Source: Candidatus Culexmicrobium cathedralense
Lineage (GTDB): Archaea; Thermoproteota; Methanomethylicia; Culexarchaeales; Culexmicrobiaceae
Reading direction: 5' to 3'
DNA length: 64,000 nucleotides
NCBI GenBank assembly: GCA_025061115.1
Contig: JANZKC010000001.1
Location: forward strand, 352,001-416,000
The notes beneath the pieces are model-generated. The model made no database searches. It was given only the letters and a program-made list of their open reading frames with translations, and had not been told where the DNA came from. Below, one piece after another: positions 1 to 64,000 of the stretch. Position 1 is the stretch's first letter. The number at the start of each line of letters is the position of its first letter. Made by a program: the position numbers and the translations under genes.

Positions 1-338
1 GAGAAAAGCGGATGAGCATTAACTACAGTAGTGCTTATAGCCACTGGAACCATAAATAGGGACTCCATCCAAAATGCGAAGTGGGCAGCCAAGCAAACAC
101 CGGCCAAAAAAGTTAAAACAATTATCTTCAAGCTAATCCGCGTCCCTCGCTTAAACATTAAAACTGCAATCCAAGTTAAAGCTGAAGAGAAAATTAATCG
201 CCAGAAAGCACATACAGTGCCGGGCGCACCTGACAAAACAACAAGTATTGAAGCCCATGAAACGCTGAAAACTGCAACTGCAAGTGAAATTAAAGCTTTA
301 AACTTTGAGGAACCCTCACCGCCATTTCCAACACTCAT
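1..338 (-). CDS. EamA/DMT-family transporter (runs off window start)
   Basis: Not in ORF track. Hand translation from ATG at 338: MSVGNGGEGSSKFKALISLAVAVFSVSWASILVVLSGAPGTVCAFWRLIFSSAL...LAGVCLAAHFAFWMESLFMVPVAISTTVVNAHPLF; typical DMT TM pattern (AFWRL, LAAHF..W..SL). Confidence 0.85.
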   Translation of the reverse strand, partial: MSVGNGGEGSSKFKALISLAVAVFSVSWASILVVLSGAPGTVCAFWRLIFSSALTWIAVLMFKRGTRISLKIIVLTFLAGVCLAAHFAFWMESLFMVPVAISTTVVNAHPLF

Positions 339-399
339 CCCTACTCTCTCGCATCAATACTAGTTTCAAGAACTCCACGAATTAACTTCAACTGCAAAC

Positions 400-1428
400 C
401 TAATTTTGCATCTCTAAAACAAGTTTTTCAAGCCAAGCTAATTTCTCAGGAAGCATTTCAGTTATAGGCAATTCGTACGGGCACTTTTCTTCACACTGCT
501 TACATTTAATGCAGCTTGGAACCTTCTCCTTAGCCTCCCTGTAAATACTCTTAACCCACTCAGTAACTCCAACTCTCCTAACAATAGACTCAATTCTCAG
601 TAATTGGCTAATTGGAATTCCCTGAGGACACGGCATGCAGTACATGCAGCCTCTACAGAAGACCTTATTAAGCCTACGCTTATCCTCATCAATTACCTTC
701 AAGTCCTCATCAGTCAACTCCCAATCCTCAAATAGCGTTTTAGCATTTTCCTCAACCTCTGCAATGCTTTTCATCCCAGGAATAACTGTTGAAATTGGAT
801 ATTGAATTATGAATCTTAAAGCAGCTTTAGCATTTGAAAGCTCACCGCCAGCTAAGGGCTTCATAATAATCATTCCAATGTTTAGCTGCTCAGCGCGCGG
901 AATCAGCTCCCTTTCAGCTTCAGTTGCTAGGTAATTAAATGGAAACTGCACGGTATCGAATTCCCCGGTCTCAATCGCCTTTAATAGAACGTCAGGCCTA
1001 TGCCCAGTAATTCCAATAAACCTAATTTTCCCATCCTGCTTAGCATCCTTCAACGCCACCAATGCGCCATTAGGAGCTAAAACCTGCTCCAAAGTTTCAA
1101 AATTATTTACTCCATGCAGCTGCCAAACATCAACATACGTGGTGCCAAGCTCGGATAAGCTGGCCTCCAAGTCCCTCATAGCTTCATCATAAGTTCTGGA
1201 TGCAGTTTTGGTTGCAATGTAAACTTCACTCCTAACATCGTTGAGGGCAGCTCCAATTTTACGCTCGCTATCAGCATAATTCCTAGCAGTATCATAGAAG
1301 TTTACACCCAACTCGAAAGCTCTACGCACAACCTTAACTGCTTCATCCAAGCTTAAAGTTCTAATTGGAATTCCTCCAAAACCTAAAACTGAAACCTTAA
1401 GCTGCGTTCTACCTAAAATCCTATACAT
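400..1428 (-). CDS. Aldo/keto reductase with C-terminal 4Fe-4S dicluster
   Basis: LGRTQLKVSVLGFGG, YDTARNY, IATK, QLH motifs; C-terminal CRGCMYCMPCP and CIKCKQCEEKCP. Confidence 0.92.
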   Translation of the reverse strand: MYRILGRTQLKVSVLGFGGIPIRTLSLDEAVKVVRRAFELGVNFYDTARNYADSERKIGAALNDVRSEVYIATKTASRTYDEAMRDLEASLSELGTTYVDVWQLHGVNNFETLEQVLAPNGALVALKDAKQDGKIRFIGITGHRPDVLLKAIETGEFDTVQFPFNYLATEAERELIPRAEQLNIGMIIMKPLAGGELSNAKAALRFIIQYPISTVIPGMKSIAEVEENAKTLFEDWELTDEDLKVIDEDKRRLNKVFCRGCMYCMPCPQGIPISQLLRIESIVRRVGVTEWVKSIYREAKEKVPSCIKCKQCEEKCPYELPITEMLPEKLAWLEKLVLEMQN

Positions 1429-1482
1429 GGCTTATCGCTAATATTAGGGTGAAAATGAAAATAAGTGTTTAGATGATCTAAG

Positions 1483-1935
1483 CTAGATGAGCAAAATCAC
1501 CGCTGCAACCACGCAGCCATAGCGGGCAGCCTCAACCCTCATACTTTCAACCCGAACCTTAATCTCATCAATCTCCATGCCCCTCGCTTCAGCCATCTCC
1601 TTCAGCTTAGCCATTAGCTCCTCCCTCAATTCAACTTCAGATTTACTGCCGTACGCTTCGGCAATCAATCCATAATCAGCACATTTAGCAATTCCAACTC
1701 CAGCTCCAATAACTTCACCCAATTGCCCATCAGCCCTAGCCATGACCGTGAACGTCACCGTTCCGGGAAGAATGTCCTCATAATCCACCTCAACAGCATT
1801 TTTAGGCAAAATTGAAGTTACTGGAACTAAATTGCACTGGGCAATGCGAGCCTCCATCAATGCTCTATCAAAAGCATTGAGCGGGGAAACATTGCTAACA
1901 GCTTTACCCGAAGTCACGAAGTACCTAGTTGGCAT
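1483..1935 (-). CDS. pdaD: Pyruvoyl-dependent arginine decarboxylase
   Basis: LNAFDRAL..A.IAQCNLVPVTSILP self-cleavage motif, GLIAE, YGCVVAA. Start placed at MPTRYF (ORF extends to 1977). Confidence 0.88.
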   Translation of the reverse strand: MPTRYFVTSGKAVSNVSPLNAFDRALMEARIAQCNLVPVTSILPKNAVEVDYEDILPGTVTFTVMARADGQLGEVIGAGVGIAKCADYGLIAEAYGSKSEVELREELMAKLKEMAEARGMEIDEIKVRVESMRVEAARYGCVVAAVILLI

Positions 1936-2046
1936 CAACTTCCAATCAACCTCTACCTTCAATGCGTTAAATAGCATTAATTTAACCTTTCGGCCCTAAA
2001 TCACTACGCTCAAATATTAGTAAGCGTAAATAAATGGGAACTTGAG

Positions 2047-3309
2047 GTGCAAGCCATGAACATCCGATTAACAGCCACTGCAGGCTTAATTTGGGCTGCA
2101 GCTTCAATGAGCGTAGGCATATTAAGCTTCACCCTATCATCAATAATATCATCATTAAATGCAAGTGGAATACAAGTTCAATTACTCGCCGCTTCAACAA
2201 CAATTGGAATGCTCATCGGAGCATCCGCAAGCGGACTACTAGCTGAAAGAATAGGGCGAAAGAAAACCTGCATAGCATTTGCACTCACATTTTCACTTTC
2301 CAACATACTCATATACATTGCACCCCAAATTTTCCACGCAATATTTCTACTAAGAGCCATCTCAGGAATTGGGGTTGGAGGCCTCCTACCAGTTCTAGCC
2401 GCACTAGTATCCGAACTCTCAAAAATGGAAGAGCGAGGAAAGAACATATGCTTTCTAGAGAGCTTCTGGGCCTACGGCTGGCTAATAGCACTACTCATAG
2501 CATGGGCAATCCTCCCAGTAACAGGATGGCAAGCAGCCATGGCTGCAACCGGCCTCACATCCCTAGCCCTAACATTAGCAGCATACCCCTACACACCCAA
2601 ATCGCCCAGATACCTAATGATGAAAGGGGAAAAAGGAGAAGCACAAAACATAGCTGAAAAGTATGGATTAAAGCCACCAAAAATAAAAGCTTCCAAGCTA
2701 AACCTGGCAGAGCAGATATCCATACTCTTCTCCAAGGATAATAGGCGAGTTACAATAGCACTATGGATCGTGTGGTTCACCATAGCAATGGGCTACTACG
2801 GAGTCTTCATATGGCTTCCAAAAAGCGTTTTAGCAGCCAAAATCCCACTAGTAAAGAGCTTCGAATACCTAGTCATCATGACAATAGCTCAAATACCAGG
2901 CTACTACAGCGCAGTAGCCCTCGTCGAGAAAGTGGGCAGAAAACCAATTCTAGGAGGATACCTAGCACTAACAGCGCTATCCTCATTCATGTACGCAAAC
3001 TCAACAACAGTAACTGAAATGCTCATCTGGGGCAGCACACTATCATTCTTCGACCTAGGATCATGGGCAGCAATATACGCCTACACCCCAGAGCAATATC
3101 CAACCCACGTTAGAGGACTTGGATCCTCATGGGCCTCAGCAATTGGAAGAATTGGAGCAATACTTGGACCATACATAGTTCCACCACTAGTAGCCATGGG
3201 AGGCTGGTTCCAAGCATTCAGCTTCTTCGCACTAGTACACCTAATCGGTGCAGCAGCAGCATTCATGGGAAGAGAAATGAAGGGCAAAGAAATGCCAGAA
3301 CTAATTTAA
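2047..3309 (+). CDS. MFS transporter (YceI/NiaP-like)
   Basis: About 12 TM; GLLAERIGRK motif A, LESFWAYGW, PEQYPTHVRG, GRIG. Confidence 0.88.
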   Translation: MQAMNIRLTATAGLIWAAASMSVGILSFTLSSIISSLNASGIQVQLLAASTTIGMLIGASASGLLAERIGRKKTCIAFALTFSLSNILIYIAPQIFHAIFLLRAISGIGVGGLLPVLAALVSELSKMEERGKNICFLESFWAYGWLIALLIAWAILPVTGWQAAMAATGLTSLALTLAAYPYTPKSPRYLMMKGEKGEAQNIAEKYGLKPPKIKASKLNLAEQISILFSKDNRRVTIALWIVWFTIAMGYYGVFIWLPKSVLAAKIPLVKSFEYLVIMTIAQIPGYYSAVALVEKVGRKPILGGYLALTALSSFMYANSTTVTEMLIWGSTLSFFDLGSWAAIYAYTPEQYPTHVRGLGSSWASAIGRIGAILGPYIVPPLVAMGGWFQAFSFFALVHLIGAAAAFMGREMKGKEMPELI

Positions 3310-3368
3310 AGGCAAAACTGCACTAATAAATAAAAATTCAAAAATAATCTTTAAATTTAATTAAATTT

Positions 3369-3875
3369 TTATTTAAAAATATGAATTAATCTTCCAATTA
3401 TTTTCATCATTACTAAAACAACCCCACTAATAGCAATCATATAGACAGCGACATCTGGCTGATAGGGAGCATACGAAAACGATGGCATTGGAGGAGAGCC
3501 GGGAGCTGGATGAGGAAACACCATTACGCGAATTATCATTAGGCTTTGCGCCCATAAATTTGCCGATATAATAGCTAACAAGCCACCAGCAAAACTAAAA
3601 TCACCCCAAAATAATGAAAGCACCATGAAAACTATGGAAGATAAATAAGCAATAACCGACAGCAATGCCAATGGATAATACTCAGCCAACCGCCCAGTAT
3701 TCTTAATAAAGCTAAGCGAATCAATAACGTTTAAACTTTGAACTTTAACTACTTCCATTTTCTGCAAATCATATATTCCAGTCCAAGGCAGAAATAAAGA
3801 TAAAATCAGAATTGAAAACATAAGTATTTTAATTACCTGCATCACGCTTAAACTACTCTTTAATGATAACAACAA
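3369..3875 (-). CDS. Hypothetical membrane protein (about 4 TM)
   Basis: 168-aa hydrophobic ORF with LFLPW start helix; GGTGAGGGG RBS before TTG. Confidence 0.65.
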   Translation of the reverse strand: MLLSLKSSLSVMQVIKILMFSILILSLFLPWTGIYDLQKMEVVKVQSLNVIDSLSFIKNTGRLAEYYPLALLSVIAYLSSIVFMVLSLFWGDFSFAGGLLAIISANLWAQSLMIIRVMVFPHPAPGSPPMPSFSYAPYQPDVAVYMIAISGVVLVMMKIIGRLIHIFK

Positions 3876-4227
3876 TACCCCTCACCGACACCATCTAATC
3901 CATTATTTTATAATTCAATTAAATTTATTTAACATACTACTTAGCTAATTTGAGTTCCACTTCATTATCCATAATAAACAACTAAGTAAAGTGTATGCCA
4001 CTTATCTTCCTCCCTGTATTAAATTGCCATAAAAGCTCGCACCAAACTTAAACGGCTAATCAAACTAATTACATGACTAACTTCACAAGTTAATCCCTTG
4101 CATTAACAAGTTGAAATGAGCAAAGCAACATAAGCTTAGCTTTAGCAATCTCATAAGGACATAAAATTAGAAGGAAATGCTAGTGGTGAAGCTAATTGGA
4201 AGCAGAATTAAAATACAATAACAATAA

Positions 4228-5208
4228 TTATCCAAATATAATTTCTATTATCTGCTTAATTGCTAGTGGATTTAAATCCGTATTATCAATTGTTTGAACA
4301 CCTCTCAAGCTTAACTTGTATTTAACTCCTCTTGGAACCTTAACTTTTGAAACTAGAATTATCCCCCCTGGATTGTAGAGCTTACGATATAATTCAATGA
4401 CCTTTACTGCATCAACATTCTCAACTTCACCGCTGGTTAAGTGCTTAATTCCCTTAGACTTCCTAGTGCTCTTCCACCATCCAGTGATTTCCTTGCATTC
4501 AATTATGAAGTCTGGAGATTTAATTAGTGTAGCGTTAGACTTTTCATCGACGATATTTTCAATCCAGCCCCTGTAAATCATTATGTCTGGCCTTGGCGCA
4601 GCGTGGAGGGGAAGTTCATCCTCACTTTTCAGAGGTAAGCTCCACTTTATAGGCCTTGGAGCTTCTATGAAGAAGCTGAAATATGATCCATTCATCTCTA
4701 TGATGTAGTTTGGAGGAATGTGTCCGCCGCGCTGATGACCTTTCCTGTCTAGGTGCACCCAAGAGTTGGGAGGATATTTAACTTTAATATCATAATTGTA
4801 CATATTGTAGAGTATTGATAGCGCAATGAAATTTTGGAACAATATTCTACTATTAGTATCAATGCACTTTCTCACAGTTAGATTTGCAATCTGATTAAAT
4901 CGCTTAAGCGCCAACTTCCTCTTCACCGAACTCTCAATCTTAGATATTAAGACGTCTCTAATGTGGCTTAATGGATCTTGAATAAATGAGTTGAAAGCCT
5001 TGCTGTGGAAGATATACTTGATGCCGAAGAAAGTCTTGACATCATCGCACAAGCGGCTGTACTTAGATATATCCAGCTCAATTTTTTCAATTTCACCTTT
5101 ATACTTCTCATTAAGATAAGCATCAGCTACATCGTAAATTAGCTCTTCATCTGGGCTGGAAGCTTCAATTAGCTTCTTATACAGCTCTCTCCAATTCATA
5201 TCCATCAC
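4228..5208 (-). CDS. Hypothetical protein, possible PD-(D/E)xK nuclease fold
   Basis: 326-aa ORF with RPDIMIY and SPDFIIECKE motifs in the C-terminal half. Confidence 0.6.
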   Translation of the reverse strand: MMDMNWRELYKKLIEASSPDEELIYDVADAYLNEKYKGEIEKIELDISKYSRLCDDVKTFFGIKYIFHSKAFNSFIQDPLSHIRDVLISKIESSVKRKLALKRFNQIANLTVRKCIDTNSRILFQNFIALSILYNMYNYDIKVKYPPNSWVHLDRKGHQRGGHIPPNYIIEMNGSYFSFFIEAPRPIKWSLPLKSEDELPLHAAPRPDIMIYRGWIENIVDEKSNATLIKSPDFIIECKEITGWWKSTRKSKGIKHLTSGEVENVDAVKVIELYRKLYNPGGIILVSKVKVPRGVKYKLSLRGVQTIDNTDLNPLAIKQIIEIIFG

Positions 5209-5258
5209 CAGCGATAATGTGAAGTGGTAAAAGTAGTGATCCTAAAATTTATGAGAAA

Positions 5259-6512
5259 TTACACTCCTCTATTTACTTCAATTCTACCTTCCTTCATCAC
5301 CAACCTTATATTTTCGATTTTTCGCAGAACCCTAATATCTTCAAGAGGGTTTCCATCAACTACGATGACGTCAGCCAGCTTACCAACCTCAATAGTTCCA
5401 ATTTTATCAGCTAAGCCGCAAGCTTCAGCTGCAATTTTAGTTGCAGACACAATGGCATCCATAGGCTTAAATCCAACCTCATCAACTAGCAACTCCAACT
5501 CCATTGCATTAGTACCCATCCGCCATAGAGGAGGGCCGCCAAAGTCAGTTCCAGTAGCAATCTTAACACCAGCCTCATAAGCCAACTTAACGCTCTTCAA
5601 GTGGTACTCGAAAGCCTCAGCAGCCTTCCTCACACCCCACTCAATAATGCCAGCCTCCTTACCCTTAGTGACAATCTGATGCGAAATCGAAAGAGTCGGC
5701 ACCAAAATAACATTTCTCCCCTTCATCATCCTGATAGCCTCATCATCCAAGTATATTCCATGATCAATAGTTTTAACTCCAGCAGCAATAGCAATCTTAA
5801 TACCCTCAGTACCCTGAGCATGGGCAGAAACAAAAGTCCCAACCTTCCTAGCCTCCTCAACTATAGCTCTAATCTCGTCAAACGAAAATTGAGTATGCTC
5901 AGGCCTATCACGCATAGACAATACGCCGCCAGTAGCGCAAATCTTAATAAAGTCAGCACCCTCCCTCAAAGCATACCTAGCAGCCCTACGGCAATCATCA
6001 ACACCATCACAGATAGTGGGAATCTTCTGCTTAACCCACTCAATAGGGAGAAAATGGATATCACCATGACCAAAAGTTTGACTCAAAACATGCCCAGCAG
6101 CCAAAATCCTCGGCCCACGAACACTGCCCTCATTAATAGCCATCTTCAAATACAAGCCATTAGTACCGCCACAATCCTTAACAGTAGTAAAGCCAGCCCC
6201 CAACAAAGCCTCAGCATCACTAACACACCTCAAAAGCCTAACCTGCTCAGGAACAACAAAATACTCCTCCAACCTATGAGTGCGAGTACCCATAAAATGA
6301 ACATGAGCATCAATCAAACCAGGCATAACAGTCAAACCATCAACATCAATAACCTCAGCACCAGCCGGAACCTCAACATCACCAACACGCCCAACAGCCC
6401 TAATCCTACCACCCTCAACCACAACAACACTTCTATCAATTGGGGAAGAACCAGAACCATCAATCAAAAAGCCATTAACCAAAGCTAAACTCTTGCCACA
6501 ACACCTAGCCAT
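5259..6512 (-). CDS. Metal-dependent amidohydrolase (prolidase/Xaa-Pro dipeptidase-like subgroup)
   Basis: PGLIDAHVH, GADFIK, AHAQG, IDHG, ATGTD, GKLADVIVVDGNPL; GGTGA RBS before ATG 6512. Confidence 0.9.
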   Translation of the reverse strand: MARCCGKSLALVNGFLIDGSGSSPIDRSVVVVEGGRIRAVGRVGDVEVPAGAEVIDVDGLTVMPGLIDAHVHFMGTRTHRLEEYFVVPEQVRLLRCVSDAEALLGAGFTTVKDCGGTNGLYLKMAINEGSVRGPRILAAGHVLSQTFGHGDIHFLPIEWVKQKIPTICDGVDDCRRAARYALREGADFIKICATGGVLSMRDRPEHTQFSFDEIRAIVEEARKVGTFVSAHAQGTEGIKIAIAAGVKTIDHGIYLDDEAIRMMKGRNVILVPTLSISHQIVTKGKEAGIIEWGVRKAAEAFEYHLKSVKLAYEAGVKIATGTDFGGPPLWRMGTNAMELELLVDEVGFKPMDAIVSATKIAAEACGLADKIGTIEVGKLADVIVVDGNPLEDIRVLRKIENIRLVMKEGRIEVNRGV

Positions 6513-6574
6513 AAAATCACCAGCAATAATAGAAAGACGCAAAAAATAACCTTAACGGTAAAAATAGAAGTAAA

Positions 6575-7744
6575 CTATGCAGGTATACTACGCAACTTCA
6601 CTGCTTTCCTCGCTATCTCCTGAACTCTACTAATATACTGCTTATGAGGATAAATCCACCTACCATCCACATACCGCTCATAGGGAATAGTTTGACGCAA
6701 ATAGTTTTTAATGTCTAAAATTATATAGCTGAAATCACTTATTACGCCTATACTAGCTAGACTTAATAATGCATTGACAAAATTAAAGAATTCTAATTTC
6801 GGCAAGTACACGTTCATATATATTACATTCTTATTAACAACTTTAGCAACAGATGATGAAAATGGCTTTCCATTAAGAGATTTTATAAACTTATTTAATA
6901 ACACATTATTATTAAATTCAACTCTAAATACGTACATATCAGCTACACTCGATGGATATGGAAAGACAACCGGTCTATAACCTCTTATTAATTTAAATCG
7001 CAAAACATGATTATAATAATGATAACGAATTGCAGGTGGAGTCATTTCTAGCTTTGACGCGATCTCTCTAAAGCTAACACATGCGTCTTTTTCCAATTCT
7101 TTCAAAATAAATATGTCAATATAATCTGGCTTAAACATTAAATTATTTTGGTCAAAATCTACTTTTGAAGTACTTGAAGAAGACCCATTAACTATTTCTT
7201 TAATCCAATCATTCCATCTAAATAACCACTTCTTTCGTTTAAAATCAAACCAATAGAATCCTCTTGAAATATCTATGATATCTTCAACCCATTCAATTAA
7301 GAATCTTTTTATTAAACCACTTTGTTGCATACTTTCTAAGAATGATTTAAATTCAATTTCCTTACCAAAAGGAATTGCAGCACTAACATAAAAACCATTA
7401 TAGTACCCAAAGCAGGGTGCTATATAATTCCAATAATCATTTGCTTTTAGAGCCTCTTTCACAAAAATTCTTTTCCTTGGAAGAATCTCGATTAAAATAT
7501 AAGAAGGCCTTAAACCAATTTTCGGATAATTAATCTTTGTAGTAATTTTAAGCATTTTGTTATTTAATAGTCTTTTAAGATGATAATGAGCTAAAGAAGG
7601 AGATAAACCAGTCATTCTTGCAACTTCGGATATATTCCTAGGATTAGCACGAGTCAATGCCGAAATTAATTGGGCAACAACATGATTTAATTGATTAAGA
7701 TATGCAGTATATTTACTCCAGAGCTCCTTTTCTTCAGCAAACAA
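6575..7744 (-). CDS. Tandem Lrp/AsnC-like (wHTH-effector x2) transcriptional regulator
   Basis: Two HTH units: PRNISEVARMTGLSPSLAHYHLKRL...INYPKIGL and DYIDIFILKELEKDACVSFREIASKLEMTPPAIRYHY; each followed by an alpha/beta domain ending in an aromatic motif. Confidence 0.8.
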   Translation of the reverse strand: MFAEEKELWSKYTAYLNQLNHVVAQLISALTRANPRNISEVARMTGLSPSLAHYHLKRLLNNKMLKITTKINYPKIGLRPSYILIEILPRKRIFVKEALKANDYWNYIAPCFGYYNGFYVSAAIPFGKEIEFKSFLESMQQSGLIKRFLIEWVEDIIDISRGFYWFDFKRKKWLFRWNDWIKEIVNGSSSSTSKVDFDQNNLMFKPDYIDIFILKELEKDACVSFREIASKLEMTPPAIRYHYYNHVLRFKLIRGYRPVVFPYPSSVADMYVFRVEFNNNVLLNKFIKSLNGKPFSSSVAKVVNKNVIYMNVYLPKLEFFNFVNALLSLASIGVISDFSYIILDIKNYLRQTIPYERYVDGRWIYPHKQYISRVQEIARKAVKLRSIPA

Positions 7745-7778
7745 ATTGAGCCCCCTTTATTGTAATATTTTGAAGCAG

Positions 7779-7792
7779 AATAAAAACTTTTC
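7779..7792 (-). promoter_or_regulatory. Putative BRE/TATA promoter of the regulator gene
   Basis: Minus strand GAAAAG-TTTTTATT about 35 nt upstream of TTG 7744; GGGGG RBS-like run in between. Confidence 0.5.
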
Positions 7793-7808
7793 TAAAGAAA
7801 ATTAAATC

Positions 7809-7827
7809 AAAAAGAAAAAGAAATAAA
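7809..7827 (-). terminator. Oligo-T terminator after the small peptide ORF
   Basis: Minus strand TTTATTTCTTTTTCTTTTT starting 12 nt after the stop codon. Confidence 0.55.
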
Positions 7828-7839
7828 GTGTTTATTTAC

Positions 7840-7899
7840 TTAATTTGTGTCGGGCCAAGGATCATCTACAGGGTCTCCCATCGGGTATATCTCTACCAT
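7840..7899 (-). CDS. Small acidic Pro/Asp-rich peptide MVEIYPMGDPVDDPWPDTN (19 aa)
   Basis: ATG 7899 to TAA 7840; GGGGGAGA RBS 7 nt upstream; a GC-richer patch inside very AT-rich intergenic DNA, flanked by TATA box and T-tract. Confidence 0.7.
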   Translation of the reverse strand: MVEIYPMGDPVDDPWPDTN

Positions 7900-7950
7900 T
7901 TCTTTTTCTCCCCCGATTTAATTTTCAAGTAAATTATGTACTAATCTCGC

Positions 7951-7999
7951 CTTATATTTTTTCTTTTTTACAAAAATGTTAAGTTACTCTTTTGTAAAA
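7951..7999 (-). promoter_or_regulatory. BRE/TATA of peptide gene plus upstream 10-bp inverted repeat
   Basis: Minus strand AAGAAAAAAATATAAG (7951-7966); perfect IR TTTTACAAAA (7966-7975)-N14-TTTTGTAAAA (7990-7999). Confidence 0.55.
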
Positions 8000-8276
8000 T
8001 GGGAAGAACATAGTAGTGAATTATTAATCTTTTTTATGATTAGTTTATATGATTAGTAGATTGTATGTAATAATTTCTTTTATTTTATTATCCTTTTTTG
8101 TAGTTAGATTTTTATTTATTTTTTATATGCTTTTGCTATTATTTTGTAAATTAAATTATAGTAGTTTTACTTTTTCTATTTGTATTTTATAGAGAAATTG
8201 TTTTTTAGCATTAAGTACAGAAATCAATTAAATATCTTTTCCTTATGGCATACTGAATATGGCATTTTAGTTTTTG

Positions 8277-9212
8277 TTATTTTATACTGTTTTTTAGTTG
8301 CCAATAATGTCTGATTCCTGTTATTCCTGGTATTTGGGTGTAGAAGTATAGGTGTTGTGTCCATGGTATTGTTGCTATTCTTATTCCGTTTAGTCTCATT
8401 GATTTTAGTGCTTTGAATAGTAGGATTGTTCCTATGCCTTTGTTTTGTTCTTTTTTGATTACTCCTATTGGTCCGAGCCAGCTTGGTTCTAGTGCTCCGT
8501 ATGCTGCGAATCCTATTGGTTGGTTGTTTTGGTTGTATGCTATCAATAGTCCGCCTGTTGGTTCGATTGTTGCTCGTTTTGCTTCGTATGCCCAGTATGG
8601 TGAGAATTTTGTTTTTATCCAGTTTTCTAGTTGATTGATCTCTCCTCTTGTTACTTCTTTAAATGTTGTTCCTTGTTTGATTAGTTTTTGTTTTAGTGTT
8701 TTTATTCTTGTTGGGATGTAGAAGCGTTTTAGGTCTACTTCGTAGTCTACTACTTCTCCGTATTTGGTGAAGCCTGCGGTAAGGTAGTTTGTTAGGTAGT
8801 AGTCATAGTGGATGTCTATTCCTGGGTGGAAGTGCCAGCTTGGAAAGTTTGCTACTCTTATTTCTGTTTTATTTTTGGCTTTTATTTCGTTTAGATATTC
8901 GTTTATTAGTTGTTGGAATAGTTTTTTGGTTCTGTGTTTTGGTGGGATTGCAATTACTTTTATCCATGCAAGGTGTTTTTGTGCTTCAACTAATTCTTTT
9001 GGTGCCCTTGTTCTTTCAACTCCTATTAGTAGGCCTATTAGCTTGTCTTTTTCTAGGGCTAGGAATGTTAGTTTTGATGTGTAATTTGGATCTTGGACTG
9101 TGCATCTTCTTAGCATGTGGTCTGTTATGAAATCTCTCTCCAAAGAAAGGTTGAGAAATTGTTTTAGTTTTAATGCGTGTTCCGGCTTTTCATCTAATCT
9201 ATATATTTTCAA
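8277..9212 (-). CDS. Tandem GNAT N-acetyltransferase
   Basis: C-terminal LGPIGVIKKEQNKGIGTILL acetyl-CoA motif; degenerate N-terminal GNAT (AWIKVIAIPPKHR). Confidence 0.85.
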   Translation of the reverse strand: MKIYRLDEKPEHALKLKQFLNLSLERDFITDHMLRRCTVQDPNYTSKLTFLALEKDKLIGLLIGVERTRAPKELVEAQKHLAWIKVIAIPPKHRTKKLFQQLINEYLNEIKAKNKTEIRVANFPSWHFHPGIDIHYDYYLTNYLTAGFTKYGEVVDYEVDLKRFYIPTRIKTLKQKLIKQGTTFKEVTRGEINQLENWIKTKFSPYWAYEAKRATIEPTGGLLIAYNQNNQPIGFAAYGALEPSWLGPIGVIKKEQNKGIGTILLFKALKSMRLNGIRIATIPWTQHLYFYTQIPGITGIRHYWQLKNSIK

Positions 9213-9231
9213 TTTTTAGCCTCATATTGCA

Positions 9232-10599
9232 TTATTTGATTGTGGCGTATTCATGTATTATTGCCGCTACGTGTTTCATTCCTTCTATGAAGTCTTTTAT
9301 TCTGATGTTTTCGTTGGGCGCGTGTGCTCTTGAGGCGTAGTAGCCTACTCCTGTGGATGCCATTGGTATTCCGAGGTTCTTTATGAAGAGGTACATTGGA
9401 CCTGAGCCTGCCATTGTTGGATATACTACTGGGGGTTGACCATAAACTTTCACTGCTGCATTTATGGTTGCCTTGACGATTGGAGTGTTGATTGGAGTTT
9501 TAGCTGGATATAACTTTCCTAGCAGCTTTACTTCTATGTCGCTGTAACCTTTGCTTTCCAAGTGCCTCTTCAACTTTTCAAATATGTCTTGGGGATCTTG
9601 ATCTGGAACTAATCTAAAATCTATTTTTGCTACTGCTTTTGAAGGTAGAACTGTTTTGCTGCCCGGTCCAGTGTAGCCGGAAATTATTCCGCATATATTG
9701 CATGTTGGAGAGTATAGGTGATGCTTAAGTGCTTCATATCCTTCAAGTCCATGAAGTAGCTTTTCCAGCTTAAACTCCTTCTTCATCTTCTCGGAGTCGA
9801 ATTCTATTGACTTAACGTGCTCTAGCTCTTCTTTTGATGGAGGTATTATGTTGTCGTAGAATCCTGGGATGAGGATTCTTTCATTTTCATCTTTTAGGGT
9901 TGTTAGTGCTCTTATTAGTTTCCAAGCTGGATTTGGAATTAGAGTTGCATTTGCTGAGTGCACATCTCTAGCTGGGCCGGTTGCAATTAATTCAACATAA
10001 AGTATTCCTTTAACGCCCAAGTAAATGGTTAGTCTTTCCTTAGCGTCTTTTGAACCACTTTCCCAAATTCCTCCATCAGCTTTAAACTTCTCACCATACT
10101 TCTCAATATATCTTGGCAGATTGGGGCTTCCAATTTCCTCTTCACCTTCAATTACGAATTTAATGTTTATTGGAAGTTCACCTAGGGTGTTAAGCATTGC
10201 TTCAATAGCCTTAATTCTAGCAACGATGTTACCCTTATTATCTGAAACTCCTCGAGCAAATATCTTCCCATTTTCAATTACTGGATTGAAAGGCGGATTT
10301 CTCCACTCTTCAATGGGCTCTGGAGGCTGGACGTCATAGTGATTGTAGAATAACAGTGTTTTATTTGAGCGACTCGACCTGATTTCTCCATAAATTAGTG
10401 GAGGAGCACCCTCCAGTCTAAGCAGCTCTACTTTCGCTCCAATACTCTCCAGCAGCTCCTTAACCTTACCTGCACAATCCTCTAGGCCCTCATTTCTCGC
10501 TGAAATACTTGGCTGAGAACACAATTCCACTAAGTCTCGAATCGCCTCACCCGAATGCTCATCAATATACTGGAAGACCCTGCTTAAGGAACTTTCCAC
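9232..10599 (-). CDS. M20/M25/M40 metallopeptidase (dipeptidase-like)
   Basis: YNHYDVQP, ARGVSDNKG, EGEEEIGS, AHAPNE. Confidence 0.93.
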   Translation of the reverse strand: MESSLSRVFQYIDEHSGEAIRDLVELCSQPSISARNEGLEDCAGKVKELLESIGAKVELLRLEGAPPLIYGEIRSSRSNKTLLFYNHYDVQPPEPIEEWRNPPFNPVIENGKIFARGVSDNKGNIVARIKAIEAMLNTLGELPINIKFVIEGEEEIGSPNLPRYIEKYGEKFKADGGIWESGSKDAKERLTIYLGVKGILYVELIATGPARDVHSANATLIPNPAWKLIRALTTLKDENERILIPGFYDNIIPPSKEELEHVKSIEFDSEKMKKEFKLEKLLHGLEGYEALKHHLYSPTCNICGIISGYTGPGSKTVLPSKAVAKIDFRLVPDQDPQDIFEKLKRHLESKGYSDIEVKLLGKLYPAKTPINTPIVKATINAAVKVYGQPPVVYPTMAGSGPMYLFIKNLGIPMASTGVGYYASRAHAPNENIRIKDFIEGMKHVAAIIHEYATIK

Positions 10600-10720
10600 G
10601 GCAAACCACCAATTTAAATTTAAACTTAAGAAGTATTTAATTGATTATATTTGGCGAAATGCACTTAATTGGCAATGCCCTTAAATTAGGAACTAAAGTT
10701 GCATAGTATTGAAGGTTACC

Positions 10721-11446
10721 TCATTGTTGCCCTTCCAATTTTTCAACTACAACGGCTGTTCCATAGGCTGAGAAGGCAATCGCAACTCCCGCAAATAAGT
10801 CGCTTGTTTCGAAATCCACACCAATAACTGCATTTGCACCCATTTTCTCAGCATTTTTAATCATTCTTGCTAGTGCTTCGATTCTTGCTTTTTCAAATTC
10901 CATTGTTAATGACTTTAATTCTCCTCCTGTGAGAGATTCGAGGGCTGCAGCAAGTCTCCCTCCCAATCCTCTACTTCTTATCGTTAATCCAGAAACTGGG
11001 CCTAGCACTTTCACTATTCTATAGTTTGGTATTGTTGGTGTTGTTGTTATAATCATTTTTTCAGTTAACTTTCTATAATACTTAAATAACGCTTCATCTC
11101 CAAATGATTCAATGATGCCTTGCGACTTCTCAGCAGTTACTTCCAAGAGCTTTTTGAGCTGATCTCCCCAATCTTTTAATTTTACCGCTGCCTCCTTGAT
11201 TGCCTCACTAAACTCAAGCCCTGACTCTCTTAAAGATTCCACCAATTCTATTCTTACTCCATTTTCATAGGCCAATTTAATGAAGGCTTCAACCAAATTT
11301 AATCCGCTCTTAATCGATCTTTCAAGGTGAAACTTTAGTACTCCAATGGGGTTGTGAGGATAATTTTCTTCATACTTATTTAATACCATCCTAAATAATT
11401 CATCAACTTTTCTTGCTGCCAATTCAATCCCACTCCATCTTAACAT
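10721..11446 (-). CDS. YbjQ (UPF0145) domain protein with N-terminal helical extension
   Basis: C-terminal MIITTTPTIPNYRIVKVLG...ARIEALARM...MGANAVIGVDFE...AYGTAV. Confidence 0.85.
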   Translation of the reverse strand: MLRWSGIELAARKVDELFRMVLNKYEENYPHNPIGVLKFHLERSIKSGLNLVEAFIKLAYENGVRIELVESLRESGLEFSEAIKEAAVKLKDWGDQLKKLLEVTAEKSQGIIESFGDEALFKYYRKLTEKMIITTTPTIPNYRIVKVLGPVSGLTIRSRGLGGRLAAALESLTGGELKSLTMEFEKARIEALARMIKNAEKMGANAVIGVDFETSDLFAGVAIAFSAYGTAVVVEKLEGQQ

Positions 11447-11458
11447 TATAATGTAGAA

Positions 11459-13159
11459 TCAAGTTATTTCCTTCGACTTCCTTCTAAACTGATCTTCAAA
11501 TATCTCCCTAACCCTACTTATAGTATCTGCCTCTTCCGGCGACTTATCACTCCTTATCCGAACTATCCTGGCAAATCTCAACGCAAAGCCACTTTTGTAG
11601 TGGGGGCTCCGCTGTATTTCTGAAAATGCAACTTCAAGCACTATTCTTGGTTGAACTATAACTGTTCTGCCTCTCCTCATTATTGCAAGCTTTTCAAGCT
11701 GCTCAGTCATCCACTTTATCTCCTCATCGCTTAATCCCGTAAAGCACTTTCCAATTACCAGGTACTCACCCGTTTCAGGATCTCTAGCCGCTAAATAATA
11801 GTCGCTTAACCACCTGTATCTGTAGCCGTAGCCATAGTCTGCGGCTACCACCACCAAGTCAAGCGTTTGAGGGACTGCTTTAATTTTAAGCCACTTTCTG
11901 CCCCTAATTCCAGGAGTGTATGGGGAGTTTAGCTCCTTTGCCACAACACCTTCATGCCCATTTTCAATGGCTTTTTCAAAGAATTTTCTTGCTTCAGCAG
12001 CATCTCTTGTGACAATTTGAGGTATTATCAGTTGGGGAGGGACGATTTCCTTAAGCTTTTCTCTCCTTTTGCGGTAAGGCTTATCTATTAAAGTTTCTCC
12101 ATCAACGTAAAGTACGTCGAAGAGATAGAGCTTTACAGGTATCCTTGCCATTGCCTCCTCAACGCCCCTTATCCTTCTAAACCTCCTCATTACGTATTGG
12201 AAGGGCATTGGCTTACCGTCTTTACCAACAGCTATAACTTCACCTTCAACGATCAACTTCCTAGCTGAAACTTCACTTTCCATGCATTCGATAACTTCCG
12301 GTAATGACTTTGTAACGTTGGTTAGCCTTCTACTGAAAATTTCAATTTTATCTCCATCCTTATGTATTTGAACTCTAGCTCCATCAGGTTTAACTTCAAA
12401 TGCAGCTATACCTCCAAACTCCAGAAGCGCATCATCAACGGTTTTAGCATCTTCAGCTAGCATCGGCTTAATAGGGTGGAATAGGGTTATACCCATAGCC
12501 TTAATTCCACTTATCCCAGACTCCCTGGCTTTATAAGCTACATACCCTATATCGCTTATCAGCATGTTCGCCTTTCTAATCAAATCTCCAGGTATATCAA
12601 ATGCCTTTGCTATTGCATCTTCCATTAACCCCTCTCCAAAGCCATGCCTCCTCTCACCTATTATTAATTTGACAAGGTACTTGGCTTCAAGCGGTGAAGC
12701 TCGGCTGAGCAGCGATTTTAATAGCCGCTCCTTCTTCTTTCTCGAGCCAGCGCCATACACCTTAGCTATCTCCTCCAACACCCTGTAAACTTCCCTTATG
12801 GTTAAGGACTTTTCAACGAGAAGTCTTTGCACAGGCTTCCTCTTAACTTCGAAAATCAGCTTGAAGCATGATCCCACATCTCCAGTTTCATTAAAAAATT
12901 TAATGTATTCGTCAGGAGCTATTCCAGTTAAGTCTTGAAGAACTTTAAATAGAGTTGTACCGCTAACCTCAAACTCCCTCTGATCCCAGGAAGGAAAGAC
13001 CTTTCCAATTATCATTCTAACAGCTGGAGCAATTTCACTTAAATCCAACTTTCTTATAAAACTTGCAACGAGGTCGATTTTAGATATTCTACTTGAAATT
13101 TGAGATAATCTCTCGCAGAGATTGCATAGCTCCTCAAATTTCGTCTGCAAATCAATCAC
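11459..13159 (-). CDS. lig: ATP-dependent DNA ligase
   Basis: KPMLA, EVKPDGARVQIH (motif I), EGEV, LFDVLY, EGVVAK, WLKIK, ALRFAR. Confidence 0.96.
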   Translation of the reverse strand: MIDLQTKFEELCNLCERLSQISSRISKIDLVASFIRKLDLSEIAPAVRMIIGKVFPSWDQREFEVSGTTLFKVLQDLTGIAPDEYIKFFNETGDVGSCFKLIFEVKRKPVQRLLVEKSLTIREVYRVLEEIAKVYGAGSRKKKERLLKSLLSRASPLEAKYLVKLIIGERRHGFGEGLMEDAIAKAFDIPGDLIRKANMLISDIGYVAYKARESGISGIKAMGITLFHPIKPMLAEDAKTVDDALLEFGGIAAFEVKPDGARVQIHKDGDKIEIFSRRLTNVTKSLPEVIECMESEVSARKLIVEGEVIAVGKDGKPMPFQYVMRRFRRIRGVEEAMARIPVKLYLFDVLYVDGETLIDKPYRKRREKLKEIVPPQLIIPQIVTRDAAEARKFFEKAIENGHEGVVAKELNSPYTPGIRGRKWLKIKAVPQTLDLVVVAADYGYGYRYRWLSDYYLAARDPETGEYLVIGKCFTGLSDEEIKWMTEQLEKLAIMRRGRTVIVQPRIVLEVAFSEIQRSPHYKSGFALRFARIVRIRSDKSPEEADTISRVREIFEDQFRRKSKEIT

Positions 13160-13193
13160 CAGCTAACTCACCGCTAAATTTAGGAGTAAACGC

Positions 13194-13913
13194 TTACTTC
13201 GAAGGCATCTTAATTTCAATTTTCCTCAATTCACTAAGACCAATTGGTAATTCGTTTAGGAAACTATTAAATTTAAAAACTGGGACTATTGGAATCCCCT
13301 CATAGATTTTAATTTTATCCTCATAGATTGAAAGTATGGCCGCTATGAAAATTGCTCTTGGCCAGCCGTAGATGCCCAATCTAGTCAATGCACTTCTACA
13401 AATAGATAGAGCTTCAAGTCTTTCAAAGTGGCGTAGTGCGCTTTTCCTAACTGCAGAGAATCTGCCCGCCGACCACCTCTTACAGTCAACGCATATAATT
13501 AGAGGCTCCCTAATTCCAATTACATCTATTTCATATCGATGCCTCCAAACTGCAAATCTGAAATTCCTATAAACATCATACCCGTGAATTTGAAATGCTC
13601 GGGCACATATGTCCTCAAACTCTCTCCAATTTAAGGTTAAAGCGACAGACTGAACATCTGCTCCCAACTTAATAGCATAAAAAGCTAACTTCAATCTATC
13701 AGTAGGATAGCATTGAAGTGCCTTCCCATCGAACTCCAAATTAATTAGATTTTCATCAGCTAATTCACGCATTAGCTCTCTAACCCTACTTAATGGAAGT
13801 ATAACGCCCTCTGCAATTTCCCTATCAACTACTATGCTACGCCCCAAGGATAGCTTCAGAATCTCGCAGGCAATCCTAGCTTTCAAATTCAAGGCTACTA
13901 CACTATTCCCCAA
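13194..13913 (-). CDS. wHTH + restriction-endonuclease-like (Mrr/NERD-like) protein
   Basis: LNWREFE...EIDVIG...VDCKRW PD-(D/E)xK pattern. Confidence 0.75.
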   Translation of the reverse strand: MGNSVVALNLKARIACEILKLSLGRSIVVDREIAEGVILPLSRVRELMRELADENLINLEFDGKALQCYPTDRLKLAFYAIKLGADVQSVALTLNWREFEDICARAFQIHGYDVYRNFRFAVWRHRYEIDVIGIREPLIICVDCKRWSAGRFSAVRKSALRHFERLEALSICRSALTRLGIYGWPRAIFIAAILSIYEDKIKIYEGIPIVPVFKFNSFLNELPIGLSELRKIEIKMPSK

Positions 13914-14138
13914 GAAGTTATATATGCAGTTCGCACTTCAACAAAACTCAGAATTACATGGGTTGAATCAAAAATCAAGATTCAAAATTCAACTAAAATT
14001 AAGATAAAAATTTAAAATATATGACTCGATTCAATTAAAGCCCCTCAAATTCTAGGAGCAAAAATGAAGCGGCATTTTATTTGATTATTTAAAAAATTCC
14101 TTATTAGCAGTAGAGTAATATATTTTTAAGGTGATTCC

Positions 14139-14381
14139 TTGTCAAGCAACATTAAACAGCGAAAATATAAGTGCGCAGTCTGCGGCAGGAGGCTCACCAG
14201 AAACGACTTGGTTACTTCAAGGGGAACGCTCATTCCATTTTACAATCTTTTAGATTCAAATGGCGAGCTAAAGCCCATATGCGTCAAATGCTACCATGAA
14301 ATTGTAGGGAAAATCATTGCAAGACTATCTAGAGAAGAGCTTCACGTTAGGACTAGCGCACTCAGGTCAATGCACGGTTAG
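14139..14381 (+). CDS. Small zinc-finger protein
   Basis: CAVC...CVKC pairs; AGGTGA RBS before TTG. Confidence 0.65.
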   Translation: MSSNIKQRKYKCAVCGRRLTRNDLVTSRGTLIPFYNLLDSNGELKPICVKCYHEIVGKIIARLSREELHVRTSALRSMHG

Positions 14382-14437
14382 CTGTAAAATTCAAATTTGA
14401 AATAGGATATACTAAGAGTTAAGCAAGTTTAATTAAA

Positions 14438-16006
14438 GTGATTATCATGCGCGCTCAAGCCGCCACAGTCGAGGAAATGGTGGCAATTGACATTAACTCG
14501 GAATATTTAGGTGTTTCCAGACTTTTACTAATGGAGAACGCTGGAGCTGAAATAGCTCGATCAATCAAGGAGAAGATGAACATTAAGGACAAAAAGATTG
14601 TCATAGTTGCCCACACTGGCAATAAGGGTGGAGACGGATTCGTAGCAGCAAGACACCTCGCAAATCTAGGAGCAAAAGTCAATGTAGTTTTGATAGGAGA
14701 TCCCAAAACCATTCGAACTAGCGAAGCTAAGAGAAACTGGGAAATACTGCAAAGTATGGAGAGCTCAATAAACATTATTGTCGTTCGAGGCTCAGCGAGA
14801 CTATACTTGCTAGAAGAAGCATTAAGGGAGGCAACTGTAATCGTAGATGCACTACTGGGAACCGGAGTTAAGGGTGAATTAAGGCCGCCAATTTCAAATG
14901 CAGTTCAAATGATAAATGAGGCGGGAAAAGCTGGAGCGCTAATAGTTGCAATAGATCTCCCAACAGGAATAAATCCAGACACTGGAGAAATTCTTGGAAC
15001 TGCAGTTGAAGCCAACTTAACGGTAACCCACCACAAACCAAAAATTGGACTACTAACCGAAAAGGCGAAAAAGTATGTTGGAGAATTGAAGGTAGCTAAC
15101 ATTGGAGTTCCACCTGAAGCAGAGCTATTTGCCGGCCCTGGAGACGTATTAATCGCATTGAAAAAGAGAAAGCTAACAGCGCATAAAGGAGACTTCGGCC
15201 GAATAGTCATCGTAGGGGGAAGCAAGGACTACTCCGGAGCTCCCGCACTAGCAGCATTAGCAGCACTAAGAGCGGGATCAGACTTGACAATAATAATTGC
15301 TCCAAAAGCAATCTCAACATCCATAAGAGGCTACTCTCCAAATCTAATAGTAAGAGACTATGAAGGCGAATATTTGAATAAGAGTGGAGTTGAACTCGCA
15401 CTAGCAGAAATAAAGAGGGCAGATGCAGTTATAGTTGGTCCAGGACTAAGCCTCAAAGAACAAGTAGTTAATGCAGTCCAAAACTTACTGGAGGAAGTTA
15501 AGAAGATTAAAGTGCCAGTTGTTGTAGATGCAGACGCCATCAAAGCATGCGCCGGAAAAACTGAAGTTATAAGCGGTTTAAGTTGCATCATAACTCCACA
15601 TGCAGGAGAATTTAAGATATTAACCGGAATCCAGCTGCCTCCAGAAAATAGTGGAGGATGGAAGAAGAGAATGGAAATAGTAAGGAGGGAAGCTGAAAAC
15701 CTGAAGGCCACAATACTTTTGAAAGCCCACTATGACATCATATCTGATGGAGTTAAAGTCAAGGTTAATAGAACTGGAAATCCAGGAATGACAGTTGGAG
15801 GAACTGGAGATGTGCTAGCTGGAATTGCAGCAGCATTCCTAGCATGGGGCAACCCACCCATAAAAGCAGCTACAGCCGCCGCATTCATTAATGGCCTAGC
15901 AGGAGACCTAGCAGTTGAAGAGAAAGGTTATCACATACTGGCAACCGATGTAATAGGGAAAATTCCAGATGCATTTGCGAAAATCGAGAAATGCATCATG
16001 AAGTGA
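14438..16006 (+). CDS. nnr: Bifunctional NAD(P)H-hydrate epimerase/dehydratase (NnrE-NnrD)
   Basis: LMENAG, GNKGGDG, DALLGTG, DLPTG; HKGDFG, GAPAL, DADA, TPHAGEF, GGTGDVLAG. Confidence 0.95.
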   Translation: MIIMRAQAATVEEMVAIDINSEYLGVSRLLLMENAGAEIARSIKEKMNIKDKKIVIVAHTGNKGGDGFVAARHLANLGAKVNVVLIGDPKTIRTSEAKRNWEILQSMESSINIIVVRGSARLYLLEEALREATVIVDALLGTGVKGELRPPISNAVQMINEAGKAGALIVAIDLPTGINPDTGEILGTAVEANLTVTHHKPKIGLLTEKAKKYVGELKVANIGVPPEAELFAGPGDVLIALKKRKLTAHKGDFGRIVIVGGSKDYSGAPALAALAALRAGSDLTIIIAPKAISTSIRGYSPNLIVRDYEGEYLNKSGVELALAEIKRADAVIVGPGLSLKEQVVNAVQNLLEEVKKIKVPVVVDADAIKACAGKTEVISGLSCIITPHAGEFKILTGIQLPPENSGGWKKRMEIVRREAENLKATILLKAHYDIISDGVKVKVNRTGNPGMTVGGTGDVLAGIAAAFLAWGNPPIKAATAAAFINGLAGDLAVEEKGYHILATDVIGKIPDAFAKIEKCIMK

Positions 16007-16724
16007 GCATTCTAACAAGAAACCTAACGTTCAAAAGTCGAGTTAAATCCAAAATTTTCCTTAAATAGTGTGGCAACCTACATACAGGGTGAACGTGCCC
16101 GCTCCTAATGAGCTCCAAAGCATCAACCAATGATGAAACCTCACCTTCAAATGCAGTAGCAGCAAAACCAAGAGTTAAAGCAGTATGAGAATCGGAACCT
16201 GCAATTCGCGGCAAATTCAGCTTCCTAAGAAAATCTACTTGTGGAGGAGGGTAATACTCCAAAGCGTCAAGATATTCAGCATATTTCAATGAATTTAACC
16301 CCAGCCCCGAGCGCCTAAAGACATGTGCAGCGACAAGAATACCTCCAGCAGATCTAACGTGATCGGATAAGGCGGGCAAATTCCAAGCCTCTACACCGAA
16401 ATGCAAGCTGAAGTCATAGGATGGAAAAATAGCTAGAACGTGCCCCTCGCTAAGAGAAAACTCCACTCCAGGCAAAATGAGAAAACCAGCATGAGCCGAA
16501 GCATCCCTGTAAAGCCTAAATCGCTTAGCAATTACTCGTGAATCCCAAAGCTTAGGTGCATGATCCACAATCGCAATTCCACCCAACCCTCTCCTCTTAG
16601 CATGCCTAGCTAAAGAAGCGGGATTATGAGTACCATCGGAACAATTGCTGTGAACATGCATATCGATTAAAGTTGAATTTCCAGTCAAGATATCTCCATC
16701 CACAATAAATGCCATTTTCAGCAA
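15996..16724 (-). CDS. PHP-domain phosphoesterase
   Basis: DMHVHSNCSDG, AIVDH, GVE, GHVL, AAH, GSDSH. Confidence 0.88.
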   Translation of the reverse strand: MLKMAFIVDGDILTGNSTLIDMHVHSNCSDGTHNPASLARHAKRRGLGGIAIVDHAPKLWDSRVIAKRFRLYRDASAHAGFLILPGVEFSLSEGHVLAIFPSYDFSLHFGVEAWNLPALSDHVRSAGGILVAAHVFRRSGLGLNSLKYAEYLDALEYYPPPQVDFLRKLNLPRIAGSDSHTALTLGFAATAFEGEVSSLVDALELIRSGHVHPVCRLPHYLRKILDLTRLLNVRFLVRMLTS

Positions 16725-16742
16725 AAAATCAAATTTGTGTAT

Positions 16743-17252
16743 TTAGGGCAGCGCTATAATTGACACCTCCAACGTGTCCAAATCCAATATAGCCACAGTT
16801 CTCTTTCCAGTCAAGTATCCGCAAGCTTCACCTGGATTAACAATTAAGCATCCACTCAACTTAACAAGTTCAGGCTTATGCGTATGACCTCTAACAACAA
16901 CATTGTACATTCCAGATCTAGCCAAAGCTTCAACAACCCTTTCATGCCTACCATGAATTACCGCAATCTTCACCCCTTGAAAATCAACCTCTCCAAAATC
17001 CCCAAGCAACTCAACACCAACCTGAGATGCCTTAACCTTCATGAACTCCCTTTCCCCATCGACGTTTCCAAATACTCCATAAACCTTGCAGTTCACCTTA
17101 GCCAGCCTAATCATCGTAAATGGAGCGCACCAATCACCAGCATGCAAAACTGCGCCGACGCCATGCTCGTTAAAAACTTTAACTGCAGAATCCACAGCAG
17201 CCTGATTATCGTGGGTATCTGAAATTAATCCAATCTTCAATCCAACCACCAA
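16743..17252 (-). CDS. YfcE/MJ0936-family metallophosphoesterase
   Basis: ISDTHDN, HAGD, GNVD, IHG, GHTH, NPGE. Confidence 0.92.
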   Translation of the reverse strand: MVVGLKIGLISDTHDNQAAVDSAVKVFNEHGVGAVLHAGDWCAPFTMIRLAKVNCKVYGVFGNVDGEREFMKVKASQVGVELLGDFGEVDFQGVKIAVIHGRHERVVEALARSGMYNVVVRGHTHKPELVKLSGCLIVNPGEACGYLTGKRTVAILDLDTLEVSIIALP

Positions 17253-17339
17253 AACTACTGTTTAGGTAAACTCTTATAAGGTGAATGCTTCAACATCATT
17301 TATTAATTTGAAGTGAGAGAATATTTCCGGTATATAATC

Positions 17340-19883
17340 ATGCCTAAAAACAGGCCAACATATCCATTTTCAGCTATAGTTGGTCAGGAAAAGTTGAAGT
17401 TAGCACTTCTAGTTAACCTTGTAGATCCAAGCATAGGCGGATTACTGATCGTTGGACCTAAGGGCTCAGGAAAATCCACTGCAGTTAGAGGGCTCATAGA
17501 TCTTCTGCCCGAAATTGAGGTAGTAGTAGACTGCCCATTCAACTGCGACCCCAAAGATCCAAATTTAATGTGCGACAATTGTAGAGCCAGATTTGAGCTC
17601 CACGGCAAGCTGCCAACCAAGAAAATTAAAATGCCATTCGTAGAACTGCCATTAAGCGCAACTGAAGATAGAGTCCTAGGGTCAGTTGATATTGAGAAGG
17701 CCATTAGAGAAGGAGCAAAAGTCCTACAGCCAGGACTCCTAGGAGAAGCGAATAGAGGCATACTATACATTGACGAGGTTAACCTGCTACCAGACAACAT
17801 TTCAGACGCCATACTGGATGCAGCTTCAAGCGGCTGGAACCACATCGAAAGAGAAGGCTTAAACTTCACTCATCCAAGCAAGTTCATCCTCATCGGAACA
17901 ATGAACATCGAGGAAGGATGGCTTAGACCTCAAATACTCGATAGATTTCCACTCTGCATCAAAGTTGAAAAAATCAGCAATCCCAAAGACAGAATTGAAG
18001 TAATGACTAGAAACCTAGAATTCGAAGAAAATCCAATAGAATTCATCGCCAAGTGGCAGCCAAAGCAAGAGGAGCTTCGAAAGAAAATATTAAGAGCAAG
18101 AAAAACCCTTTCAAACATCAATGTTCCCAAGGAACTCGAAGAAACCGTAATAGATTTCTGCATAAAACTTAAGGTTGACGGCCACAGGCCAGACATAGCA
18201 ATAATCAAGACTGCAAAAGCCATAGCAGCGCTAAATGGAAAAGAGCAAGTAGATTTGGAAGATGTTATTCAAGCAGCAGAGCTAGCATTAGCTCACAGAA
18301 GTAGAAGTGGAGGACTTGAAGGTCCACTAACGCCCGAGGAAATTGAAGAAGAACTATCAACGACAATCACGAAAAAGAAGGAGGAAGAGGAAGAAGAGGA
18401 AATAAGGAAGATCGAAGTTGAAGTCGGCAAAAGCGGAAAGCTGCCATCAATAGCAACTCGACCCCCCATCAAGCCAAAAAAGGAAATAGTTCTTCCAAGA
18501 CCAGTAGGCATGCTCTTAGTACTTGCACTATACTACATGCTATTCTACTTCGCATTTGCAGCTGGCTCAATACTATTTTCAGGAGTCATGGAGCTACCAT
18601 GGGAGCAAACCATAAAGCTCATGAAGGAAGACGTCCTAATTTGGTCAGCAATCGCACTAATAATATTCACGATACTCCAAGGAATAGGAAACTTAAGGCG
18701 CGGAAAAGTAGCCTACGTAAAGTTCAAGGAACCCCCACTAGAAGAATATAGAAGAATTAAAGCGCACAGGCTCTTAATAAAAGAACATGTAGTGGAGGGG
18801 CCGCCTACAAAGCAAGTATTTGGAAAGCGAGTCTGGCAATTTATATCAATATTTGGAGCAAAAATACTCCAAACATACAGGTCAGCCATAGAAAAGGGAA
18901 GAAAAATAGCTGAAAGCATGTTCGATTTAATGATTCAGCCTCCAAGCACATTCAAGATAACACTAACTCCAGAGCACATGAGAGGGAAAAAAGCTAGAGC
19001 AGAAGTGGTTAGGGGAATATGGCTTAGGAGAGGAAAATACGTGAAGCACGCGATGCCAAGGGAAAAACCGTGGGACATTGCCCTAGCACCAACATTAAGA
19101 GCAGCAGCACCATATCAGAAAATAAGAAAATCATCAAAGCTCGCCATCAAAGTCGACATGAGCGACATAAGAGTTAAAGTTAGGGAGTACAGAGCACCCC
19201 TATGCATCGTAATACTTCTCGACATGAGCGAGTCAATGATAGTTTCACTAGAAAACGTGAAGAACGCCATTAGAGGACTACACAAAGGCGCTCACAGGCA
19301 TAGAGATAAAGTGGGACTAGTAGTTTTCAAAGGCACAAGCGCAAAAGTACTTCAATATCCAACCACAAACTTGAGGGCAGTAGTCGAAAAGCTCCTAGAA
19401 GTTGGAGCCAGCGACTTCACTCCACTAGCAGCCGGAATGCTAAAGGCATACGAAATACTTAAGCTCGAGAAGATAAAAAGCAAGGAAACAATTCCCGTCC
19501 TAGTAATAATTTCAGATGGAATAGTCAACGTGCCGCTAGATAACCCCCTAACACCAGAACTCAGAAAGAAATTCCTAAACCCAGCCCAAGCAGACGTTAT
19601 AGACGTAGCCAAGAGAATAGCCAAGGATAAAATTAGGACAATAATCATAAACACCGACCACAGGCCAGATGAAATATACAAGAAAATATACTACGGAGCC
19701 AAAGGAGCAACTTTCAGCTACACTCCAACAGCACTACTCATGGAAATTGCAAGAATAACCGGAGGCAAATACTATGGACTTAGAACAGACATACCAGGAG
19801 AAACGATAATCATACCGGAAGTAATTTCTGAAATAGCAGAAGCGCCAGCTAGGCTGGAAGAAATTTTCGGGCCAGTAGAGTAG
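17340..19883 (+). CDS. Mg/Co-chelatase ChlI/ChlD-like AAA+ ATPase-VWA fusion with internal TM hairpin
   Basis: [45 protein letters not shown]; VWA MIDAS DMSES/T/DG; two hydrophobic helices between the domains. ORF extends to 17313. Confidence 0.88.
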
Positions 19884-19929
19884 AGAGCCTACTCACAAAG
19901 CCTATTAACGTAAGGCACATCTAAAATCA

Positions 19930-21327
19930 TTGGGGATTAACTTGAAAGAACTATTAAGTTGGATAGTAGATGAGGGTAGAGCTGAAGGAGCTGACTACGT
20001 AGAAGCCAGATATCAAAAGTTCTTCAGCACCGAAATTGAAGTTCGAGACGGCAAGGTAATTTCGGCAACCCCAGGAATTGAAAGGGGAGTCGCAATTAGA
20101 GCTCTATTTAAAGGTGGATGGGGCTTCTCAACCACAAACGACGTAAGCAAAGAAGGCCTCAGATCAGCACTTAAAATGGCATTAAAAATGGCGAGGCAAG
20201 CAAGCGCAGACACTGAATTAATAACACTGGCACCAGCAACAGTAGTTGTAGATAAGGTTGAAGTTCCAGTAAAAGAGCCCCTAGAGGAAACTCCCATAGA
20301 TGAAAAGATAAAAGTACTACTTGAAGCCGACAAGTCGGCTAGAAGCGTGGCGCCATCAGTAAAGGCAACTTCAAACTACTGGGACTACTCGGAAGAGAAA
20401 ATCATATGCACAAGCGATGGAACCGAAATTGAAATTAAAAATTCATGGATATTCTTTGGCATATGGGCATACGCCAGCGAAGCAGGCCTCATACAATCAT
20501 ATAGAGATAGATTCGCAATGCTAGGAGGCTTCGAGGTAACAGAAAAAATGGACGTTCAAGGAAGAAGCAAAAGAGCAGCTGAAAAGGCATTAAATCTACT
20601 TAAAGCCAAGCCAGCGCCAGGCGGAAAATTCACAGTAGTTATTGACGGCGTGCTAGCAGGGCTACTCGCCCACGAAGCGATTGGCCACGCTTCGGAAGCA
20701 GACAGCGTATTGAGAGGAATAAGCGTGCTCAGAGGAAAGCTAGGGAAGAAAATAGGATCAAAGTACGTGACGCTAATAGACGACGCAACAATAACGGGGA
20801 GATTTGGAAGCGACTTCTACGACGACGAGGGAGTTAGAGCCCAAAGGAAAGTGCTAATTCAAAATGGAGTTCTAAAAGGATACCTAACCAATAGGGAAAC
20901 TGCAGAGAAAATGAACCTACCATTAACTGGAAACGCTAGAGCTCAAGACTACAGACACCCACCGATAGTTAGAATGACAAACACGTTCTTCCAGCCGGGA
21001 AACATGACCTTTGAAGAGCTAATAGAAGACATAAAGTACGGAATATATGCTAAAGGAGGAAGAGGAGGTCAAGTAAGCCCAGCAGAAGGAGTATTTCAAT
21101 TCGGAGCGCAGGAGGCATACCTAATTAAAAATGGGGAGCTGAAGGAGCAGCTTAGAGACTTCAGCATGAGCGGATTCATACTAGAAACGCTGAAAAACGT
21201 GACTGGAGTTGCAAAGGACTTCGAAATCTACCCAAGCTTCTGCGGAAAAGCAGGACAATTAATGAGAAACACTTGCGGAGGACCCCACGTAAGAATTGAA
21301 AATATAATTGTAGGAGGTAGAGCGTGA
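19930..21327 (+). CDS. tldD: TldD metalloprotease subunit
   Basis: HEAIGHASEAD, DDEG, GNARAQ, VRMTNT, CGKAGQ, GGPH. Confidence 0.93.
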   Translation: MGINLKELLSWIVDEGRAEGADYVEARYQKFFSTEIEVRDGKVISATPGIERGVAIRALFKGGWGFSTTNDVSKEGLRSALKMALKMARQASADTELITLAPATVVVDKVEVPVKEPLEETPIDEKIKVLLEADKSARSVAPSVKATSNYWDYSEEKIICTSDGTEIEIKNSWIFFGIWAYASEAGLIQSYRDRFAMLGGFEVTEKMDVQGRSKRAAEKALNLLKAKPAPGGKFTVVIDGVLAGLLAHEAIGHASEADSVLRGISVLRGKLGKKIGSKYVTLIDDATITGRFGSDFYDDEGVRAQRKVLIQNGVLKGYLTNRETAEKMNLPLTGNARAQDYRHPPIVRMTNTFFQPGNMTFEELIEDIKYGIYAKGGRGGQVSPAEGVFQFGAQEAYLIKNGELKEQLRDFSMSGFILETLKNVTGVAKDFEIYPSFCGKAGQLMRNTCGGPHVRIENIIVGGRA

Positions 21328-22679
21328 TGGAGCTAATTGAAGCCGTAAAATTTGCAGTTGAAAAAGCACTTAAGTTTGGAGCAAATCAAGCAGACGCATA
21401 CGCATCAAAAAGGCGCGAAACCTCAATTCAAGCGACAAACGACAAAATTGGAGGAATAAGGGATAGAAGAGCTACAAGCGAAACAATTGAAGGCATTGGC
21501 GTTAGAGTAGCCGTAGGAAAAAGCGTAGCCTACGCATACACTACCATACTAGAGGAGGAAAGCATCCTTCAAGCAATAAAAACCGCAATCAAATTAGCTA
21601 AAGTTAAAGAGCCAGATCCAGACTTTAAATCCCTACCGCCAGTTAAGCCTCCAGCTAAAGTTGAAGGCATATTTGATGAGGCGATAATTACACCGCCAGT
21701 AGACGAAGCATTCGAGCAGATAAGAAAAGTTCTAAGCGAAGCAATGGAGGCAAACCCCAACTTCAACACAGTAATTTCAGGATACTCATTCACATGGGCT
21801 GAAAGAGCAATAGCAAACAGCTTAGGAGTCGAAGTTCACTTTAAAGAAAGCATGGCAGGCACAGGAGTCTACATCATAGGCGAAAGGGAAGGATTGAGAA
21901 GCCTAGGTGGAAAAACCGATGAAAGCAGATTCCTCAAGGAAGTAGACATCGAAAAGTGCGCTGAAGAAGCAGTGAAGTACGCTAAAGTAGGGCTTGAAAA
22001 GACCAAGATAGAAGCAGGAGAAAAAACAGTTATTTTCCAGCCCGAAGCACTATCAAGCTTAATGCACTACGCATTCATCAATGCAATAAATGCCTACAAC
22101 GTTCAGGAAGGAAAATCGTACTTGACTGGAAAGCTTGAAACTCAAGTAGCCTCGGAAAAACTCACAATAATAGATGATGGAACCACACCTAAAGGATTAA
22201 GAACAGCGCCGGTTGATGGAGAAGGAGTGCCAACAAGGAGAAACGTGATAATCGATAAGGGAGTGCTGAAAAGCTACCTATACGACAGCTACACGGGATT
22301 CAAAGAAAATAGGGAAAGCACAGGCAATGCATCAAGGCAGTTTAGAAGCGCAGTGACAGTAGCTCCAAGAAACCACATCATAAGTGGAGAAGAAGTAAAG
22401 CTCGAAGAACTACTTGGAGAAGTGAAGGAAGGCCTACTCGTAAGGGGAGTTATGGGAGCACACAGCACAAACATAGCGACAGGAGCATTCTCAGTTCTAG
22501 CTAATCCAGCATACGTCATCAGAAACGGCGAAATAATGGGTCAAATAAAGGGATGCATGATTGCAGGGACATTCCAAGAACTACTAATGAAGTATTCAGC
22601 CCAAGGAGACGACGTAATTCAAAAAGGCTTCCTGGTAGCACCGTCCATCAAATTCGAAAAAGTGAGAATAGCACTCTAA
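21324..22679 (+). CDS. pmbA: TldE/PmbA subunit
   Basis: TldD/PmbA fold without HExxH; DGEG, STGNA, TGAFS; overlaps tldD stop (GTGA). Confidence 0.9.
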   Translation: MMELIEAVKFAVEKALKFGANQADAYASKRRETSIQATNDKIGGIRDRRATSETIEGIGVRVAVGKSVAYAYTTILEEESILQAIKTAIKLAKVKEPDPDFKSLPPVKPPAKVEGIFDEAIITPPVDEAFEQIRKVLSEAMEANPNFNTVISGYSFTWAERAIANSLGVEVHFKESMAGTGVYIIGEREGLRSLGGKTDESRFLKEVDIEKCAEEAVKYAKVGLEKTKIEAGEKTVIFQPEALSSLMHYAFINAINAYNVQEGKSYLTGKLETQVASEKLTIIDDGTTPKGLRTAPVDGEGVPTRRNVIIDKGVLKSYLYDSYTGFKENRESTGNASRQFRSAVTVAPRNHIISGEEVKLEELLGEVKEGLLVRGVMGAHSTNIATGAFSVLANPAYVIRNGEIMGQIKGCMIAGTFQELLMKYSAQGDDVIQKGFLVAPSIKFEKVRIAL

Positions 22680-22681
22680 AC

Positions 22682-23332
22682 TCAACCACCTTTCTTTATT
22701 ACCTTAACTCCAACAACATTTTCAATTTCTTCAACACTTATAGCTCCCTCCCTAACAACCACCAGGGAACTCCCAGTCAAATCCACCACAGTTGATGGAA
22801 CGCCAATTGGGCACTCACCAGCATCAATAACGAGGTCAACGGCATCACCCAATTGCCTCAAAGCTTCATGAGCAGTTCTAGGTGCCCTCCCACCAGAAAT
22901 GTTTGCACTTGTACCTAAAATATATCCATTGCAAAGCTCCGCAAGTTTAACTGCCACCAAGTGATTGGGCATTCTAACCCCCAACGAGAACCTGCCGGCA
23001 GTCACTTCATTTGGAACGTAGGGCTTCTTGGGCAGAACAATAGTTAATGGGCCCGGCCAAAAAGACCTCATCAACCTCAAAGCAAGGTCATTAACATAGA
23101 CCACTTCCTCAGCAGCCCTAATGCTTGAAACTATAACTGGCATAGGCTTTCCAGATCTCCTTTTAACAAAAATAGCCTTCTTAACCGCCCTGACATCAAA
23201 TGGATTTGCACCTAAGCCATAAACAGTGTCCGTTGGGTAAACTATTAGACCTCCAGAAAGAACGATGTCTGAAGCTTCAACTAGAATTGATAAGCTAAAC
23301 GCAGTTGGAGAGATTGTGATAATCCTAACCAT
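22682..23332 (-). CDS. sua5: L-threonylcarbamoyladenylate synthase (Sua5/TsaC, YrdC domain only)
   Basis: YPTDTVYGLG, KRR, FWPGPLT, GVRMP, TSANISG, PSTVVD, REGAI. Confidence 0.93.
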   Translation of the reverse strand: MVRIITISPTAFSLSILVEASDIVLSGGLIVYPTDTVYGLGANPFDVRAVKKAIFVKRRSGKPMPVIVSSIRAAEEVVYVNDLALRLMRSFWPGPLTIVLPKKPYVPNEVTAGRFSLGVRMPNHLVAVKLAELCNGYILGTSANISGGRAPRTAHEALRQLGDAVDLVIDAGECPIGVPSTVVDLTGSSLVVVREGAISVEEIENVVGVKVIKKGG

Positions 23333-23377
23333 ATCAACAAAACATGAGCTTAAACAAGCCCTTAAAAGTTTTGTAAG

Positions 23378-25351
23378 TTAGCTGAAACCAGCAAGCTTAA
23401 AAACTATGTTTGCTGCACCTCCAACAATCAACGCTAAGACAATGCTTACAGCTGAAATTATGGCAGCCCTCTTCCACCCGAACTCCTTAACTAATGCAGC
23501 AATAGTAGCTATGCATGGAACATAAATCATTGTAACCAGCGAAAAAACGACCATTTGACCTCCACTTAAAACAGCTCCAAAGTCTTCAATTCCAAAAACC
23601 TCCAAGAGCATTATTAGCGTAAGCTCCTTCCTTAAAATTCCAAAAATAAGTGGAACCGCACATTCAGCAGGCAAGCCAAGCAAACCAGAAATAATTGGAC
23701 TTGCAATTGAGGATATCGTCCAAATGAAGCCAGTAATCTTGAAAAACTCCAAAACAACGCTTCCAAGAACAATGAGTGGAAGCGCAACGTAGATGAAATC
23801 CTTAGTTCTTACCCACGTCTTAATGATCACAGTTTTAATCATTGGAGCCCTATAGTCGGGTATCTCCATGATCAATCCAATGGGCTCACCTGGAAGTTTT
23901 TTAGTTAAAAAGCGCCCAAGCAAAATAACCAGGATTAAGTCAAAAGCGTAAAGCGAAAGAGCCGGAAGAAGACCAACATACTTACCCACAAGCCCTAGAA
24001 TAACTACGGTTCTAGCTGCGCATGGAATTAAAACTACTAGGAAACCAAGAATCAACCGCTCCCTATCAGTCTCCATAATTCTACATCCAATGCAAGCGGG
24101 GACATTACAGCCATAACCCAACAATAGCGGTATGAAGCCCTTCCCATGAAGGCCAATCTTGTGCATCAAGTTGTCCATCAGAAAAGCAGCTCTAGGCAAG
24201 TAGCCTGAGTCCTCAAGCAAAGCTAGTAAAATGTAGAAAGTAAGCACATACGGAATTGCTATTGTAACTCCAGCAATTACGCCGGTGAAAAAGCCATTAA
24301 TAATTATGTCAGCTACAAGGCTCGAAAAAGAGCTGTAAATTAATGATTCAATTGGAGGCAACAATAAATCCTCAATCAAGTATGATAAGAACTCTTCAAG
24401 AACAGCGCCCCCCATAAAGACTAATGAAAAGACGGAAATCATAATCGCCAGAAGAATTGGATACCCAAAGATTGGGTGCGTAGTTATGTAGTCAAGCCTT
24501 TCAGATAACGTAACTTTAGCAACAGCCTCAATCCTCTGCACCTTCGATATCACCCTATTAATTATCGAGTACCTCTCGGAAGCAATAATCACAGGCGAAG
24601 GCTCACCATGCATCTCCTCAAGCTGGCTAGCAAGCTCATCAGCCAGCAAAAGCACGAGCGACCCATTCTCCATGCTTGAAATGCGCCTAACGACCTCCTC
24701 ATCCTTCTCGAGAAGCTTAACTGCAATCCAACGGGCAGGATAATTTTCACATAATTCTGGAAGGTTCTCAGCTATAGCTCTAACTAAAACTTGAATTCTC
24801 TCCTCAACCTCCCTTCCATACTCAATCTTCATGGGATGAAGCTCCAACTTGCCCTCAACAACATCAATGATCGTGGAAAGAAGTCTATCCACTCCATAAC
24901 CAGTAACAGCTATAGTCGGAATAACAGGAACACCTAAAATCATCTGAAGCAATGAAACATCAATTTTAATTCCCTTCTTAGAAGCGACATCCCATAAGTT
25001 TAAAGCAATCACAATTGGAGCTTCAAGCTCCAGAAGCTGTATTGTCAAGTACAGGTTTCGCTCCAGCGCCGAGGCATCAACAATGTTCACAACAACATCC
25101 GGCCGCTCAACTGCAATGTAATCCCTAGCAACGATCTCCTCTTGCGAATAAGCTGAAAGCGAATAGGTTCCAGGCAGATCGAGCACACAAATCTCATACC
25201 CTCTATAGAAAAGCTTGCCCTCAGCCCGCTCAACCGTTTTTCCAGGCCAATTCCCAACAGTTTGACTTGCACCTGTAAGTTGATTGAAAATAACGCTCTT
25301 ACCAACATTTGGATTCCCAGCTAGAGCAACAGTAATTCTCTTGCCAGCCAA
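23378..25351 (-). CDS. feoB: Ferrous iron transporter FeoB
   Basis: GNPNVGKS, VGNWPGKTVE, DLPGTYSL, LEDSGYLPRAAF, GYGCNVPA, YVPCIAT. Confidence 0.96.
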   Translation of the reverse strand: MAGKRITVALAGNPNVGKSVIFNQLTGASQTVGNWPGKTVERAEGKLFYRGYEICVLDLPGTYSLSAYSQEEIVARDYIAVERPDVVVNIVDASALERNLYLTIQLLELEAPIVIALNLWDVASKKGIKIDVSLLQMILGVPVIPTIAVTGYGVDRLLSTIIDVVEGKLELHPMKIEYGREVEERIQVLVRAIAENLPELCENYPARWIAVKLLEKDEEVVRRISSMENGSLVLLLADELASQLEEMHGEPSPVIIASERYSIINRVISKVQRIEAVAKVTLSERLDYITTHPIFGYPILLAIMISVFSLVFMGGAVLEEFLSYLIEDLLLPPIESLIYSSFSSLVADIIINGFFTGVIAGVTIAIPYVLTFYILLALLEDSGYLPRAAFLMDNLMHKIGLHGKGFIPLLLGYGCNVPACIGCRIMETDRERLILGFLVVLIPCAARTVVILGLVGKYVGLLPALSLYAFDLILVILLGRFLTKKLPGEPIGLIMEIPDYRAPMIKTVIIKTWVRTKDFIYVALPLIVLGSVVLEFFKITGFIWTISSIASPIISGLLGLPAECAVPLIFGILRKELTLIMLLEVFGIEDFGAVLSGGQMVVFSLVTMIYVPCIATIAALVKEFGWKRAAIISAVSIVLALIVGGAANIVFKLAGFS

Positions 25352-25353
25352 TG

Positions 25354-25986
25354 CTAATCCTCCAAAACTTTAATGAAAACCCTAGACGCTACACCTCTTC
25401 CAAGCGCGACAGAACAACCTCTAACCTGAACTACGATCGGCCCTCCAAAAGGAGCATTCCTCACAACAGTAACTTCAACTCCAGGAGTTAACCCCATATC
25501 GGCTAATCTTCTTATAAAGCCATATCCACCAACCATGAATGCAACTACACCCTTACTTCCAGGAGAAAGAGATGATAGAGGTTTAACCTCTTCAATCCTA
25601 CCTTCAAGCGAGCTTAAGGAGCTGTGAAGCTGATCTAAACTGGCTTCATCCAATCCATGGCTGAACGTCCAATGAGCCCGCATATCCCTAATGGTCTTAA
25701 AGCTCTGCCATGGAGAAGTATATTTGTGAATATACTTATCATGCAAAAATCTTTCCCTATGGCTTAAAACTAGGGATCTACCTGCCTCGGTCAGGTCATA
25801 TGTGCCGTCAACTATAAGCCCCTCTCTAATAGCCAAGTTCAAAGCTTCAACGATATTATTAACATTAACTCCAAGGCGGCTTGCAATCAAATCCGGAGTT
25901 GGGACGATGCCTTTAGCTTTAATTGACAATATCACTTCAAGCACGCAAGGAATAAGCCGCCTAATTCTTCTCCTACTAAAAATCAT
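25354..25986 (-). CDS. wHTH/His-rich + FeoA domain protein (DtxR-like architecture)
   Basis: N-terminal HTH (LIASRLGV..LTEAG); C-terminal FeoA (RRLADMGLTPG..RNAPFGGPI..VALGRG); GGAGG RBS. Confidence 0.82.
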   Translation of the reverse strand: MIFSRRRIRRLIPCVLEVILSIKAKGIVPTPDLIASRLGVNVNNIVEALNLAIREGLIVDGTYDLTEAGRSLVLSHRERFLHDKYIHKYTSPWQSFKTIRDMRAHWTFSHGLDEASLDQLHSSLSSLEGRIEEVKPLSSLSPGSKGVVAFMVGGYGFIRRLADMGLTPGVEVTVVRNAPFGGPIVVQVRGCSVALGRGVASRVFIKVLED

Positions 25987-26123
25987 GGTTCAACCTCCTA
26001 TGGAATGAACATAACTTTAATGGTCGCTGATGCTGGCAGATGTCCACTGCAACAATTTGCCACATTAACGTAACATGCACCTCAATTTTCGGATTTACGA
26101 AAATCAAAATATACCTTACGCTT

Positions 26124-28586
26124 TCACTTCAAAACTTCCACGCGGCTAACTCCAGACTCATCTTTGTAAATGTGAATTTGACTTTCAAAGTATGGGCTAT
26201 CCCTAACTTCATCTACGTGGGAAATCACTATTATGCGCTCATAGTCCTTTTGAAGCTCATTAAGAGTTCTAAGCAGCTCGCTTCTAAACTCCCTGCTCAA
26301 CGGCCCAAACCCCTCATCTATGATTAGGAAGCGAGGAGCTACGCCGGCTTTCTCAGCTAAGGCCCTTGCTATTCCAAGCCTAATTGCAAAGCCTAGCAAA
26401 ACCATTTCTCCACCAGAATAGGTTGTTAAATCCCTAATAGTAGCTCCATCATAAACTATTATTGAAACAGCATCTTCAAGAGCCTCTATCCTAATGCTCT
26501 TTCCAGGAAGGAATCTAGAGACGTAGTGGTCAGCCCACTCCTCAACCCGCTCCAAATACCTCTTAAGAAGAGCCAACGGTAAGCCTTTCTCATGAAAAAC
26601 ATACTGGTACAGGTAAAGGTATACGTTGACCTTTCTCTCAAGCTCTAAGCTCTTAGATTGAAGCTCCTTAAGCTTCCTCCTCTTATTCTCAATTTCCCTC
26701 AAAGAATCCACGATAAGCTTTAATTGCTCTTCAACTCTTGCCTTGCGATTGCTCATTTCAACAATTAATGAATCAACCTCTTCAATTTTTGATTTAACCC
26801 TCTTCAGCTCCAAATCCAGCTTTCCCTTCAACTCGCGAAGTGAAGGATACTCACCAAGCTTAGATTCAAGCTGAGCAATTAGAGCTTCAAGTTCAATTTT
26901 CCTTCGCTTCAACTCGTCAATTCTACCTGCAGCCTCCCTTACCTCCATCAAATTCCTCGAAAGCTGCTCAAGCTTCTCCTTAAGCACATTTAGAGCTCCT
27001 CTTGCCTCCCCAATCTTTATGAGAACGCCAAACATTAGCATGAACTGACTTGATAACTTCGAGAACCTGCTCATGACGTCGCTGAGCTTTGCCTCTTCAT
27101 CGCTTAGCTCTTTAACGTAAGCATCCAGCTCCTTTACTTGCCGATTTAATTGCTCAATTTTAGCTGCAAGCCTTGAAGCCATCTTCTCAGCGTATCTCAA
27201 CTTCTCCTTTGATAACTTCAATTTCTCAATTTTTAGAGCTATAGCCCGCTTCTCTCCCTCTAAAGACTTCACCTTTGAACTTATAGTAGCCAACTCTTCG
27301 GAGAGATGCCTGATAGCTTCACCTGCCCTTTCCCTACTCAGCTTAGTGCTACAAACCGGACATGTGACTTCGTCTCCTAAATTCTCCTTGAGCGCACTTA
27401 TGCTCTTTTCAATGAAGCCCGAGTATCCAGTGAGCTTTGAAATTTCCATTTCTATACGGCTAAGCTCATCGCTTAGCTCATCGTACTTTTTAGCTTCAGC
27501 TTCTAATCTTCCTAGTTCCTCTTTAACACTCCCAAGTTCCCTCTGAGCATCAGCTAGCTCTTTTTGGAGAAAATCCCTCTTTGAAGTAAGCTGCTTTAAC
27601 TGGAAAATTCTCTCCCTAATTATCTCCGCATTCCGCTCCAATTCGAACATTTCCTCAAGAATTTGCATTTGACGTGAAAGTAGAGAGTGCTTTCTCTCCA
27701 ATTCCTTTCTTTGACTCAAAAGAGAGCCGAGCTCCTCTAAATCCTTAGAAATACGCATAAACTCCTCTCTGTAAGCAGTAAGAGTCTTACTTAGCTGATC
27801 TAAGCTAGCTAACCTCCTCTCAACGCCAGTTAGCTCGCGCTGAACTTCTTCGACTCTCTCGCCAAGCTGTCTCTTCTCATCGCTCAACTTCCTAAACTTA
27901 ACGTTAATCTCTTTAAGCTGAGCTTCAAGCTCAACTGCTTTTAATTTCAAATCTTCCTCAACGGAAATTTCCTCATTGATTTTCTCGATTTCGCTCTTCA
28001 ACTTCTCAAGTTCACTCTTAGTTTTAATGTATAGCTCCCTCGCCACCTCCTTATGCTTTGTGAAATCTATGTCGAAAGCCTTTAGGAAAAGCTTCCTACG
28101 ATCGGAGGGAGTTATATCTCTACTTATTAGCTCAGCAACCCTTCCCTGCCTAACAACTATCGTATTCATAAATGTCTTGAAGTCCAAGCCTACCAGCTTT
28201 TCAATTTCACTTTCAACTGCACTCACGCCGGTAGCTATAGTTCTCTCAATATTTCCATCATCACTTAACTTATATAGAACTGCGCTTGAAGAACCCTCCC
28301 TCTGCAGTACCCTAATCACCCTATATTTAGAGCCAGTTGGAACTCTAAACTCAATTTCAACTCTAGATTTTAAAGCCCAGCTTGGAATTACGTGCTTAGC
28401 ATACTCCTTCTTCGCTTGCCCATAAGCCCTACCATAAAGTGCAAGTGTCACAGCGTCCACGAAGAATGTTGTTTTACCTGCGCCAGTACTCCCAAAAACC
28501 GATATTGTCGGCCCAAGCTTATTTAAGTCTAGCTCAGCCCTCCTATACGTTGCGAAATTCTCGACTTTAATACGCTCAATAATCAT
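26124..28586 (-). CDS. rad50: SbcC/Rad50 SMC-like ATPase
   Basis: Walker A GSTGAGKTT, Q-loop VRQG, coiled coils with CPVC zinc hook, YSGGE, LIIDEGFG, ISH. Confidence 0.92.
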   Translation of the reverse strand: MIIERIKVENFATYRRAELDLNKLGPTISVFGSTGAGKTTFFVDAVTLALYGRAYGQAKKEYAKHVIPSWALKSRVEIEFRVPTGSKYRVIRVLQREGSSSAVLYKLSDDGNIERTIATGVSAVESEIEKLVGLDFKTFMNTIVVRQGRVAELISRDITPSDRRKLFLKAFDIDFTKHKEVARELYIKTKSELEKLKSEIEKINEEISVEEDLKLKAVELEAQLKEINVKFRKLSDEKRQLGERVEEVQRELTGVERRLASLDQLSKTLTAYREEFMRISKDLEELGSLLSQRKELERKHSLLSRQMQILEEMFELERNAEIIRERIFQLKQLTSKRDFLQKELADAQRELGSVKEELGRLEAEAKKYDELSDELSRIEMEISKLTGYSGFIEKSISALKENLGDEVTCPVCSTKLSRERAGEAIRHLSEELATISSKVKSLEGEKRAIALKIEKLKLSKEKLRYAEKMASRLAAKIEQLNRQVKELDAYVKELSDEEAKLSDVMSRFSKLSSQFMLMFGVLIKIGEARGALNVLKEKLEQLSRNLMEVREAAGRIDELKRRKIELEALIAQLESKLGEYPSLRELKGKLDLELKRVKSKIEEVDSLIVEMSNRKARVEEQLKLIVDSLREIENKRRKLKELQSKSLELERKVNVYLYLYQYVFHEKGLPLALLKRYLERVEEWADHYVSRFLPGKSIRIEALEDAVSIIVYDGATIRDLTTYSGGEMVLLGFAIRLGIARALAEKAGVAPRFLIIDEGFGPLSREFRSELLRTLNELQKDYERIIVISHVDEVRDSPYFESQIHIYKDESGVSRVEVLK

Positions 28587-29818
28587 TAACGCTCCCCTCG
28601 CTCGAGGCTCTCAATGATCTTCAAGCCCTCAGCTAACATCAGCTCAATAAGCTCCTTGGATATTGAGGGCAAGTACTTCTTAGCTAAGATCCCCTCAACA
28701 TACTCCCTGAAAGCATCTCTAATGCTTGTAAAGCTCCTCCTAATGTGCACGTCGCTGACCCTCGCCCTCACCAAGTCTATTACCCAATGCATCACATTCT
28801 TCTCTCTCATCACCTTCGCAATTTCACTCCTATCGATGCCCCGCCCATATGGAAGCTTAACCAAAATTCTAACAATTGACTCTTCAGGTATTCTAGTCGA
28901 GCGCAAAACTTCAACAAGCTTTCTAGTTGGACTTAACGCATCAGTTAAATCGAAAACATCCTCCGAAAAACCATACTTTTCCCTAGGCAAAGTCACTAAG
29001 GGCCTGCATGGAAGCTCCTCAAACCTATACTCAAGATCACCTCCAACCTCCTCAACCAAAACCACGCCCTTATCCTCATCCTCCTCCCCAAAATTCATCC
29101 TCTCAATAGAGCCGGAGTAAACTATGGAGCGCTTCAGCTCCTGATAGCGGTGAATATGTCCAAGAGCAGCGTAGCTAATATCGCTCTTGGAGAAAACGCT
29201 CTTAGGAACTCTAACATCAAAAATAGGGAGATATCCAGCCGACGAACTTACTTGAGCACCTTCAACATGAAAGTGAGCTGAAACGACGAGGTAGTCGTAG
29301 TTTCCCCCATCCTTAATAAAGCTATCCAAAGCATCATCAATCAACTTTACGTACTCTTGCTCCTCCATACCTGCAATTGGAAAGTATGGTAATGATATGA
29401 ACTTTACAGCCCTCCCACTCCTGGAGCCCCTCAAAATGATTGAGCCCGGCTTATTGAAGTAATAGAATCTAGGGGCTCTAGCTTCATAAATAGCCTTTAA
29501 GTAAGCCTCAGTCCTGGAGGTTCGAGGCTGATCGTGATTGCCGGCAGTAACCAACACATAAACGTCGTTCTCAGCCAAGGAAGCAACAAACTTTGAAAAC
29601 TCGTTTAAAAGCAAGCCGCTCGGCCTTAAGGAGTGAAAGATGTCGCCTGAAATAACAAGAAAGTCGCACTCATTATTGATCACTAAATCCCTAATTCTCA
29701 TGAGCTGCTTAATGAAATCACTATCCCGCCTTTGAGCCACAATTGAATTGGGCTCAGCACCTCTCAATCCAGCTCCAAGATGAAAATCCGCCGTATGGAG
29801 AATTTTAAGTCGAGCCAC
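28586..29818 (-). CDS. mre11: SbcD/Mre11 nuclease
   Basis: HTADFHLG, SGDIFH, AGNHD, ALGHIH, YSGSIER; GGAGG RBS before GTG 29818. Confidence 0.92.
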   Translation of the reverse strand: MARLKILHTADFHLGAGLRGAEPNSIVAQRRDSDFIKQLMRIRDLVINNECDFLVISGDIFHSLRPSGLLLNEFSKFVASLAENDVYVLVTAGNHDQPRTSRTEAYLKAIYEARAPRFYYFNKPGSIILRGSRSGRAVKFISLPYFPIAGMEEQEYVKLIDDALDSFIKDGGNYDYLVVSAHFHVEGAQVSSSAGYLPIFDVRVPKSVFSKSDISYAALGHIHRYQELKRSIVYSGSIERMNFGEEDEDKGVVLVEEVGGDLEYRFEELPCRPLVTLPREKYGFSEDVFDLTDALSPTRKLVEVLRSTRIPEESIVRILVKLPYGRGIDRSEIAKVMREKNVMHWVIDLVRARVSDVHIRRSFTSIRDAFREYVEGILAKKYLPSISKELIELMLAEGLKIIESLERGER

Positions 29819-31511
29819 GCTTAACCCTCCCATACCCAAACATCTCTCCAATTTTCACAGACTCCTCACTGCTAACAAGCTCGCTATACAACTTCTTGGC
29901 CTCTTCAATGGCCTCTCCATAATCCCTAACCGCAACCACCGATGGAACTGAAATCGCCTCCCCAAAAACAAGCACTTCTTTTCTCCTTAACCTCTCGATA
30001 ACTGGCTTGAACAGCTTGGGGTGAGGTAAGCCCTTTGACGCCGCCTCTATATCTGAGTCCTCCGTCAAGCACATAACAAAGTTGTTCCAAAGCATTGCCC
30101 TAGCATCCTCGAATATCTGGGATGGACGCTGATCTATAATGCATAAAACCACTCCCCGCTTTCTCAGCTCCCTAGCAATATTTCCAAACGGAGTCATGAA
30201 GTAAACTGATGGACCTAAAAACTTGTGCGCCTCCTCAAGGAAAATCACAACGCGGTACTTTAGCTTTTTACCCGCCATAATCCTCTTAATGCACTCACTC
30301 CAAAGCCTCCTCGCAAGTATGTTTGCTATTAGCATGTATGCAACCCTATCATCACCATACCTTCCAAAGCTAATTACAACACTTCTACCTCCATCCAGAA
30401 TCTCGCTAACTACGGTAGAAGCAGTATCAACCTCCACATCATCCCACTTAATGAACTCATACCTAGCTAAGCGTGCAAGCCTACCTCTAGCAGAAAGAAG
30501 AGACATCAATGCTCCCTGACCATACCTCTCCCTAACCTCCTTCCTAACTTGCTCATCCTCCCGATCGCTAATGAAGCCGCAAAGAGCCTTCAGCCAGTCA
30601 TCCTTAAATTGCCCCTTCAGCAAGCCGGCAATCGAAGGCAGAAGGTCCATGAAAGTCCTAGTGAAGCCTAACGCTTCGCCAGACGCAATCAAATCTTCAA
30701 CAGTTATCCCCCTATAGCTCAGCATGAACATGTCCAATCCAGACTCTCTGGACAATATTTCGTCGGGAGTCAACCTAAGAAAGTCATACTTAAACGCCAG
30801 CCCAACTCCATCAGCATACTCCTCTCCAAGCTGATCCTTAACTTTCAATCCATACTCGCTGTGCATGTCGAGAATTAGAAGCTTAACCTTTTTCTCGAAA
30901 GCACCAGTATGATTCGCAAGAATAATGTAGGTTGCAATGAGATTGCCCAGGAAGGTCTTTCCAGTTCCACTTTTACCAAATATACCGAAGCATCCTCTAA
31001 CCAGCACATCCACATTGATAGGGACAAAAACAGCTAGGTCTTCGCCAATTATTGGAGCCTTAGGCTTTCCAATGTTCCACAACCTCTTGCAGTCAGCCCT
31101 TCCATAAAACGACTCAACATCATCTATTGATGGAATTCTAACTCGAGACATTAACTCCGGAATATTGTCAGCCCTCTCAACAGCCCCATTCCTATACACT
31201 GCAATTGGAATCAAAGTTATTTCAGCACCAAGCACACCTTCACGCTTAAGCCCCTCAGCAGCAACCTCTTGAACCACCCTCAAGTCATTTGAAGCCCCAT
31301 CTTCACTTCTAACCAACGCTTCAGCAATATCAGAACCAGACTTAAGCTGCAAATCGGAAATCAATGCAAGATAGGTATTCTTAGCGCCAGAAACAACTAC
31401 AATTGAGCTGGCTCTAACATCCTCAGGCGAAAATCCCCTCAAAATGTGAGCCTCAATCCCCTTACTCAAACTCCCACCAGTAATTCTAGCAAACATCTTT
31501 TCCATCATCAA
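29805..31511 (-). CDS. herA: HerA DNA translocase/helicase
   Basis: N-terminal HAS barrel, GKSGTGKT, DMHSEYG, LEEAHKF, IARELRK, DQRPS. Confidence 0.92.
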   Translation of the reverse strand: MMMEKMFARITGGSLSKGIEAHILRGFSPEDVRASSIVVVSGAKNTYLALISDLQLKSGSDIAEALVRSEDGASNDLRVVQEVAAEGLKREGVLGAEITLIPIAVYRNGAVERADNIPELMSRVRIPSIDDVESFYGRADCKRLWNIGKPKAPIIGEDLAVFVPINVDVLVRGCFGIFGKSGTGKTFLGNLIATYIILANHTGAFEKKVKLLILDMHSEYGLKVKDQLGEEYADGVGLAFKYDFLRLTPDEILSRESGLDMFMLSYRGITVEDLIASGEALGFTRTFMDLLPSIAGLLKGQFKDDWLKALCGFISDREDEQVRKEVRERYGQGALMSLLSARGRLARLARYEFIKWDDVEVDTASTVVSEILDGGRSVVISFGRYGDDRVAYMLIANILARRLWSECIKRIMAGKKLKYRVVIFLEEAHKFLGPSVYFMTPFGNIARELRKRGVVLCIIDQRPSQIFEDARAMLWNNFVMCLTEDSDIEAASKGLPHPKLFKPVIERLRRKEVLVFGEAISVPSVVAVRDYGEAIEEAKKLYSELVSSEESVKIGEMFGYGRVKRGST

Positions 31512-32176
31512 CCCTCCAACAATATCTTCCTAGCCCTATCAAGCACAAGCGAAATATTCGAGTCAACACCCCACCTAGCCATCGAAGTTGAAATGGACTT
31601 GAAAAGAGAGACGCGCTCGTCAATTGAAAACTTCTCAGCTAAAATCGAAAAGAATGCCTCTGCCAGAAACATGAACTCCCTAGTTCCCAATGCATGAACA
31701 ACAAGAGGAATGTAATCAGCTTTAAATTGATCATTGTACTCGTGAAATTCCCTTATGAACTCATCGCTTGGAATGAACGCCAAATCATGAATTAAAGGCT
31801 TCCTCCTAGGCCTAGATTGGAAGAAGCGGCCATTAGAGTACCATCCAATTGAAATTGCATGATAAGTGTCGATTAATCTGTCCTCCAAATCAGGATACCT
31901 ACTCTTAACCTGCTCTCTAGAAGCCCTCATTGGAACTGGAATTGACTGAAGGCCAGGAGCAACAAGCATTTCAGAATAATACACTATGCCTACAGTCAAG
32001 TGGGATCCACAGTTGACAACTATCAGGGAGCCATACTCGGGAGTAGCTTCATAACCATACTTGTAGGCTCTGACCTTAAATCCAGTATGATTAGATTCAT
32101 AAACTTCACCAAAAGCTGCTTCAGGGCTGGAGAAAAACTTCATCCAATCAATCCGCTCAACAACTGTTCCAACCAA
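31508..32176 (-). CDS. Standalone HAS-barrel protein
   Basis: FGEVYES..GF.V..Y..PEYGSLIV...VGIVY...PLIHD pattern; sits between nurA and herA and overlaps the herA start. Confidence 0.72.
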   Translation of the reverse strand: MVGTVVERIDWMKFFSSPEAAFGEVYESNHTGFKVRAYKYGYEATPEYGSLIVVNCGSHLTVGIVYYSEMLVAPGLQSIPVPMRASREQVKSRYPDLEDRLIDTYHAISIGWYSNGRFFQSRPRRKPLIHDLAFIPSDEFIREFHEYNDQFKADYIPLVVHALGTREFMFLAEAFFSILAEKFSIDERVSLFKSISTSMARWGVDSNISLVLDRARKILLEG

Positions 32177-32213
32177 AGCAACTCCTCCAATAACCTCTAA
32201 ATCCAGGAACTAA

Positions 32214-33425
32214 TTAAACCACGCCCCTAAGCTTACGCCTAAACTTACCGGACAAGCTCAACCTAGCCTCACCAGAACTTCTAAGCAACCTGTCAATGTA
32301 AGTTAGCACCCAAGCTCTTTCGCGAGAGCTAATGTAAGCCCGCTCATGAGCCCTCTCCAAAATGTAAGGATAACCCCTACCAATAATCGACTGGGCAAGC
32401 ACACCCTTATGAATGAAGTCAACATGATCAGCACACCAACTTGGAAATTCAACCCTAAACACGTTAGAAGCACCAACCTTAAGGTAAAAGCCAACAACCT
32501 TCAATTCACTGAACTCGCTAGTCAATTGACTTTTAACCTCAAATAGTGGAGATCTCCATCCAAGCTCCAAGGCCTTATCAAACAAAATTAAATCCCTAAT
32601 TGAAGCAAGCCTCCTGCACTCAAGCTCCTCACCACTACTAATGCACTCAGAACAAACTTTAGATCCACAAACAACCGACCTAATAACAGAGAAGGTAAAT
32701 GCCCTAGACCTAGTGTAGAAAACTCCAACAGGAATTACATTCAAATTCTTTAGCTCCTCATGAAGACTCAACATTGCGCTAACAACCTTACTTCTAAATT
32801 CCTTAGACCTAGCCATAAGGTAGCCCATCGAAAAACTTTCATCAAAAAGTGCAAGAGTTGCTTCGCCCTTAGGAGCCTTGCCCACCAAATCCCTAATTAC
32901 CCTAAGCTCATCCTCAATCCTTTTAACCTCAAGTATCCAAGCTGGAACCCGCCTACGTCCCTTAAACTCCTCAACAATCTCCTTAGAAGCATAGAAAAAA
33001 GGAGTGCTTCCCTCCAAGTAAATTGACTTCCTGCCATAGAGAACAGCTTGATACCCAACATTAACCAAGAGAAATACTGGTGAAATATGAGGCGTAGGAG
33101 TGATTTCACTAGTATCAACACCAATAATTAAAGTTCTCGAGAGAGCTTCATCAGCCCACCTCTCATCAATTGGTCTAAGTGGACTCCAATTTGGAGGTGG
33201 CTTAGGATTAAACTCCAAGGGATAAGCAATCTCCCTAAACCGCCTAATAAGCTTGGACTCCTCACTTGCAAGCAATTTCAAATTGCCAAAGCTCAGCTTC
33301 CTAAAGGCATCCACCATTACTTCAGAAAGTTCTGGAAAACGATTAGCCTCATCAATTAACAACTGAAGCTTCTCCCTAATTTGAACTTGAACTTTAGGTG
33401 CATCCAGCACGTTCTCAACCCACAT
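32214..33425 (-). CDS. nurA: NurA nuclease
   Basis: GVDTSEI, LFDES, RVEFP, GYPYILERAHERA. Confidence 0.88.
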   Translation of the reverse strand: MWVENVLDAPKVQVQIREKLQLLIDEANRFPELSEVMVDAFRKLSFGNLKLLASEESKLIRRFREIAYPLEFNPKPPPNWSPLRPIDERWADEALSRTLIIGVDTSEITPTPHISPVFLLVNVGYQAVLYGRKSIYLEGSTPFFYASKEIVEEFKGRRRVPAWILEVKRIEDELRVIRDLVGKAPKGEATLALFDESFSMGYLMARSKEFRSKVVSAMLSLHEELKNLNVIPVGVFYTRSRAFTFSVIRSVVCGSKVCSECISSGEELECRRLASIRDLILFDKALELGWRSPLFEVKSQLTSEFSELKVVGFYLKVGASNVFRVEFPSWCADHVDFIHKGVLAQSIIGRGYPYILERAHERAYISSRERAWVLTYIDRLLRSSGEARLSLSGKFRRKLRGVV

Positions 33426-33542
33426 TAATAGTTATGATAGCATCTATAAAGATTCTAGCTACAAAAATCTTGAATACATCATGCATATCGAAATACGGGC
33501 AATACTATAGATAACTTAATAATAGATTTACATAAAAGTAAA

Positions 33543-35153
33543 TTAAAGGTCTTTTAGAGCCAAATATTTTAGCTTCACTTGTTTAAAATTAGTATATATT
33601 TTATCTTTATCTAGCCTAATTACAATTCTCTTTAGCCAAGTGTCATCTCTTTGGTTTGGAAAGTCACTTCTATAGTGTGCACCTCGGCTTTCTTCTCGCA
33701 GTAAAGCTGACATTCCGACTACTTCGGCAATTAGAATCATGTTTTGAAGCTCTAGTGCCTCCATAACTTCAATTTTATTTGAAGCTCTTATTTCCCTAGC
33801 TTCACTTTTAACTTCAGCAATGAATTTTAGTAGCTCATTTAAATCATCCTTATTTCTAATTACTCCGCACTTATGCCACATTGCGCTTTTGAGCTTTAAT
33901 TTCAACTCTTTTGGATTAATTCGTCCAACTTTGAAAGCACTTATTTGGGCTTCATACTTCTTAATTATACCTTGGTCAATGCCTATTTCTTTGCAAGTCT
34001 TTGCCCACTCAGCTGCTGCCCTTCCAGCTCTAGCTCCAAAAACTATTGCCTCTGTTAGTGCATTGCCCCCCAGCCTGTTTGCTCCATGAACTCCGCCAGC
34101 AACTTCCCCGCAGGCATAAAGTCCTGGAACCTTTGTTTCGCCATTAACGCCTATCTCGACGCCGCCCATGGTGAAGTGCGCTAGTGGAGCTACCTTCACT
34201 CTACTCTTAGTTATCTTTAGTATTCTAATTAGCGATTGAGCTATTCTCGATAATATTTTCGATTTTCCTCCAGCTTCGCTGGTTAAATCTAGAATTAACG
34301 CTTCATCAACTCCTCTTCCCTCTTTAATTTCGATCCACATAGCCCTTGATAGTAGGTCTCTAAATTGAATTGCAGCTACCGAAAGTGGAGCATCGATATG
34401 ATACTTCTCGAGTATATCTTCATTTATTGAGTTAACTAGTTTTCCCGATACTGCTGGGAAAAGCCATGTAGGCATTCCCTTCTCAGCTAGACCTAGAGGG
34501 AAGAACTGCGTGAACTCCATGTCAATTAAGTTTGCACCTGCTTTAAGGGCCATTGCACATCCATCGCCAGTTACTCTAACAGGATTGTCGTTTCTGAGAA
34601 AAAGTTGACTGTAGCCTCCAGTAGCTAAGATCACTGCCTTAGCGGAAACTGCTCGAACCTTACCGGAATTTACATCATAGAGTATTACTCCATAAACGCG
34701 ATCCTCAACCAATATGTCGATTGCCATTACGCCCTCAATAAATTTAACTCCAATGCTAGATGTGTAGTTGGCCAGCGGTTTTACCAAACCAAGTCCACTT
34801 GCCGGTGGAGTTCCATGAACATATGTACCTCCAGGCCGCACTTTAATTTCAACACCGAAATTCTTCAATTCTAATAGCCGTTCAGGAGCTTCGAGAACCA
34901 TCAACCGCACTAATTCCTGATCATTAAGGAACTTGCCACCAACAATTGTCTCCTCAAAGTGTCTCTCAAGACTGTAGCCCTCAAAAGCAGCTTTAAATCC
35001 ACCTCCAGCATACATGGTTGAAGAAGCATATCCAATTGGAGCTTTGGAAGCTATAGCAACCTTTGCGCCCTCCTTGGCAGCTGCAATAGCAGCTCTTAAT
35101 CCAGCTGCACCACCGCCAATAACCAAAACGTCAGTGGATGACAAGCAGGACAC
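33543..35153 (-). CDS. SdhA/FrdA/NadB-family flavoprotein (divergent)
   Basis: IGGGAAG, ATGG, TGDG, DMEFTQF, HFTMGG, GVHGANRLGGNAL, REESRGAHYRSDFP. Confidence 0.88.
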   Translation of the reverse strand: MSCLSSTDVLVIGGGAAGLRAAIAAAKEGAKVAIASKAPIGYASSTMYAGGGFKAAFEGYSLERHFEETIVGGKFLNDQELVRLMVLEAPERLLELKNFGVEIKVRPGGTYVHGTPPASGLGLVKPLANYTSSIGVKFIEGVMAIDILVEDRVYGVILYDVNSGKVRAVSAKAVILATGGYSQLFLRNDNPVRVTGDGCAMALKAGANLIDMEFTQFFPLGLAEKGMPTWLFPAVSGKLVNSINEDILEKYHIDAPLSVAAIQFRDLLSRAMWIEIKEGRGVDEALILDLTSEAGGKSKILSRIAQSLIRILKITKSRVKVAPLAHFTMGGVEIGVNGETKVPGLYACGEVAGGVHGANRLGGNALTEAIVFGARAGRAAAEWAKTCKEIGIDQGIIKKYEAQISAFKVGRINPKELKLKLKSAMWHKCGVIRNKDDLNELLKFIAEVKSEAREIRASNKIEVMEALELQNMILIAEVVGMSALLREESRGAHYRSDFPNQRDDTWLKRIVIRLDKDKIYTNFKQVKLKYLALKDL

Positions 35154-35250
35154 CTAGCTAAAATCGATTTCAAAACTTAAAAGCATTAAGAAAAGACATC
35201 CAACATATTATGAAAATAATTATGAATAAATTTAGCATAAATTAAAAGTG

Positions 35251-35808
35251 CTAGAGACCCAGTTCCTCAGCTATTCCCTTCAATGCCTCTAAGCTTAATT
35301 CCAGAAAAGTTCTAAGATCCAAGCCTATATCTTCGCATAGTAGGATTCTCGAGCGATTAACACCTCTTGCGAAGTCTTTCTGCTTAAACTTCTTAAGTAG
35401 ACTTCTAACTTTAACTTCCTCAAGCTTCTTATTGGGCATTACGAGCGCAGTGGCCACTATTAATCCTGAAGCGTGATCTGCAGCTTTAAGTGCTATTGCA
35501 AGCTTCGAGGTAGCTTTGAAGCCCAAAGCATCATTATGACACTTGATGGCATCTAGAGCTTCATCGGGAAGTACATCCTTCAACAACTCAACAGTCTTCA
35601 ATCCATGGACATTCATGTCTCCACCTGTGAGCTCGTAGTCCAGGTCATGAAGAAGTCCCGTTAAACCCCAAAGCTCCGCATTCTCGTTGAAATGTTCAGC
35701 CAATTTCCTCATTATCGCCTCTACAGCAAGCATGTGCTTAATCAACTTACCATTTTTCACGTACTTTCCAATTAACTTAAGGGCTTCATCACGACTAATT
35801 TCCTGCAA
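35251..35808 (-). CDS. HD-domain (HDIG) phosphohydrolase
   Basis: KHMLAVEAIM, GLLHDLDYE, HG, KKFKQKDFARG. Confidence 0.88.
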   Translation of the reverse strand: MQEISRDEALKLIGKYVKNGKLIKHMLAVEAIMRKLAEHFNENAELWGLTGLLHDLDYELTGGDMNVHGLKTVELLKDVLPDEALDAIKCHNDALGFKATSKLAIALKAADHASGLIVATALVMPNKKLEEVKVRSLLKKFKQKDFARGVNRSRILLCEDIGLDLRTFLELSLEALKGIAEELGL

Positions 35809-36055
35809 TCTACCTCACCCGATACAAAGTATGCCAATAATGTGATTATTAACTCTTGCAGTGTAGGATTTCAAATAGAAAGCTCATAATAAATCATCAT
35901 ATTTTGAAAACACGTTTGATCATATCTAACTATACTACCTAAACTAGATATATGATAATTACATCAATCTGATTATACAAGTAGAAAATTATGCATAATC
36001 TTATTAGGATTATATGGAGAGGATGTGTTTCACTACTTTAAATATAAAATTATTA

Positions 36056-36863
36056 TTAAATTTTGTTAATGCTTAGCAAACTAGTGTATAAGTCCACTCT
36101 TCTATCCTTCATAATGTGATTGTATTTTGTAATCCATTTGTTTCTTGCTTGAGAAATGTCAATGTCCACCACTCCAACATCTCCTTCCTCACTTCCTGCT
36201 TGAATGAGAACTTCCATTTTTGGGCTTGTCGCTTGGCTTAAACCTATGAACTTAAGTTTTTCACCTCCACGCTCATCAACTCCCACTCTATTAGCGGTAA
36301 TTGTGAAAACTATATTTTCAATGAATCTTGCCAGCATTACTTTAGGAGCGTAAGGTAAGACTAGATTTGCTGGGTGGCAAATTATGTCGGCACATTTAAT
36401 TGCCAAAATCCTCGCAGCATCTGGAAAACACCAATCAAAGCATATTATTACTCCAATTTTAGCTAAACTTATATCAAACACTTTAAAGCTTGAATCGCCT
36501 TGAGCGAATATGAATTTCTCCTTATAAAATAGGTGGGATTTTCGGTAAGCTCCAATGAAACCATTGGGACCAACTATAACTGCAGAGTTGAAACTTTCTT
36601 TTCAGCGCGTTCAGCTATTCCAGCAACTATATATGTCTTAGTTTTCTCGGCAATCTCAATTAACTTCTTGGTGGTAAACCCGTTTGGAATTGGTTCGGAA
36701 AGCTCTAGAGCTTCTTCTTCACTTAAAAAAGATATCCAGTGTTAAATAGCTCTGGAAGTATGAGTAGGTCTGCATCGGCTTCTTCAATTAAGCTGATGGC
36801 CTTCTCAACGTTTTCCTTTATCATTCCAAATTTTGGTGCTAGTTGAACATACCCTATTTTCAC
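36056..36863 (-). pseudogene. Frameshifted nitrilase/carbon-nitrogen hydrolase
   Basis: GTG 36863: MKIGYVQLAPKFG..LPELFNTGY, frameshift in A6 at 36725-36730, ..IVAGIAER, second frameshift near 36591, NSAV..YRKSHLF..ICFDW; E-K-C triad split over three frames. Confidence 0.85.
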
Positions 36864-36896
36864 TTACTAACCTCTAAAAATGGATGTGAAGCGATG

Positions 36897-38102
36897 TTAT
36901 GCTGGAATTATTAGGTCCTCCAAGTTTCTAGGGTAGTAAGTTACGACTTCAGCTCCATCCTCAGTTATTATGACTGTATCTGAGTGCCTGAAACCTGCGA
37001 AGCCAGGTATGTATATTCCCGGCTCACAGCTGAAGACCATTCCCGGCTTTAGAATGGTATTATCACCATCTTCAATCCAAGGAGGCTCATGTCCTTCCAA
37101 TCCAATTCCATGTCCAACTCTGTGAAGAATGTACTCTGCTGGAACGCCTTCCTCCTTAAATACTTTGAATGCCGCCTTATTAACTTCACACGCCTTTATT
37201 CCGGGCTTGAAAGCATCTAAAGCTGCTTGCTGAGCTTTAACCATTATGTTGAAGTACTTCTCCTGCTTCTTCGTTGGCTTTCCAACGATCATTGTCCTCT
37301 CAAGCTCAGCACTATATCCTCCAATTTTAGCTCCAGCTCCAGTGACCAGCACGTCTCCTTCCTTCACAATCATGCTTCCAGCAAGCATGTGTGGATAAGC
37401 TGAATACTCACCTATTTGACCCCTAAATCCAGCTCTAGCCGGTAGAGAATTTCCAGGATCAAATTCTGGGCCTAGAGTTTTAATCATGGCTACTGAAGCC
37501 TCATAACTTGCTCTCATTGCAATCTCAGTTTCAATGAGGCCTGGAGAAGTGTAGTCCTGCAGTAGTCTATGAGCCAAATTGGCCCACTTAGCGCTTTCCC
37601 TAATCAAGTTTAACTCCTCTTCGCATTTGATTAGCCTCATATCATCAATTATGTCCGGCGCAAGTACAACTTTCATTTTTGGAAGAACTTCATTGAGCTT
37701 CGGCCCCTTATACCCCATAATTCCAGGATATCCTGGAGCGTCCGCAGCAACACTCTTGTCGTGAAGCTTCATTTCCTCTAAAGCTTTAGCCAAAACTTTC
37801 ATTGGATGCTCGACGCCAGGATACTCGAAGTAAACTATTCTCTTCCTAATATATGGAATTCTAAATTTAGAGTGATCCTCCTCAAGTTTTGGTATGAAGA
37901 GTGCAGGCTCATCAGCTACTGGAAGTATTAGTGCTATTGGCCTCTCAGTTGGTATAACAGTATATCCAGTCAGGTAAAATATTCTCAGTGGACTGAAAAG
38001 TATTAGTGCATGCAAATCCTTTTTCTCAAGCGTCTTCCTTACAGAATCCATTCTCTTCATGTAGGTCGAATTACTAATTGAGAATCGAGACACACCTATC
38101 AC
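36897..38102 (-). CDS. M24 Xaa-Pro aminopeptidase/creatinase-family protein
   Basis: MRLIK, YPH, ELERT, HRVGHGIGLEGHEPP, EPGIY, RHSDT. Confidence 0.9.
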   Translation of the reverse strand: MIGVSRFSISNSTYMKRMDSVRKTLEKKDLHALILFSPLRIFYLTGYTVIPTERPIALILPVADEPALFIPKLEEDHSKFRIPYIRKRIVYFEYPGVEHPMKVLAKALEEMKLHDKSVAADAPGYPGIMGYKGPKLNEVLPKMKVVLAPDIIDDMRLIKCEEELNLIRESAKWANLAHRLLQDYTSPGLIETEIAMRASYEASVAMIKTLGPEFDPGNSLPARAGFRGQIGEYSAYPHMLAGSMIVKEGDVLVTGAGAKIGGYSAELERTMIVGKPTKKQEKYFNIMVKAQQAALDAFKPGIKACEVNKAAFKVFKEEGVPAEYILHRVGHGIGLEGHEPPWIEDGDNTILKPGMVFSCEPGIYIPGFAGFRHSDTVIITEDGAEVVTYYPRNLEDLIIPA

Positions 38103-38142
38103 CAGTAAAATAATTGGGTATAAAGGTTTAAAGCCTATTTGG

Positions 38143-39102
38143 TTAAAGAATTATAGAGCGCAGAATGCTAATAGCTTCAACCATGACTTTCATCTTTCCA
38201 ACCGCTAATTTCTGAGCTTCATCTTCATCTCCTAAAACTTGCCTAAAAGCTCTAAAGCCGCAGTCTGGAGCTAAAAATAGGCGTTCATAGCCAAATCTCT
38301 CTCCAGCACTCTCAATGAAATCAATGACCTCAGCTACGCTTTCCAATTTAATTCTACTATCGTCAGGAGCCGTTTGCACGCACCCCAACCCTAGAATTTT
38401 ATCATACATTTCAAGGTCACGCCTAGAATATGCGGAGAGATTCTGCGGGAAACCCTTAAACTCGTGATGCAGTATTTGAGCAGATGTTTGAAGAAGTATT
38501 TGGGTTAACCCCCTAACATCTCCACAGACGTGAACTCCAGTTAGCTTCCCCTTACTTCTAGCTACCTTCAGAGGGCGGCTTATAGACTTAATTAAAAGCT
38601 CATCATCCAATCCCAGCCATGAAGCATAGGATAGGGATGGCTCATCAATAAAAACTACTTTAACCCCGCCAACCGAAGATAATTGCTCAACTATCTTAGC
38701 CATAGCTTCAATAAACTCCTCAACTATGCTTGGATAACTCAAAGCAACCTTATTTTCGGTAACTTTCGTTACTGAAGCCAGCGTTAAAGGACCAGTAACT
38801 TGAATCTTCAAATCCGCACGCCCTCTAATTTCTGAAATAATTTTTAACGCTTCCTCGATTTGATCAATTAAGTTGCGTGCATTGGGAGCTTTAAGTGATG
38901 AAGTTAACCATGGAGTTTCATCAACGATATCTATTCCACATTTCTGAGATGCAAACTCCTTAAGGTATATTAGGCAGAAATCCTCCAGCTGCGGCAATGC
39001 AGGGTAGTCTATGCCTACTTCAACCTGATCAATAACAGCTCTTCTAAAATTATCTTTTGAAGAAGATAGCGGGAAGCTACCAATAGTCGTAGTTGGCAGC
39101 AT
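38143..39102 (-). CDS. Core (single-barrel) MetE-like methionine synthase
   Basis: TTIGSFP, VTGPLTLA, IDEPSL, Zn ligands HVC, E (HHEF), APDCGF. Confidence 0.8.
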   Translation of the reverse strand: MLPTTTIGSFPLSSSKDNFRRAVIDQVEVGIDYPALPQLEDFCLIYLKEFASQKCGIDIVDETPWLTSSLKAPNARNLIDQIEEALKIISEIRGRADLKIQVTGPLTLASVTKVTENKVALSYPSIVEEFIEAMAKIVEQLSSVGGVKVVFIDEPSLSYASWLGLDDELLIKSISRPLKVARSKGKLTGVHVCGDVRGLTQILLQTSAQILHHEFKGFPQNLSAYSRRDLEMYDKILGLGCVQTAPDDSRIKLESVAEVIDFIESAGERFGYERLFLAPDCGFRAFRQVLGDEDEAQKLAVGKMKVMVEAISILRSIIL

Positions 39103-39147
39103 AATTAAAATTGAATGAACATTTAGCTTAATAATTTATTTGCAGCT

Positions 39148-39732
39148 TCACCCCTCCAATTCGGTTTTTGGCGCTGAAGCCATTTCTTCCAGCTCCTCAA
39201 TGCTGTCTTTATAGCCGCTAACCATGAGGAGGTCATCTGCATCAACTATGAAGTCGTTTGGCGGATTTCTATTCCACCTACCTCCAAGCTTCTTAACTGC
39301 TAAAACTTTAATTCCCATTTCATCTAAGGCAAGCTCCTCAAGGCTTTTTCCATCGAGCTCGCTTCCCTCCTCAACCCTAACTATAGCTACGCTCTCCTCA
39401 ACCTCATGGAAAACAACGCGAAGTATTGGATGCGGCGGAAGGCCTCTTGCAACAACATCTGCTATAGAGGCAGCTGCGTCGGATATAGCTTCAGCCGACA
39501 AGCCAAGCCTTATTAGTCCTAAAACTCCTCTCTCTTGACCCTCCCTCTCCTTAAGCTTTAAAACTTCAAGCTCAAACTCCGTGTGAAGCTCGTCAACCTC
39601 CTCCTCCAGGCGCAGTACCTCTTCAGCAAAGACTTTATCATTGTAAAGGAGCGCCGAATAAGCGAGATCTATCATGGTTCTAGACGTGTCCAACAGCCTT
39701 AACAGCAGATTCTCGATTCGCTCTAAGCTCAC
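39148..39732 (-). CDS. PhoU + TrkA_C (RCK_C) domain protein
   Basis: MIDLAYSALL..EVLRLEEEVD; C-terminal GSELDGKSL..VLAVK. Confidence 0.85.
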   Translation of the reverse strand: MSLERIENLLLRLLDTSRTMIDLAYSALLYNDKVFAEEVLRLEEEVDELHTEFELEVLKLKEREGQERGVLGLIRLGLSAEAISDAAASIADVVARGLPPHPILRVVFHEVEESVAIVRVEEGSELDGKSLEELALDEMGIKVLAVKKLGGRWNRNPPNDFIVDADDLLMVSGYKDSIEELEEMASAPKTELEG

Positions 39733-40382
39733 TATTCAATCACCTCATTCCAATCCTTAATTTCGCCAGAAGCAACTTTAGCGAAATCCTCAAGGCAGTC
39801 AGCAGGCCCCTTCACCAAAACTACATCTCCAACCTGGAATTTCTCGAAGTCCTCTGGATCTATGATAAGCTCCTTACCCCTCCTTATTGCAATGACGTAA
39901 ATTCCAAGTTCAACATCTAAGTCCAGTTCACCAATAGACTTACCCACTAAGTATGAGTCCTTAGCAATTACAACTCTCTTATAATGAGGCTCAATTTTCT
40001 CCAAAACCTCTCTAACAGCAGGATGAATGCCCAGCTTCCTAAGAACTACATGAGTTATATCCGAAACGGCATTCGAAATCTCATCCATGGCTATGGCAAC
40101 CTTAACGACGCTCGACATCGACTCAGCATCCGCCCTATCTCTAACCGCAATTGCAGCGCTCATCCAAAGCTGGTAAAGCAAAGAATCGATTTCCCGCTCA
40201 AGCTCGAGAACCTCATTAGCCAAATCTTCATCGTTAAGTAGCACTGAAGCATAAGCTAAATCTATCATCAAGCCGCAGATGTCCTTCATTTCCTTCAAGA
40301 CTTCCCTAACGGACATCGGCTTCAAGTGAAATCCAAATTCATCAGAATACTTGCGCCTCATATGAAATCTATAAACCCCCAA
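39732..40382 (-). CDS. PhoU + TrkA_C domain protein (paralog)
   Basis: MKDICGLMIDLAYASVL; SYLVGKSIGEL..VIAIRRG..P..FQVGD. Confidence 0.87.
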   Translation of the reverse strand: MGVYRFHMRRKYSDEFGFHLKPMSVREVLKEMKDICGLMIDLAYASVLLNDEDLANEVLELEREIDSLLYQLWMSAAIAVRDRADAESMSSVVKVAIAMDEISNAVSDITHVVLRKLGIHPAVREVLEKIEPHYKRVVIAKDSYLVGKSIGELDLDVELGIYVIAIRRGKELIIDPEDFEKFQVGDVVLVKGPADCLEDFAKVASGEIKDWNEVIE

Positions 40383-40424
40383 TTCTCACTAACAAATACA
40401 ACATATGATACTTAAAAATTTAAG

Positions 40425-41642
40425 CTAAATGCTTGCAAGCAAAAACCTAACGACAAGCACAATAATGGTCGTTCCAAGAATATCAGCAATTGAGCTCTCA
40501 AGAGGAATAACCAAATTGTCAGGATCCCAACCCTTGTTGTAGGCAATCACTCCAATTGCAAATGAAAGCACTGAAATGAGGGCGGAGCCCAGCAAGCTTA
40601 CCAACAGGCATAAAATAATTAATGAAGGCAAACTAGCAGGAATGCCCGTAGCAATGCATAGAGAATAGCTAGACAAACCATATATAAGGTGAAGTAGAAG
40701 CGATGAAATCTGCATGCTAACAACATCCAGCGCTACCTCCCTAAATGAAGAAAGTCTAGGCATAATTAAGCCCAATGCAAGCTTAGTTGTAGTTGTGGAA
40801 CCCACCATCGATCCAAAGCCGCCAAGCGCATTCAATAGAACTGGATAAACAACTATTATTTCAGGCCTAGCCTCCAATGCGTACTTAAAGCTAGCCAATA
40901 TAACTCCACCAATAACGCCGCCAAAACTAGTTAACAATATAACTGGCGAAGCCTCTCTGATAGTTGAAGCGTAAACTCTCAACTTCAAATCCTGCCTAGA
41001 AAAATAGATTAAAGTCGAAAGCGCTATTAAAGCTAAAGCTGCAATCACGATGATTGAGGCGGGATAGTGATTCAGCGTGAAGTGCACCGTAACCGCATAG
41101 CACGCTGCAACGAGAACGTCACTAATAATTGCAACTACAGGGTATACGATGATGTCGGGGTCTAAGCCCCTCTTAAAGCTTAGAAAAGCCGTAAAAATCG
41201 TGATGGGCATGGATATGATGGTGGCCAATGCACATGAAGCTAATGGAGTCACTATAAAATATGGAAGGTCAGCAGCGGAAGCATGGCCAGCAGGCAGGTT
41301 AACTATGAAAGTTAAAATCCCCATGCCTATCGAGTCAATGAAGGTCAGCATGAAAATAGCTCGAAGTAGAGCGTAAAATTCGGAAGTATTCTTCATAAAG
41401 CTGACTTTAATTTGACCAGTATGAATCATTGTTCCAAGCTTACCAGACAAAACCCCGCTAATATCGCCCCTTAAAGTCAAAATTGAAGGATATAAAGCTA
41501 TAATCCAAGGAATGGCTACAAATAGGTGGCTAAAGGATGAAATTATGCGGCCGGAAAACATTCCGCCGATGCTAAATGTCAAGGCTATTGTTGACTGAAT
41601 AAAAGTTCTAAGAAAACGCTGCCGACTATTGTAAAGCCTCAT
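40425..41642 (-). CDS. MgtE/SLC41 membrane-domain divalent cation transporter (duplicated)
   Basis: Two repeats: LRGDISG..GLDPDIIVYP..D and GGFGS..GWDPDNLVIP..D. Confidence 0.87.
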   Translation of the reverse strand: MRLYNSRQRFLRTFIQSTIALTFSIGGMFSGRIISSFSHLFVAIPWIIALYPSILTLRGDISGVLSGKLGTMIHTGQIKVSFMKNTSEFYALLRAIFMLTFIDSIGMGILTFIVNLPAGHASAADLPYFIVTPLASCALATIISMPITIFTAFLSFKRGLDPDIIVYPVVAIISDVLVAACYAVTVHFTLNHYPASIIVIAALALIALSTLIYFSRQDLKLRVYASTIREASPVILLTSFGGVIGGVILASFKYALEARPEIIVVYPVLLNALGGFGSMVGSTTTTKLALGLIMPRLSSFREVALDVVSMQISSLLLHLIYGLSSYSLCIATGIPASLPSLIILCLLVSLLGSALISVLSFAIGVIAYNKGWDPDNLVIPLESSIADILGTTIIVLVVRFLLASI

Positions 41643-41779
41643 TGCCCCATCGCTAACAACCTCACTCCGCTGTGGCTTTACGATTAAATAGCACTATAAT
41701 ATTTAGTTTTTCATTCATATGAAATAGCTTCCGACAATACTATTTAGTCACCTCCCCAATAAGGTGTAGTGGTGAGAAC

Positions 41780-42802
41780 TTGAAAGTCAAAATAAGTGCT
41801 GACTTGCTTGAGGAAGCTAAGCAAATACATGCAGAGAGCATAATAATTGATGCACATTGCGACACAGCTCTACACATAATCGATAGACTAGGGAGACCAG
41901 GCTGGAAACCGAGAAGCATAGTGGAGAGAAGCGAGCAGGGCCACGTAGATATTCCAAGATTATTTGAGGCAGGAGTGACCTGTCAATTCTTCGCAATATA
42001 CGTTGACGCCATATATAAACCCGAAAAAGCAACGGCAAGAGCACTTGAGTTAATAAGCGCGCTTTATAGCGAATTCGAAAAAGCAGAAGGTAAAGTAGTG
42101 GTCGCTAAAAGTACTGAAGACATTTTAAAAGCTAAAAATCAAGGCAAGATTTCAGCATTGATCTCGCTTGAGGGAGGAGAACCCATTCAATTTAGCCCAC
42201 TTCTTCTAAAGGCATTCCACATGCTAGGCATGAGAGCAATGTCACTAACTTGGAATGAGAGAAACATGCTTGCAGATGGTATATCAGAATCAATAACCAA
42301 AGGCGGGCTAACTACACTAGGATTGAAAGTCATTGAGAAAATGGAGGATCTCGGAATAATAGTAGATGTCTCCCACATAAGTGAAGCTGGATTCTGGGAC
42401 ATAGTTGAAAATTGCAGTAAGCCAATCATAGCCTCGCACTCGGATTGCAGAGAGCTATGCAACCACCCTAGAAATTTAACTGACGAGCAGTTGAAAGCAA
42501 TAGCTGAAAAGAATGGAGTTGTAGGAGTGAACTTCTACCCGAAATTCCTAGTTAAAGATGGCGAAGCGACAATTGATGACGTAGTAAGGCACATAGACCA
42601 CATAGTTAATGTAGCCGGCATAAACCATGTAGGACTTGGATCCGACTTTGACGGAATATCTTCAACTCCAAAGGGGCTTGAAGACGTTAGCAAGCTTCCA
42701 AACTTAACAGCCAAACTCATAGAAAGAGGCTATTCAAAAAGTGAAATTAAGAAAATTCTGGGAGAAAACTTCCTCAGAGTTATTAGGGAAGTAGTTGGGT
42801 GA
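41780..42802 (+). CDS. M19 membrane-dipeptidase family
   Basis: DAHCD, SLEGG, LTWN, DVSH, ASHS, HPRNL, GLGSDFDG. Confidence 0.93.
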   Translation: MKVKISADLLEEAKQIHAESIIIDAHCDTALHIIDRLGRPGWKPRSIVERSEQGHVDIPRLFEAGVTCQFFAIYVDAIYKPEKATARALELISALYSEFEKAEGKVVVAKSTEDILKAKNQGKISALISLEGGEPIQFSPLLLKAFHMLGMRAMSLTWNERNMLADGISESITKGGLTTLGLKVIEKMEDLGIIVDVSHISEAGFWDIVENCSKPIIASHSDCRELCNHPRNLTDEQLKAIAEKNGVVGVNFYPKFLVKDGEATIDDVVRHIDHIVNVAGINHVGLGSDFDGISSTPKGLEDVSKLPNLTAKLIERGYSKSEIKKILGENFLRVIREVVG

Positions 42803-42812
42803 ATGAAAAGCC

Positions 42813-43952
42813 ATGGAAAAACCACCTAAATTCACCATAAAATGCAGTGAATGCGGCATAGAACTACCCGAAAACTACTGGTACTGGAACTGCAGAAACT
42901 GCGGAGCCCCACTTGAAATCAAAATCGAAAAACCCAACGTTACGCGGAGAGAGCTATCAATAAGAGAGGGAAGCATTTGGAGATACAAGGAGTTCATACC
43001 CCTAAATGAGAAATCCAAAGTAACGCTTGGAGAAGGATTCACCCCAATGATTAAGAGAAAGATAGCAAACATAAACGTTCTCTTAAAACTCGAATTTCTA
43101 AATCCAACAGGCTCATTCAAGGATAGAGGGGCAAGCACAGCAATAACGCGAGCAATCAGCTTAAAAGCAAAAAGAGTAGTTGAAGATTCATCTGGAAATG
43201 CTGGAGCATCGATAGCAGCCTACGCAACAGCAGCTGGAATACAAGCAAAAATATACATTCCAAAAAGCGCTCCAAAAGCGAAGAAGGAAATTATAATGAT
43301 ATATGGAGGACAGCTTACAGAAGCGAAGAGTAGAAGTGAAGCAGCTGAAAGAGCAGTTAAAGAGCTTAACGAAGGCGACTACTACATCGGCCACGCGTGG
43401 AATCCATTTTTCATTGAGGGAGTAAAGACGATGGCATATGAATTAGCCGAACAACTGAAATGGAATCCTCCAGACAACATAATTGTACCAACAGGAAATG
43501 GAACCCTACTACTTGGATTGTATAAGGGGTTTAATGAGCTGATCAATATTGGTTGGATTAAGCACAGGCCAAAGTTAATTGCAGTTCAACCTGTAGGGTG
43601 CGCCCCATTATATGAGGCAATTTACGGAAAAAGCGCTGGGAAAAGAAAGGCAGTGCTTGCAGATGCAATGAGAGTAGCAAATCCACCTCGAATAAAGCAG
43701 ATGATAGAAGCCATTAGGAATACTGAAGGCAAAGTTATACTTGTAGACGACGCGGAGATAGTATGTGGGCTCAAGCACCTGCTGAAGCTTGGACTACTGG
43801 TTGAGCCTACATCAGCATCAGCCGTATCAGCACTAATAAAGTTGAAGAATGAAGGCACAATTGAAGGCGAAACTTGCATACCATTAACTGGGTGCGGAGT
43901 TAAAATGGCAAGCAAGATTTTGAGAATAGTGCAGAAACTAGATAAGTGTTAA
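42813..43952 (+). CDS. thrC: Threonine synthase-like PLP enzyme
   Basis: N-terminal CxxC..CxxC, TLGEGFTP, NPTGSFKDRG, SSGNAG, PTGNG, VEPTSA. Confidence 0.82.
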   Translation: MEKPPKFTIKCSECGIELPENYWYWNCRNCGAPLEIKIEKPNVTRRELSIREGSIWRYKEFIPLNEKSKVTLGEGFTPMIKRKIANINVLLKLEFLNPTGSFKDRGASTAITRAISLKAKRVVEDSSGNAGASIAAYATAAGIQAKIYIPKSAPKAKKEIIMIYGGQLTEAKSRSEAAERAVKELNEGDYYIGHAWNPFFIEGVKTMAYELAEQLKWNPPDNIIVPTGNGTLLLGLYKGFNELINIGWIKHRPKLIAVQPVGCAPLYEAIYGKSAGKRKAVLADAMRVANPPRIKQMIEAIRNTEGKVILVDDAEIVCGLKHLLKLGLLVEPTSASAVSALIKLKNEGTIEGETCIPLTGCGVKMASKILRIVQKLDKC

Positions 43953-43986
43953 AAGGTTAGTAGCTAAGTTGAAAATGGAGATTAAA

Positions 43987-45582
43987 ATGGAATTCGACAC
44001 GATAATCATTGGTGGAAAAATTATTGATGGAACTGGAAATCCGTGGTTCAAAGCGGACTTGGGAATAAAAGATGGAAAAATAGCTGCAATGGGAAAATTG
44101 AGAAGTGCTGAAGCCAATCGAATCATAACTGCTGAAGGACTAATAGTGTGCCCAGGATTCATCGACATCCACAGCCACTCAGACTACACGTTGCTTGTAA
44201 ATCCAAAAGCTGAAAGTAAAATTAGGCAAGGAGTAACCACGGAAATTGTCGGAAATTGCGGAAGCTCAGCAGCTCCTCTAATAGGTGAGATGAAGGAGAG
44301 AGCAACTGAAATAGCTGAGCGATACGGCTTAAAAGTTGACTGGACATACATGGACGGGTATTTGAAGAAGCTTGAAGAAAATGGAGTAGCAGTTAACGTA
44401 GCAACATACGTTGGATTTGCAAACATAAGAATAGCAGTTCTTGGCTATGAGGATCGCAGCCCTACTAGAGATGAACTTGAAGAAATGAAGAAGCTTGCAG
44501 CTAGGTCAATTGATGAGGGAGCCATAGGATTATCAACAGGGCTTCGCTATGACCCGCAATCATATGCTAAAACCGAAGAGGTTATCGAAATAGCAAAAGT
44601 AGTGGCTGAGAAAGGAGGAATCTATGCTTCACATATTAGAGATGAGGGAGATAGAGGCAAGCTATTAGAGGCTATTAAAGAGGCAATAGAAATTGGAGAA
44701 AAGGCTAGAATTCCAGTTGAAATATCACACCTAAAAATACTGGCAAAACCACTCTGGAGCAAATGCGATGAAATGCTAAAATTAATTGAGAATGCAAGAT
44801 CGCGTGGAGTTGAAGTGACGGCTGACCAATACCCATACAAGGCAAGCGGAACATCACTATTAGCTTGGATACCAAAATGGGCATTTGAAGGAGGTAGAGA
44901 TAAGCTTCTAGAGAGGCTCACAAATCCAGAAACCAAAGCTAAAATAAAGGAGGAATTAGCCAGAGTAATGGAATTGAGGGGAGGGCCTGAAAGAGCACTA
45001 ATATCCAGATTTGAAGCAGACCCAACACTCGAAGGATTAACCGTTAAACAAGTAGCTGAAAAGTGGAAAGTCCAGCCAGATGAAGCAGCAATAAAGCTAG
45101 TTGAAATAGCAACAAGGGAGAAGTCTTCGCTTGGAATAATAAACTTCAATCAAAGCGAAGAAAACATAATAAAGATAATGAAGAAGCCTTGGGTTATGGT
45201 AGCAACAGACGGATATGCACTAGCTCCCTACGGACTTCTTGCAAAGGGAGTGCCGCACCCAAGAAGCTACGGAACCTACACTAGAGTACTAGGAGCATAT
45301 GTTAGGGAAAAGAAAGTGCTCAGGCTCGAAGAAGCTATAAGGAAGATGACTTCACTACCAGCTAGAAAAGTAGGCTTCATGGATAGAGGAATTCTAAGAC
45401 CTGGATTCTGGGCTGACATAGTTATATTCGATCCAGATGAAATAATTGATAAGGCAACATACTTGAAGCCAGCGCAGTACCCAGAGGGAATCAAATTCGT
45501 ACTAGTTAATGGAGAAGTAGTAATTGAAGAAGGAGAGCACACAGGAAAACTTGCAGGAAAAATATTAAGGAAAAAATGTTGA
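43987..45582 (+). CDS. N-acyl-D-amino-acid deacylase (D-aminoacylase)
   Basis: PGFIDIHSHSD, QGVTTEIVGNCG, SHIRDEG, ISHLK, DQYPY, HPRSYGT. ORF extends to 43969. Confidence 0.92.
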   Translation: MEFDTIIIGGKIIDGTGNPWFKADLGIKDGKIAAMGKLRSAEANRIITAEGLIVCPGFIDIHSHSDYTLLVNPKAESKIRQGVTTEIVGNCGSSAAPLIGEMKERATEIAERYGLKVDWTYMDGYLKKLEENGVAVNVATYVGFANIRIAVLGYEDRSPTRDELEEMKKLAARSIDEGAIGLSTGLRYDPQSYAKTEEVIEIAKVVAEKGGIYASHIRDEGDRGKLLEAIKEAIEIGEKARIPVEISHLKILAKPLWSKCDEMLKLIENARSRGVEVTADQYPYKASGTSLLAWIPKWAFEGGRDKLLERLTNPETKAKIKEELARVMELRGGPERALISRFEADPTLEGLTVKQVAEKWKVQPDEAAIKLVEIATREKSSLGIINFNQSEENIIKIMKKPWVMVATDGYALAPYGLLAKGVPHPRSYGTYTRVLGAYVREKKVLRLEEAIRKMTSLPARKVGFMDRGILRPGFWADIVIFDPDEIIDKATYLKPAQYPEGIKFVLVNGEVVIEEGEHTGKLAGKILRKKC

Positions 45583-45583
45583 G

Positions 45584-47569
45584 TTAAGAGCCGGCCTCTT
45601 TTTTCTCCTTTAAATACTTGTCAAGCCATTTAATCACTTGCTTTAATCTCTCGATGCGATGCTTAGGCTTCCCCGATCTCGATAGGTCGTGATTTTCTTT
45701 GGGAACAAGAACCAATTCAACCTCCTTACCAAGCCATTTTAGAGCTGTAAAGAACTGTAGCGCCTGCTCGTAATAGCACCTCAAGTCCTCAATGCTATGA
45801 AGTATTAGCAGTGGAGTACTGACATTTTCAGCGTAAGTTATCGGAGACTTCTCAATCATTTTCATAATGTTCTCCCTAGTTAGAGGTTTTTTCTCCAAGC
45901 CTCCAAGTATGTGATCCAAAGTAAACCAATATCCTATGTCGCTTACCCCGTAGAAGCTGAACCAATTGGATATGCCTCTCATGCTTACTGCAGCTTTAAA
46001 CCTGCTGGTTTGACCCACAATCCAGTTCACCATGAAGCCTCCGTAAGAGCCGCCAATAACGCCTAGGCGATCTCCATCTATGAAATTGAAATTCGCAATA
46101 GCGTATTCCAATCCTTCCATGATGTCCTTATAATCCCTCTCCCCGTAATGCCCTCTAATGTCAGCAAACTCTTCACTGTAACCGTCACTTCCCCTAGGAT
46201 TCATGTAGATTAGCGCATAGCCCTTTGCTGCAATTAAGTGAAATTCGTGAATAAATGAGTAGCCGTATGCAGTTTTCGGTCCGCCATGAATGTATAATAC
46301 TGTTGGAGCCTTATCACTCTTCATTTCCGGCGGCTTCAAAACCCAACCTTCAATCCAAGCTCCATCGCTAGCTTTACACTTGAAGTTGATCGGCTTAGTC
46401 AGCTTTAGCTTGGATAGCAAAGCTTCATTAAAGCTAGTTAACTTAACTTCACCCAAGCCGCTTCTCCAAACATAAAGTTCGGGAGGCTCCAACTCGTTCA
46501 TTGAAGTAAAAGCAACGACATGTTCGCCATCATTATCTGCCACAGTAAATGCTTCAACGCTCCTTTTACCTTTGGTGACTGCTTCAACTTCACCAGTATC
46601 AATATTAATCCTATGAAGATTAACCGATCCACTATCGTGAACTATGAAATATATGTAGTTTCCCAGCCATCTAGGACCATTAGTTCCTCCAGGGCCTCGC
46701 ACATCGCTATTTAAAGTGTTAATCGTATTCCTATCGATATTGGCAGTTAAATCTACGATTTCCCCTCCATCAGTAGGCACCACGTAAATGTGCCTATGAG
46801 ATATCGTTCCCCTCCTAAAGTTGTGCCCTCTGAAGACCAGCTTCTTATCGTTCGGACTCCATGAGACGAAGTCTATGAACATGTTGGAGTTCGTTAGCTT
46901 AATTTGCTCTCCATTCTTCAAATCATAAACGAACAAGTCCGTTACGTACGGCTTAGCATCATCGAGCTTAGCTATGTAAGCTAACTTATCTCCCATATTG
47001 CTTACAGCTATGTAATTTACATCCAATTCACCGCTAGTAACCTGAGCGACCTCTCCAGTTTGCACATCAACCAGATATAGGTGCTGCCTGAAAGTGTGTA
47101 TGAAGCCCTTTCCATTAAACCAGAACAATAACCTGTCAATTACTTTAACATCCTCCTGAAATTCTCCAGCCATAGATATCATTGCAATGCGTTTATCGCC
47201 GGGAAGCCAATCAATCTGCACTATCGGAGCCTTCCTCTTAATAATTAGCCTCGGCTCGCCGCCATCTAATCGCAGAACCCACAGCTCGCTGCCCTTCTCC
47301 TCCTTCTTCAAAGTCCTGCGGGAAGTGAATGCAAGGTATTTGCCCGAGCGGCTCCAACGAGCATTTGTATCTTTAGGGCCATTAGTTAGACTATAGAGCT
47401 CTTCGCTCCTTAAGTCATAAACCCAAATTCTACTGATGTATTCATCCTCATCTAAGCTCATTTTAGTAACATTGAAGGCAATTTTATCAGCAGCAGGCGA
47501 CACCTGTGGATCGGACACTAGCGTAAGCCTAGTTAAATCCTCAATTTCAATAACCCTATTCCTCATCAT
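45584..47569 (-). CDS. S9 acylaminoacyl/dipeptidyl peptidase
   Basis: Beta-propeller, IHGGP, NPRGS, GGSYGG, DLRC, ENHDLSRSG. ORF extends to 47602. Confidence 0.94.
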   Translation of the reverse strand: MMRNRVIEIEDLTRLTLVSDPQVSPAADKIAFNVTKMSLDEDEYISRIWVYDLRSEELYSLTNGPKDTNARWSRSGKYLAFTSRRTLKKEEKGSELWVLRLDGGEPRLIIKRKAPIVQIDWLPGDKRIAMISMAGEFQEDVKVIDRLLFWFNGKGFIHTFRQHLYLVDVQTGEVAQVTSGELDVNYIAVSNMGDKLAYIAKLDDAKPYVTDLFVYDLKNGEQIKLTNSNMFIDFVSWSPNDKKLVFRGHNFRRGTISHRHIYVVPTDGGEIVDLTANIDRNTINTLNSDVRGPGGTNGPRWLGNYIYFIVHDSGSVNLHRINIDTGEVEAVTKGKRSVEAFTVADNDGEHVVAFTSMNELEPPELYVWRSGLGEVKLTSFNEALLSKLKLTKPINFKCKASDGAWIEGWVLKPPEMKSDKAPTVLYIHGGPKTAYGYSFIHEFHLIAAKGYALIYMNPRGSDGYSEEFADIRGHYGERDYKDIMEGLEYAIANFNFIDGDRLGVIGGSYGGFMVNWIVGQTSRFKAAVSMRGISNWFSFYGVSDIGYWFTLDHILGGLEKKPLTRENIMKMIEKSPITYAENVSTPLLILHSIEDLRCYYEQALQFFTALKWLGKEVELVLVPKENHDLSRSGKPKHRIERLKQVIKWLDKYLKEKKEAGS

Positions 47570-47673
47570 CACTAGCTGTTTTCCGCCAAATCTATAAAAC
47601 AATTGTGGCTTAACTTAGCGAAGTTGAAGCTAATTAATTATCGAGAAGCATTTCAACATTTAAATTAAATTAC

Positions 47674-50649
47674 CTATTTCCAACCCAATGCATATCCCCT
47701 AACAATCTTAGCCACATGATACGCATGCACTTTGGGATTACTACCATAACTCTTAACCTTCAACATTACCCGGCAATCATGGTTAGCCCGAATTTCCAGA
47801 AAGCATCTACTCGAATTCTTTGAAAACGATCCTGAGCCAGTATCATAAGTGAAGACTATCTTCCAGACCCTCTCACCATCAATCTCCTCAGAGGTGAACT
47901 TCCTCACCCGCAGACTCTCATCAGCTCTAGATGGATACGAGCAAAGCCTGCTATACATGTATTTAGCAAAGTCTTGCGCACTAGAAGCTTCTAACTTAAT
48001 TGGAACCTCAAAAATCCAAAAATCCTCTCTACCCCTAGCCTCTCTGACCGCCTTAATTCTCCAAAGCTTCGAAGGAACAACAATTAAAGTTGATCTCAAG
48101 GTTAACAATGAAGCAACTAGCATTCCAATAGTAGCAGTAAGAGAAGTCACCAGAACCCACACGAATGATATTTTGGGCTTAACTTCAATATTTGAAGTCA
48201 AGCGCATAAGCTCATACAAGGATAATCCTAAAGCATAGCCAAGCGAGCCGCCTATGAACCCCAACACTATGGATTCAAACAGAAAGATTGATAGCAACTT
48301 CGACGGAGTAGCACCCACTGCAGATATAGTTGCAGTCTCCCTCCTCCTTTCATGGAGAGCTGCCAGCGAAGAAATGGCAGCGTTAAATACAACAAGAACC
48401 ATTGGAATTACAGCTTCAAAACCCCTCATCTCAAAATACCTTGCAAGAAGCATGTTAACCACTTGATCGCTCATAAACACGGTTACTACGTGCTCTCCAC
48501 CCCTAAATGCAATTAGCTTACCAATCGAAATCAACTCATCTTCACTGCAGTTCAAATAGATAAAGTACCTCGTAGCAAAAAGACCCAAACCTTCTGCCTC
48601 ATCACCATGCAATATGATTACTTCCCTAGCCCTGCAAACTCTCGAAGCATAAATTGAGGGGTTACCATCCTCGCCCTTCAACTCCAAAACCATTTTAAAT
48701 GGAAGAAAAGGCCTCCCACTCAATTCCCTCAACGACTCAAGCTTCGCATCATCAAAAATTCCAGATAAAACATAAGCTCTACCTCTGAAAATTAGCTTTC
48801 TTCCAACATCTACACCCAGTTTTTGAGCTGCTTGAAGACTTATTGCTATTTCTCCAGGTCCAGCTGGCAAATCCCCCTTAACTAAGCAGTTTTTCAACGG
48901 AACATACATTGGATCCAAATCGCTTGACAAACATACTATACCACAAATATTAATTTTGAGAGGGGGATTACCAAGCGGAACCAAATAGCCTAGACCCCTC
49001 ACCTTAGCTCTAGATTCGGCCCTCCAAGTTACAAGTGTAATTTTTCCGGTCAAGTTAGCCATTTCAAGAAGCTTAATATTGGGCGGCAATCCGTACGGGT
49101 TCTGCTCAGCATCAAAGTCGCTGAAGCCAAGAACCGTGAAACCCATTGGAACATACCGCTCAAAGCTTATTCCCAAAGCTCCAATTTCATTCGGCCTACT
49201 GCTACTTAGAATTCCAAGCTCGAAGGAGATAGAGGTGAGTGCAACTCCACCAGCTGTAAACGCTATAAGCGAAATAAGTATTAGAAGTGTCCGCAATTTT
49301 CTACGCCTAAGATTTCTCTTAGCAACTGAAATCAAGTCAACTAAATTTGCTAAGCCTGAAGCCACTGCATATTTAAATGTAAACTTATCGAAAAGCACCA
49401 ATATCAATACGAGAACTAGCGAAGCAGCAACAGCAAAAATCATGCTAAAAATATTTTTAGATCCAGGAAAGAACCTATATAAAAATGCCATCAAACCAGC
49501 TGAAAATATGGGCGAGAAAACCACCTTAAATACAGCTTTTTCAGTTAAAACAAGTGACAAGATTACCGAAGCAAGACAGAAAAATAAGATTAGAAATGTT
49601 AGTGAATGCCCAGCCTCCTTAATCATCCAATCCACATATGAAACAACATTCTCCAGAAGCAAGTTCGCCTCCTTAGCATCACTATATGCTTGCAAATAAA
49701 AACCTTCCTTAAAGAAATCTCTAGCCCTTGAAATTAAATCTTCAGCGCGATTTACCTGACCAATTAAGTAGGATGTGTAATAGCCCCCTTCACCAGCAGC
49801 CTCCACCTTATCTTTAGCTAAAGACAATGTGGATTCAACGCACTGAAGCGCGTAGCGAGCTGAAGCAAAAAGTAAGGATGCATTGACCACATCCCCTTGA
49901 TTAAGAGTTAAATCATCTTCAAATAGGGGAATTGTAATTTTTCTATAAACAACCCTTTCAACCTCTCTACTCCACCACAAATACATACCAGGCACAATTA
50001 AAGTTTCAACGAAAAAGCCCACCGCAAAAATTTTAACGCGCATCTCCGCCGGGACTATTATAACATTTCGCGGTAAACCCAAGTATTTAAGAAGCAAACG
50101 CAAGTCAGAGTCCTCAGCATCCCCGTAAACTGTTAAAGAGTTATTCAACCTTAACGGCATCCCTCTCTCATCAACGATCATAAACATAACCTTACTCGCA
50201 GGTTCACTGTAATTCACGTAAAGTAAACTGCCATCGCAAACTATCGTTGCGCCAGGATGCAGAGAGAAATTAACTTCAAAAGTTTTAAGCTCACTGAATC
50301 GAACACTTAACATCACGTATTGGGGCACATAATCTGCTCCAGGAGTTTTCGGATCATCATAATAAGCAGTAACGAAGAAATTTTCCCAAAGATATAAATC
50401 CCAAATTGAAATCGTCAAGTTCAAATAGTACATTCCATTCTCATCAGTCGTAGATTCAAAAATTGACTTCTTCCCAATCCGATTAAATGCGAATACCCTA
50501 GCTCCACGAATAGGCTCACCACTTTCCAGACAAGTAACTTGGCCTCTAACTACAATATTAACGTATTCCCAGCATAACGAACTATCGACATTAATTATAA
50601 GATTAATAGTAAGGACTATTAGCAGCAGCGCAAGAGCCGTTTTTCTCAT
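47674..50649 (-). CDS. Large FtsX/MacB-like ABC permease with N-terminal extracellular domain
   Basis: Signal peptide; carboxypeptidase-regulatory-like GQV..GEPIRGARV..TDENG; VAKRNLRRRKLRT; HERRRETATISAVGATP..FLFES. Confidence 0.82.
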   Translation of the reverse strand: MRKTALALLLIVLTINLIINVDSSLCWEYVNIVVRGQVTCLESGEPIRGARVFAFNRIGKKSIFESTTDENGMYYLNLTISIWDLYLWENFFVTAYYDDPKTPGADYVPQYVMLSVRFSELKTFEVNFSLHPGATIVCDGSLLYVNYSEPASKVMFMIVDERGMPLRLNNSLTVYGDAEDSDLRLLLKYLGLPRNVIIVPAEMRVKIFAVGFFVETLIVPGMYLWWSREVERVVYRKITIPLFEDDLTLNQGDVVNASLLFASARYALQCVESTLSLAKDKVEAAGEGGYYTSYLIGQVNRAEDLISRARDFFKEGFYLQAYSDAKEANLLLENVVSYVDWMIKEAGHSLTFLILFFCLASVILSLVLTEKAVFKVVFSPIFSAGLMAFLYRFFPGSKNIFSMIFAVAASLVLVLILVLFDKFTFKYAVASGLANLVDLISVAKRNLRRRKLRTLLILISLIAFTAGGVALTSISFELGILSSSRPNEIGALGISFERYVPMGFTVLGFSDFDAEQNPYGLPPNIKLLEMANLTGKITLVTWRAESRAKVRGLGYLVPLGNPPLKINICGIVCLSSDLDPMYVPLKNCLVKGDLPAGPGEIAISLQAAQKLGVDVGRKLIFRGRAYVLSGIFDDAKLESLRELSGRPFLPFKMVLELKGEDGNPSIYASRVCRAREVIILHGDEAEGLGLFATRYFIYLNCSEDELISIGKLIAFRGGEHVVTVFMSDQVVNMLLARYFEMRGFEAVIPMVLVVFNAAISSLAALHERRRETATISAVGATPSKLLSIFLFESIVLGFIGGSLGYALGLSLYELMRLTSNIEVKPKISFVWVLVTSLTATIGMLVASLLTLRSTLIVVPSKLWRIKAVREARGREDFWIFEVPIKLEASSAQDFAKYMYSRLCSYPSRADESLRVRKFTSEEIDGERVWKIVFTYDTGSGSFSKNSSRCFLEIRANHDCRVMLKVKSYGSNPKVHAYHVAKIVRGYALGWK

Positions 50650-50817
50650 ACAATAATTTTAGATAAAGGATGCTTTAATAAAGCTAACGCTGAGCACTTA
50701 CCAGTATAATGGGAAATTTTAACCGTAACCAATTTGAAATGTAATTTGAAAAGCATTTAACTATTAAATGGCGAAATAAATGGTTCAATTCGAAAGGTTA
50801 TTTTATTTCACCTGGAG

Positions 50818-51684
50818 ATGAGCTCATTGAAGCTTAAAGGAAAAGCAATAAAAACGAAATACTGGCTGCCAGGGGAAGAGTATCTGAAATACATTATAGC
50901 AGTTGCCAAGAAAGTTGCAAAGGATGGAGATATTATAGTAATTTCCGAAAAAGCACTATCAATAGCTCATGGAAAACTAATCGACGAGTCCAAAGTTAAT
51001 CCAAACATTTTATCTATAATATTCACGTTCCTTTGGATGCGAATCGTATGGGCGTACGTGCTTGGACCACTATGCAAATTTAAATTGAAAACAATTAACT
51101 TCTTGAGGAAATATCCTTTAAGGGAAGGCGCAGCCCACAAGCAAATATGCCTCAGACTTGCAGGACCACTTCAAGCATTAAAGCACTACTCTGAAGGTGG
51201 AATAGATTTAAGCAACGTACCCTACAGCTATGCATGCCTACCACTCGAAAACCCTCAAGAAGTAGCAGAGAAAATCAAGCGGGAAATCCTAATGAAAACC
51301 GGTAAAAAAGTAGGCATACTAATTGTTGACAGCGATAAGACATACTCGCTGGGCAGACTGCATATAACATCAAGACCCACAGCAGTAAAAGGCATTAAAC
51401 CATTCATGGGGCTTATAGCTCTAATAATAGGTAGAGCCGCTGGGTGGAAGATCCGCGCAACCCCAATCGCATCTGCAGGAATAGAAATGGGCCCAGAGGA
51501 CCTACTTAAAATAGCTGATTTCGCAGACAAGGTGAGGGGAAGCGGAGCTGGAGCAACCGCATGGGAGGTAGCTGAAAGATTTAAAGTAAAGCCCAGCGAA
51601 GTCACTTGGAGCATGCTACTCTCAATAAAACATAAGCCAATAGTGGTTGTGAGAGTGATTAGAAATGAAAAGCGCGTGCGATGA
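50818..51684 (+). CDS. CofE-like (F420-0:gamma-glutamyl ligase family) protein
   Basis: DGDIIVISEKA, GGIDLSN, LP.ENP..A.KI, IVDSD, RGSG, PIVVVR. Confidence 0.75.
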   Translation: MSSLKLKGKAIKTKYWLPGEEYLKYIIAVAKKVAKDGDIIVISEKALSIAHGKLIDESKVNPNILSIIFTFLWMRIVWAYVLGPLCKFKLKTINFLRKYPLREGAAHKQICLRLAGPLQALKHYSEGGIDLSNVPYSYACLPLENPQEVAEKIKREILMKTGKKVGILIVDSDKTYSLGRLHITSRPTAVKGIKPFMGLIALIIGRAAGWKIRATPIASAGIEMGPEDLLKIADFADKVRGSGAGATAWEVAERFKVKPSEVTWSMLLSIKHKPIVVVRVIRNEKRVR

Positions 51685-51802
51685 AGCTGTTGAAATTGCC
51701 AATGCAATAGCTGCAATATCAACAACGAAAGTAGGAGCTAAAAACAGCTTGCCCAAATTAAGTGAAGTTAGAGAGGTACTGGCTAAGCTAAACTTAATTT
51801 AA
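51665..51802 (+). pseudogene. C-terminal remnant of a PfkB/ribokinase-family kinase
   Basis: Hand translation MKSACDEAVEIANAIAAISTTKVGAKNSLPKLSEVREVLAKLNLI matches the PfkB C-terminal AN..AA...T..GA..SLP...EV motif. Confidence 0.65.
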
Positions 51803-52960
51803 CTTATCAACTCGCTTCACGGGCATGAATATTGCTAAGAGACACGTAAGTGAATATGCACCAAAAATAAATGTCATAAGTTGATCGTATCCAAATAAAT
51901 CTACAACTACACCTCCAATAGCAGAGCCAATCGAAGCACCTAAAAAGCCAGTCGTATTGCCGATCCCTAAAGACAACCCCTTAATGCTTTCAGGAGAAGA
52001 CTCAACTGTATAGGTGATTATCGGTGCAGCTCCACCAGCACTTATAAAGCCAAAGAAAATGGCCGGTAAAACAACATGCGCGGGAGGAGAAACATGAAGC
52101 ATAAATATTGAAGCCAAAGTTAAACTAGTTATCAATACCATAGCCTTCTTACAGCCAATTCTATCCGTTAGAAAGCCGCCGAAAATCTGACCAGCAAATC
52201 CAGCCAAAGAGGATATAGACACCATCAAAGCTGCATCATCAATGCTGAGACCTTTACTTGACATGAAATACGATGGGAGAAAAGTGGCCAAGCCCATAGA
52301 ACCCATCATTAAAATTGCAGGAATCAAATATGCAAATAACAATGCTCCAAAATTATCCCTAATTAATTTAAATGAATAAGATGACGCACTACCCCTAAAT
52401 GGTTCAGAAACAAAGAGATGGAAAGCCAGAGCCAATATGAATCCCGGAATAGCACATACAATGAAGGCAGCTCTCCAGCCATAAGCAATTGCAATTTGAA
52501 CACCTATCAACGGTGCTACCGCCGACCCCAACCTTGAACCCGACATGAAAAAGCCGACGGCCCTACCTCTAAATTTCGGCTCAAAAGCGTCCGATAACAT
52601 CGATATCATTGGAGAGTAATAAGCTCCAGCAGCTAAGCCAAACAATGCCCTTGCCAGAACAAGTTGATTGTAATTGAGCACAAGAGCTGAAAGAAGCGTA
52701 GCGAGAGAAGAGAAGGCTATGCAAATTGAAATCATGGATTTCCTACTGACCTTATCAGTTAAAAGGCCAGCTGGAACCTGCATTAAAGCGTAGGTTGCGA
52801 AAAAAGCGGACATAAGCACTCCAGCCTCAAATCCACTCAACCTCAATTCTTCAACTATTAATAGAAGAAGGGGAGGAATCATCATCCTTAAAATGTAACT
52901 TAAGGTCCACCCAGCAAATCCCATGCCAAGCAGCACGAAGCCCCTGCGCGTAGCTGCCAC
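51794..52960 (-). CDS. MFS transporter
   Basis: About 12 TM; YALMQVPAGLLTDKVSRK, ARALFG, GFLTDRIG. Confidence 0.9.
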   Translation of the reverse strand: MAATRRGFVLLGMGFAGWTLSYILRMMIPPLLLLIVEELRLSGFEAGVLMSAFFATYALMQVPAGLLTDKVSRKSMISICIAFSSLATLLSALVLNYNQLVLARALFGLAAGAYYSPMISMLSDAFEPKFRGRAVGFFMSGSRLGSAVAPLIGVQIAIAYGWRAAFIVCAIPGFILALAFHLFVSEPFRGSASSYSFKLIRDNFGALLFAYLIPAILMMGSMGLATFLPSYFMSSKGLSIDDAALMVSISSLAGFAGQIFGGFLTDRIGCKKAMVLITSLTLASIFMLHVSPPAHVVLPAIFFGFISAGGAAPIITYTVESSPESIKGLSLGIGNTTGFLGASIGSAIGGVVVDLFGYDQLMTFIFGAYSLTCLLAIFMPVKRVDKLN

Positions 52961-53083
52961 CCCTCAAGTTCAATGAGCCATTGAATAAACTAAGTTAAAA
53001 TTAGGCGAAATAAGCGTTTGGAAGAATATTACTAATAAAGGAGAAGAAAATGAGTAAGCTACTCGATTTACAACTAATTGACT

Positions 53084-54001
53084 CTACAACCCACTTTTTA
53101 TCAAGTTTACTGCTTCCGTAGTGTAAAGCTTATACTTTCCAAGCTTTCCACCATAATTTGCAGCAGTAATCTTCTTGACGCCTTTAACTGAGGCAGCTGC
53201 TAAAATAGCTACACCCATAGCTCTAAGCACTCTCTTAACGTCAAGGCCGTTGATAACTATTTCATATACAGAGTTCACGTCGGGTGGAACCTTGCTGTCT
53301 GCAACTTTATCCTTAAGAGTTGGACAGTAGTAGTGATTCGTTGTTGCTATAAGCTTAAGATACTTTAATGAGCCAACTTTCGACCCGGACCTCACAATCC
53401 CCCCTGGGAAGGGCATTATAACTCCCTTAACATTACTTCTAACTGCTTCAACAGCCTTTTCAGCAGCTTCTAAAGCAGCGCTTTGATTCTCAGCTAAAAT
53501 CAGCAGATTTCCCCCTGCTACAGCCTTGACAACGCCAATTTTATCTTCAATTAGAAACTCCCCTTCCATTACGGGTATTCGCCACATGGTTTTCCCATAA
53601 ATTTCATCTTTCACTTCAAATCCATCACCGAACTTCGATAGAGGGCCGCCAACAGTCATGAAGCGCTTGGCTTTTGGCAGTCCATTGAAAACCGCTGTAG
53701 TTGGGCAAGTTAGCACACATTGACCAATTCTGCTCAGCACTTGAAACTTCAGCTTAGGTATGGATCTATGATATATTTGAATTAGCGCGCCGGGCCTACC
53801 ATCAGGGGTTTCATCTGGCGGCACTAGCCCTTCAACTCCTGCTTCTGCAGGCGCGGCAATAATTGAAGTTGCAAATCCCGTTGCCACTTGAGCTGCAGTT
53901 AAAGCCCACTTTTCATTTACAGCTGTAATAAGTATCCTTGTAGCATACATTGGAAAAGCTTCAGCAAAAGTCTCTACCACTTCAACGCCATTTACTTCCA
54001 C
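53084..54001 (-). CDS. ftr: Formylmethanofuran:H4MPT formyltransferase
   Basis: TFAEAF, TPDGRPG, RIGQCVLTCPTT, FGDG, PVMEGEF, VAGGN, SGSKVGS, YEIVING, NYGGKLG; GGAGGTGG RBS. Confidence 0.96.
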   Translation of the reverse strand: MEVNGVEVVETFAEAFPMYATRILITAVNEKWALTAAQVATGFATSIIAAPAEAGVEGLVPPDETPDGRPGALIQIYHRSIPKLKFQVLSRIGQCVLTCPTTAVFNGLPKAKRFMTVGGPLSKFGDGFEVKDEIYGKTMWRIPVMEGEFLIEDKIGVVKAVAGGNLLILAENQSAALEAAEKAVEAVRSNVKGVIMPFPGGIVRSGSKVGSLKYLKLIATTNHYYCPTLKDKVADSKVPPDVNSVYEIVINGLDVKRVLRAMGVAILAAASVKGVKKITAANYGGKLGKYKLYTTEAVNLIKSGL

Positions 54002-54068
54002 AAAACCACCTCCAAGTGCGATATAAATTCAAAACGCATTCATATTTATACGCTGCACTTTGTACGGA

Positions 54069-54097
54069 AATGAATTTACTTAAAGCTTAAATTCATT
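54069..54097. promoter_or_regulatory. Palindromic site between divergent ftr and mtd-fwd operon
   Basis: AATGAATTTA-N9-TAAATTCATT perfect 10-bp inverted repeat. Confidence 0.5.
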
Positions 54098-54130
54098 CTA
54101 CAGATATAAAAGATGCCGTTGGTGTTTGAC

Positions 54131-54969
54131 ATGGAGAATAGAGTAGTGAAGACAAGCATTGTAAAAATTGGATGTATAGGATGCAGCCCGCAACTCGAGT
54201 ACCTACTTGATGAGCGAGCTGACAGAAAGGATATTGACGTTCGAGTTTTCAGGTCATGATCAAAGCTCGACGAGGAGAGAGCGACTGATGTGGCAAAAAG
54301 AGCACTGGAATTCGAACCTAACATAGTAATCATATCAACCCCAAATGCAGCTCTCCCTGGGCCAACCAAGGCTAGAGAACTCATTGCCAACAAAGGAATT
54401 CCTATAATAATCATAGCGGATGCTCCTACAAAGAAGATTGCTGACAAGCTAAAGGAGGGAGGATTCGGCTACATTATTGTAGAGGCAGATTCCATGCTAG
54501 GAGCTAGAAGAGAATTTCTAGACCCAGTTGAAATGGCAGTATATGATTCAGACTTAATTAAAGTTTTAGCTATAACCGGAGCATTCTCCATCATATATGA
54601 GGCAGTTGATAAGGTCATAATATCCATAAAGAAAGGCGAAAAGCCTGATCTCCCAACAATAATTGTTAATCGAAAAGTAGCTGCAGAGGCAGCTAAATTC
54701 AATAATCCATATGCAAAGGCAAAAGCGATGGCGGCATTCGAAATGTCAAAGCGAGTTGCAGATCTAACGACAAGAGCCTGCTTCGTAATTAAAGAATGGG
54801 AAGAGTACACCACACTATATGCAGCAGCTCACGAATTAATGAGGCATGCATCACGACTAGCAGATGAAACTAGAGAAATCGAAAAGTACGGAGACCACCT
54901 AGTCAGAAAGCCTCATTACAAGGATGGAAGAATAATGATGAAGTCAAAATTAATTGAAAAGCCGGTTAG
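54131..54969 (+). pseudogene. mtd: F420-dependent methylene-H4MPT dehydrogenase, inactivated
   Basis: ATG 54131 ..LLDERADRKDIDVRVFRS*SKL: TGA 54257-54259 at the conserved GSGAK Gly; then PNAALPGP, GARREFLDPVEMA, NPYAKAKA, AAAHE; likely native TAG (54967-54969) is out of frame. Confidence 0.88.
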
Positions 54970-54988
54970 GATGGAGGAGGTAAAAAAC

Positions 54989-56737
54989 ATGAGTTGCAGC
55001 AAAATCGAAGTAACCTTAATAACAGGCAGAAGCATTGACCAGGGAGTTGCACTGGATAAAGGTAAACTGACAAACGAATACTATGAGAAAGTCGCCATAA
55101 TTGAGCTAGACGCAGAAGACCTAGCTAAGCTAGGAATCTTAGAAGGCTCAAACGTCGAGGTAACCACGAAGTTCGGCATCGTAGTCGTCAAAGCTGTAAA
55201 ATCGAGGTTTAAACATCCGGGAATAGCATTCATGCCCATGAGTCCATGGGCAAATCTAGTCATAGACTCAAGCACATATGGATCTGGAATGCCAACCTTT
55301 AAGGGCATCTTAGCAGAAGTGAGATCTACGGATAAAAAGCCACTATCCCCAAGTGAATTAATAAGTCATGTCCATGGCGTAAAAGTTCCCAATGTAGAAA
55401 TAAGTGAATTTAAAGTTCAAAAATCAGGTGAAGAAAAAGTTTACACATCAGTTATATGTAGCTTCTGCGGCTGCCTATGCGATGACCTAGAAGTCAAAGT
55501 TAAGGACGGAAGAATAATTGAAGTTAAGCGAGCGTGCCCACTTGGAAGATCTAAGATACTCCATTACCTGGAAAACAGAGTCTTGAAACCAATGATAAAA
55601 GTTGATGGAAAATTTGCGGAGACAAGCCTTGAACATGCAATAAGGAAAGCAGCTGAAATACTCGTAAATGCATCATATCCGCTCCTATACGGATGGAGCT
55701 CAACTTCAACTGAAGCCATCAGAATAGGAGTAGAGCTAGCTGAACTGCTAGGCGCAGCATTCGACAACACAAGCGTCATGTGCCACGGCCCAACAATACT
55801 GGGAGTTCAAGAAGCTGGAACCGTAGCGGCAACTCTAGGACAAATAAGAAACTACGCAGACTTAATTATCTACTGGGGCTGCAATCCATTCCATGCACAT
55901 CCAAAACACCCAGCAAGGTATAGCGCGATGGCCAAAGGAGTATACGTGAAAACGCGCAAAGAAAGGAAGGTTGTAGTTGTCGATGTGAGAGAAACACCAA
56001 CAGCCAAAGTAGCAGACATATTCATCAAAGTTAAGCCGGGAGGAGATTACGAGCTAATTAAAGCGCTTAGAATGGCAGTAAATGACTTAGATATTGAAGC
56101 CGAAGAAGTCTCAGGAGTTCCCACTGACAAGATATATGAGCTCGCAGACATGATGAGGTCAGCTAAGTTCGGAGCACTATTCTTTGGTCTTGGAGTGACA
56201 ATGACTAGAGGTAAAGGCAGAAACATAGAGGAAGTAATAAAGCTAGTTCAGGAGCTAAACAGCTGGACAAAGTTCGTCCTGCTTCCAATGAGGGGGCACT
56301 ACAACGTTGTAGGTGCAAACATGGCAACACTATGGGCAACTGGATTCCCCTACGCCGTAGACTTTAGCAGAGGATATCCAAGGCACAACCCCGGAGTAAC
56401 CTCAGCTTCAGATCTATTATTAAATGGAGATGTAGATGCAGCATTAATAGTTGCCTCCGACCCAGTAGCTCACTTCCCAGCTCAAGCAGTTAAAAACCTA
56501 ACTAAAATACCAGTCATAACTGTAGATCCAAAATGGAATTTGACAAGCCTAATATCACAAGTCGTAATACCATCAGCAATCGTAGGAATAGAATGCGAAG
56601 GATCAGCCTACAGGATGGACAAAGTCGTGTTAAGATTAAAGAAGCTCGTGGAACCCCCGCCAGGAGTTCTGAGCGATGAAGAAATCCTGAAAATGCTGCT
56701 CCATGAAGTTAAAAAGCTTAAGGGGGTTGAGGCATGA
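54989..56737 (+). CDS. fwdB: Formylmethanofuran dehydrogenase FwdD-FwdB fusion
   Basis: GGAGG RBS then MSCSKIEVTLITGRSIDQG..GMPTFKG (FwdD), short linker, CSFCGCLCDD..C, MCHGP, WGCNP..HP.H, MRGHYNV (FwdB). Confidence 0.9.
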   Translation: MSCSKIEVTLITGRSIDQGVALDKGKLTNEYYEKVAIIELDAEDLAKLGILEGSNVEVTTKFGIVVVKAVKSRFKHPGIAFMPMSPWANLVIDSSTYGSGMPTFKGILAEVRSTDKKPLSPSELISHVHGVKVPNVEISEFKVQKSGEEKVYTSVICSFCGCLCDDLEVKVKDGRIIEVKRACPLGRSKILHYLENRVLKPMIKVDGKFAETSLEHAIRKAAEILVNASYPLLYGWSSTSTEAIRIGVELAELLGAAFDNTSVMCHGPTILGVQEAGTVAATLGQIRNYADLIIYWGCNPFHAHPKHPARYSAMAKGVYVKTRKERKVVVVDVRETPTAKVADIFIKVKPGGDYELIKALRMAVNDLDIEAEEVSGVPTDKIYELADMMRSAKFGALFFGLGVTMTRGKGRNIEEVIKLVQELNSWTKFVLLPMRGHYNVVGANMATLWATGFPYAVDFSRGYPRHNPGVTSASDLLLNGDVDAALIVASDPVAHFPAQAVKNLTKIPVITVDPKWNLTSLISQVVIPSAIVGIECEGSAYRMDKVVLRLKKLVEPPPGVLSDEEILKMLLHEVKKLKGVEA

Positions 56738-58446
56738 AACATCAAATACTAATTAAAAATGGGTACGTTTACGACCCAATCAATAAAATTAATGGAGAAA
56801 AAATGGACTTAGCCATTAAGAATGGCAAAATAGTCCCAGCAAATGAAATTGACGAATCCAAAGCAAAAATAATAGATGCTTCCGGCAAAGTAGTCATGCC
56901 AGGCGGAATAGACCTGCACACGCACATTGCAGGACCAAAAGTAAACCTTGGAAGGCTCATGCGCCCCGAAGACCACTACAACAGCATTGTAAAGCTAATA
57001 CCAGGAATTAGAAGATCGGGCACGGGATTAACCACACCTTCAACAACAGTAACAGGCTACAAGTACGCTAAGATGGGTTGGACCACAGTTATCGACCCAG
57101 CATCACCTCCACTCAAGAATAGGCACACCCACGAAGAACTGGACGATACGCCAATACTCGATAAGGCAGTATTCATATTAATGGACTCAAACTGGATTGT
57201 CCTAAGCTACTTAGAAAAAGGCGAAATTGAAAAATGCGCAGCATTTGTTGCATGGCTCCTCAAAGCAACTAAAGGCTATGCAATTAAAATCGTGGATCCG
57301 GGAGTAGCTATACCATGGAGCAGAGGCAAAGGATATGGGCTTGACTTGGACGATCAAATACCGCCATTCAACCTAACCCCAAGAGAAATAATTAGAGGAC
57401 TATGCAAAGTCAATAAAATGTTAAAGCTCCCCCATCCAATTCACGTACACTGCAACAGGCTTGGAATTCCAGGAAACTACCACACCACACTTAATACTAT
57501 GAAGGCAGTTTCAGACCTCGCCAATGAAGAAGTAAACATCCACATAACCCACGTGCAATTCAACAGCTATGGAGGAGTTGGATGGGCAAACCTGAAGAGC
57601 AAAGCAGAGGAAATCGCAAAATACGTCAACTCAACTAGCCACGCCAGTCTAGACATGGGCCAAATAATATTCGGAGAAGCAACTACGATGACAGCCGACG
57701 CCCCCTTCGAATACGCACTATACCACACGACAAAGTGGAAGTGGGGTGGAGCGGAAGTAGAAGCTGAAGCAGCGGCAGGAATAGTTCCATTCACCTATAA
57801 GAGAAGAAACTACGTAAATGCAATTCAATGGTGCATAGGACTTGAAGTAGCACTCTTAGTAGAAGATCCATGGAAAGTGGTTCTAACGACAGACCACCCA
57901 AATGGAGGACCCTTCACGAGCTACCCCCAAGTAATTGCTTGGTTAATGAGCAAAAAAGCAAGAGAAAAAGTCATCAACAAACTGAATAAAAGAGCATTAA
58001 GAGAAGTAGTTTTACCATCAATAGATAAGGAATACGGTCTATACGAGATAGCAGTAATAACCAGGGCAGGCCCAGCAAAGCTGCTAGGCCTAGAAAGCAT
58101 TAAAGGACATCTAGGCCCAGGAGCAGATGCAGACATAGCAATCTACGACCTGAATCCAGACGAAATGGACTTCTCAGAAAACTATGAAGCAATAGAGAGG
58201 GCATTTAGCAGCGCAGCATACACCATCAAAGGCGGAGAGATAGTAGTGAAGGAAGGAGAACTCGTAAAGTACAATTACGGAAAGACGTATTATGTGGAAG
58301 CAAAAGTCGAAAATGCACTACTAAATGAAGTCATGGAAGAAGTTAAGAAGAAATTCCAAGATTGGTACACAGTCAGCTTCGAAAACTACGAAATTAAAGA
58401 TCATGAAATTAGGCATCTAAAACCAATAAAAGTTGGAGGTACATAA
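56734..58446 (+). CDS. fwdA: Formylmethanofuran dehydrogenase subunit A
   Basis: DLHTHIAG, RPEDH, AIKIVDPG, HVHCN, THVQF, QWCIGLE, TTDHPNGGPF. Confidence 0.96.
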   Translation: MKHQILIKNGYVYDPINKINGEKMDLAIKNGKIVPANEIDESKAKIIDASGKVVMPGGIDLHTHIAGPKVNLGRLMRPEDHYNSIVKLIPGIRRSGTGLTTPSTTVTGYKYAKMGWTTVIDPASPPLKNRHTHEELDDTPILDKAVFILMDSNWIVLSYLEKGEIEKCAAFVAWLLKATKGYAIKIVDPGVAIPWSRGKGYGLDLDDQIPPFNLTPREIIRGLCKVNKMLKLPHPIHVHCNRLGIPGNYHTTLNTMKAVSDLANEEVNIHITHVQFNSYGGVGWANLKSKAEEIAKYVNSTSHASLDMGQIIFGEATTMTADAPFEYALYHTTKWKWGGAEVEAEAAAGIVPFTYKRRNYVNAIQWCIGLEVALLVEDPWKVVLTTDHPNGGPFTSYPQVIAWLMSKKAREKVINKLNKRALREVVLPSIDKEYGLYEIAVITRAGPAKLLGLESIKGHLGPGADADIAIYDLNPDEMDFSENYEAIERAFSSAAYTIKGGEIVVKEGELVKYNYGKTYYVEAKVENALLNEVMEEVKKKFQDWYTVSFENYEIKDHEIRHLKPIKVGGT

Positions 58447-58447
58447 T

Positions 58448-59317
58448 ATGGATAAAATGTATGAAATAATTCTAAAACCAAAAAAGGAGTTTCATGTGCC
58501 AGTTGAAGTAGAAGTCATTAGCCCAGACAAGCTAGCCGGAAAGTCAATCAGCGAAATAAAAAACGAAATAGTCTACGAAGGAAATAGAATGAAGAGGCTT
58601 GAAGAACTTTTTGAAGTAACTGGAGAAGTGGGAGAAGCTCCCGACAAAATAAGAATCATAATTGAAAATAGTAGCAAAAAGCTTTGGAGAATAGGAGAAG
58701 GAATGACAGCCGGAGAAATTATCGTCAAAGGAAATGCAGGAAATTACCTCGGGAAAAACATGGCAGGAGGAAAAATAACAGTCCACGGAAATACAGGCTC
58801 ATGGATAGGAGCCGAAATGATAGATGGCACCATTGAAATCCACGGAAACGCAGGAAATTACGTTGGAGCCAGATTCAGAGGTGAAACGCAAAAGAAGGGA
58901 ATGAAGGGAGGCAAAATAATAATCCACGGAAAAGCAGGAGTTGAAGTAGGCTATGGAATGTTGAAAGGAGCCATAATAATAGACGGCAACTGCCTAGAAT
59001 TTCCAGGAATAAAAATGAAAGGAGGAAGCATACTAATAAAAGGAAATTGCCCAGGAAGAGCTGGAGCAGAAATGACTGGAGGCAAAATAGTAATTTGCGG
59101 ACGAGTAGAATCAATACTACCCTCATTCTACATTGAAAGCATCGAGAAAGCCGCAAAAGTTAAAGGAATAAAGGTTGAAGGGCCATTCTACATGTTCCTA
59201 GGAGACTACCTAGCAAGCAGAAGACCATATGGAAGATTATACGTGTCAATATCCAATAACCCTCACCTAAAGAATTATGCTAAATTGATAGAGGAGGGAG
59301 GTGAGCAAAATGATTAG
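58448..59317 (+). CDS. fwdC: Formylmethanofuran dehydrogenase subunit C
   Basis: ISPD, EGN, repeated G..M.GG.I.V.GNAG beta-helix; GGAGG RBS. Confidence 0.95.
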   Translation: MDKMYEIILKPKKEFHVPVEVEVISPDKLAGKSISEIKNEIVYEGNRMKRLEELFEVTGEVGEAPDKIRIIIENSSKKLWRIGEGMTAGEIIVKGNAGNYLGKNMAGGKITVHGNTGSWIGAEMIDGTIEIHGNAGNYVGARFRGETQKKGMKGGKIIIHGKAGVEVGYGMLKGAIIIDGNCLEFPGIKMKGGSILIKGNCPGRAGAEMTGGKIVICGRVESILPSFYIESIEKAAKVKGIKVEGPFYMFLGDYLASRRPYGRLYVSISNNPHLKNYAKLIEEGGEQND

Positions 59318-60177
59318 CGCCAATAAGAAAGCCCTTAAAATAGTTGACGAAATTCCTCGCAGGAGTATATGCATCAAAAGTCTGTCTCGGCGGACTAGCT
59401 GAAGTAAACCTATCCCACAACAATTATGGAGAAATGCTGCTACCAGTCGTGAATGTCTACACAGATCATCCAGTAATAGCCTGCATGGCATCACAATACG
59501 CAGGATGGAGAATAAGCGTTGGAAAATACTTTGCAATGGGCTCCGGTCCAGCCAGAGCACTATCCAAAAAGCCCAAAAGCCTATATCAGGAACTGGGATA
59601 CGAAGATACTTCGGATGAAGAGTGATTGTCCTGGAGTCATCAAAGCTCCCACCAGACGAAGCCATAAGCTTAATAGCTGAAAAGTGCAACGTAAAGCCTC
59701 AAGATCTATACATCCTAGTAACGCCTACAAATAGTATTGCAGGATCAGCGCAAATAAGCGCTAGAATAGTTGAAACTGGAATACACAAACTTCACGAACT
59801 AAAATTCAAAATAAAGAGCATAATAAGCGGGTCGGGCATCTGCCCAATAGCTCCAGTGCACCCAGATCCAACAAAATGATGGATAGAACAAACGACATGA
59901 TACTATATGGAGGAGAAACAACATACCTAGTAGACTTCGAAGATGAAGAAGAGCTAAAACAAATAGTGAAAAAGTGCCCTCATCAACTTCAAGAGATTAT
60001 GGAAGGCCATTCTACGAAATATTCAAGAGCTATAACTTTGACTTCTATCAGGTTGACCCAGGACTATTTGCACCAGCAACAATTACGGTAACAAATAGAA
60101 GAACAGGATCAACATACAGAAGCGGCTACATCAACAATGAAGTGCCCAGGAAGTCAGTCAAATTTGAAATTCTTTAA
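59310..60177 (+). pseudogene. mch: Methenyl-H4MPT cyclohydrolase, multiply frameshifted
   Basis: [15 protein letters not shown] / [28 protein letters not shown] / VLES..PTNSIAGSAQISARIVETG / RTNDMILYGG / [25 protein letters not shown], split by frameshifts near 59355, 59620, 59877 and 59973. Confidence 0.92.
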
Positions 60178-60184
60178 ACATAGT

Positions 60185-61244
60185 ATGAGGAAAATCAGAG
60201 ATAGAGACTTCATTGAAAGCAAAAAAGGGATGCTATTCTGCGTAGTCGGTAATGTACATCCAAAAGACAGAGCAATATCCTACTTAAAATACATTCCATG
60301 GAAAGAAGAAAACGCAGCAAGATTAGGCTGGAAAAGAGAGGAACAAGAATATTACCATATTACGGAGCGCCATGAGTACTAAAAGTTAAAGGATACTTAA
60401 AAAGCCACTACCCAGATTACGTGTACTTCGATCCCCACCTAAACATAGAAATCATAGGAGTACCGCTGGAACGCATAAAGAAACACTACAAGCCGGAGGA
60501 GAGAGTTATAGAAATACTGGAAATGCCTCGAGACAGTTTCGAAGTAATGGTTGCGGAAATGATTCAAGAAATATCCAGCACAAGCAGAATATCAACAAAC
60601 CATTTTGGCGTTACAGGGTCAATTCTGGTTAAAATACATAATCCAAGCTTCTCCGATATAGACCTAACAGTATATGGATATGAAAATGCACTAAAAGCTA
60701 AGCACGCACTAATCGAGCTACTTAAAAGCAGCAAAAACTTTAGGCGACTAAACAAAGATGAAATAGAAAAGTACGCCAAAGAAATATCGAGAATACACGC
60801 TTTAAACTTCACAGAAGCATCAATGCTATTTAAGGAAAGATGGTATGCAGGCATTTTAAAAACAAGTTCTTCTCACTTCATCCAGTTAAAACTGAAGGCG
60901 AAGTACATGAAGAATACGAATCAAGAATCTACAAGCCTAAGGGGCTAATCCTAATAAAATGCACCGTAAGCGACGCAAAAGACGCAATTTTCCTACCATC
61001 CAAATACATCGTCAATGAAGTTGAAATAATAGAAGGACCGAAAGTAAACGATATAAGAGAAGTAGTTAGCTTTGAGGGACTATTCTGCGACATTGCATCA
61101 GCAGGAGAGAAGATTTACGTTAAAGGTAAACTAGAAGAAGTTATAGATTTGAGCAGCGGCGATAAATATCACAGAGTTCAGGTAGGCTCATTTGAAGCTA
61201 AGGGGCAAGACCACATTAAGCCTAGCAGATGGCTTAAAATGTAA
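60185..61244 (+). pseudogene. Archaeal nucleotidyltransferase-domain protein, disrupted
   Basis: RDRDFIES..F.VVGNVHP..YLKY; frameshift near 60345; TGA 60373-60375; GVTGSIL..SDIDL; frameshift near 60855; C-terminal OB-like GEKIYVKGKLE. Confidence 0.82.
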
Positions 61245-61271
61245 GTTCTCAAATGAATAGTTGATAGCAAT

Positions 61272-62162
61272 ATGATAATTGGAGTTGCTACTAGAAATCC
61301 AAAATCTTGGTGTTCAATACGCCTCGGAGAAGCCATCAAGAGGAAAGGCCACCAGGTAAAGTACATCAACCTTTCAAAAGTAGCAGCGAGAATAGGAGCT
61401 AATCCAACTTTAGAGTATAGGGGTTTAAACCTAGCTAAAGACATAGCGGCACTAATCGTAAGACCAATAGGAAGAGGCTCACTTGACGAGGTAATATTTA
61501 GGCTTGATCTACTTCATAGACTGGAAATGGCTGGAATACCAGTAATCAATAGCCCAAAATCAATAGAGTTGTGCGTCGACAAATACCATGCACTCATGAC
61601 GTTAAGTAAAAAAGGCTTGCCAGTCCCCAAGACAGCAGTAACCGAAGATGTGGAAAATGCGATGAAACTATTCCACGAGTTAGGTGGAGACGTAATAGTA
61701 AAACCCCTCTTTGGCTCCAGAGGCTTCGGAATAGTTAGAGTTAGCGACCCCGACATGGCATTTAGAGTTTTTAGAGCACTAGAAATCATTAGAAGCGTAA
61801 TATACATTCAAGAATTTATCCCCCATGGAACGAAGGATATAAGAGCATTCGTAATTGGAGACAATGTCATAGCCTCAATGTATAGAGAGGCAACAGGCTG
61901 GAAAACCAACATAGCTCAAGGAGCAAAACCAAAGCCAGCCAAGCTTAAAGAAGAAGTACGCGAGTTGGCAATAAAAGCCGCAAGAGCAACAGGGTGTGAA
62001 ATCGCAGGAGTAGACATACTTGAAAGCCCGAATGGCTACTATATAGTTGAAATAAATAGCATGCCAGGCTGGGAGGGACTTCAAAAGGTCTCAAAAGTAA
62101 ATATAGCTGAGGAAATAGTTAGTCATGTTTTAAATAGAGTTAAAAAATCTAAAAAACCTTAG
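61272..62162 (+). CDS. RimK-family ATP-grasp alpha-L-glutamate ligase (MptN-like)
   Basis: IN..SIELCVDK, VPKT, KPLFGSRG, YIQEF, DIRAFV, WKTNIAQG, GVDIL, EINSMPGW. Confidence 0.9.
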   Translation: MIIGVATRNPKSWCSIRLGEAIKRKGHQVKYINLSKVAARIGANPTLEYRGLNLAKDIAALIVRPIGRGSLDEVIFRLDLLHRLEMAGIPVINSPKSIELCVDKYHALMTLSKKGLPVPKTAVTEDVENAMKLFHELGGDVIVKPLFGSRGFGIVRVSDPDMAFRVFRALEIIRSVIYIQEFIPHGTKDIRAFVIGDNVIASMYREATGWKTNIAQGAKPKPAKLKEEVRELAIKAARATGCEIAGVDILESPNGYYIVEINSMPGWEGLQKVSKVNIAEEIVSHVLNRVKKSKKP

Positions 62163-63519
62163 CGTACCTAGCCCATCTATAGTATGCTCCAAGTGAAGAT
62201 GCAGCTCTATCAGGAGATGGATAAGCAGGTATTCCAACATCATTTAACAACTTTAAACCCTCATTACACTCCACTCCTCCAATGAAGCTTACCATAATAG
62301 GCTTAGGAGCTCTAGACTCAACATAACTTTTAATTATGGCTTTTGCGATCATTCTTGGATCCGTTATTGCAGTATGGCAGTAAATCACCAATATTGCACC
62401 AACTCTAGGATCTTCAAGAGCAACCTTAATCGCCCCTCTATATGACTCCTCAGTTGCTTGGCCAGTTAAGTCAACAGGATTTCTCGTACTTCCAAATGGA
62501 GGCATGTGCTCTCTAAACTTATCAGCTAAGTCCTCGGGAAGATCCATCAACTTCAGCTTATACTCTTCACATGCATCTGCAGCTATAACTCCAGCGCCAC
62601 CACCATTAGTAATTACAACCACGTTTTCATTTATTGGAGGGGGCTGAAACACAATTGCTCTAGCCCAATCAAATGCCTCCTGAATGGAGCTAGCTCTCAA
62701 AACTCCAGACTGCCTAAATGCAGCACTATAAACTTCATCTGAGCCAGCCAAAGAGCCAGTGTGAGAAGCGGCTGCAATTGCACCTCTCCTAGATCTACCA
62801 GCCTTTAAAACAATTATAGGCTTAACCTTACTAACCCTCCTTGCAACCTTTAGGAAGCGCCTCCCATTCTTCAACCCTTCCATGTAAATTAATATCACCT
62901 TGGAATTTTCATCATCAACAAAGAACTCGAGCAGATCTGAATCCTCAATATCAGCTTTATTCCCAACGCTGACAACCGATGACAAACCTATTCTCTCCAG
63001 GAAAGTCCATCCCATTAAAGCTATGCCTAAAGCCCCGCTCTGAGAAATGAATGCAATGTTCCCCTTTAAAACCTTCATCGGCCCAAAGGTTGCATTCAAC
63101 TTTGAAGGAGTATAGAGAAGACCGAAAACATTTGGACCTAAAATTCGCATGCCATATCGCTTGGCAATCCTGACCAACTCTTCCTCCGCCTCGACATTAC
63201 CCACTTCTGAAAAGCCCGAACTAATGATAATTGCAACCTTCACTCCCTTTCGACCGCATTCGTCCAATGCCTTAGGGACAATGCGCGCAGGTATGGAAAT
63301 CACAGCCAAGTCAACTTCATCAGGTACATCCAGAATTGATGGATAAGCCTTTAAACCCATGATTTCATCAGCATTAGGATTTACAGGATATATTTTTCCT
63401 TCATATCCAAAACCAATGATGTTACGGAGAATTTCATGTCCAATCTTTCCAGGGCTTCTCGAGGCGCCAATGACGGCTACTGATCTAGGATAAAATAGGT
63501 ACCTTAACTGCTGTGCCAC
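62149..63519 (-). CDS. acdA: ADP-forming acyl-CoA synthetase alpha subunit
   Basis: PRSVAVIGAS, YPVNP, SSGFSE, GPNVFG, SQSGALG, GNKAD, SHTGSLAG, TNGGG, NPVDLTG. Probable GTG start 63519 (ORF extends to 63636). Confidence 0.93.
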   Translation of the reverse strand: MAQQLRYLFYPRSVAVIGASRSPGKIGHEILRNIIGFGYEGKIYPVNPNADEIMGLKAYPSILDVPDEVDLAVISIPARIVPKALDECGRKGVKVAIIISSGFSEVGNVEAEEELVRIAKRYGMRILGPNVFGLLYTPSKLNATFGPMKVLKGNIAFISQSGALGIALMGWTFLERIGLSSVVSVGNKADIEDSDLLEFFVDDENSKVILIYMEGLKNGRRFLKVARRVSKVKPIIVLKAGRSRRGAIAAASHTGSLAGSDEVYSAAFRQSGVLRASSIQEAFDWARAIVFQPPPINENVVVITNGGGAGVIAADACEEYKLKLMDLPEDLADKFREHMPPFGSTRNPVDLTGQATEESYRGAIKVALEDPRVGAILVIYCHTAITDPRMIAKAIIKSYVESRAPKPIMVSFIGGVECNEGLKLLNDVGIPAYPSPDRAASSLGAYYRWARYAKVF

Positions 63520-63746
63520 ATATGTTAAGGCCGAATTGCCATTCAAATAGAATCCTCTCCGATGAGCGTGATGATAATGTGAGTGATAAAATAAATATTT
63601 TACCTTTTTCTGAAGAATAAAAACCTCTATACTCAAGTAAAAAAAGAATTATCATAAATGAAAAGAAAACCACGAAAAACGTGCAATCTAACTTTATATA
63701 GACGACTAACAAATCACTTTATAAGCAGCAAAGCAACTGTGAGAAC

Positions 63747-64000
63747 ATGTCCATCGAGAAAGTCGTAGTTATAGATTTCGGATCCCAATACACCCACCTA
63801 ATTGCAAGAAGGGTTAGAGAATTAAGAATATACAGCGAAGTCATTCCATGTACAGCCAGCATCAAGGAAATAGAGATGCATAAGCCTAAAGCGCTCATCC
63901 TATCAGGAGGGCCCAAAAGCGTTTATGAAAAAGACGCATTAAAAATCGATAAAAGCATATTGAAATGGGCAATGGATTCGAAAATACCGGTGCTAGGAAT
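63747..64000 (+). CDS. guaA: GMP synthase glutamine amidotransferase domain (runs off window end)
   Basis: Not in ORF track. [46 protein letters not shown]. Confidence 0.93.

Follow-up and report, generated by a model that had tools for sequence, protein, structure and literature searches.

A short peptide gene beside a fused tandem Lrp/AsnC-type regulator: a candidate cassette for peptide-controlled gene regulation in archaea

Our analysis concerned a 64,000-nt stretch of DNA from Candidatus Culexmicrobium cathedralense (the window; genome G000), in which a 19-codon open reading frame (ORF) precedes the gene of a 389-residue regulator on the same strand (Table 1). The first-pass annotation of this DNA had described the small ORF together with a Shine-Dalgarno (SD) sequence, a BRE/TATA box and an oligo-T tract, and had placed it in a GC-richer patch ahead of a co-oriented regulator gene with a promoter-like box and SD of its own. 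All of these elements are confirmed by the sequence, and the GC content, taken in 60-nt windows, is 0.43–0.45 over the peptide ORF against 0.12–0.25 in the intergenic flanks. By analogy with established archaeal promoter architecture, the AAAGAAAAAATATAAG box probably works as the promoter of the peptide gene, and the oligo-T tract is a candidate archaeal terminator; in the alignment of orthologous loci, T-rich tracts likewise lie 3' of the ORF. The predicted product is acidic and proline-rich with a conserved core, GDPVDDPWP (GDPVDDPWPDTN is the core segment of the 19-residue peptide). It lacks hydrophobic stretches (its 15-residue hydropathy peaks at −0.3), and no upstream extension of the ORF is possible. 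Pfam and NCBIfam held no family matching the peptides, and the 231-nt region has no second copy in the genome, so that a repeat or mobile element reading was rejected.

Table 1. Features of the peptide-regulator locus, in window coordinates
Feature	Position	Strand	Details
Regulator ORF	6575..7744	-	389 aa from a TTG start; 95 nt lie between it and the peptide stop codon
Regulator SD-like AAGGGGG	7757-7751	-	sequence
Regulator promoter-like box AAAGTTTTTATTC	7790-7778	-	(A)AAG(C/T)(T/A)TTTAT conserved in aligned loci
T-rich (oligo-T) tract TTTATTTCTTTTTCTTTTT	7809..7827	-	13 nt 3' of the peptide stop codon
Peptide ORF	7840..7899	-	ATG 7899-7897, TAA 7842-7840; 19 codons, product MVEIYPMGDPVDDPWPDTN
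Shine-Dalgarno-like GGGGGAGA	7907..7914	-	7 nt 5' of the peptide ATG
Peptide-gene BRE/TATA-like box AAAGAAAAAATATAAG	7951..7966	-	near-invariant in 7 aligned loci
Inverted repeat TTTACAAAA-N14-TTTTGTAAA	7967..7998	.	perfect, 32-bp, directly adjoins the BRE/TATA box
Upstream conserved block CTAATCATATAAACTAATCATAAAA ... GATTAATAATTCAC ... TTCTTCCC	8001..8057	-	conserved alignment columns

Its pattern of substitutions marks the 19-codon ORF as a genuine coding gene whose amino-acid sequence is under purifying selection. Between G000 and its closest relative (G001), all six differences in the 11-codon core are synonymous and fall at third codon positions; in a random-substitution simulation of 100,000 runs, the protein stayed unchanged in 2e-5 of them. 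Across 27 loci with the G-D-P-[VI] core, the D and P codons are invariant at positions 1 and 2 and free at position 3, a count that is partly circular, as the loci were anchored on the motif itself. Moreover, GGAGG or GGGGG SD-like runs are found 5' of the ATG at the matching place in all seven Culexarchaeia-type loci, the Bathyarchaeia loci have AAAGGAGGTGA at the SD position, and a pattern search of the 1.98-Mb genome returned one such gene (reversed control, none). The synonymous substitutions, the SD runs, the single genome match and the retention of the ORF beside orthologous regulators together put it beyond chance. It is extremely improbable that the ORF arose by chance, or that it is a conserved non-coding element (e.g. 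an sRNA) that happens to stay open: its very small size and some sub-threshold Rfam matches (snoR03, 21 bits with a cut-off of 80; MIR2871, 20 with a cut-off of 99) would fit such an element, while the three-base periodicity of the substitutions, the conservation of start codon and SD, the absence of any Rfam family at threshold and an amino-acid motif common to two classes of archaea, though the DNA differs, all speak against it. With permissive thresholds Rfam gave chance-level matches only, all below threshold, and the RNA-element reading was rejected.

The pair of peptide and regulator is present in two classes of archaea. A search for related loci in genome and metagenome contigs with the single protein gave nothing, and repeats of the search based on alignments found them. 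Seven of the eight orthologous loci of Culexarchaeia type carry an ORF of 11–27 codons bearing G-[DE]-P-[VI]-D-D-P-x-P, with zero to three residues between the motif and the stop codon; the exception is G003, whose regulator ortholog persists without the peptide ORF. Three f7 relatives show a variant motif, M(G/V)PGPIP(F/M)P. The regulators of Bathyarchaeia are about 30% identical, and here the motif lies at the C-terminus of an ORF of 50–97 aa, the stop codon of which is 43–157 nt upstream of the regulator gene. Collecting regulator homologues and scanning upstream of them for the motif, as the first-pass annotation had advised, thus gave a positive result, and a wider one than predicted. Its statement that there is no signal sequence is right for the window peptide; the Bathyarchaeia precursors do carry one, a Sec-type signal peptide with K/R-rich n-regions and hydrophobic cores (hydropathy 2.0–3.1).

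Within the main Bathyarchaeia clade the ORF was found at 27 of 29 loci; of the remaining two, one has the frame but reads ACG where the start codon would be, and the other has none. In a second Bathyarchaeia clade the ORF was found at all three. Three paralogous regulator clades had no such ORF (0/15, 0/5 and 0/5; together 0/25), and a control scan of the opposite strand found none either (0/68). From this comparison, the peptide gene and the adjacent tandem Lrp/AsnC-type regulator are an old two-gene cassette, in which the pairing is tied to particular regulator clades. The classes of peptide track the regulator phylogeny, a pattern that vertical descent alone would yield. A second copy of the locus in G062 has lost the peptide start codon and kept the regulator, which, considered with the G003 ortholog, indicates that the regulator can be kept where the peptide is missing. 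The two Bathyarchaeia loci that were read from end to end had nothing in common except the pair and shared no transporter or modifying enzyme. Among the neighbours of the regulator we saw GNAT, M20 peptidase, amidohydrolase and nuclease-like ORFs and no haem-pathway genes; orf326 belongs to no family in Pfam, NCBIfam or PADLOC. In existing annotation the regulators are listed only as AsnC/Lrp family or hypothetical proteins, and the Bathyarchaeia peptides as hypothetical.

The arrangement of the two genes could also be that of a cis-acting leader peptide (uORF), in which the act of translating the Pro/Asp-rich ORF would govern either transcription read-through into the regulator gene or the translation of that gene; the ORF is on the same strand, ends 95 nt upstream, is separated from the regulator by the T-tract, and has an SD region able to pair with that tract. 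We regard this as very improbable. A leader peptide would hardly have relatives of 50–97 aa with Sec-type signal peptides, the regulator gene carries a conserved promoter-like box and an SD of its own, and the fold is no better than that of shuffled sequences (z −1.25; equalled or bettered by 18 of 200 shuffles); in these three respects the locus is unlike attenuation-type leaders. The distance from motif to stop codon also varies among the Culexarchaeia-type peptides. The leader peptide that the first-pass annotation had offered as an alternative is, given the relatives with signal peptides, unlikely. Long-range pairing between the SD region and the T-tract was itself rejected as a candidate, being no better than in shuffles on the minus strand, as above, or on the plus strand (z −1.88).

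Profile and fold support the regulator as a fused tandem Lrp/AsnC-type protein, in keeping with the initial description of it as a tandem Lrp-like regulator with two wHTH modules. Pfam placed the first wHTH (HTH_5/HTH_20) at residues 25–62 and the second (HTH_24, 9e-13; HTH_AsnC-type, 4.5e-10) at residues 207–242, and each carries an alpha-beta effector-type domain and, after it, a Trp-rich hairpin (W165, W173, F175, W177, W180 and G361, W363). The AlphaFold2 model (pLDDT 92.2, pTM 0.89) contains beta-alpha-beta-beta-alpha-beta elements. When the profile was compared with PDB sequences, full-length regulators matched over residues 185–337 and 3–137, the second half being closest to PH0140 (5.6e-15) and the first half to PH0061 (4.3e-12), with NirDL at 1.8e-6. 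Foldseek aligned 139–148 columns with Lrp/AsnC structures, at a TM of 0.55–0.71 on the target. The Pfam effector-domain model PF01037 found no match in the regulator, PADLOC gave generic HTH-level matches only, and neither Pfam nor NCBIfam detected a TPR family.

With the whole chain, Foldseek gave NirDL as its top match (E 2.5e-13, TM 0.49–0.60), a siroheme decarboxylase that is likewise a fusion of Lrp-like modules, and Lrp/AsnC regulators came next. Like NirDL/AhbA-AhbB, the regulator has two Lrp/AsnC-like modules in one chain, which raises a reading in which the tandem Lrp-fold protein is not, or not only, a regulator and recognises or modifies the peptide (as in NirDL/AhbAB or wHTH-type RiPP recognition elements) and the small ORF encodes its substrate or precursor; the conserved C-terminal core and variable N-terminal part of the peptides may be compared to the leader/core layout of RiPPs. 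The identity to NirDL is 11–12% with an rmsd of 13 Å over the whole chain, and the neighbours seen include no genes of the haem pathway. We find this reading improbable, as the profile favours DNA-binding regulators far over NirDL and the promoter palindromes described below suit a DNA-binding protein. Nor does any radical-SAM, YcaO, protease or transporter gene occur as a shared neighbour, leaving the modified-peptide precursor, another alternative raised at first, with no support from neighbouring genes.

The inverted repeat that adjoins the BRE/TATA box is conserved in the seven aligned loci and is a candidate operator, likely to be the DNA target of the regulator; palindromic target sites are typical of the Lrp/AsnC family, according to PMC2715240. 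A profile scan of the whole genome found one other copy of the repeat (G000:C2:53876-53919, E 0.054), with the remaining matches at E of at least 1.8. This second copy precedes the gene of a 4-TM protein and is kept there in G001 and G002, where the peptide is present, and is not kept in G003, where the peptide is missing; a search of G004 and G005, which have the peptide, yielded no 4-TM homologue with the query used. The 4-TM protein falls into no Pfam or NCBIfam family, its model (pLDDT 84.6) resembles no fold in the PDB at E ≤ 0.001, and the Atlas gave unnamed clusters only. An AgrB-like Cys/His pair in this protein was considered and rejected, as the pair is not conserved. The peptide promoters of Bathyarchaeia have a palindrome of their own, TTCTAGAA, just upstream of a TATA-like box.

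Taken together, these features make the cassette a credible candidate for peptide-controlled gene regulation in archaea, as judged from comparative sequence data. The best reading, which we hold tentatively and with somewhat less than even confidence, is a feedback or signalling circuit between peptide and regulator. The regulator would bind the inverted repeat overlapping or adjoining the BRE/TATA box and so set transcription of the peptide gene, and from the second repeat would also set that of the gene for the co-regulated 4-TM membrane protein. In turn the regulator would be bound by the peptide, whole or as an acidic proline-rich core of about 10–12 residues, and would change its DNA binding, which would complete a loop of feedback or autoinduction. 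Bathyarchaeia would export the peptide by way of Sec, after which it would have to re-enter the cell, and in the Culexarchaeia-type genome, with no export signal, it would act intracellularly or leave by another route. A cytoplasmic partner is favoured by the retention of the motif beside the same regulator without any export signal. Moreover, Tyr340 and Tyr355 of the regulator set the two kinds of clade apart, being conserved in each of the three linked to a peptide and substituted in each of the three that have none, and these residues are a lead for a putative peptide-binding surface.

Several points count against the circuit. Co-inheritance of a regulator and its target is common and needs no ligand role for the product, the second operator match reaches only E 0.054, and an enzyme rather than a regulator heads the structural matches of the whole chain. 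The descent-like distribution of the peptide classes, the regulators kept without a peptide in G003 and G062, and the negative 4-TM search in G004 and G005 weigh on the same side. The known effectors of Lrp/AsnC proteins comprise amino acids and further small molecules rather than peptides. It is a serious, if minority, possibility that the tandem Lrp protein is a local regulator that switches the peptide gene and that the peptide never touches it and works elsewhere, the exported form of Bathyarchaeia being, for example, cation-binding, surface-associated or antagonistic, and the form in the window acting inside the cell with another partner. Such a role would be consistent with the conserved promoter and operator candidates 5' of the peptide gene, with the many functions open to acidic Asp/Pro or Gly-rich tails, with the peptide-less regulator ortholog of G003, and with the Sec-type signal peptides of Bathyarchaeia, which suggest that the peptide acts outside the cell. 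On the other hand, a purely extracellular role is hard to square with a core motif kept without an export signal in seven Culexarchaeia-type loci, and the pairing holds down to about 30% regulator identity, is all that the two fully read Bathyarchaeia loci share, and goes along with the two clade-specific Tyr residues.

The first-pass annotation had interpreted the peptide as a ligand of the regulator in a feedback or signalling loop. What stands of this is the motif-bearing ORF that accompanies the regulator lineage, the tandem Lrp architecture and the separate promoter with its conserved palindromic operator candidate; the ligand role keeps the tentative standing given to the circuit above. 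A fuller version of the circuit would make the locus the leaderless branch of a widespread archaeal peptide-sensing system, in which a double-Lrp receptor binds a ribosomally made G-D-P-[VI]-type peptide at an aromatic surface that includes Tyr340, Tyr355 and the Trp-rich hairpins, serving cell-cell communication in the signal-peptide-bearing Bathyarchaeia and having turned in Culexarchaeia into an autoregulatory switch, either intracellular or with another mode of export, that acts on the 4-TM protein as well; as a whole, we consider this version rather unlikely.

Cell-cell communication in archaea is described as poorly characterised in PMC12240190 and PMC13464002, and a full-text literature search, judged at the level of abstracts, brought up no archaeal peptide-receptor pair and no such cassette. 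If the fuller version is true, its cell-cell communication in Bathyarchaeia would be the earliest case of peptide quorum sensing described for archaea, and its receptor would have a fold with no relation to those of bacteria. The cassette offers a concrete, testable pair in the form of a synthesisable 19-residue peptide, a soluble 389-residue regulator with a confident model, and a 32-bp palindrome. The occurrence of one core motif in leaderless (Culexarchaeia-type) and signal-peptide-bearing (Bathyarchaeia) form is a natural experiment on intracellular versus extracellular action, and the genes belong to a class that gene callers and annotations miss.

Several known systems resemble parts of this arrangement. 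The RRNPP systems (Rap-Phr, PlcR-PapR, NprR-NprX, AimR-AimP) are peptide-receptor cassettes of Bacillota and their phages, with propeptides that are exported and then re-imported through an oligopeptide permease. As in these, a tiny propeptide gene adjoins the gene of a putative cytoplasmic DNA-binding receptor (95 nt apart here, 43–157 nt in relatives), activity would reside in the conserved C-terminal part of the peptide, and the Bathyarchaeia relatives have a Sec-type signal peptide, like Phr and PapR. They differ in that the putative receptor here is a duplicated Lrp/AsnC fold (wHTH plus alpha-beta domain) rather than TPR, that the host belongs to the Archaea, and that the window peptide has no export signal. 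In the Rgg/SHP and ComR/ComS systems of streptococci, the peptides are very short, lack a classical signal peptide and have their genes next to that of a regulator, which controls the promoter of the peptide gene. The window peptide shares with them its small size, its lack of a classical signal peptide and its place beside the regulator; however, SHP is hydrophobic and needs a dedicated exporter and protease, in contrast to the acidic, proline-rich window peptide, the receptors have different folds, and the 4-TM protein is at most a candidate exporter. Compared with the Lrp/AsnC (feast/famine, FFRP) proteins, both halves of the regulator match PH0140, LrpA, PH0061 and PH1519 in profile and fold, but two complete modules occupy one chain, each has an added Trp-rich hairpin, PF01037 is unmatched, and the proposed ligand is a peptide instead of an amino acid. 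Genes of family-5 solute-binding proteins, with no known link to the cassette, are also present in the genome.

Every element that the first-pass annotation had placed here is present in the minus-strand sequence, namely a small ORF with a ribosome-binding site, BRE/TATA box and T tract, followed by a 389-aa ORF (see table), and the GC-richer patch it had noted is borne out (GC 0.43-0.45 over the peptide ORF vs 0.12-0.25 around it). In the window's genome (G000; 1.98 Mb, 25 contigs), a pattern search found the peptide gene to be the sole one of its kind, with no repeat copies of the region elsewhere, and no Rfam family came close to its threshold there. A same-strand ORF of 11-27 codons precedes the regulator in seven of eight orthologous Culexarchaeia-type (Culex-type) loci, encoding MFAIYPMGDPVDDPFPW in G001 (same genus), MFAIYPMGDPIDDPYPDGDPIDDPYPD in locus L043 (motif duplicated), MKFNFGKGDPVDDPVP in locus L040, MKFTFGGDPVDDPVP in G002, MFGLIYRDDDDGREPIDDPYPN, the most divergent of the set, in G004, and MDPVYDPLPGC in G005 (same order). 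Over the IYPMGDPVDDP stretch, 6 of 33 bases distinguish G000 from G001, all six at third positions and synonymous; six random substitutions left the peptide unchanged in 2e-5 of trials in a 100,000-trial simulation. At every Culex-type peptide locus a GGAGG/GGGGG run lies upstream of the ATG. Because the ORF is conserved beside orthologues, with synonymous substitutions and Shine-Dalgarno runs, and is single-copy and outside any Rfam family, the comparative evidence shows the peptide ORF to be a genuine protein-coding gene, subject to selection and overlooked by gene callers; that it is a chance ORF is extremely improbable. Upstream of the orthologous regulator of G003 no motif-bearing ORF was found. 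There (locus L013, G003:C4) a 26-codon hydrophobic ORF, MGIVAILIICALLRISFFTFILTRFL, replaces it between a GNAT gene and the regulator, overlapping the regulator's promoter-like box, and may be due to chance.

Features of the peptide-regulator locus, its neighbours and related elements (window coordinates unless a contig or locus is named)
Feature	Position	Strand	Remarks
Peptide gene	ATG at 7899, TAA 7842-7840	-	encodes MVEIYPMGDPVDDPWPDTN
Shine-Dalgarno-like	7914-7907	-	GGGGGAGA, 7 nt upstream of ATG
BRE/TATA-like	7966-7951	-	AAAGAAAAAATATAAG, putative promoter box of peptide gene
Perfect inverted repeat	7967-7998		TTTACAAAA-N14-TTTTGTAAA, immediately then AAAAAAGAAAAAATATAAG; alignment of 7 Culex-type loci
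Further conserved block	8001-8057		alignment of 7 Culex-type loci
T-rich tract	7827-7809	-	downstream of peptide stop codon
Regulator, 389 aa	7744..6575	-	TTG start, 95 nt past peptide stop codon
Amidohydrolase	5259-6542	-	PF01979, 2.5e-59
orf326, 326 aa	4228-5208	-	downstream of regulator
GNAT acetyltransferase	8277-9212	-
455-aa ORF	9232-10599	-
Second repeat, promoter box and four-helix membrane protein gene (predicted)	G000:C2:53876-54425 (locus L120 1500-2052)		outside window
C/D-box sRNA-like element	locus L010 1128-1183	+	G000:C2

The proposed scan for small ORFs upstream of regulator homologues, which we retrieved from metagenome and genome contigs with the regulator alignment A1, yielded motif-bearing ORFs in Bathyarchaeia as well as in Culex-type loci. 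A regulator homologue at E <= 1e-30 was found in 62 of 301 Bathyarchaeia-class genomes, and 30 loci were taken. In the Bathyarchaeia loci, an ORF of about 50-97 codons on the regulator's strand stops 43-157 nt upstream of it and combines a K/R-rich N-terminus with a hydrophobic core (maximum 15-residue hydropathy 2.0-3.1, in some loci seen only from a GTG/TTG start behind a Shine-Dalgarno) and a C-terminus bearing the Culex-type core (...QPCGGEPIDDPTPG, ...QPTGDPVDNPVFPS, ...LTGDPIDDPLIAS, ...EILGDPVDDVKPH), with Gly-rich variants in sub-clades (...GDPVPGGGPGGD, ...GGGDPVPGGGIPK, ...GDERGGGWP). When 68 distinct regulators are placed in a quick maximum-likelihood tree, presence of the ORF tracks the clades: it occurs in 27 of 29 loci of the main Bathyarchaeia clade (two of the 27 cut at contig ends), 3/3 of a second Bathyarchaeia clade, 5/6 of the Culex-type clade and, as the variant M(G/V)PGPIP(F/M)P, in all three loci with upstream DNA of its sister group f7, and in 0/15 loci of the Culex paralogue clade, 0/5 of each of two further clades and 0/1 for locus L014. 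The same detector found an ORF on the opposite strand in 0/68. Within the main clade, L101 has no peptide ORF, and L087 (G062:C40), at a second regulator copy, keeps an intact frame with ACG where relatives have ATG and a core changed to GDDVDSPVP, which may mean that the copy is decaying or that a non-canonical start is used. Across 27 loci, positions 1-2 of the Asp and Pro codons of the G-D-P-[VI] core are invariant and third positions vary freely, a count that is partly circular because the loci were anchored on the motif. Two Bathyarchaeia loci read end to end have the pair as their sole common content. These comparisons show that the pairing of the peptide with one tandem Lrp/AsnC lineage is clade-specific and conserved across classes, and the pair, judged by its distribution, is much older than the order. 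Public annotation calls the peptides hypothetical (8 matches), and no Pfam or NCBIfam model matches them. In locus L105 (G330:C1) the C-terminal unit PNGDEIGGGWPTP is present twice, the ORF being partly masked as N.

The two wHTH modules claimed for the 389-aa protein are placed by Pfam at residues 25-62 and 207-242, and a confident AlphaFold2 model (68-sequence alignment; pLDDT 92.2, pTM 0.89) predicts two wHTH-plus-alpha-beta modules. Foldseek with the whole chain gave the fused siroheme decarboxylase NirDL as top match (E 2.5e-13), followed by many Lrp/AsnC regulators, each matching one module. Profile searches gave PH0140 (5.6e-15) and LrpA (1.5e-14) for the second half and PH0061 (4.3e-12) for the first, with NirDL at just 1.8e-6, weaker than these regulators. 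Profile and model together indicate that the protein belongs to the Lrp/AsnC superfamily as a fused tandem version, and we regard a RiPP-like or enzyme reading of the pair as improbable. Near-invariant aromatics stand behind module 1 (W165, W173, F175, W177, W180), with G361 and W363 behind module 2. The three peptide-linked clades all keep Tyr340 and Tyr355, and the three peptide-less ones all have other residues there, a lead rather than a test because there are three contrasts only. The genome holds one paralogue (33% identity); orthologues (46-69% identity) occur in G001, G003, G005 and two metagenome contigs, and the G002 copy is truncated at a contig end. In public annotation the regulators are Lrp/AsnC family or hypothetical (43 matches). 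The G004 orthologue (L037/L016, G004:C11:9551-10607) is split in two frames, residues 6-160 and 204-384, owing perhaps to a frameshift, a disrupted gene or faulty assembly.

Among seven Culex-type upstream regions, the strongest alignment lies in the peptide promoter, not in the ORF. Pattern search and a whole-genome profile scan found one other copy of its inverted repeat in G000 (G000:C2:53876-53919, E 0.054), all remaining matches having E >= 1.8. This copy has the same repeat-plus-box arrangement and lies about 50 nt upstream of a gene for a 152-aa protein, beginning MTSDPIPIITPDN, whose four predicted helices carry two invariant Glu and two invariant Asn and which matched no family or known fold. 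Its repeat-bearing promoter is kept in G001 and G002, and G003, which lacks the peptide, has a homologue of the gene without the repeat; this gene and the peptide gene may share their regulation. In Bathyarchaeia, the promoters of the peptide genes contain a separate conserved palindrome, TTCTAGAA, some 10 nt upstream of a CATATAA box, together with a strong Shine-Dalgarno. Conserved palindromes are thus shown, at the sequence level, to be carried by the peptide promoters. A leader peptide, the reading that the ORF's place ahead of the regulator brings to mind, is very unlikely.

The regulator would bind the promoter palindromes, and the peptide would in turn act on the regulator. Leaderless peptides of the Culex type share their motif with exported-type Bathyarchaeia peptides beside the same regulator, which argues for a partner reachable in the cytoplasm, with the regulator as the obvious candidate. 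Against such a circuit, a regulator and its target gene are often co-inherited, known Lrp effectors are small molecules, and some regulators are retained without the peptide. We therefore hold the circuit only tentatively, a little short of an even chance; it is possible, if rather doubtful, that the protein is a plain local regulator of a peptide having another function, and something else again is unlikely. The circuit's proposed working would resemble that of RRNPP and Rgg/SHP cassettes; it belongs to neither group, since its proposed receptor is no TPR protein. No such archaeal cassette came up in the titles and abstracts of the literature searched. What the window adds is a leaderless peptide variant, the core motif common to leaderless and exported forms, and a second promoter with a candidate operator in the same genome.

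Downstream of the regulator, orf326 recurs in the Culex-type loci with downstream DNA (G001, G003, G004, G005, L040). It has no Pfam, NCBIfam or PADLOC family; a PD...E-x-K-like motif (SPDFIIECK) is seen by eye, and its best Atlas cluster, 'Restriction endonuclease family protein' (high score), is a weak lead. The amidohydrolase between regulator and orf326 is also seen in G001 and, cut at a contig end, in L043. The 455-aa ORF looks M20 peptidase-like by eye only, and G003 and G004 likewise have the GNAT and M20-like ORFs upstream. The C/D-box sRNA-like element, flanked by a pelota-like gene and the regulator paralogue, scored 33.9 bits with Rfam snoPyro_CD (under the cut-off of 45; E 2e-5), and its sequence recurs upstream of the regulator paralogue in the order's other genomes.
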